NCBI GenBank assembly: GCA_042216675.1
Contig: JBDGTS010000025.1
Coordinates: 1-21,668 of the forward strand
Reading direction: 5' to 3'
Source: Halobacteriaceae archaeon
GTDB lineage: Archaea > Halobacteriota > Halobacteria > Halobacteriales > Halobacteriaceae
DNA length: 21,668 bases
This document shows, piece by piece, positions 1-21,668 of this stretch (positions are counted from its first letter, which is position 1; every line of letters starts with the position of its first letter). The notes beneath the pieces were generated by a model that had not been told where the DNA came from, ran no database searches, and saw nothing but the letters and a program-made list of their open reading frames with translations. The position numbers were made by a program, and so were the translations under genes.

Positions 1-936
1 CCCGCAGTCGTCGACGCGGTGGAATCGGCGTTCGCGGCCCACGCGGCCGGCGACGTGGTGATGCCCACCAAGACGTACGTGAACGTGCCCGACGTTGACG
101 GCGACTTCCGGGCGATGCCGGCCTACGTCGGCACCGACGACTGGTCGGCGGCGGGGTGCAAGTGGGTCAACGTCCACCCGAACAACGGCGCCGCCTTCGG
201 CCTGCCGACGGTGATGGCGACGATGATATACAGCGACCCGCGCAACGGCTTTCCGCTCGCGGTGATGGACGGCACGGAACTCACGCGCCTGCGTACCGGC
301 GCCGCCGCGGCCGTCGCTACCGACTACCTCGCGCGGACGGACGCCGAGTCGTTCGGTGTCGTCGGCGCGGGCGCGCAGGCCTACACCCAACTCGATGCCG
401 TCTCCGTCGTGCGCGACGTGTCGGAGGTGGTCGTCGCCGACCGGAACGAGGACCGCGTCGCGGCGTTCGTCGAGGCCTACGAGGACGAGTACGACGTGCG
501 CGGCGGCACCATCTCGGAGGCGGGTCACTGCGACGTGCTCTCGACGGTGACGCCCGTCGAGGAGCCAATCGTCGGCCCCGACGACCTCGGCCCGGCGACG
601 CACGTCAACGCCATCGGCGCCGACGCGCCCGGAAAGCACGAACTCGCGGACGAGATACTGACGGCGGCGAAAATCGTCGTCGACGACCGGGCGCAGGCGA
701 CCCACTCCGGCGAGATAAACGTCCCCTACGCGGCGGGCGTCCTCGGCGACGACGACGTCCACGCCTCGATGGGCGAAGTCGTCGCCGGCGACGCGACGGG
801 GCGCACGCCCGCCGACGCCGTCACCGTCTTCGACAGCACCGGCCTCGCGATTCAGGACGTGGCGGCGGCCCGCGTCGCCTACGAGGGTGCCACCGACGCT
901 GACGAGGGGACCTCGACGGACCTGCTGGGCGTCTAG
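1..936 (+). CDS. Alanine dehydrogenase / ornithine cyclodeaminase (mu-crystallin) family protein, 5'-truncated by window edge
   Basis: Frame stays open back to base 1 (PAVVDAVESAF...). Motifs GCKWVNVHPNN, TRLRTGAAAAVA, Rossmann GVVGAGAQA, HVNAIGAD and FDSTGLAIQD are typical of archaeal AlaDH/OCD. Stop TAG at 934-936. Confidence 0.9.
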   Translation, partial: PAVVDAVESAFAAHAAGDVVMPTKTYVNVPDVDGDFRAMPAYVGTDDWSAAGCKWVNVHPNNGAAFGLPTVMATMIYSDPRNGFPLAVMDGTELTRLRTGAAAAVATDYLARTDAESFGVVGAGAQAYTQLDAVSVVRDVSEVVVADRNEDRVAAFVEAYEDEYDVRGGTISEAGHCDVLSTVTPVEEPIVGPDDLGPATHVNAIGADAPGKHELADEILTAAKIVVDDRAQATHSGEINVPYAAGVLGDDDVHASMGEVVAGDATGRTPADAVTVFDSTGLAIQDVAAARVAYEGATDADEGTSTDLLGV

Positions 937-3779
937 TCGAGGCGGATGGCCGGCCGGAACGGCACGGCGTCGCCGGCCTTCTCGTCGTCCGCCTCGTCCT
1001 CGGGAATCACGTCCACGTCGGCGTCGAACTCCTCGGCGAAGAACGACCGCGCGCTCTCGTACACGTCCCCCTCGTCGAGAGCCACGAGGGCCGCGAGTTC
1101 CTCGTCGTCACGTTCGCGCACCGTCTCGACGAACTCCTGCACGAGTTGGTTCACCTCGTCGCCGCGTTCGCGGAGCGACTCGTGTTGCATCGCTTGGCTC
1201 ATCGCCTCGCCGACGTTCGGGCCGGCCTCGACGACGGCCTCGAAGACGCGGCGCTTCCAGTCCGCGGCGGTGTAGATGCGAATCTCGTCGGGGTCCGTGC
1301 CCGTCACCTCGATGATGTCCCGAACGTCGCCGCTCAGGCTCTCCACGAGGTCCTCCTCGACCTCGACGCGGGTGCTCTCGAAGTCGCCGTCCACCTCGGG
1401 CCACGCCGCCTCCTCGACCGGCGTCCCGGTCAGACGCTCGTGGAGTTCGTTCGCCATGAACGGGACGAAGGGCGCCAGCAGGCGGAGGCGGGTGCGGAGG
1501 ACTTCTCGGAGGGTCCACTTCGCGCCCGGCCGGTCGGTGTCGGTGCGCCGGCGGTACCAGCGCAGGTCCTCGGCGAAGCGGTAGAACACCTCTTGGCTCG
1601 CCCGGCGCGTCTCGAAGTCGTCCAGCGCCGCCGTCGCCTCCCGGACGGCGTGCTGAAGCCGCGACAGGATCCAGCGGTCCGGGCGCGAGAGCGACGGCCG
1701 CTCGTCGGGCACGTCGGCGTCGATGACGCTCTCGGCCTCCTCCCAGAAGCGTTCGAGTTGGTCGCGGGTGCTCTCCACCTCGTCGGCGCGCCAGTCGTAG
1801 TCCTGCCACGGCTCCGCGGAGTTCAGCAGGAAGAAGCGCACGGTGTCGGCCCCGTACTTCTCGATGGCTTCGGTGGGCAGGACGACGTGGCCCTTCGAGG
1901 ACGACATCTTCTCGCCCTCCAGCAGGCCCATGCCCATCACGGTGATGCCCTCCGGCCAGTTCGACTCGTCGAACAGTTCGGCGTGGTGGAACAGGAAGAA
2001 GGTGAGGTGGTTGTTGATGAGGTCGTTGCCCGAGCACCGGTAGTCGACGGGGTACCAGTAGTCCCACTCCTCGCGGAGGTCGAGGGCCGCCTCGCTCGGG
2101 TTCTCGACGGCGTCTTCGCCGTAGAACAGGGTGTCGAAGAACGCCCGGTCCATCTCCTCGGGGGGCACGTCCTGCAGGCGGTGGGCGATGGTGTAGTAGG
2201 ACATGTAGATAGTCGAGTCCGAGAGGGGTTCGATGACGAAGTCCTCGTCCCACGGCAGGCGGGTGCCCAGCCCGTAGTTCCGGATGGCGGGCCACTCTTC
2301 GAGCCAATCGACCGTGTGGTCGTACTGGTCGCGGGTGTTCTCCGGAATGGCGTCGAGTTGCCGGACGGCCTCGTGAGCCTTCGCCTTCCAGTCGTCGTCG
2401 TCGTAGCGAATGAACCACGTGTCCTGTTCGGCCACCTCGACGGCGCCGCCACAGCGACAGACGACGTCCTCTGTGAACTCGTACAGCAGGTCGAAGACGC
2501 CCTCCTCGCGGTAGTGGTCGCGGAACTCCTCGCGGACGTTCTCGACGGTTCGGTCGGCGAAGTCGCCGTACGCCTCGACGAGACGACCCGCGCGGAACTC
2601 GTCGCCGTACAGTTCCTGCGTCGCCTCTTCGAGGGCTTCCTCCGCGGAGGACTCGATGCCGTACTCCGCGATGACGTCGGCGGCCGGAATCTCGCCGTAG
2701 CCCTCGATGGTGAGGATGGGGACGGGTTCGATGGCTCGCACCTCCTCGGGGTCGATGCCGTACTCGGTCAACTCGTCCGCGCGGGCCTGCACCTCCTGTA
2801 AGGCCACGTAGTCGTCGGGGCTGTGGGCCGGCACGGACATCACGACGCCCGTCGCGTTCTCGGGGTCCACGAAGTCCGCGGGGAGGAGCAACACGTCCTC
2901 GTCGGTGACGGGGTTCGTGACGTGGCTCCCGACGAGGTCCGCCCCGTCGAATCGGTCCTCGACTGTCACGTCGTGGGCCTGCAGGCGGAGTTTCGCGACG
3001 GCCGCCTCTGAGACGTACCACGTCTCGCCGTCGACGCTGGCCTCGACGTAGTCGCCGTCGGGGTTGATGAAGGCGTTCGTGACGCCGCGCACCGTCTCGG
3101 GGCGCAGGGTGGCCATCGGGATGGTGGCGTCGTCGGCGCGGAATTTCACCAGCGTGTACTCCTGATACTCGGCCTCCTCGCCCTCCAGCAAGTCGTGGGT
3201 GGTGACCGGTTGCTCCTCGTTGGTGCAGTACTTCACCGGGTGGAGGCCCTGTTCGAGGAGGCCTCGGTCCTTCAGGGTCCGGTACTGCCACTCGATGAAC
3301 TTCGAGTAGCGCTCGTCGTTCGTCGTGAACTCCCGGCGCCAGTCGATGGAGAGGCCGAGCGACTTCATCCCGCGCTTGTAACTCGACTCGGCTTCCTCGA
3401 TGAAGTAGCGGGCGTACCCCATCGGGGTTTCGAGGTCCTGCAGGTCCGACTCGGGGACGTTGAACGCGTCCTTGAGCGTGCTGATCTGGTCCTCGTTCCC
3501 CTTCTTCAGTCGCTCGACGGCGCCCACGATGGGTGTGCCGGTGACGTGCCAGCCGATGGGAAAGAGGACGTTGTCGCCCTGCAGGCGGCGGTAGCGGGCG
3601 TACACGTCCGGAACGGTGTAGGTCCGGCAGTGACCGACGTGCATCCCGCCGCTGGGGTAGGGGTAAGGAACCGTGACGAAGGTGGCCTCCTCGTCGGGGT
3701 CGGGGTCGGCCTCGTAGCGGCCGTTCTCCGCCCACCGACTGCGCCACTTCTCCTCGATGGCGAGGGGGTCGTAGTCCAT
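933..3779 (-). CDS. leuS: Leucine--tRNA ligase (archaeal/eukaryal type)
   Basis: PYPYPSGGMHVGH (HIGH-like), IDWRREFTT, CP1 editing motifs ATLRPET and TGVVMSVPAHSPDD, and KMSSSKG. Start moved to ATG at 3779 (MDYDPL...), with a TTTTTGG box about 27 nt upstream. Confidence 0.97.
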   Translation of the reverse strand: MDYDPLAIEEKWRSRWAENGRYEADPDPDEEATFVTVPYPYPSGGMHVGHCRTYTVPDVYARYRRLQGDNVLFPIGWHVTGTPIVGAVERLKKGNEDQISTLKDAFNVPESDLQDLETPMGYARYFIEEAESSYKRGMKSLGLSIDWRREFTTNDERYSKFIEWQYRTLKDRGLLEQGLHPVKYCTNEEQPVTTHDLLEGEEAEYQEYTLVKFRADDATIPMATLRPETVRGVTNAFINPDGDYVEASVDGETWYVSEAAVAKLRLQAHDVTVEDRFDGADLVGSHVTNPVTDEDVLLLPADFVDPENATGVVMSVPAHSPDDYVALQEVQARADELTEYGIDPEEVRAIEPVPILTIEGYGEIPAADVIAEYGIESSAEEALEEATQELYGDEFRAGRLVEAYGDFADRTVENVREEFRDHYREEGVFDLLYEFTEDVVCRCGGAVEVAEQDTWFIRYDDDDWKAKAHEAVRQLDAIPENTRDQYDHTVDWLEEWPAIRNYGLGTRLPWDEDFVIEPLSDSTIYMSYYTIAHRLQDVPPEEMDRAFFDTLFYGEDAVENPSEAALDLREEWDYWYPVDYRCSGNDLINNHLTFFLFHHAELFDESNWPEGITVMGMGLLEGEKMSSSKGHVVLPTEAIEKYGADTVRFFLLNSAEPWQDYDWRADEVESTRDQLERFWEEAESVIDADVPDERPSLSRPDRWILSRLQHAVREATAALDDFETRRASQEVFYRFAEDLRWYRRRTDTDRPGAKWTLREVLRTRLRLLAPFVPFMANELHERLTGTPVEEAAWPEVDGDFESTRVEVEEDLVESLSGDVRDIIEVTGTDPDEIRIYTAADWKRRVFEAVVEAGPNVGEAMSQAMQHESLRERGDEVNQLVQEFVETVRERDDEELAALVALDEGDVYESARSFFAEEFDADVDVIPEDEADDEKAGDAVPFRPAIRLD

Positions 3780-3831
3780 ACCGCTCACTCGGGAGGGCCG
3801 CAACCAAAAACCCCGCCCTCCGCGCTCGCCG

Positions 3832-4236
3832 CTACTCGATTTCGATTTCGTGGCCGCTCCCGCCCTCGGCCTTCGGGAGCGTCACGGTGAGGACGCCCTC
3901 GTCGTAGGTGGCGCTCGCCTCGCCGGCCGCCACCAGCCCCGGAAGGTCGAGCGTTCGGCTCACGGACTCCTGTGTGCGCTCCCGGCGGACGAACTCGCCC
4001 CGCGCCGTCTCCGCCTCCGAGGACCGCTCGGCGCTGACGGTGAGGTAGCCGTCGCCGACTTCCACGTCGATGTCCGCCCGGTCGTAGCCCGGCAGGTCGG
4101 CGCGCACGACGTAGGCGCCGGCCCGGTCCTCCACGTCGACGGCCACGTCGCCGCCGGTCAGCAGTGTCTCGTCGAACTCCTCGCCGAACCGGTCGAGCAG
4201 ACGCTCGAACTCGTCGAACGGGTTTCGTCCTGACAT
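3832..4236 (-). CDS. Small heat-shock protein (Hsp20/alpha-crystallin family)
   Basis: N-terminal NPFDEFERL, VRADLPG, and C-terminal ASATYDEGVLTVTLPK...IEIE (IxI motif). ATG at 4236 chosen as start. Confidence 0.93.
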   Translation of the reverse strand: MSGRNPFDEFERLLDRFGEEFDETLLTGGDVAVDVEDRAGAYVVRADLPGYDRADIDVEVGDGYLTVSAERSSEAETARGEFVRRERTQESVSRTLDLPGLVAAGEASATYDEGVLTVTLPKAEGGSGHEIEIE

Positions 4237-4279
4237 CGACTGTCCGTAGGCGCGCAACGGCCCTAAACGCTCGGGCCGT

Positions 4280-5095
4280 TCACACGACGTGTTCCACGTC
4301 GTAGGAGCCGAGCCACCGGACCCACCCCTCGGCGGAGAGGTCCTCCAACTCCTGAACTGCCTCGTCGGTGCGGGCCTCGTAGCGCCCCGCCTCCACGTCG
4401 ATGTGGAACACGTAGTCGCCGAGTCGCTCGCCGCTGGGGCGGGACTCGACGCGGGTGAGGTTGATGTCGCGGTCCGCGAACGGCTCCAGCAGGCGGAGGA
4501 GCAGCCCCGGGTAGTCCGTGCCCGGGTAGACGACGAAGGTGGACTTGCCGCCGGCCTCCGTGCGCTCCTCGGGGGGTGCGATGACGAAGAAGCGCGTCGA
4601 GTTCGAGGCGCGGTCCTGAATCTCCTCGGCGAGGACCTGCAGGCCGTCGTCGGCGTTGTCCGGGTGGGCGATGGCCGCCACCGTCTCGTCCTCGCGGGCG
4701 AGTTCGACGCCGCGCGCGGTGGAGGCGACGGCCTCCTGTTCGGCGTCGGGGTAGTGCTCGGCGAGGTAGTCCCGGCACTGCGCGAGCGCCTGCGGGTGGC
4801 TCGCGACGGTGTCGAACTCCTCGTGCTGGGCGATGAGCGCGTGGTTGATGGGGGTCACCACCTCGCGCACGATGGCCACGTCGTGGTCGGCGAGGGCGTC
4901 GAGGCTCTCCGTGACGCCGCCCTCGATGCTGTTCTCGATGGGGACGACGCCCCGGTCGAACTCGCCGTCGGCGACGGCGGCGACGATGTCCGTCTTCGTC
5001 TCGCGGAAGCCGATTTCGTCCTCGGGGTCGCCGTCGACGGCCTCGGCGACCCGGTGGGAGTAGCTTCCGGTCGGACCCAGCGTGACGATTCGCAT
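4280..5095 (-). CDS. pheA: Prephenate dehydratase (PDT + ACT domain)
   Basis: LGPTGSYS, VVPIENSIEG, SHPQALAQC, NSTRF catalytic motif, and INLTRVESRP ACT motif. Confidence 0.96.
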   Translation of the reverse strand: MRIVTLGPTGSYSHRVAEAVDGDPEDEIGFRETKTDIVAAVADGEFDRGVVPIENSIEGGVTESLDALADHDVAIVREVVTPINHALIAQHEEFDTVASHPQALAQCRDYLAEHYPDAEQEAVASTARGVELAREDETVAAIAHPDNADDGLQVLAEEIQDRASNSTRFFVIAPPEERTEAGGKSTFVVYPGTDYPGLLLRLLEPFADRDINLTRVESRPSGERLGDYVFHIDVEAGRYEARTDEAVQELEDLSAEGWVRWLGSYDVEHVV

Positions 5096-5137
5096 ACGTC
5101 AGCGTCGGCCCGCGCCCTCAAAAAGCCCGTCGGAGCG

Positions 5138-6508
5138 TCACCCGCCGTGGACGCCCCGGCCGAGTGCGTCCGTCGCCGCCTCCAGCGTCGCCTCCGCGAG
5201 CGTCGGGTGGGCGTGGACCGTCGCCGCCACGTCGTCGAGCGTCGCCCCCGTCGCGACGGCGAGGCCGAGTTCCGCCACGACTTCCGACGCTTCGGGACCG
5301 ACGACTTCGCCGCCGATGACCGTCCCCGCCGCGTCGGCGACGACGCGCACGAACCCCTCGCGCTCGTTTGCGGTCAGCGCCCGACCGCTCGCCCGGAACG
5401 GGTACTCGCCGACGAGGGCGTCGTCAGGTGCCGCCTCGCTCGTCGTCCCCACCGTCGCCACCTCGGGGTCGGTGAACGCGACGGCGGGCACGGCCCGTGC
5501 GGGCGGCACCGCCTCGGCGCCAGTCGCGTCCGCGGCAGCGATGCGCCCCTCGTGCATCGCGGCGTGGGCCAGCATCGGGTCGCCCGCCGCGTCGCCGACG
5601 GCGTAGATGCCGTCGACGGGCGTCTCCTGCCGGTCGTCCGTCGGGAACGCGCCGTCCTCGACCGGCAGCCCCGCCGCCGCCGGATTCACCGTGTCCGTCA
5701 CCGGTTCGCGGCCCACGGCCACCAGCGCCACGTCGCCCGTGACCGTGCGCTCGCCGTCGGGGCCGTCGAGGGTCACCGCGACGCCGTCGTCAGTCTCCCG
5801 GTGGCCGACCGCCCGGTGGTTCAGGTGGAACGCGACGCCCGCGTCGGCCGCGCGCTTCCGGACCGGTTCGGCGAGGTCGGCGGGGAAGCCCGGCAGCACC
5901 TCGTCCAGCATCTCCGCGACGACGACGTCGGTGCCGAGGCGCGCGAACACGGTGGCGAGTTCCATCCCGACGTAGCCGCCGCCGACGACGACGAGGCTGT
6001 CGGGCACCGGGTCGAGTGCGAGCGCCGCCCGTGAGTCGAGGACGCCGGGCGCGTCGAAGGGCATCGACGGCAGTTCGATCGGGCGGCTTCCGGTGGCGAC
6101 CACCGCTCGCTCGAAGGAGAGCGTCTGGTCGCTGACGCGGAGGGCGTCCGCGCTCTCGAACGTCGCGGTGCCGTCGACGACGGTGACGCCCGCCCGCTCA
6201 CAGAGCAGTTCGACGCCGCGGGTCAGCCGTCGGACCACGCGGTCCGTCCAGCGCCGCGTCTCCTCGGCCGCGATGCGCGGGTCGGCGTAGACGCCCATCC
6301 GCTCGGCATTCCCCGCGCGGTGGGCCAGCCCCGTCGCCGAGAGGAGCGCCTTCGAGGGGATACAGCCGTGGTTTAGGCAGACGCCCCCCGGCGCGTCGCG
6401 CTCTATCAGCGTCACGTCCGCGCCGTTCTCGGCGGCCCGGACCGCGGCGACGTAGCCGCCGGGGCCGCCGCCGACGACGGCGAGGTCCGTCTCCGCGGGC
6501 AGGTTCAT
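5138..6508 (-). CDS. lpdA: Dihydrolipoamide dehydrogenase (E3)
   Basis: FAD motif VGGGPGGYVAA, redox disulfide GGVCLNHGCIPSKAL, NAD motif VGGGYVGME, IYAVGD, and C-terminal HAHPTLAE. True start is ATG at 6508 (MNLPAETD); the track's upstream extension is spurious. Confidence 0.9.
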   Translation of the reverse strand: MNLPAETDLAVVGGGPGGYVAAVRAAENGADVTLIERDAPGGVCLNHGCIPSKALLSATGLAHRAGNAERMGVYADPRIAAEETRRWTDRVVRRLTRGVELLCERAGVTVVDGTATFESADALRVSDQTLSFERAVVATGSRPIELPSMPFDAPGVLDSRAALALDPVPDSLVVVGGGYVGMELATVFARLGTDVVVAEMLDEVLPGFPADLAEPVRKRAADAGVAFHLNHRAVGHRETDDGVAVTLDGPDGERTVTGDVALVAVGREPVTDTVNPAAAGLPVEDGAFPTDDRQETPVDGIYAVGDAAGDPMLAHAAMHEGRIAAADATGAEAVPPARAVPAVAFTDPEVATVGTTSEAAPDDALVGEYPFRASGRALTANEREGFVRVVADAAGTVIGGEVVGPEASEVVAELGLAVATGATLDDVAATVHAHPTLAEATLEAATDALGRGVHGG

Positions 6509-6539
6509 GCCCGGGCCGACGGCGCGCCCCGGCAAGGGT

Positions 6540-7946
6540 TTATCGGGACCAGAATCGCCCGTGGAAGTCGAAGGGCAGGACGTGCGGGAGCGGTGCCCGC
6601 CCCGTCTCGGCGAGCGTCTGTGCGTCGAGGCAGTGCAGCACCGACCGCTCGGCCTCACCGTCGAGAGCCACCACGAGAAGCACGCCGTCGTCCTCGGCCG
6701 TGCCGCCGGGCCGGGGCACGAATACCGGTTCGCCGGGATACGTCTCGCCGTCGGGTCGCCACGTCGTCGCGGTGCCGTTCGGCACGTCCACCTTCACCAC
6801 GCCCGTCGCGAACCCCGCGTCGCCGGGGGACTGGCCGTAGGCGTAGCGGTAGCCCCGCGTGTGCCGGCCCGGAGCGATGCGCGGGAGCGTGATGCCCTCG
6901 TGTCGCCGCTCCACGTCCACGGCGTCGGCGTCGCCGTCGAGGGGCACCCGACAGCGCAGGAGCGACCCGGCGAGGCCCGGCGCGTCGCCGGCCCGGAGCG
7001 CGTCGAGAGAGAGCGCCGAGACTGCACTCGCGTCCTCGAACGCCACGAGGTCCACCACCACGTCGTCGCCGTCCTCGAACGCGCCGACCTGATGGAAGCA
7101 GAAGAACGGCGGCGCGCGCGGCCGGCCGACCACCTCGCCCGTCGCGCGGTCAACGACGGTGAATCGGGTGCCCCGGGCGGGCCGCCACCGGTAGCGCTCG
7201 ATGAACGGCGTCGTGCCGGGCGCGAGGAGGCGGAGCGGATGGACGACCAGCGGCGACTCGACGATGACGACGTGCGACTCCGAGAGCGCGAAACTGTGGA
7301 CGTACGCGGGCCGGTCCACCGGGACCGTCGCCACCTCCGTCCGCGCCGTCTCGCCCGCCGCGCGGCGACGGACGCTGTAGGTGGACTGCCGGCCAAAGCG
7401 CGTCGCCACGTTCCACATCGCGCCCGTCTCCGGGTCGCGTATCGGATGCGAACACCGGTGGTGCGCCGTCAGGTCGTCGTCGAAGGTCCACTCGCCGCGC
7501 GCGTCGAGCGTCGCCGGGTCGAATTCGACGGCGCGCGTGGTTTCGGTCGTCGCGACTGCGCGGTCCCCGACTCGCTGGACGTGGACGTTCGCGTTGTCGG
7601 TGGCGCGGGGCACGAGTGCCGCCCTGAGTCGCTCGCGGAGGCCGTTCCCGGTGGCGCTCGTGCCGAACTGGCCGGCGTACGCACCCTCCCGTGCCCGCTC
7701 GTACGTCTCCGACCGGAGAAAGCGGTTCGTGTACGTCACCGCACCGTCGGCGACGGCGAACCGGCGGAGCATTCCGAGGCCGTCGAACCAGTGGTCGAAG
7801 GATTCGCCGCCCGCCTCGAACGCGCCGGGGCCGTTCCTGACGAGGACGCCGTCGAGCCACGACGGGAGGTCACCCTCGACCGGAAGCCGACGCTCCGACA
7901 CTTCCTCGTCGAGCGTTCGGAAGCCGGCGGCGTAGGGGGCACTCAC
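6540..7946 (-). CDS. Carotenoid cleavage oxygenase / RPE65 family non-heme iron dioxygenase
   Basis: C-terminal 468 aa of track ORF 6540..8768. Motifs EGDLPSWLDGVLVRNGPG, HWFDGLG, four putative Fe-binding His (CSHP, YVHSF, FCFHQV, DFHG), GEPVFVP and EDDG. GTG start at 7946 is inferred. Confidence 0.9.
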   Translation of the reverse strand: MSAPYAAGFRTLDEEVSERRLPVEGDLPSWLDGVLVRNGPGAFEAGGESFDHWFDGLGMLRRFAVADGAVTYTNRFLRSETYERAREGAYAGQFGTSATGNGLRERLRAALVPRATDNANVHVQRVGDRAVATTETTRAVEFDPATLDARGEWTFDDDLTAHHRCSHPIRDPETGAMWNVATRFGRQSTYSVRRRAAGETARTEVATVPVDRPAYVHSFALSESHVVIVESPLVVHPLRLLAPGTTPFIERYRWRPARGTRFTVVDRATGEVVGRPRAPPFFCFHQVGAFEDGDDVVVDLVAFEDASAVSALSLDALRAGDAPGLAGSLLRCRVPLDGDADAVDVERRHEGITLPRIAPGRHTRGYRYAYGQSPGDAGFATGVVKVDVPNGTATTWRPDGETYPGEPVFVPRPGGTAEDDGVLLVVALDGEAERSVLHCLDAQTLAETGRAPLPHVLPFDFHGRFWSR

Positions 7947-7972
7947 ACCGCCGGCTTCGCGGGCCAGCCCCC

Positions 7973-8905
7973 TCAATCCTGTGCCGGCCCGCGTCGCGCC
8001 GTGCGCCGGGCCTCGGCCACCGACTCGCCCGTCGTCAGCGCCTCGACGAACACTTCGCCGGCCCGGTACGAGGAGCGTACGAGGGGGCCGCTGGCGCAGT
8101 AGGCGAAGCCGAGTTCCTCCTCCGCGACGGCGCGCCACGTCTCGAACGTCGCGGGGTGGACGTACTCCTCGACGGGCAGGTGGTCGCCGGAGGGCCGGAG
8201 ATACTGGCCCAGCGTCACCACCTCGACGCCCGCCTCGCGGCAGTCCGCCAGCGTCTCGTACACCTCGTCGGGTCGCTCGCCGACGCCGAGCATCAGGCTC
8301 GTCTTGACGTGGGCCTCGGAGTCGGCGGCCTGTTCGAGGACCGAGAGCGACTGCTCGTAGCCCGCGCGGGGGTCCCGAACCGGCTGTTGGCGTCGCTCGA
8401 CGGTTTCGACGTTGTGCGCGAACACGTCCGGGCCGGCGTCGAGGACCTCGGCCACGAGGTCGGGGTCGCCCCGGAAGTCCGGCACCAGCGCCTCGACCAG
8501 CATCGAGGGGTCCTGGCGCTTGATTTCGCGGATGGTCTCCGCGAAGTGACCAGCGCCCTGCCCGTCGAGGTCGTCGCGGTCGACGGAGGTCAACACCACG
8601 TAATCGAGGCCGATGTCGGCGACGGCGGCCGCGACGTTCGCGGGTTCCTCGGGGTCGAGGGGGTCCATCCCGCCCGTCGCCACGTCGCAGAACGAACAGC
8701 CACGCGAACAGCGGTCGCCCATCAACATCACCGTCGCCGTGCCGGGGCCGTCGCGGCCCGACCAGCACTCACCCATGTTTGGACACGACGCCTCCTCGCA
8801 CACGGTGTGCAGGTCGTGCTCCCGGAGGGTCGCCTTGATGTCCGTGAACCGCTCGCCCGACGGCGGCCGGACCTTCAGCCAGTCGGGCTTGCGCCGCCTG
8901 CTCAT
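7973..8905 (-). CDS. lipA: Lipoyl synthase (radical SAM)
   Basis: RKPDWLKV, CX4CX5C (CEEASCPNMGEC), CX3CX2C (CSRGCSFC), TSVDRDDL, HNVETV, LGQYLRPS and VRSSY. Confidence 0.97.
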   Translation of the reverse strand: MSRRRKPDWLKVRPPSGERFTDIKATLREHDLHTVCEEASCPNMGECWSGRDGPGTATVMLMGDRCSRGCSFCDVATGGMDPLDPEEPANVAAAVADIGLDYVVLTSVDRDDLDGQGAGHFAETIREIKRQDPSMLVEALVPDFRGDPDLVAEVLDAGPDVFAHNVETVERRQQPVRDPRAGYEQSLSVLEQAADSEAHVKTSLMLGVGERPDEVYETLADCREAGVEVVTLGQYLRPSGDHLPVEEYVHPATFETWRAVAEEELGFAYCASGPLVRSSYRAGEVFVEALTTGESVAEARRTARRGPAQD

Positions 8906-8943
8906 ACGCCCCGGTCGGTCGCCCCGCTAAAAGGGCGTGTGGT

Positions 8944-9402
8944 TCAGCGGTGGACCCGCCACGTGAACAGGCTCTCGAACACGTAGTTCAGGAGCATCGA
9001 CGCCGCGATGGCGACGGGGAACGGGATGACCCGCCAGAGGTCGAAGCCGCCGACGACGACGGCCACCGACAGGCCGGAGAGGAACTGGACGACGAGAAAC
9101 TGGGTCGCGAGGCCGCCCGAGCGGACCAGATTCGACTTCAGGAACCGCCGGAGGGCGTTCGGCCACCCGTCGAGGCCGTGGTCCGCGAACGTCCACCGCT
9201 CGTTGACGGCGAACATCACGACGATGGCCACCTCCGCGCCGACGAGTTTCGCGTACTCCGGCGGCACGCCGAGGCCGACGCTGAGGACGGTGCTGACGCT
9301 CAGATCGAAGACGGCCCCGATGGCGCCAACCGAGACGAACTTCCCGAATCTGGCGCGGGAGGCGAGGGCGCCGACGCGCCCCTCACTCGTCTCCGATGGC
9401 AT
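8944..9402 (-). CDS. GtrA family small membrane protein (putative lipid-linked sugar flippase)
   Basis: C-terminal part of ORF 8944..9693: RFGKFVSVGAIGAVFD, FAVNERWTF, NYVFESLFTW and about 4 hydrophobic segments. ATG at 9402 overlaps the GT2 3' end by 20 nt. Confidence 0.85.
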   Translation of the reverse strand: MPSETSEGRVGALASRARFGKFVSVGAIGAVFDLSVSTVLSVGLGVPPEYAKLVGAEVAIVVMFAVNERWTFADHGLDGWPNALRRFLKSNLVRSGGLATQFLVVQFLSGLSVAVVVGGFDLWRVIPFPVAIAASMLLNYVFESLFTWRVHR

Positions 9403-10150
9403 CGTCCTCCACGAGTGGGGTGCGGTCGGCGGTCGTCGCCCTGTGCAGGCCGCTCCCCCGGAGCGCTTCGGCGCGGTGGCGCACCACCCCGAGCGCCCGG
9501 AGGAAGGAAAGCGAGGTGCGGATGGGCGGCACCGTCGAGTCGGGGTGGTCCGTCCACTGGACCGGCACCTCCCGCACGTCGTAGCCCAGCGCGTCCGCGA
9601 TGGCCAGCACCTCGAAGTCCCACGCGAATCCGGACTCGAAGACGTGGCCGCGGACCCCCTGCCACGCCGCGCGGGTGAGCGCCTTCGCGCCACACTGGAA
9701 GTCGTGGACGTCGACGCCGAGGGCCGCGCGGGCGAGTTTCGCGAAGCTGTCGCCGAAGCGCCGCCGGAGGAGCGACTGGTGGGCGGTCACCTCGGCGTCG
9801 GGGTGGCGTCGGGACCCCACGGCCACGTCGGCGCCGTCGTGAATCGCCGCCACCACGTCCGCGACGGACGCGGCCTCGGTGCTCCCGTCGGCGTCCGCGA
9901 ACGCGAGGACGTCGGTCTCCAGCGCCTCGAACCCGTTCGTGATGGCCGCGCCCTTGCCGCGGCGGCCGTCGGCGACGTGGACCGTCGCGCCCGACTCGCG
10001 GAGGGCCTCTGCGACGCCGGCGCCGGGCGCGTCGAGTTCGACGCGAATCGTCGCCGGGTGAACCGTCTCGCGGAGGGCGTCGAGATACGACAGCAGGGTG
10101 TCCACGTCCGGCCGGTAGGCGGGGACCACGACACCCACGTCGCCACTCAT
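9383..10150 (-). CDS. GT2 glycosyltransferase, dolichyl-phosphate hexose synthase-like (Alg5/DPG synthase-like)
   Basis: VVVPAY, GKGAAI, FADADGS (DxD), GSRR, DFQCGAK, GFAWDFE and EVPVQW motifs. Start is either ATG 10150 or GTG 10153. Confidence 0.9.
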   Translation of the reverse strand: MSGDVGVVVPAYRPDVDTLLSYLDALRETVHPATIRVELDAPGAGVAEALRESGATVHVADGRRGKGAAITNGFEALETDVLAFADADGSTEAASVADVVAAIHDGADVAVGSRRHPDAEVTAHQSLLRRRFGDSFAKLARAALGVDVHDFQCGAKALTRAAWQGVRGHVFESGFAWDFEVLAIADALGYDVREVPVQWTDHPDSTVPPIRTSLSFLRALGVVRHRAEALRGSGLHRATTADRTPLVEDDAIGDE

Positions 10151-10199
10151 CACCGGTCGTTACCCCCCCGCGTAGAAAAGCCTCGTGGAACGGCCGGAT

Positions 10200-11924
10200 T
10201 CATCGCTTCACGAAGAAGACGACGGTGCGGTCGGCCACGTCGTCCAGTGGCTGTCGCCGCCGGTCGTAGGTCGGGAGTCGATTCGCCACCGCGTCCGCGA
10301 CGCCGGGTTGCGCGATGACCACCGGCGGCGCGTCCGCCGCGGTCACGTTCTGCGGGGACGCCGTGCTCGCCACGTCGGCGTCCAGCGCCTCGGTGTACCA
10401 CGGAATCGGCATTCTGGCGTGCCACGTCCCGCTTCCGCCGATGGTCTCCTCGCTCAGATGCGCTGGCGGCGTGAGGCGCGGCCCGACGTACAACACGTCC
10501 ACGTCGTCCCCGCCCGTCGCCGTCGCGTCGGCGATGGCGTTCACCCCCTGTCGCAAGTCGCCGGGCGCCTGTGCGTAGTAGACGATTTCGTGCCCGCCGT
10601 CCGGCCCCTTTGGGCTCTCGTATGGCGCGACGAAACTCGTCTGGACCGCCGTGACCCCCGCCGAGACGACGAGCAGAGTCAGAACGCTGGCCGCGAGGCC
10701 GCTTCTGACGACGTGCCACGGTACGTCCCAGTCCGGGTGCAGGTCCGCGCCCACCTCGCCGCGCGCCCACCGGACGACGAGGCCCGCGCCGACTGCGGCC
10801 GGGACGGCGAACGGCACGACGGCGTGGACGGTGGACCACGGCACCGGGAAGTTGTTCGCCAGCGGATAGCCGACGACGGCCGCCGCGCCGCAGTAGAAGT
10901 TGAAGGCCACGAGGTCACGGGGCGCGTCGCCGCTGTACCGGTCGGCGAGGAAGCCCACCGCCGCGAGCAGGCAGACGCCGCCCGCGCCCGCGGCGAGGGT
11001 GCGGAGCGTGTCGCGGAAGTACGGGAGGTAGGGGTGGCCCTGTTTCCCTCCCTTCACCCAGTGGTCGATGGCGTCAGAGAGCGCCGTCACCGTCGCGTCC
11101 TCGACGACGGCGGGGAGCATCCCGAACCGGCCGCCGAGCGCCTTCCAGAGGCCCGGCCCGGGGACGCCGTGGGCCCGCGGCGCGTAGAAGTAGACCACGA
11201 CGACGAAGAACAGCGCCGTCGCGCCGAGCAGGTGGCGCCACCAGCGTTCGAGGCCGGCGAGGCCGCGGCGACCCAGCGACGCCAGCGCCGCCCGGGCCCC
11301 GGACCCGGTGTCGCGCGCGCGGAGCAGTCGCCGGTCCAAGAGGAGCGTCGCCGCTCCGAGCCACGTCAGAACCCAGAGGAGGACACTCTCCTTCGTCGTG
11401 AAGGCCAGTCCCAGCGTCACCGCCGCGGCGTAGAGGTAGCGCGGCCGGCGCGTGTCGAGGGTGCGCACCAGCAGTCCCAGCGTGACGAGCATGAACGCCG
11501 CCAGCGGCATGTCCTTGCGCATGAACCGCGCGTAGTAGAGCAGGAGGGGATTGAGCGTGAGGATGACCCCGAGCGCCACCACCTCCACGTCGCGCAGTCG
11601 CTCGCGGAACAGCCACGCCGAGAGGGGGAGCAGGCCCCCGACGACGGCGCCGACGAGGCGCGCGGTGAAGTCGTTCGCGCCGACGAGCATGAACACCGCC
11701 GAGTTGACGCGGGTGTAGAACGGGCCGTGCAGGATGGGGCGGTAGTGCCAGACGCCGGTGTCGACGAAGCGCAGAATCCAGTAGCCGAACCACGCCTCGT
11801 CGTAGTAGAAGACGCGGTGGCCCAACTCGACGAGGCGCATCGCGAGGGCGAGGAGGGTCAACGCGACGAGCGCCGCGGGCACCGGCCGCTCGCGAATCGG
11901 CCGCGGCACGGGGAGACCAGACAT
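10200..11924 (-). CDS. TIGR03663 / Agl23-like polytopic membrane protein, GT-C (PMT-like) glycosyltransferase fold
   Basis: N-terminal TM followed by YYDEA loop, YRPILHGP, ARFMRKD, TTKE, many TM helices and a C-terminal extracellular domain (IVYYAQ, MPIPWY). Start placed at ATG 11924 with a CTATTAAT box upstream. Confidence 0.75.
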   Translation of the reverse strand: MSGLPVPRPIRERPVPAALVALTLLALAMRLVELGHRVFYYDEAWFGYWILRFVDTGVWHYRPILHGPFYTRVNSAVFMLVGANDFTARLVGAVVGGLLPLSAWLFRERLRDVEVVALGVILTLNPLLLYYARFMRKDMPLAAFMLVTLGLLVRTLDTRRPRYLYAAAVTLGLAFTTKESVLLWVLTWLGAATLLLDRRLLRARDTGSGARAALASLGRRGLAGLERWWRHLLGATALFFVVVVYFYAPRAHGVPGPGLWKALGGRFGMLPAVVEDATVTALSDAIDHWVKGGKQGHPYLPYFRDTLRTLAAGAGGVCLLAAVGFLADRYSGDAPRDLVAFNFYCGAAAVVGYPLANNFPVPWSTVHAVVPFAVPAAVGAGLVVRWARGEVGADLHPDWDVPWHVVRSGLAASVLTLLVVSAGVTAVQTSFVAPYESPKGPDGGHEIVYYAQAPGDLRQGVNAIADATATGGDDVDVLYVGPRLTPPAHLSEETIGGSGTWHARMPIPWYTEALDADVASTASPQNVTAADAPPVVIAQPGVADAVANRLPTYDRRRQPLDDVADRTVVFFVKR

Positions 11925-12031
11925 CGGATTGGACTGACGTTTCGACAGCCGATTAATAGGCCTTGTGTAGGCGACGGCGGGCGTTTTTCTAACGGCAGGT
12001 TCTTTGCGCCGCGACGTGTCACCGGTGCTAC

Positions 12032-14194
12032 GTGGACGTCGCCCTCGTCCTCCGATGGCTGGCGGGCGCCCTCCTGCTTGGCGCCGTCGCGCTTCCGCTC
12101 TCGGCATGGCTGTTCGCCCCGACGGCCAGCCGCGGCGCCGGCTTCGCGTTCGCGCTCGCGACGGCCGTCGTCACGCTCGTCACGTTCTGGGTCGGCCACC
12201 TCTCCTTCGGCGTCGGGACGCTCGTCGTCCCGCTCGCGCTCCTCGCCGCGGGGTCCGCGATGGCACTCCGGGCGGGCGTCACGGTGCCGACCCGACGCTT
12301 CGCCGAGGCGGGCGCCGTCCTCGCCGTCGCCTTCCTGCTCGCGGTGCGGATTCGCGCCGCCGACCCGTCGCTGGAGATTTGGGCCGAGGGGGCGCTCAAC
12401 TTCGGCCTCCTGAAGTCCCTGCTCCGCGCCGGGGCGCTCCCGCCCGCCGACATGTGGTACGCCGGCCACCCGGTCCAGTACTACTACGGCGGCCACCTCG
12501 CCATCGCAGCGTGGACGCTGGCGACGGCCACGCCGCCGTCGCTCGCGCCGAATCTCGCCGTGCCGCTGTTCTACGCGATGCTCGTCGTCGGCGCCTACGA
12601 CCTCGGCGGGTCCGTCGGCGCGGCGCGCGGCCACGGCCGGCGCGTCACGGGTGCGCTGACCGCCCTCCTCGTCGGCCTCGGCGGGAACCTCTACGAGCCG
12701 ATTCGTGGGCTCGTCGGGGCGCTTCCCGCCGGACCCGCCCGGACGCTCCGCGAGACGCTCGGCCTCGCCGCCGACGGACTCGCCGGCCCCTTCGCCGCGG
12801 GCGAGGCGACGCACTTCGCGACGTTCCCGACGGACGTGCCCCTCTACTCAGTCCGCATCGGGAGTTTCCACGCGCACGTCCTGAGCCAACCGTACACGCT
12901 CCTCGCGGCGGGCCTCCTGTTCGCGGCGGTGCAGGCCGAGGGGCGCCGCGCCCGCGCCGTCCGCCTCGCCGCCGTCGCGCCCGTCGCGGGGCTGGTGGCG
13001 CTGACGAACGCGTGGAGTCTCCCCGCCGTCGCGGGCGTCGCCGCCCTTGCCGTCGCGTTCGCGCCCGCCCATCCCGCGTCGCTCGTCGGCCGCCCCGTCC
13101 CCGACGGACCGGTCCGCCGCGAACTCTCGCGCTACGTCGGCGGCGGCGTCGCCGGGGCCGCAGTCGCCGCCGCCGGGGTCGCCTTCGCCGCGCCGTTCGT
13201 CCTCGGCACCGACGTGACCCGCCCGCTCCGGGGCGTCCACCCGGCGTGGCGCACTCCCGCCGCGACGTACGTCGTCCAGTACGGGGCCATCCTGCTCGCG
13301 TTCGCGCTTGCGCTGGTGCCGCGCCTCGGACACCGGGCACGGGGCGCACTTCTCGGCGCCGTCGCCGCGTTCGCCCTCGTCCCGTTCGCACCCGGCGTCG
13401 CGGCGCTGGCGTTCGTCGCGCCCGTTCTCGCCGTCGCGTGGTGGCTCACCCGCCGCGACCCCGACGTGGGCTATCTCGGGGTCCTCGTCCTCGCGGGCGC
13501 GGGCCTCCTCCTGCTGGTCGAACTGGTGTATCTGCGCGGTGGGGCCGCGTTCGGCCGGTACAACACCGTTTACAAGGTCAGCAGTCAGGTGTGGCTGTTC
13601 TGGTCCGCCGCGGCGGGCGTGGCGCTCAGCGGCGTCCTCGTCCGGGGCGTCCGCCGCGCGCCGTCGCTCGCGACTGGCCGGGCCGTCGTCGCGGCCGCCC
13701 TCGTCTGCACGACGCTGGTGTACGGCGGCCTCGTCGTCACCGAGACGACCGTCGACGGGCCCGAGAAGTCCCTCGACGCCACCGCCTACCTCGACACGTG
13801 GCACCCCGACTACGCGGGGGCCATCGACTACCTCGACGCCCGGCCCGGACAGCCACACGTCGTGGAGGCCGCGGTGCCCGAGTCGGTGATGTTCACGTTC
13901 CGCGCGGCGCCGGTGTCGAGTTTCACCGGCCTGCCGACAATAGCGGGGTGGACCCACGCCGCCGACTACCACTCGGAGGCGGGGTTCGCCCGACGCGCCG
14001 ACGAGGTCCGGCGCATCTACGAGGGGGGCCCGGCCACCCGGCACGCACTGCTCGACCGGTACGACGTGCGCTTCGTCGTCCTCGGCCCCCACGAGCGCAG
14101 TCGCTACGACGTGGCCGACTTCGGCGCGGACCCGCGGCTGACCCGCGTGGGGTCGTGGGGCGACGTGACGGTGTACGCCGTCGCCGCCGGGTAG
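12032..14194 (+). CDS. DUF2298 / Chlor_Arch_YYY (TIGR03662-like) membrane protein, putative GT-C glycosyltransferase
   Basis: LPPADMWYAGHPVQYYYGGH (YYY motif), FHAH, NAW, RYNTVYK, SSFTGLPTIAGWTH and YDVRFVVLGPHER, with many TM helices. GTG start. Confidence 0.85.
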   Translation: MDVALVLRWLAGALLLGAVALPLSAWLFAPTASRGAGFAFALATAVVTLVTFWVGHLSFGVGTLVVPLALLAAGSAMALRAGVTVPTRRFAEAGAVLAVAFLLAVRIRAADPSLEIWAEGALNFGLLKSLLRAGALPPADMWYAGHPVQYYYGGHLAIAAWTLATATPPSLAPNLAVPLFYAMLVVGAYDLGGSVGAARGHGRRVTGALTALLVGLGGNLYEPIRGLVGALPAGPARTLRETLGLAADGLAGPFAAGEATHFATFPTDVPLYSVRIGSFHAHVLSQPYTLLAAGLLFAAVQAEGRRARAVRLAAVAPVAGLVALTNAWSLPAVAGVAALAVAFAPAHPASLVGRPVPDGPVRRELSRYVGGGVAGAAVAAAGVAFAAPFVLGTDVTRPLRGVHPAWRTPAATYVVQYGAILLAFALALVPRLGHRARGALLGAVAAFALVPFAPGVAALAFVAPVLAVAWWLTRRDPDVGYLGVLVLAGAGLLLLVELVYLRGGAAFGRYNTVYKVSSQVWLFWSAAAGVALSGVLVRGVRRAPSLATGRAVVAAALVCTTLVYGGLVVTETTVDGPEKSLDATAYLDTWHPDYAGAIDYLDARPGQPHVVEAAVPESVMFTFRAAPVSSFTGLPTIAGWTHAADYHSEAGFARRADEVRRIYEGGPATRHALLDRYDVRFVVLGPHERSRYDVADFGADPRLTRVGSWGDVTVYAVAAG

Positions 14195-14230
14195 AAACTC
14201 CTTTGACGCGGTAGCCCCACCGTCTCCCCG

Positions 14231-16561
14231 ATGGAGGTCGCAGAGGTCGTCCCCGAGTTCGCCGACGCCTTCGCGTTCGACGAGTTCAACGAGATGCAAC
14301 GCGAGGTCCTGCCGGCGCTTCTGGACGGCACCGAGAACGTCGTCGCGAGTGCGCCCACCGCCAGTGGCAAGACGGCGCTGGCGGAACTCGCCATCTGCCG
14401 GACGCTGCAGGACGGCGGCACCGCCCTGTTCGTCGCGCCCCTGCGTGCGCTCACCAACGAGAAGGAGAGCGAGTGGGAGCGCTTCGAGTCGCTTGGCTAC
14501 TCGGTGTACGTCGTCACCGGCGAACGCGACCTGTCGCCGTCGCGCGCCGAACGCGCCGACGTGCTGGTGATGACGCCCGAGAAGGTGGACTCGGCGACCC
14601 GGAAACACGACTCGCCGCGGTACGCGTTCATCGACGACGTGGACACCGTCGTCGTGGACGAGGTGCATCTCCTCGACTCGGAGAAGCGCGGCGCGGTGCT
14701 GGAGGCGACTATTTCCCGCCTCCGGCGGCTCTGTGACCCGCGCATCGTCGCGCTCTCCGCGACGATGCCGAACGTGGACGACGTTGCGGCGTGGCTCGAC
14801 GCCCCCGAGGCGACGACGTTCTCCTTCGACGACGAGTACCGGCCCGTGGACCTGCACGCCGACGTGCGAACCTACAGCCACGGCGAGAACGACTTCGCCG
14901 ACAAGTACCGGCGGCTCTACACCGCCCTCGACATCGCCGAACCCCACCTCCGCGAGGACGGGCAGGCCCTCGTCTTCGTCGCGTCGCGGCAGGACGCCGT
15001 GCGCGCCGCCGAGAAGGCCCGCGACGAACTCGTCCAGCGAGACGTGCCGATGGGCGCCCGCGGCGACTACGACTTCCACACCGAGACGGACGCCCTCGAA
15101 AACCAGACGCTCCGGCAGTCCGTTCTCGACGGCGTCGGCTTCCACCACGCCGGCCTCTCGCGCGACGACAAGAACCGCGTCGAGGAGTGGTTCAAGCAGG
15201 GCACAGTGGAGTTGCTGTTCGCCACGACGACGCTCGCGTGGGGCGTGAACCTCCCCGCCCGATGCGTGGTCCTCCGGGACACGAAGTTCCACGACCCGCT
15301 CGAGGGCGAGGTGGACATGAACCCTCTCGACGTCCTGCAGATGCTCGGGCGCGCGGGCCGCCCCGGTTACGACGACGTGGGCTACGGCTGGGTCGTCTGC
15401 TCGCCCGACGACGCCGACAAGTACCGCCGCCTGCTCCGCGAGGGGACCGACATCGAGTCCCACCTCGCCGACGACCTCGAAGAGCATCTCAACGCCGAAA
15501 TCGCGGTCGGCACCATCGACGACGTGGCCGACGTCCACGAGTGGCTGGACACCACGTTCTACGCCGTCCGCGCGGAAGCGGCGCCCGCCCGCTACGACTT
15601 CGCGGGGCGCCGAGAGCGCGTGGAGACGGTCCTCGACGACCTCGTGGACCGCGGCTTCGTCGCGCGCGACGGCGACGCCCTCGAACCGACGCGGTTGGGA
15701 CGCCTCGTCTCGCAGTACTACCTCCGCCTCGACACGGCCGAGCGGTTCCGGTCGCTCGCGGACGGCGACCCGGACGACGACGAAATCTTGCGCGCCGTCG
15801 CGCGCGCCGCCGAGTTCGACAGCGTCACCGCCCGGTCGAGCGAGCGGGGGGCCATCGACGACGCCGTGGACGCCCACGGCCTCCCCGACGGCACGCGGAA
15901 GGTCCTCGCCGTCCTGCGGACCGGGATGGACGGGACGACGCCCTCCGAACTCGGGAGCGACGCGTGGGCCATCCGGCGCAACGCGACGCGTCTGCTCTCG
16001 GCCTTCTCGGCGCTCCTCGACGCCTTCGACGCGCCGCGGGCCGCCAACCGAACCCGGCGACTCGAAGCGCGCATCGAACACGGCGTCGACGCCGCGGCGG
16101 TGGGGCTCACCGCCGTCGAGGGCGTTGGGTCGGGACGCGCCTCGAAACTCGCGTCCGAGGGGCTGACGACGCCTGCCGACGTGCGGGCGGCGGGGACCGC
16201 GGGCCTCGTCGACGCTGGCCTCACGGAGGGCGCGGCCGAACGCGTGGTCGAGGCGGCGACCGATTTGCCCGACGTGTCCGTCGAGTGGGGCGACTTCCCC
16301 GACGCCGTCGGCGCCGGCGAGAGCGACTTTCGGGAGGTAACCGTCGTCAACGACGGTGGCGGCGTCAACGCGGCGGTGCGCGTGACGGTCAACGGCGTCG
16401 AGATGACGACGACGGAGACGTACCTCGCCGACCGGGTCACCGTGCCCGTCGGCGTGTTCGGCGCCGACGCGGACAGCCTCGACATCTGCGTCGAAGTCGT
16501 CTTCCCCGAGATTCCGGTCTGTCCCGCGAGCGAGGAGCGGACCGTCGACGTGCGCGGATAA
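14231..16561 (+). CDS. Ski2-like SF2 DEAD/DEAH helicase with Sec63/Brl-like, HhH and C-terminal beta-rich domains (Brr2/Mer3-like)
   Basis: Q motif FNEMQ, Walker A APTASGKT, MTPEK, DEVH, SAT, FHHAGL, TTTLAWGVNLPAR, QMLGRAGRPG, winged helix (LNAEIA...PTRLG) and HhH (VEGVGSGRASKL). Confidence 0.9.
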   Translation: MEVAEVVPEFADAFAFDEFNEMQREVLPALLDGTENVVASAPTASGKTALAELAICRTLQDGGTALFVAPLRALTNEKESEWERFESLGYSVYVVTGERDLSPSRAERADVLVMTPEKVDSATRKHDSPRYAFIDDVDTVVVDEVHLLDSEKRGAVLEATISRLRRLCDPRIVALSATMPNVDDVAAWLDAPEATTFSFDDEYRPVDLHADVRTYSHGENDFADKYRRLYTALDIAEPHLREDGQALVFVASRQDAVRAAEKARDELVQRDVPMGARGDYDFHTETDALENQTLRQSVLDGVGFHHAGLSRDDKNRVEEWFKQGTVELLFATTTLAWGVNLPARCVVLRDTKFHDPLEGEVDMNPLDVLQMLGRAGRPGYDDVGYGWVVCSPDDADKYRRLLREGTDIESHLADDLEEHLNAEIAVGTIDDVADVHEWLDTTFYAVRAEAAPARYDFAGRRERVETVLDDLVDRGFVARDGDALEPTRLGRLVSQYYLRLDTAERFRSLADGDPDDDEILRAVARAAEFDSVTARSSERGAIDDAVDAHGLPDGTRKVLAVLRTGMDGTTPSELGSDAWAIRRNATRLLSAFSALLDAFDAPRAANRTRRLEARIEHGVDAAAVGLTAVEGVGSGRASKLASEGLTTPADVRAAGTAGLVDAGLTEGAAERVVEAATDLPDVSVEWGDFPDAVGAGESDFREVTVVNDGGGVNAAVRVTVNGVEMTTTETYLADRVTVPVGVFGADADSLDICVEVVFPEIPVCPASEERTVDVRG

Positions 16562-16593
16562 GCCCTAAGTTCTCCCCCCACCGAGCGGGGGCC

Positions 16594-17505
16594 GTGACGC
16601 TTCAGTTGCCGAGCGAAATCGTCGCCGAGCGCTTCGTCCCCGCCGTGCGGTCGATGCTCGCCGTCGCCCTCGCGGACCGCGGGTTCGCACAGCGCGCGGT
16701 GGCCGACCGCCTCGGCGTCTCACAGGCCGCGGTGAGCAAGTATCTCTCCGAGGGCCCGGCGGGCGACCCGCGTCTCCGCGAGGACGAACGGATGCAGGAC
16801 ACGGTCGAGCGCATCGCCGACGGGTTCGCCGACGGCACGATGGACGAGTACGAGGCGCTGGCGGAACTGCTGGCCCTCGTCCGCGAGTTCGAGGACCGCG
16901 GCCCCATCTGCGCGATTCACGAGGAGGAGATGCCCGCGCTCGCGGGACTCGGCTGTGACCTCTGCGTTCGCGGGCGGGACCGCGCCGTCGAAACCGAGCG
17001 GGACGTGCTGTCGAACGTGCGCCGCGCCGTCCGGCGCTTCGCCGACGCCGACGCCGCGCCCGCCCACGTCCCGAACGTCGGCACGAACGTCGCGATGGCG
17101 CTTCCGGACGCGAGCGACCCGACGGACGTGGCCGCCGTCCCGGGGCGCCTCCACGCGATGCGGGGGCGCGTCGACGTTCCCGCGAACCCCGAATTCGGCG
17201 GCTCACAGCACGTCGCGGGGATGCTGCTGGCGGCGATGGAGGCCGACCCGGCCGTGCGGGGCGCCATCAACCTCGCCACCTCGGAGGAACTGCTCGATGC
17301 GGCGCGTGCGGCCGGCATCGACCCCCTCGAATTCGACGCGGGCTACGAGAACAGGGGGGAGCGACTGCGCGAGCGATTCGCCGAGCGCGGGGCGGTGCCC
17401 CGGGTCGTCTACCACGGGGGCGCCTTCGGTATCGAACCCATCACCTACGTCCTCGGGGAGAGCGCGGAGGAGGCCGTGGCGACGACGCTGGACCTCATCG
17501 ACTAG
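16594..17505 (+). CDS. thiR: HTH-ThiN fusion, thiamine-responsive transcriptional regulator ThiR
   Basis: C-terminal 303 aa of ORF 14791..17505: LPSEIV...[19 protein letters not shown] (HTH), then ThiN-like [34 protein letters not shown] and [13 protein letters not shown]. Adjacent to thiC. GTG start is inferred. Confidence 0.85.
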
Positions 17506-18938
17506 TCGTCGGCCGGCGTGAACGTCACGCCGCCGATCTCCACCTCGTCGGGCACGCCGCTGGTGTCGTGGTCGCCCACTGGCGGGCGGTTCACGGCCGC
17601 GGCGTCGGAGGCGGCGAGGTCCGTCTCGTCCGCGATGGCGTCCATCTCGCCGTCGGCGTCGCGGGCGTCCTGGTCGATGCGCATCGAGCAGAACTCCACG
17701 CCGCACATCGAGCAGAAGCGGGCCTCCTTGTAGTTGTCACCCGGGAGCGTCTGGTCGTGGTACTCGCGGGCGCGTTCCGGGTCGAGGGCCAACTCGAACT
17801 GGCGGCGCCAGTCGAAGTCGTAGCGGGCCTCCGAGAGGGCGTCGTCCCAGTCGCGGGCGCCCGGCCGCCCGTTCGCCACGTCGGCGGCGTGGGCGGCGAT
17901 GCGGTAGGCCGCGAGGCCGTCGCGCACGTCCTCCGCGTCGGGGAGGCCCAGATGCTCCTTGGGCGTGACGTAGCAGAGCATCGCCGCGCCGGCCCGGGCC
18001 GCCTCCGTCGCGCCGATGGCGCTGGTGATGTGGTCGTAGCCGGGCGCCACGTCGGTGACGAGTGGCCCGAGGACGTAGAAGGGCGCGCCGTCGCACTCCT
18101 CCTGTTGGCGTTCGACGTTGTCGGCCACCTCGTCCATCGGGACGTGACCCGGCCCCTCGACCATCACCTGCACGCCGTGGTCCCACGCGGTGCGCGTCAA
18201 CTCGCCGAGCGTCTCCAGTTCGGCGAACTGGGCCTCGTCGCTGGCGTCGGCGAGACACCCCGGCCGGAGGCCGTCGCCGAGGCTGAAGGTCACGTCGTGT
18301 TCCGCGAAAATCTCACAGATGTCTTCGAACGCCGCGTACAGGGGGTTCTGCATGCCGTTCTCCTCCATCCACTGCGCGAGGATGGACCCGCCGCGCGAGA
18401 CGATGCCCGTCTTGCGCCCGTCGGTGAGGGGGAGATGTTCCATCAGGACGCCCGCGTGGATGGTCATGTAGTCGACGCCCTGTTCGGCCTGCTTCTCGAT
18501 GACGTCGAGGAGGAGTTCGTGGGTGATGTCTTCGGCGCTCTCGGCGCGCTTGACGGCCTCGTAGATTGGGACCGTGCCGACGGGGACCGGGGAGTGGGCG
18601 ACGTTGGCCTCGCGGATGCGGTCGAGGTCGCTGCCCGTCGAGAGGTCCATCACCGTGTCCGCGCCGTAGTGGACGGCGCTGTGGAGTTTCTCCAGTTCGC
18701 CCTCCACGTCGCTCGTCTCCTCGCTGTTGCCGATGTTGGCGTTGACCTTCGTCGAGAACTCCCGCCCGATTATCATCGGGTCGAGGCTATCGTGGGCGTG
18801 GTTCGCCGGGATGACCGCCTGTCCCTCGGCGACCTGTTCGCGCACGAACTCGGGGTCGCGGTTCTCCCGTTCGGCGACCCGTTCCATCGCCGGGGTCACC
18901 TCGCCGGCCCGCGCTCGCTGCATCTGTGTCCGGGGCAT
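17502..18938 (-). CDS. thiC: Phosphomethylpyrimidine synthase (HMP-P synthase, radical SAM)
   Basis: [68 protein letters not shown] and the C-terminal cluster motif CSMCGVEFC. Confidence 0.97.
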
Positions 18939-18940
18939 GG

Positions 18941-18953
18941 ATAACTAGGTTGT
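18941..18953. promoter_or_regulatory. Candidate ThiR operator: imperfect palindrome ATAAC-TAG-GTTGT between the thiC TATA box and start codon
   Basis: AT-rich inverted repeat (4 of 5 arm positions match) lying 2 nt from the thiC ATG in an otherwise very GC-rich sequence. thiR is the neighbouring gene. Confidence 0.6.
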
Positions 18954-18963
18954 ATTAGTCGAT

Positions 18964-18970
18964 GATAAAC
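18964..18970 (-). promoter_or_regulatory. TATA box of leaderless thiC promoter (GTTTATC on minus strand)
   Basis: TTTAT located 27-31 nt upstream of the thiC ATG, matching haloarchaeal leaderless promoter geometry. Confidence 0.6.
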
Positions 18971-19016
18971 GCTGTGGTCCGGGGGTTCAAGGCCGGGAGC
19001 GCGGCCACGCCCGGCC

Positions 19017-19748
19017 ATGCAGGACACGCTCAGGGTGTTGGCCGGCGACTGCACGGTGACGTACGAGGACGACGAGGGTACCCGAACTCAGCGGGGGCGC
19101 GTGGTGGTCGCAATCAAACCCGACGGCACGGTGCTCGTTCACGACGCCGACGGCTACCGCCCGGCGGCGTGGCTCACCCGCGCGGACACGGTGGCGGTCA
19201 GCCGCGAGGGAGACGACTTCCGCCTCGTGGCCGGGGACGGCGGAACGCGCCTCGCGGTGGAGAGCCACGAGACGTTCGGACGGGTCCGCTTCCCCGTCTC
19301 CGCCGCTGGGCCGCCCGTCGGCGACTGTCCCGACTGCCGCGCGCCGATGGTCCGCGACGGCGACGAAATCGCGTGCACGGACTGTCGCTCCCGCTACCCG
19401 ATTCCCCGGGACGCCGCGGTGACCGACGAGGCGTGCCCGGACTGTGGCCTGCCGACTGTGCGCGTCGAACGCGGCGCCGAACTGACCGTCTGCGTGGACC
19501 GGCACTGTCAGCCGTTAGCCGAGGCCGTCGGCGAACGATTCGACGGCGAGTGGCCCTGTCCCGACTGCGGACGGGGGATGCGGATTCGCCGAGAGCGCGG
19601 TCTCCGCGCGGTGTGTCCCGACTGCGAGCGCCGCCTCCGGGTGCCAGTGGGCACAGTCGCCGGCGACTGTGACTGTGGACTCCCCCTGTTCGACACGGGC
19701 GACGGGGCGCGCTGTCCGGACCCGGACTGCGCGGCGGCGACACCGTAG
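19017..19748 (+). CDS. NucS/EndoMS N-terminal-like domain fused to multiple C4 zinc ribbons (no nuclease domain)
   Basis: N-terminus GDCTVTYE...VVAIKPDGTVLVHDADGYRPAAW resembles the NucS N-domain. The C-terminus has eight Cys pairs (CPDC, CTDC, CPDC, CVDRHC, CPDC, CPDC, CDC, CPDPDC), similar to topoisomerase I C4 zinc ribbons. Confidence 0.75.
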   Translation: MQDTLRVLAGDCTVTYEDDEGTRTQRGRVVVAIKPDGTVLVHDADGYRPAAWLTRADTVAVSREGDDFRLVAGDGGTRLAVESHETFGRVRFPVSAAGPPVGDCPDCRAPMVRDGDEIACTDCRSRYPIPRDAAVTDEACPDCGLPTVRVERGAELTVCVDRHCQPLAEAVGERFDGEWPCPDCGRGMRIRRERGLRAVCPDCERRLRVPVGTVAGDCDCGLPLFDTGDGARCPDPDCAAATP

Positions 19749-19780
19749 CCTCTTTGCCTGCCCGGCGGCACGTCACCGAC

Positions 19781-20806
19781 ATGGACGGACGGGAACGCGA
19801 CGGGGAAATCGTCGTCGACGGCGACGCGCGTCAGCGCTTCCACGACGCCCGCGGCTACGGGCGTCCGCTCGACGGCGACTCGCTCGCTCTCACCCGCGTC
19901 GAGGCGGCCCACTTGCTGTTCCGCGGGGACCTCGTCTCCGTGGACGGCCGGGGATTCCGCGAGTTCCTCTCCGACGCCGAGGCGGGCTTCGCGCCCCGGT
20001 TTCTCGTCTACAAGGACCTGCGGGACCGCGGCTTCTATCTCTCGCCCGCCCGCGAAGGGTGGGTCACCGACCCCCGCGACGACGTGGACTTCGTCGTCTA
20101 CCCCCGCGGCAAGGGGCCGTGGGACGAGGACGTACTGTACCGGATTCGGGCCGTCGGGGAACGCGCGCCGGTGTCTGCCGCCGGGGTGGGCGACTGCGTC
20201 CTCGCCGTCGTCGACGAGGAGAGCGACATCACCTACCTCCAGACGGCCGAGCCGACGCCAACCGGCGGCACCGAGTACACGCCCCCCAGCGACGTGTCGG
20301 GCACCCTCCTCGACGACCGGGCCGTCCTCTGGGACCCGCCCGAGGACCTGCACCACCGGGGCTTCTACGGCCGACCGCTGGAAGGCAGAGACGAGTCCGC
20401 GGACTCGCCGCTTCAGTTGTCGCTCATCGAGGCCGCCTACCTCGCCGCGGAGGGGGCGCTGTCGCTGGACCTCCGGCGCGTCGTCGAACGCGGGCGGGCC
20501 GTCGAGGGCGACCGCTTCGACCGGCGCCTGCGCACCTACCGAGCGCTCCGGGACGGCGGCCTCGTCCCCAAGACGGGGTTCAAGTTCGGGGCCGACTTCC
20601 GCGTCTACGCCACCGTCGAGACGGTGGACGACCTCGGGCACGCCGAGTTTCTGGTGCGCGTCCTCCCCGCCGACTACGACTTCGAACCGCGGGACTTGGC
20701 GCTCGACGTGCGCCTCGCCCACGGCGTCCGCAAGGAGATGCTGTTCGCGCGCCACGGCGACGGGGAGCGTCCCTCGTGGCTCTCGGTGAGCCGCCTGACA
20801 CCGTAG
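19781..20806 (+). CDS. endA: tRNA-splicing endonuclease (tRNA-intron lyase), tandem-repeat homodimeric type
   Basis: Two repeats (LTRVEAAHL...FLVYKDLRDRG and LSLIEAAYL...YRALRDGG). The catalytic unit carries KTGFKFGADFRVY, GHAEF and RLAHGVRK. ATG at 19781. Confidence 0.95.
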   Translation: MDGRERDGEIVVDGDARQRFHDARGYGRPLDGDSLALTRVEAAHLLFRGDLVSVDGRGFREFLSDAEAGFAPRFLVYKDLRDRGFYLSPAREGWVTDPRDDVDFVVYPRGKGPWDEDVLYRIRAVGERAPVSAAGVGDCVLAVVDEESDITYLQTAEPTPTGGTEYTPPSDVSGTLLDDRAVLWDPPEDLHHRGFYGRPLEGRDESADSPLQLSLIEAAYLAAEGALSLDLRRVVERGRAVEGDRFDRRLRTYRALRDGGLVPKTGFKFGADFRVYATVETVDDLGHAEFLVRVLPADYDFEPRDLALDVRLAHGVRKEMLFARHGDGERPSWLSVSRLTP

Positions 20807-20814
20807 ATGCCAAC

Positions 20815-20822
20815 GATTAAGG
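20815..20822 (+). promoter_or_regulatory. TATA-like box (GATTAAGG) of the putative trpS leader transcript
   Basis: TTAA core 26-29 nt upstream of ATG 20846, the same spacing seen for other genes in the window. No comparable box lies at that distance from the trpS ATG (20993). Confidence 0.55.
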
Positions 20823-20845
20823 CCTTCTCGGCGGAGAGTGAGGAC

Positions 20846-20920
20846 ATGGAGTCCACTTCCGGCTGGCGGTGGCCACACGGTTCGGAAGTGGACAGTGTCG
20901 CGGTCCCGGCGGGGGGCTGA
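20846..20920 (+). CDS. Putative Trp-containing leader peptide (uORF) MESTSGWRWPHGSEVDSVAVPAGG upstream of trpS
   Basis: ATG 20846 to TGA 20918-20920, 24 aa, with TGG codons at 20864-20866 and 20870-20872. It lies directly upstream of trpS, at leaderless distance from a TATA-like box. Confidence 0.6.
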   Translation: MESTSGWRWPHGSEVDSVAVPAGG

Positions 20921-20955
20921 CCCACGCCGCGAACGCGTCGCTCACTCCGCTTTTT
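20851..20955 (+). promoter_or_regulatory. Putative attenuator RNA with mutually exclusive helices and a U-tract
   Basis: GTCCACTTCCG (20851-20861) is the perfect reverse complement of CGGAAGTGGAC (20883-20893). GGAAGTGGA (20884-20892) can alternatively pair with TCCGCTTTT (20946-20954) using three G-U pairs. T5 run at 20951-20955. Confidence 0.55.
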
Positions 20956-20992
20956 CCACGCACCGACTTCGACCACCGCGCCCAGACCACGC

Positions 20993-21668
20993 ATGACACG
21001 CGACACAGACTCAGCCACCGAGGAATCGACGCACACACTGACCGACGGCGGGAGCGAGACGGCCGCCGGCGCCGACGAGGCCACTCTCGACCCGTGGGGG
21101 TCCTCGACTATCGCCGACTACCGCTCGCTGTTCGAGGAGTTCGGCATCGAGGCGTTCGAGGACGTCCTCGACTCGGTGCCGAACCCCCACTATCTGATGC
21201 GGCGGGCCATCATCTTCGGCCACCGCGACTACCGCCGGGTGCTGACGGCGATGCGCGAGGACGAACCGTTCGCCGCGCTCTCCGGCTTCATGCCCACCGG
21301 CGACCCCCATATCGGTCACAAGATGGTGTTCGACGAAATCATCTGGCATCAGGAGCAGGGCGGCGACGCCTACGGCCTCATCGCCGACTTAGAGGCCCAC
21401 AGCGCCCGCGGCCTCTCGTGGGACGAAATCGACGACCACGCCGAGGACTACCTGCTCTCCCTGCTGGCGCTCGGCTTCGACCCCGAGGACGGCGAACTGT
21501 ACCGCCAGTCCGACAACCGCGAGGTGCAGGACCTCGCCTTCGAGTTGGGGTCCGAGGCGAACTTCTCGGAGTTCGAGGCCATCTACGGCTTCGACGGCGA
21601 GACCGAAATCTCGCACATGCAGAGCGTCGTCACGCAGATGGCGGACATCCTCTACCCGCAACTCGACG
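20993..21668 (+). CDS. trpS: Tryptophan--tRNA ligase, 3'-truncated by window edge (absent from the ORF track)
   Basis: Manual translation [11 protein letters not shown]...LDPWGS...[11 protein letters not shown]...[11 protein letters not shown]...[13 protein letters not shown] (HIGH)...IADLEA...YRQS...[11 protein letters not shown] matches archaeal TrpRS. Confidence 0.95.

What the first reader, a model, noticed from the sequence alone, without database searches (positions are those of the whole stretch)
20807..20992. Candidate tryptophan-sensing leader-peptide attenuator upstream of archaeal trpS
Seen in sequence: the longest intergenic gap in the window (186 nt) has a TATA-like ATTAAG at 20816-20821. 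About 27 nt later an ATG opens a 24-codon uORF, MESTSGWRWPHGSEVDSVAVPAGG, with two Trp codons (W-R-W). It ends 72 nt before the trpS ATG and is followed by a TTTTT tract at 20951-20955. Established: Trp is a rare residue; clustered cognate codons in leader peptides mark ribosome-mediated attenuation of amino-acid and aminoacyl-tRNA synthetase genes in bacteria; archaeal transcription and translation are coupled; and archaeal termination is favoured at U-tracts. Inference: ribosomes loading on the leaderless uORF stall at the UGG codons when Trp-tRNA is scarce and thereby switch trpS expression on. Classical attenuation is barely documented in archaea. The closest precedent I recall is the predicted leuA-Halobacteria leader motif, so a trpS equivalent may be undescribed.
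Basis: partly seen in the sequence, partly recalled or inferred. Interest (0 to 1): 0.9.

Follow-up and report, generated by a model that had tools for sequence, protein, structure and literature searches.

The report
Tryptophan-codon leader upstream of archaeal trpS
The short Trp-containing reading frame in front of trpS is real and belongs to a conserved leader of salt-loving archaea that probably senses charged tRNA-Trp through a translating ribosome, a control known from bacteria that I did not find described for archaea.

Summary

Window 20844-20957 is one member of a conserved leader of about 115 nt, in this order:
- a BRE/TATA promoter;
- a leaderless uORF;
- hairpin H1, with UGG-CGN-UGG in its apical loop;
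- hairpin H2;
- a pyrimidine/T tract (T5C in the window);
- 35-50 nt of spacer, then the gene.

A covariance model found the leader in 60 of 151 genomes of the order (33 of 60 genera). It found none in 132 genomes elsewhere in the phylum. Of 76 elements analysed, 52 precede a short TrpRS paralogue (trpS2), 13 precede trpS1 (the window's case) and 1 precedes trpD.

Translation is supported. The Trp pair lies in frame with the 5' start codon in 60 of 60 cases, across seven different offsets. Trp makes up 9.1% of residues, against about 1% in this genome. A stop codon sits in the H2 loop only where the frame reaches that loop.

The Haloferax volcanii homologue is on pHV4. Raw RNA-seq coverage there begins at the uORF AUG and runs on into trpS.

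There is no Rfam match, and nine literature searches found no archaeal precedent. The output step and the direction of regulation are inferred, not shown. Ten elements with the same scaffold but few or no Trp codons lie before other genes or could not be assigned.

The parts
19754..20806 (+). endA (tRNA-splicing endonuclease), the upstream gene; stop TAG at 20804-20806
Evidence: ORF. Homologues lie upstream of trpS in relatives.
20812..20820 (+). Promoter: A-rich BRE-like positions (-34/-33) and TATA ATTAA (-30..-26 from the uORF ATG)
   Evidence: Profile over 62 elements anchored on the start codon: A/T 81-87% at -30..-26, A 84% (52 of 62; A/T 92%) at -34, A/T 60-69% at -12..-10. The window fits the first two. 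Calling these BRE, TATA and the -10/-11 WW element is recalled knowledge of haloarchaeal promoters.
20846..20920 (+). Leaderless uORF, 24 codons plus TGA (MESTSGWRWPHGSEVDSVAVPAGG)
   Evidence: Homologous uORFs in 66 Trp-linked elements.
20864..20872 (+). Sensor codons UGG-CGG-UGG in the apical loop of H1
   Evidence: TGGnnnTGG is in frame with the start codon in 60 of 60 elements that have it, at offsets 15/18/21/24/27/30/57. The window's offset is 18.
20851..20893 (+). Hairpin H1: 5' arm 20851-20861 pairs with 3' arm 20883-20893 (11 bp)
   Evidence: (4 of 11 pairs show changes on both sides; 93.6% of cells paired).
20894..20942 (+). Hairpin H2, directly abutting H1; the apical loop 20915-20920 contains the uORF stop codon
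   Evidence: The base helix covaries. A hairpin of 12 or more bp is present in 58 of 66 elements. Relation between loop and stop codon.
20943..20957 (+). Pyrimidine tract CACTCCGCTTTTTCC with a T5C motif (20951-20956): candidate terminator, and alternative pairing partner of the H1 3' arm
   Evidence: Conserved GCTCMCTC-YTYTY box. T stretches ending at C are the H. volcanii intergenic termination motif, and T5C gave 95% termination in a reporter (PMC7237163, passages). Pairing of arm and tract.
20958..20992 (+). C/A-rich spacer between the tract and trpS, with no Shine-Dalgarno-like sequence seen
   Evidence: The distance from the model end to the gene start is mostly 34-51 nt in relatives.
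20993..21668 (+). trpS1 (long-type tryptophan--tRNA ligase), 5' part; the gene runs off the window
   Evidence: NCBIfam NF008928, E = 3.9e-133 over residues 3-225. The frame opens at 20921 and the first start codon is 20993.

Best explanation
Window 20812-20992 is an internal promoter plus a leader that senses Trp-tRNA(Trp) through the ribosome and controls trpS1.

Proposed sequence of events:
1. Transcription starts at or next to the uORF AUG, so the mRNA is leaderless.
2. A ribosome translates the 24-codon uORF. Its two UGG codons sit in the loop of hairpin H1.
3. When charged tRNA-Trp is plentiful, the ribosome passes, terminates at the stop codon in the H2 loop and leaves. H1 and H2 refold and the pyrimidine/T5C tract stays single-stranded. 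Transcripts then end, or are cut, before trpS.
4. When charged tRNA-Trp is scarce, the ribosome stalls on UGG and holds the 5' arm of H1. The freed purine-rich 3' arm (20884-20892) pairs with the tract (20946-20957) and masks it. RNA polymerase or the mRNA then continues into trpS.

What is shown: conservation, the reading-frame constraint, the two hairpins, the link to Trp genes, and a transcript start at the AUG in a homologue.

What is inferred: stalling, the arm:tract switch, the tract acting as a terminator or a loading site for a termination factor (aCPSF1/FttA; recalled), and the direction of regulation.
For: Family and context.
- Model R1 hits 60 of 151 genomes of the order, in 33 of 60 genera. 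It hits 0 of 132 genomes outside the order in the same phylum.
- Of 76 elements, 52 precede trpS2-type genes, 13 trpS1-type and 1 trpD.
- 41 of the 44 genomes with a trpS2-type gene also carry the leader (cross-tabulated by me).

Translation.
- 62 of 66 Trp-linked elements have ATG or GTG at model positions 3-5. By my manual reading of the sequences printed, the other 4 have a start a few nt away that also puts WRW in frame.
- TGGnnnTGG lies at a multiple of 3 from the start in 60 of 60, across 7 different offsets.
- TGG counts by frame are 133/14/7.
- Trp is 136 of 1497 residues, 9.1%, against 1.06% in long ORFs of this genome.
- Some members carry 3-4 Trp codons (WRWRW, WQWRWGW).
- The stop lies in the H2 loop in 38 of 58. 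There the loop reads C[GC]UAA in 33.
- The stop lies before the loop in 18 of 58. There the loop ends in UCA(C) in 17 of 18 and never overlaps the uORF stop.
- The stop lies beyond the loop in only 2 of 58.

Promoter. TATA at -30..-26 and an A-rich position at -34 (A 84%; A/T 92%) relative to the start codon, in 62 elements.

Structure.
- 91.6% of cells are paired, against 32-46% when the 3' partners are slid.
- 8 of 19 pairs show changes on both sides; 1 of 500 shuffles reaches this.
- The window fold has z = -3.39.

Expression.
- L119 is 100% identical over 1501 nt to H. volcanii pHV4, upstream of an annotated tryptophan--tRNA ligase.
- In raw-read runs X22 and X23, RNA-strand depth is 0-0.35 (X22) and 3-5 (X23) before the AUG.
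- It is 15.8 (X22) and 36 (X23) in the first bin after the AUG, and runs on into the CDS.

Switch.
- With the ribosome footprint masked, the freed arm pairs with the tract in 31 of 50 elements.
- Cognate arm:tract duplexes are better than non-cognate ones, -11.95 against -11.45 kcal/mol, permutation p = 0.006.

Terminator. T5C is a strong H. volcanii terminator (PMC7237163).
Against: - There are no data under Trp limitation, no mapped 3' ends and no ribosome footprints for any member.
- In the two raw-read runs the leader reads through into trpS. X23 shows higher leader depth (60-67) than CDS depth (7-30), but X22 does not clearly do so.
- The arm:tract duplex is barely better than with a shuffled tract (-11.9 against -10.4 kcal/mol; only 3 of 50 beat 95 of 100 shuffles). 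The complementarity is therefore largely compositional. The p = 0.006 is not corrected for relatedness.
- The alternative helix does not compete with H2, unlike a classical antiterminator. It could form only after the tract has left the polymerase.
- Most trpS2 leaders have TCTC-type tracts rather than T runs.
- A simple coupling model predicts the opposite direction. A ribosome at the stop codon would prevent H2, while a stalled ribosome would allow it.
- Ten of 76 elements share the scaffold with 0-1 Trp codon, or lie before other genes (4 GNAT, 1 methyltransferase, 1 Nramp, 4 not assignable). The scaffold therefore has a role that does not depend on Trp.
- The 76 elements come from two of my own searches, one seeded with the Trp motif. 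This inflates the Trp-linked share.
- The window comes from an 80%-complete assembly of 58 contigs with no close relative in the set.
Confidence: 0.68

Rival explanations
1. The uORF is translated, but it does not report Trp-tRNA supply in the classical direction. It might sense free Trp through a nascent-peptide arrest, in the manner of TnaC. It might couple trpS expression positively to efficient translation (polarity: a stall leads to termination). Or it might be a constitutive leader that sets basal expression or mRNA stability.
For: Geometry: a ribosome at the stop codon in the H2 loop would melt H2, whereas one stalled at UGG leaves H2 plus T5C intact. The same scaffold occurs without Trp codons before GNAT, methyltransferase and Nramp genes. 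The peptide shows a recurrent M-x-S-[AT]-x-x-W-R-W pattern. RNA-seq shows read-through under ordinary growth.
Against: Much of the peptide pattern is forced by the H1 arms. S-T-S pairs with E-V-D and S-A-P with G-A-D, and these covary as RNA. The frame downstream of WRW differs between members (ADS against RTVS), and the stop position varies from 13 to 29 codons. That argues against a conserved arrest peptide. The number of Trp codons expands to 3-4 in some members, as expected for a sensor that works by codon dose. Shutting off a TrpRS gene when Trp-tRNA is scarce has no precedent among the aaRS controls I know of (recalled).
Confidence: 0.17
2. The element is a structured RNA read by a trans factor and the ORF is incidental. 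The factor could be tRNA-Trp pairing its CCA anticodon with the loop UGGs (T-box-like), or an RNA-binding protein.
For: H1, ACAGU, H2 and the tract are conserved at the RNA level, including in members without Trp codons. The H2 loop consensus CNU[A/C]A is an RNA-level motif. UGG is displayed in an apical loop.
Against: The in-frame result holds in 60 of 60 elements across 7 offsets. Start codons sit at the transcript's 5' end, including ATG-to-GTG changes. UAA appears in the H2 loop only where the frame reaches it. None of this is expected for an untranslated RNA. There is no T-box or any other Rfam match.
Confidence: 0.1
3. The ORF is a chance ORF in a GC-rich spacer, a remnant of an N-terminal extension of trpS broken by a stop codon, or an assembly artefact.
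For: In the window the uORF, the ATG at 20807 and trpS all share one frame, and relatives start trpS right after endA. GC-rich DNA yields many open frames, and WxW occurs in 2.2% of short ORFs.
Against: The frame of the uORF relative to the gene varies between members: same frame in 8 of 18, +1 in 4 and +2 in 6. The translated spacer is not like TrpS. The element is conserved with its own promoter in 33 genera and before a different paralogue.
Confidence: 0.02

Closest known systems
Classical ribosome-mediated trp attenuator (E. coli trpL)
   Same: A short leader ORF with two close Trp codons precedes a Trp gene, with RNA hairpins and a U/T-rich tract in between. Ribosome position is proposed to choose between RNA folds. 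The mechanism is summarised in PMC4007540 (passage); the rest is recalled.
   Different: This case is in Archaea. The uORF is leaderless, with no SD. The Trp codons lie in a hairpin loop, not in segment 1. No 2:3 antiterminator competes with the terminator hairpin. The candidate switch is the H1 3' arm against the post-hairpin tract. Archaeal termination does not need a hairpin.
Attenuators upstream of trpS in Streptomyces (predicted in PMC1262725; S. coelicolor trpRS1, recalled and not retrievable)
   Same: A leader peptide with Trp codons controls a tryptophanyl-tRNA synthetase gene. As in most haloarchaea here, the controlled gene is a second, auxiliary paralogue (trpS2 in S. avermitilis; passage).
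   Different: Those are bacterial, with SD-led leaders and classical terminator/antiterminator hairpins. There is no sequence or structural similarity to this element: no Rfam hit.
Leaderless leader peptides of Deinococcus deserti (PMC4007540) and Cys-responsive leaderless sORFs of mycobacteria (bioRxiv 10.1101/834739; listing and abstract only)
   Same: The leader ORF starts at the very 5' end of the transcript, and cognate codons precede aaRS or biosynthesis genes (cysS with two Cys; passage).
   Different: Those are bacterial and have no shared RNA scaffold. The haloarchaeal family has a fixed two-hairpin architecture that is also reused without Trp codons.
T-box riboswitch
   Same: It controls aaRS genes according to tRNA charging, and a codon is displayed in an RNA loop.
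   Different: A T-box is not translated and senses uncharged tRNA directly. Here the frame constraints indicate translation, and no T-box model matches.
leuA-Halobacteria motif
   Same: By recollection, a predicted leader-peptide element in Halobacteria.
   Different: I could not examine it. One search found no paper, it is absent from the main text of PMC5737381, and supplements were closed. No Rfam family reaches its gathering score anywhere in the window. None of the four matches with E up to 10 in 20780-21010 is a haloarchaeal motif.

Membership tests
Leader-peptide (ribosome-mediated) attenuators | A short ORF upstream of the regulated gene, enriched in codons of the cognate amino acid | tested here: met
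   Two Trp in 24 codons in the window. 136 of 1497 residues (9.1%) are Trp in 62 Trp-linked uORFs, against 1.06% background. The downstream genes are TrpRS or TrpD by NCBIfam.
Leader-peptide (ribosome-mediated) attenuators | The leader ORF is translated | tested here: inconclusive
   Indirect but strong: the Trp pair is in frame in 60 of 60 across 7 offsets, the start codon is conserved, and the stop codon correlates with the H2 loop sequence. The transcript begins at the AUG in the H. volcanii homologue. I saw no footprint or peptide data. The Ribo-seq papers' main texts do not mention it and supplements were closed.
Leader-peptide (ribosome-mediated) attenuators | A terminator between the leader ORF and the gene | tested here: inconclusive
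   The window has hairpin H2 followed by T5C. T5C terminates at 95% in H. volcanii reporters (PMC7237163). No 3' ends were mapped. Most trpS2 leaders have weaker TCTC-type tracts. RNA-seq shows read-through.
Leader-peptide (ribosome-mediated) attenuators | Mutually exclusive RNA folds selected by ribosome position | tested here: inconclusive
   The freed H1 3' arm pairs with the tract in 31 of 50 constrained folds. Cognate beats non-cognate at p = 0.006, but the duplex is barely better than with shuffled tracts. The alternative fold does not exclude H2.
Leader-peptide (ribosome-mediated) attenuators | Expression responds to the supply of the charged cognate tRNA | not testable with these tools
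   This needs Trp limitation experiments.
T-box riboswitch | Stem I with a specifier loop, and the conserved T-box sequence in an antiterminator bulge | tested here: not met
   No match to any Rfam family at gathering score in the window. None of the four matches with E up to 10 in 20780-21010 is a T-box.
TnaC-type arrest peptide | Conserved peptide residues at a fixed distance from the stop codon | tested here: not met
   The distance from WRW to the stop varies, with uORFs of 13 to 29 codons. The frame after WRW differs between members. The defining TnaC residues are recalled.
Archaeal H/ACA guide RNA (considered because ACA follows H1) | A hairpin with a pseudouridylation pocket and a K-turn, followed by ACA | tested here: not met
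   H1 is an uninterrupted 11-bp stem with no internal pocket, and no Rfam match was found.

The most novel reading that the evidence does not exclude
This would be the first family of ribosome-mediated, amino-acid-sensing attenuators in Archaea. It is a modular two-hairpin leader of about 115 nt on leaderless transcripts, found in 33 of 60 sampled genera of the haloarchaeal order. Its H1 loop carries in-frame Trp codons wherever it controls TrpRS paralogues or trpD. Its read-out would work through an archaeal-specific step: masking of a U/C-rich termination tract rather than a bacterial-type antiterminator. The same scaffold with other loop contents before GNAT, methyltransferase and Nramp genes would then be a general archaeal translation-sensing switch.
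Probability: 0.5. Interest if true: 0.9.

Novelty: new variant of a known kind. Interest (0 to 1): 0.85.

Why it matters
I know of no experimentally shown archaeal case of leader-peptide attenuation, the textbook example of coupled transcription and translation, and nine literature searches found none. That covers the open-access library only; supplements and subscription journals were not seen.

This family offers dozens of natural variants. One copy lies in the genetically tractable Haloferax volcanii (pHV4, upstream of HVO_RS02440), so several open questions become directly testable:
- whether archaeal ribosomes and RNA polymerase are functionally coupled;
- how archaeal termination can be made conditional;
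- how haloarchaea regulate aminoacyl-tRNA synthetases.

It also explains why many haloarchaea keep a second TrpRS gene with its own promoter. It flags a reusable RNA scaffold for other genes. And it adds a conserved small ORF that I did not see annotated. The PLSDB gene table for pHV4 lists none there, although that table is incomplete.

Tried and rejected
- **N-terminal extension or broken trpS start.** Rejected, because the uORF frame relative to the gene varies between members.
- **H/ACA guide RNA, T-box and other Rfam families.** No support.
- **sigma-70 and bacterial terminator scan.** It found nothing relevant. The one terminator-like site, at 20633, lies inside endA.
- **No tRNA in the window.**
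- **Plain DNA similarity.** It aligned the spacer only in G050. The family was found with a motif pattern and then a covariance model.
- **Pattern scan.** It hit 79 of 401 genomes, but the reversed-pattern control also hit many. I kept only ATG-led hits. Of the 20 regions fetched, L078 reads ATG-TGA and was dropped. L065 has a 39-codon ORF with a KH-domain gene downstream and was set aside as a probable chance match. L069 was not picked up by the regex. L079 and L080 also failed that regex but were recovered by the model as L112 and L091.
- **Genome contigs pattern scan.** Nearly all of the 80 rows shown were chance hits in bacteria. Six rows had haloarchaeal titles (L165, L187, L203, L209, L215, L223).
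- **RNAalifold on the raw MAFFT alignment.** It found only H1. H2 was established from single-sequence folds and from counted pairs of its base helix.
- **A second, loop-agnostic model from the six non-Trp members.** Abandoned after a poor alignment.
- **Rows dropped before counting.** Of the 85 rows, nine weak rows (27.9 bits or less) were dropped, leaving 76. Eight were opposite-strand matches overlapping a real hit and one was a separate weak match in L107.
- **Subsets used in later calls.** One search used 58 of the 66 Trp-linked elements (those with a clear start, a WxW and a leader under 260 nt). Searches used 50 of those 58 (regexes for arm and tract had to match). One search used 58 of the 76.
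- **Literature.** Nine searches and six papers queried with 'find' gave no archaeal trpS leader. Supplementary tables of the H. volcanii TSS, Term-seq and Ribo-seq papers and of PMC5737381 may list this sORF or motif, but could not be opened.
- **Contig runs X1 and X14.** They show presence only and say nothing about transcript ends.
Full report
**1. The observation**

- endA ends with TAG at 20804-20806.
- ATTAAG lies at 20816-20821.
- A 24-codon ORF (MESTSGWRWPHGSEVDSVAVPAGG) runs from ATG 20846 to TGA 20918-20920. Its UGG codons are at 20864-20866 and 20870-20872.
- TTTTT lies at 20951-20955.
- trpS starts at 20993. NCBIfam NF008928 (tryptophan--tRNA ligase) matches at E = 3.9e-133.

On its own this is weak evidence. 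In this genome, 2.2% of 3310 mechanical short ATG ORFs contain WxW or WW.

**2. The surroundings in relatives**

A DNA search of 61 genomes matched the flanking genes in 60. The spacer itself aligned only in G050.

Of 27 relatives' loci that hold both genes, 23 have the trpS start within 8 nt of the endA stop or overlapping it by 4 nt. Four do not: L014, L015, L027 and L028. So the window's 186-nt spacer is an insertion-like peculiarity.

L014 (G050) has the same layout: TATAAG, then 24 nt, then an ATG-led uORF (MPSTPGWPWPAHPGVESPAAGWG), then about 70 nt, then trpS. Both Trp codons are kept, the wobble positions change synonymously, and there is one 3-nt indel.

**3. A family**

A motif pattern allowing up to 3 mismatches found more ATG-led copies among 401 genomes of the order. 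Eighteen fetched copies carried uORFs of the form M-x-S-[AT]-x-x-W-[RP]-W, 23-27 codons long (one of 39). Seventeen of the 18 lay 59-137 nt upstream of a TrpRS gene.

I built covariance model R1 from 17 of them. Its results:
- It hits the window at 20844-20957 with 90 bits.
- It hits one further place in the window's own genome (C42:6602-6720, 57 bits).
- It hits 60 of 151 genomes of the order, in 33 of 60 genera.
- It hits 0 of 132 genomes from other families of the phylum.

I analysed 76 elements. These are the 85 rows minus nine weak rows (eight antisense overlaps and one separate weak match). The downstream genes were:
- 52 a short TrpRS paralogue (NF008927 type, 'trpS2');
- 13 the long TrpRS (NF008928 type, 'trpS1', the window's case);
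- 1 trpD (TIGR01245);
- 10 other or not assignable: four GNAT acetyltransferases, one SAM methyltransferase, one Nramp transporter, and four that run off the contig or have nothing downstream.

Of the 44 genomes in the 151-genome sample that have a trpS2-type gene, 41 also have the leader. The window's genome has no detectable trpS2, but it is only 80% complete.

endA lies directly upstream in 8 of the 13 trpS1-type leaders.

The 76 are not a random sample. Fifteen came from the motif-seeded scan.

**4. Anatomy**

Anchored on the start codon, 62 elements show three promoter features:
- A/T in 81-87% at positions -30 to -26;
- A in 84% (52 of 62; A/T 92%) at -34;
- A/T in 60-69% at -12 to -10.

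By recalled knowledge this is the haloarchaeal BRE/TATA/-10 layout for a transcript starting at the AUG. The window has ATTAA at 20816-20820.

The RNA has two abutting hairpins.
- H1 is 11 bp in the window (20851-61 with 20883-93) and carries UGG-CGN-UGG in its apical loop.
- After ACAGU comes H2 (20894-20942).
- Then comes a conserved GCUCMCUC-YUYUY tract (20943-57, with T5C in the window).

On the MAFFT alignment A3:
- 91.6% of cells are paired, against 32-46% when the 3' partners are slid by 1-3 columns.
- 8 of 19 pairs change on both sides (1 of 500 shuffles reaches that).
- 0 of 500 shuffles reach the covariation score.

These shuffles ignore relatedness.

The H1 arms covary as ACU/AGU against GCU/AGC. 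This is why the peptide seems to covary too (S-T-S...E-V-D against S-A-P...G-A-D).

Single-sequence folds show H1 in 50 of 66 Trp-linked elements and an H2 of at least 12 bp in 58 of 66. The median z is -2.06. The window's own z is -3.39.

**5. Is the ORF translated?**

Four lines of evidence say that selection sees a reading frame (except where noted).
- 62 of 66 Trp-linked elements have ATG (59) or GTG (3) at the model's 5' end. By my manual reading of the sequences printed, the other four have a start a few nt away that also puts WRW in frame.
- TGGnnnTGG occurs in 60 of those 62. Its distance from the start is a multiple of 3 in all 60, although it takes seven values: 15, 18, 21, 24, 27, 30 and 57.
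- Between the start and the 3' arm, TGG occurs 133 times in frame and 14 and 7 times in the other two frames.
- Trp is 9.1% of residues, and 13 uORFs have 3-4 Trp.

The stop codon is informative as well.
- Where the frame reaches the H2 loop (38 of 58), the pentaloop reads C[GC]UAA in 33, and the UAA is the stop.
- Where the uORF ends earlier (18 of 58), the loop ends in UCA(C) in 17 of 18 and never overlaps the uORF stop (one reads CAUAAC).
- Only 2 of 58 run past the loop.

So ribosomes are kept off the 3' half of H2 and off the tract.

The peptide itself is not conserved beyond what the RNA forces. The frame after WRW differs between members (ADS against RTVS), and lengths run from 13 to 29 codons, with one of 37.

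**6. Expression**

L119 is 100% identical over 1501 nt to Haloferax volcanii DS2 plasmid pHV4 (NC_013966.1). The leader there (124615-124741) precedes the annotated tryptophan--tRNA ligase HVO_RS02440 (124782-125963). No sORF is listed in that gene table.

Two raw-read RNA runs were laid on L119. The uORF AUG is at L119 position 303 and the CDS starts at 468.

| Measure (RNA-strand depth) | X22 | X23 |
|---|---|---|
| Before position 303 | 0-0.35 | 3-5 |
| Bin 304-337 | 15.8 | 36 |
| Leader, peak | 45-121, still rising | 60-67 |
| CDS | 119-151 in the first ~110 nt, about 50 further in | 7-30 |

The transcript therefore begins at or just after the uORF AUG and continues without a break into the CDS.

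That fits a leaderless uORF co-transcribed with trpS. It does not show attenuation. Short RNAs would be lost from such libraries, and no condition of Trp limitation was available.

**7. Mechanism**

The sensor is well supported: Trp codons translated from the 5' end, inside H1. The output is inferred.

I masked a footprint for a ribosome with the second UGG in its A site. In 31 of 50 elements the freed purine-rich 3' arm of H1 then pairs with the pyrimidine tract after H2. In the window, 20884-20892 pairs with 20946-20951 and 20955-20957.

The tract looks like a degenerate copy of the H1 5' arm. Cognate arm:tract pairs are slightly better than non-cognate ones (p = 0.006). But they are hardly better than pairs with shuffled tracts.

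In H. volcanii, intergenic termination sites are T stretches ending at C. T5C terminates at 95% in a reporter, and hairpins precede many sites (PMC7237163, abstract and passages). The window's H2 plus T5C fits that description.

My preferred model is this. The exposed tract causes termination, either intrinsically or through the U-tract-binding factor aCPSF1/FttA (recalled). A ribosome stalled on UGG masks the tract.

Weaknesses of this model:
- The alternative helix does not compete with H2.
- It can form only after the tract has left the polymerase.
- Most trpS2 tracts lack T runs.
- A pure coupling model predicts the opposite sign.

**8. Comparison with what is known**

Functionally the element resembles three bacterial systems:
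- the trp attenuator;
- the predicted Streptomyces trpS attenuators (PMC1262725);
- the leaderless leader peptides before aaRS genes in Deinococcus deserti (PMC4007540).

It is not a member of any Rfam family. Nine literature searches found no archaeal counterpart. I could not check the leuA-Halobacteria motif.

**9. Verdict**

What remains open is the regulatory response itself, its direction and its read-out, and what the scaffold does where it lacks Trp codons.

Noticed in passing
window 20807-20920: An ATG directly follows the endA stop (TAG-ATG), at the place where trpS starts in most relatives. It opens a 37-codon ORF in frame with the uORF. Ribosomes finishing endA on read-through transcripts could therefore reinitiate and also translate the Trp codons. 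L014 has no such start, so it is not conserved.
   Followed up: partly
own genome, G000:C42:6602-6720 (locus L082 1501-1619), outside the window: A second copy of the same scaffold (57 bits) with its own TATA and a uORF, MSASVIGWPPTPEADS..., that has only one Trp. It lies 36 nt upstream of a 294-aa SAM-dependent methyltransferase (Pfam Methyltransf_25).
   Followed up: partly
L126, L131, L139, L141 (GNAT) and L140 (Nramp): The same promoter, H1, H2 and tract scaffold, with 0-1 Trp codon in the uORF, precedes GNAT acetyltransferases of about 195 aa (PF13302) in four genomes and an Nramp transporter in one. The H1 loop content shows no obvious shared amino-acid bias.
   Followed up: partly
L111 (G075:C166): One leader with three Trp codons (MLSAFRSWSWRWYRSGKRTVS) lies 160 nt upstream of trpD (TIGR01245). 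This links the element to Trp biosynthesis as well as to TrpRS.
   Followed up: partly
G094, G137, G161 (one genus, g31): Three genomes have a trpS2-type gene but no model hit at E <= 0.001. They may have a diverged leader or none.
   Followed up: no
window 19754-21668 and relatives: endA and trpS are adjacent, and usually translationally coupled, across the order. By recollection, haloarchaeal pre-tRNA-Trp carries a long intron that needs EndA, so the pair may jointly serve the supply of Trp-tRNA.
   Followed up: no
window versus L002-L030, L014, L066-L071: The window's TrpS1 is closer to the leaderless TrpS1 of its own family (about 80-87% identity) than to the leader-bearing ones (73-79%). 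Its leader, however, most resembles those of another family (f15). That suggests either loss in many lineages or transfer of the leader.
   Followed up: no

Follow-up and report, generated by a model that had tools for sequence, protein, structure and literature searches.

A conserved Trp-codon leader ahead of haloarchaeal trpS genes as a candidate ribosome-mediated attenuator

Attenuation by leader peptides is known from textbooks as a mechanism of bacteria and relies on the coupling of transcription and translation. Archaea show such coupling, as well as polarity, with a eukaryote-like RNA polymerase; to our knowledge they have no hairpin terminators. Among the matches listed in the literature searched, no paper describing leader-peptide attenuation in archaea was found. 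The question whether archaea use it is raised by one haloarchaeal locus within the window, the whole stretch of 21,668 nucleotides analysed here. In most haloarchaea endA adjoins or overlaps trpS directly (gap of 15 nt or less in 41 of 71 loci); here, 186 nt separate trpS from this usual operon partner, a gap explained by the leader described below. We consider it fairly probable that this is a ribosome-mediated attenuator leader that makes expression of trpS depend on how much charged tRNA-Trp is available. The locus comprises the following features.

19754-20806, plus strand: endA, tRNA splicing endonuclease, the gene upstream (Pfam tRNA_int_endo, tRNA_int_endo_N)
20815-20821, plus strand: TATA-like box GATTAAG, about 28 nt 5' of the uORF AUG (from sequence)
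20846-20920, plus strand: leader uORF of 24 codons, MESTSGWRWPHGSEVDSVAVPAGG, then a stop (from reading the sequence)
20851-20861, plus strand: segment 1, GTCCACTTCCG, 5' arm of helix P1 and perfect complement of 20883-20893
20864-20872, plus strand: Trp codons TGG-CGG-TGG, putatively regulatory, with TGG at 20864-20866 and 20870-20872 in the uORF frame
20883-20893, plus strand: segment 2, CGGAAGTGGAC, partner of segment 1 or alternatively of segment 3
20894-20942, plus strand: central hairpin (P2 and apical P3), which fits both states (RNAalifold, pair counts)
20940-20947, plus strand: GCUCACUC box, nearly invariant (columns of the 59-sequence alignment)
20946-20956, plus strand: segment 3, pyrimidine tract TCCGCTTTTTC, with T5C motif
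20943-20992, plus strand: spacer to the trpS start, 50 nt, C-rich and G-poor (25 C, 8 G)
20993-21667, plus strand: trpS, tryptophanyl-tRNA synthetase, 'T1' paralogue with LDPWGS motif (Pfam tRNA-synt_1b)

The uORF runs from the ATG at 20846 to the TGA at 20918-20920, which lies in the apical loop (GGCUGA) of the central hairpin. To judge from the sequence, the position of the GATTAAG box implies a leaderless uORF transcript, of which segment 1 would form nt 6-16. The T run of segment 3 occupies 20951-20955 and is followed by a C (T5C, 20951-20956). No Shine-Dalgarno sequence precedes trpS in the spacer 20943-20992. The C/G ratio of this spacer, 3.0, is attained in 0.04% of 55-nt windows drawn at random from the genome; spacers of the family contain on average 0.43 C and 0.19 G. 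The trpS gene itself runs off the window end and is thus incomplete. It is the sole copy found; a search of the 80%-complete assembly revealed no second trpS paralogue.

The earlier note had described mutually exclusive helices in this leader, and most of their anatomy is borne out. Segments 1 and 2 are exact reverse complements over 11 bp, and both Trp codons lie within the 21-nt loop between them. Segment 3 can serve as the alternative partner of segment 2 as proposed, since TCCGCTTTT (20946-20954) and GGAAGTGGA (20884-20892) form nine pairs, three of them G-U. The extension of this helix by GTG with CAC and GCG with CGC, in contrast, was assigned to the wrong register: in the predicted and phylogenetically conserved one, AGUG (20894-20897) pairs with CGCU (20939-20942) and CGCG (20899-20902) with CGCG (20934-20937), leaving CAC (20943-20945) unpaired. 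Accordingly, GCU of the GCUCACUC box closes P2, and its CACUC has no partner in either state. RNAfold of 20840-20995 places the 2:3 pairing in the minimum-free-energy structure. The z-score of the whole-leader fold in the window is just -1.78, with 9 of 200 shuffles equally stable; the evidence that the element goes beyond chance comes from 59-78 homologous leaders, which show conservation and compensatory change, and not from the single-sequence fold.

These homologues were collected by scanning 401 Halobacteria genomes with a search pattern that does not require Trp codons. It matched in 84 genomes, the reversed-pattern control giving 7 matches, and outside Halobacteria produced just four chance-like matches in 254 genomes. 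The 87 pattern matches left 78 copies for analysis after nine without the apical GGGC..ACCC motif had been removed by eye; 73 of the 78 stand before one or other of two trpS paralogues (23 T1, 48 T2 and 2 T2-like). A uORF was called in 76 of the 78 copies, one of these being an obvious mis-call, and in the other two no in-frame ATG uORF was found. An A/T-rich box is present at -36 to -18 in 62 of 73 family members. The leader also occurs in Halobacterium salinarum, ahead of trpS2, and in the window genome no Trp uORFs were found before trpCBA or trpE. For comparative analysis of the helices, an alignment of 59 sequences was used (a peptide filter retained 60 of 82 regex candidates, and L316, a doubtful case, was removed), in which homologous uORFs have 19-29 codons. 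This alignment was partly gathered with a pattern requiring TGGNNNTGG, so that its own Trp counts carry no weight, and the Trp statistics were taken from the Trp-independent pattern instead.

With the latter, an in-frame TGG before segment 2 was found in all 73 trpS-linked leaders. Two TGG codons are present in 45 of them, three in 21 and one in 7, so that 66 of the 73 contain two or three. Segment 2 follows the last TGG at a spacing of 11 nt (32 copies), 14 nt (31), 17 nt (5) or 2 nt (5). These sequence data support the view that the leader is a conserved uORF bearing Trp codons. They also agree with the geometry that the earlier note had ascribed to a stalled ribosome, which, given the usual size of a ribosome footprint, would sit on segment 1 without blocking segment 2: 68 of 73 copies have a spacing of 11, 14 or 17 nt.

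The earlier note had named covariation as a check on both helices, and for helix 1:2 compensatory changes were seen. P1 is paired to 92.7% in the 59 sequences, compared with 35-52% in slid registers, and shows 47 double-change cells versus 19.7 in shuffles, none of 500 shuffles reaching the observed value. At pair 13-65, for instance, 35 sequences have GC and 20 have AU, and at pair 16-62 CG (38 sequences) alternates with UA (16). P2 and P3 are paired to 90.0% and 87.1%, each with three pairs showing compensatory change (RNAalifold, pair counts); for P1, P2 and P3 together the values are 90.8% against 38-46% in slid registers and 114 double-change cells against 42.8 in shuffles, again with 0 of 500 shuffles reaching the observed number. 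On either side of P1 these changes alter the encoded amino acids (SAP/GADS versus STS/EVDS), and therefore it is the RNA that is constrained, not the peptide. In a swap test the native partner of helix 1:2 was better in 88% of sequences (-4.7 kcal/mol). The unmasked family leaders fold with a median p(1:2) of 0.83, and in nascent prefixes of the window P1 is predicted to fold first. The stop codon in the apical loop is UAA or UGA, or the position reads UCA where an earlier stop arose.

A bulge-helix-bulge (BHB) intron cut by EndA, which the neighbouring gene encodes, was considered and rejected. The criterion applied was two conserved 3-nt bulges separated by a 4-bp helix; the required AGUG:CACU needs a G at column 73, which about one third of sequences have, and the covarying register is a plain helix AGUN:NGCU (AU in 19, GC in 16, CG in 5). 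Likewise, an in-frame fusion of uORF and trpS after such splicing was discarded, as the spacings between segment 3 and the ATG are not divisible by three.

How could such a leader regulate trpS? We propose that transcription from a promoter about 28 nt upstream would begin at the uORF AUG. When Trp-tRNA is scarce, a ribosome would pause on the TGG codons, covering segment 1 and freeing segment 2 to pair with segment 3, the pyrimidine tract at the base of the central hairpin; with the tract sequestered, polymerase would read through into trpS. When Trp-tRNA is plentiful or the uORF is untranslated, segments 1 and 2 would pair, and in the former case the ribosome would halt within the loop that caps the central hairpin. 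This would leave both the C-rich spacer and the pyrimidine tract single-stranded, and the exposed tract would most likely give rise to premature 3'-end formation, in the window at T5C and probably assisted by FttA/aCPSF1.

Folding predictions are consistent with the switch to helix 2:3 that the earlier note had expected when the 5' part of the leader is blocked. With positions up to the last TGG +12 masked, the predicted p(2:3) is 0.89 in the window, and the family median rises to 0.80 from 0.01 in unmasked folding. Comparative analysis, in contrast to that of helix 1:2, gave no compensatory support for helix 2:3, with just one double change. Its pairing potential of 84.5% is close to the 83.5% of shuffles and the 80.1% at slide +1; in the swap test the native partner was better in 47% of sequences (-0.64 kcal/mol), and tract shuffles gave a mean z of -0.55. 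Helix 2:3 can form almost everywhere in the family. Whereas the data show the anatomy of the leader, its conservation, the link to Trp codons, their spacing and the covariation of P1, P2 and P3, the stalling, the 2:3 switch and above all the output by termination are inferred. In the window 2:3 is thermodynamically preferred also in the absence of a ribosome (p = 0.91), and therefore the switch must be kinetic.

Pairing cannot block intrinsic termination, in which the U-tract acts while still in the RNA-DNA hybrid. The proposal of the earlier note that a helix controls the output by hiding the U-tract consequently does not hold for purely intrinsic termination. It is coherent for factor-dependent termination, because FttA requires accessible U-rich RNA 30-36 nt behind the polymerase, according to the available text of PMC11616081. 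The T5C tract of the window agrees with an efficient terminator motif of Haloferax, where T5C ended 95% of transcripts in a reporter (PMC7237163, available text). As a feature of the family the U-tract did not hold up: five or more Ts occur in 7 of 73 copies and in 2 of 59 sequences of the alignment, and the run comprises two Ts or fewer in 39 of 73 copies, most members having T2-T3 and a tract that reads CTCTCC or TTCTCTC. The output step would probably be factor-assisted termination on an exposed pyrimidine tract.

Several other elements near the tract were considered and rejected. A 3:4 terminator hairpin is absent from the window, and a 3:4 terminator or sequestor hairpin is not general in the family (mean z 0.03; 5 of 48 below -1.5); a hairpin of this type is present in some lineages (L301 and L327, z = -3.4). 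Pairing of the GCUGGC repeats in the Trp-codon region with GCCAGC-like motifs near the trpS start appears in the minimum-free-energy fold of the window and in some genera, and was discarded as a family feature (mean z -0.29; p of 0.05 or less in 10%). Segment 4 or 2 as a Shine-Dalgarno-like element was dismissed by eye, at about 20 nt from the ATG too far away.

Read depth was inspected in H. salinarum, whose homologue has no T run, using one read set of 111 reads from one condition and of unspecified library type. At the uORF AUG depth went up from 3-5 to about 28, and coverage carried on into trpS2; these thin data support a transcript start at this AUG. Depth halved near the uORF stop, with 3' ends at 1074, 1080 and 1086 (coordinates of the H. 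salinarum locus, with the uORF ATG at 1019 and the trpS2 ATG at 1186). In these 111 reads from a homologue without T run no 3' ends were found at segment 3, where depth was flat. Exactly at the trpS2 AUG depth rose again, from about 14 to 35-47, and no TATA-like sequence was found 27 nt before this AUG. Runs X18, X20 and X17 are assembled contigs and inform on continuity only; the X17 contigs break between 1015 and 1027, and one contig covers 1027-1216.

This second rise and the lack of a drop at segment 3 fit an action after transcription, in which the two states would govern processing or decay of a long transcript, e.g. by cleavage at the trpS AUG, or the efficiency of trpS initiation. The missing Shine-Dalgarno sequence of trpS points in the same direction, and leaderless poly-Cys sORFs of mycobacteria act at the level of translation, as stated in the available text of 10.1101/834739. 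Occlusion of the trpS start site was rejected, however, because its predicted accessibility does not differ between the 1:2 and 2:3 states (0.61 and 0.59; Wilcoxon p = 0.27, n = 50); the 111 reads are few and come from a library of unspecified type, and the window contains a strong T5C terminator motif. Among the alternatives to attenuation by termination this is the best one, and we regard it as unlikely.

Slightly less likely still is that P1, P2, P3 and the GCUCACUC box are bound by a factor acting in trans, such as a protein or a small ligand, and that Trp codons were added secondarily or in particular lineages. The same RNA architecture stands before other genes in three copies with 0-1 Trp codon each, a SAM-methyltransferase gene in the window genome and GNAT acetyltransferase genes in two relatives, and the alignment shows hardly any variation in the apical loop or in the CACUC box, which is unpaired. 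On the other hand, the conservation of the apical loop is largely due to the stop codon, and TGG stands in frame and at a fixed distance from segment 2 in every trpS-linked copy. A search of Rfam 15 (T-box or other curated families) returned no match reaching the gathering score, the only hit being ar7 on the opposite strand with 18.8 bits against a gathering score of 60 (E = 0.42).

The T run of the window could also be read as the TATA box of a proximal trpS promoter, unrelated to the hairpins. Leader-less haloarchaeal loci have a conserved CGAA...TTTTTGCGCG box 30-60 nt before trpS, uORF promoters resemble GCTTTTTCC, which is akin to CCGCTTTTTCC of the window, and the second rise in depth in H. 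salinarum would suit such a promoter. We nevertheless find this improbable, as the tract is mostly a C/T alternation in the family and not A/T-rich, the T run is placed 38-42 nt before the ATG instead of about 27 nt, no well-spaced CGAA box adjoins it, and the tract is conserved as a partner of segment 2. Finally, a functional micropeptide with hairpins as by-products of its coding sequence would account for the common pattern M-x-S-[AT]-[PS]...W-R-W...[GE]-[AV]-D-S, but is very improbable given that paired non-synonymous changes keep base pairing (A/T with A/V, P/S with G/E), the C-terminal halves lack conservation and the stops occur at varying positions.

Returning to the ribosome-mediated attenuator, we suggest more tentatively that these leaders may constitute the first archaeal leader-peptide attenuator family, in which the position of the ribosome on a leaderless Trp uORF sets the exposure of a pyrimidine or U-tract, and the module is reused elsewhere. 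If true, conditional access to naked nascent RNA would take the place of the hairpin terminator, the tract would be open to T-stretch termination with the help of FttA/aCPSF1, the factor that underlies polarity, and the same RNA module would have been put to use before methyltransferase and GNAT acetyltransferase genes. The family offers a concrete, widespread and genetically tractable test case for archaeal attenuation, and a compact Trp-responsive part for haloarchaeal genetics.

Among known systems, the E. coli trp attenuator shares with the archaeal leader a short leader ORF with tandem Trp codons, placed such that a stalled ribosome can mask segment 1, and two alternative partners for segment 2, of which 1:2 forms first on nascent RNA. 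Unlike in E. coli, there is no 3:4 terminator hairpin, the leader ORF begins at the predicted 5' end of the transcript without a ribosome-binding site, a constant hairpin carries its stop codon in the loop, a bare T or pyrimidine tract acting on an archaeal polymerase, possibly with FttA, would serve as terminator, and the target is a synthetase gene instead of a biosynthetic operon. In this last respect the leader resembles Streptomyces trpS and leuS, upstream of which classical attenuators have been predicted; like the trpS ones, it combines a Trp-codon leader peptide with a synthetase that is often one of two paralogues (PMC1262725, available text). The Streptomyces attenuators differ in being bacterial and using hairpin terminators, have no sequence relation to the leader and are predictions themselves.

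The mycobacterial poly-cysteine sORFs are similar in that a leaderless sensory sORF forms the first cistron and ribosome pausing on cognate codons remodels downstream RNA (10.1101/834739, available text); in contrast to them, the archaeal leader has no Shine-Dalgarno sequence, and start-site accessibility is predicted to stay unchanged between its states. Known T-stretch and FttA sites stand at gene ends and are unconditional, and the available text of PMC7237163 and PMC11616081 contains no description of conditional, leader-controlled termination of this kind; moreover, most members of the leader family have just T2-T3. The window, nevertheless, shares with archaeal T-stretch termination the very T5C motif of the Haloferax reporter, and the binding of FttA at some distance behind the polymerase leaves room for interference by RNA structure. 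The leader would be a natural conditional substrate for work on FttA/aCPSF1 or T-stretch termination.

The 186-nt gap between endA and trpS in the window is the site of a leader with a short upstream open reading frame (uORF), laid out on the forward strand as follows.

19754-20806, endA, tRNA splicing endonuclease, the upstream gene
20815-20821, A/T-rich box GATTAAG, upstream of the uORF ATG
20846 (ATG) to 20918-20920 (TGA), uORF, peptide MESTSGWRWPHGSEVDSVAVPAGG
20851-20861, segment 1, exact reverse complement of segment 2
20864 and 20870, TGG codons in the loop between segments 1 and 2, in frame with the uORF
20883-20893, segment 2, exact reverse complement of segment 1
20946-20954, segment 3, TCCGCTTTT, able to pair with GGAAGTGGA by nine pairs, three of them G-U
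20993 (ATG), trpS, of the T1 form, cut by the window end

The 1:2 stem (helix P1) described in the earlier note was recovered exactly, with both in-frame Trp codons in its loop, and the G-U-tolerant pairing of segment 2 with segment 3 is part of the minimum-free-energy fold (RNAfold). The extension of this second helix, which had been placed at GTG:CAC and GCG:CGC, took a different register in RNAfold, AGUG:CGCU plus CGCG:CGCG (20894-20902 with 20934-20942). No Rfam 15 family matched the window leader, and its single-sequence fold was mildly unusual at most (z = -1.78). At 20804-20809 the endA stop codon TAG is followed immediately by an ATG in frame with, and open into, the uORF (MPTIKAFSAESED-MESTSGWRW...), so that termination-reinitiation on endA read-through transcripts could yield a 37-codon version of the leader; in L058, another endA-trpS locus, a GTG in the uORF frame overlaps the endA stop.

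Among 80 haloarchaeal endA loci surveyed first, trpS lay downstream on the same strand in 71; 41 of these gene pairs overlapped or were at most 15 nt apart, and a homologous leader in the gap was present only in L056, L058 and L077. BLAST of relatives and a pattern scan showed that, among the matches listed, the same leader precedes another paralogue of trpS in many genera. The form found in the window (T1) carries an LDPWGS motif, the other (T2) VTPYxVxGDxDY. An alignment of 59 distinct leaders (A1; 14 T1, 38 T2 and 7 whose downstream gene could not be resolved in the fetched piece) was collected partly with a pattern requiring TGGNNNTGG, and the search was therefore redone with a pattern of segment 2 and the GCTCMCY box only. 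This Trp-independent pattern occurred in 84 of 401 Halobacteria genomes and 30 of 91 genera, with 7 hits for a reversed-pattern control; outside the order, 254 genomes gave 4 matches, none with the apical motif of the central hairpin. Removal of 9 copies without this motif from 87 matches left 78, of which 73 were followed by trpS (23 T1, 48 T2, 2 T2-like). The observation is real: what it describes is a regulatory leader conserved across the lineage.

The window's genome, an 80%-complete assembly, contained only one trpS, and no Trp uORF was found at its trpCBA and trpE promoters. On its contig C10 (about 4770-4806) the palindrome TGAACAGACCAGTTCA stands beside TTAATG before the leaderless trpC start and could be an operator at which a protein regulates trpCBA. 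Leader-less haloarchaea have a strongly conserved element with the sequence GAAGCGAACCCTTTTTGCGCG or CCGAATGGTTTTTGCGCG 30-60 nt 5' of the trpS ATG (L002, L003, L016, L022, L037, L045, L059, L064, L069, L078 and L079, and also L007, L018 and L026), which is probably a BRE/TATA promoter. In the excerpted text of Koide et al. 2009 (PMC2710873), the Halobacterium salinarum VNG2211H-endA-trpS1 operon has an internal promoter; its trpS1 is the leader-less paralogue. The hypothetical first gene of that operon, as it appears in the same excerpt, is matched by the gene 5' of endA in the window (19017-19748, forward strand), with a NucS_N-like domain and zinc ribbons.

In 62 of the 73 trpS-linked copies an A/T-rich box lies 18-36 nt before the uORF ATG, implying a transcript start at the AUG. 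The uORF spans 19-29 codons (A1, n = 59). At least one in-frame TGG precedes segment 2 in every one of the 73 (7 copies have a single TGG, 45 have two and 21 have three), and the distance from the last TGG to segment 2 is 11 nt in 32, 14 nt in 31, 17 nt in 5 and 2 nt in 5. The constant central hairpin P2 + P3 has the apical loop GGGC-N-U-N-ACCC, usually with the stop codon inside; in copies that acquired an earlier stop, those of Halobacterium among them, the loop has an in-frame UCA instead. Downstream come the GCUCACUC box, nearly invariant, and the pyrimidine tract (segment 3). The spacer of about 57 nt to the trpS ATG is C-rich and G-poor (family means C 0.43, G 0.19; 25 C and 8 G in the window, a ratio reached in 0.04% of random genome windows), and in the leader family it contains no Shine-Dalgarno sequence.

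P1, P2 and P3 together were 90.8% paired, compared with 38-46% when slid, and showed 114 double-change cells vs 42.8 ± 5.1 after shuffling, a value reached by 0 of 500 shuffles. P1 by itself was 92.7% paired with 47 double-change cells (19.7 shuffled), and two of its positions switch, GC (35) vs AU (20) and CG (38) vs UA (16). Since these switches are non-synonymous in both arms (S-A-P with G-A-D-S vs S-T-S with E-V-D-S), the RNA is conserved and the peptide is not. Helix 2:3 was 84.5% paired in the fixed register, 80.1% one column off and 54-70% at other slides; shuffles were 83.5% paired, and there was one double change. Partner swapping gave -4.7 kcal/mol for 1:2, the native partner being better in 88% of sequences, and -0.64 kcal/mol for 2:3 (47%). 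Thus, of the two mutually exclusive helices, 1:2 was borne out by covariation but 2:3 is not proven by it; the latter pairing can form in nearly all copies, since a purine-rich segment 2 stands opposite a pyrimidine tract and G-U pairs are tolerated.

In unconstrained folds, segment 2 paired with segment 1 at a family median of p = 0.83 and with the tract at p = 0.01. Masking up to 12 nt beyond the last TGG brought the median for 2:3 to 0.80, as the switch proposed earlier predicts, but in the window, where additional long-range pairs contribute, 2:3 already prevails without masking (0.91). Locally, P1 is much stronger there (-19.0 vs -6.4 kcal/mol for 2:3). Since all nascent prefixes up to 20960 fold P1 and the central hairpin, the choice between 1:2 and 2:3 in the window would be kinetic, as it is in bacterial attenuators. 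A Trp-sensing, ribosome-dependent switch is a well supported reading of the leader.

Some weight attaches to a different sensor, a trans-factor that binds the conserved leader RNA, because copies of the module with no or one Trp codon stand before genes other than trpS. A second copy in the window's genome (L445; contig C42, about 6530-6760; uORF MSASVIGWPPTPEADS...) comprises a TATA-like box, a leaderless uORF MSASVIGWPPTPEADSPVGAVTRASLG, P1, the central hairpin and a GCTCCCTCCGTTTTCC tract, and precedes a SAM-dependent methyltransferase of 294 aa; its uORF has one Trp codon, then Pro-Pro. Two relatives, L447 (G015:C1, 150-300) and L399 (G004:C1), have the same architecture before a GNAT (Acetyltransf_3) gene, with uORFs (e.g. 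MSAPNASAGRSRERTVRSAA) that lack Trp codons and pass through segment 2 in a different frame. The RNA module is therefore not intrinsically tied to Trp. Before trpS, all 73 copies have TGG codons, and this sequence pattern argues for the ribosome as the sensor there.

The leader is also present before trpS2 of H. salinarum DSM 3754 (L351). One raw-read RNA run labelled H. salinarum (X21; 111 reads with short inserts, all sense strand, one condition) covered it as follows.

Before 1019, upstream of the uORF AUG, depth 3-5
1020-1079, uORF, depth about 28
1080-1184, remaining leader including the tract, depth 11-15, flat
1185-1244, from the trpS2 AUG (1186), depth 35-47, declining beyond

An assembled RNA run is broken between positions 1015 and 1027, with one contig covering 1027-1216. 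Taken with the X21 reads, this supports transcription that begins at the uORF AUG and runs on into trpS2. In X21, 3' ends were located at 1074 (3 reads), 1080 (3) and 1086 (4), and a further 21 reads, which may be duplicates, ended at 1239; none of the 111 reads in this small, single-condition set ended at the tract, which in this homologue has no T run. Depth triples exactly at the trpS2 AUG, with no TATA-like sequence 27 nt upstream. The jump may mark another start or a site of processing, or be an artefact of the library, and it keeps a processing or second-start model in play.

As the output of the Trp-sensing switch, the earlier note had proposed exposing or hiding the U-tract. Judged by its T5C, the window tract makes this plausible for the window leader, but not in general: the longest T run is at least 5 in 7 of 73 tracts, 4 in 4, 3 in 23 and at most 2 in 39, and at least 5 in 2 of the 59 A1 leaders. 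In the excerpted text of PMC7237163, Haloferax intergenic termination sites have a variable-length T stretch with TC at its end, and in a reporter 95% of transcripts were terminated by T5C. A 3:4 hairpin downstream of segment 3, the would-be terminator, was not found as a family feature, and predicted accessibility of the trpS start did not differ between the two RNA states. In L301, L327 and L271 (Halovenus and relatives), a segment fully complementary to GCTCACTC(G), (G)AGTGAGC, lies some 25 nt downstream of it; the 3:4 hairpin predicted from this pairing is specific to these lineages and absent from the other family members.

A U-tract inside the hybrid would not be hideable from purely intrinsic termination. 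For the archaeal termination factor FttA (aCPSF1), the optimal position of the U-rich RNA that it binds is -30 to -36 relative to the RNA 3' end (excerpt of PMC11616081); such RNA is outside the polymerase, so structure can hide it. A ribosome at the uORF stop would hold the central hairpin's 5' arm, with segments 1 and 2, by then behind it, able to pair; the 3' arm, tract and C-rich spacer would then emerge naked. The stop-in-loop design would fit such an FttA-type exposed-tract picture.

A full-text literature search turned up no report of archaeal leader-peptide attenuation. The leader resembles a classical leader-peptide attenuator in its mode of working, without the terminator hairpin that defines the latter. 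Similar logic is seen in the predicted Streptomyces trpS attenuators, as excerpted in PMC1262725, and a leaderless sensory ORF in the mycobacterial poly-Cys sORFs, as excerpted in 10.1101/834739. The proposed naked-RNA step would be closer to Rho-type polarity control than to the E. coli trp terminator.
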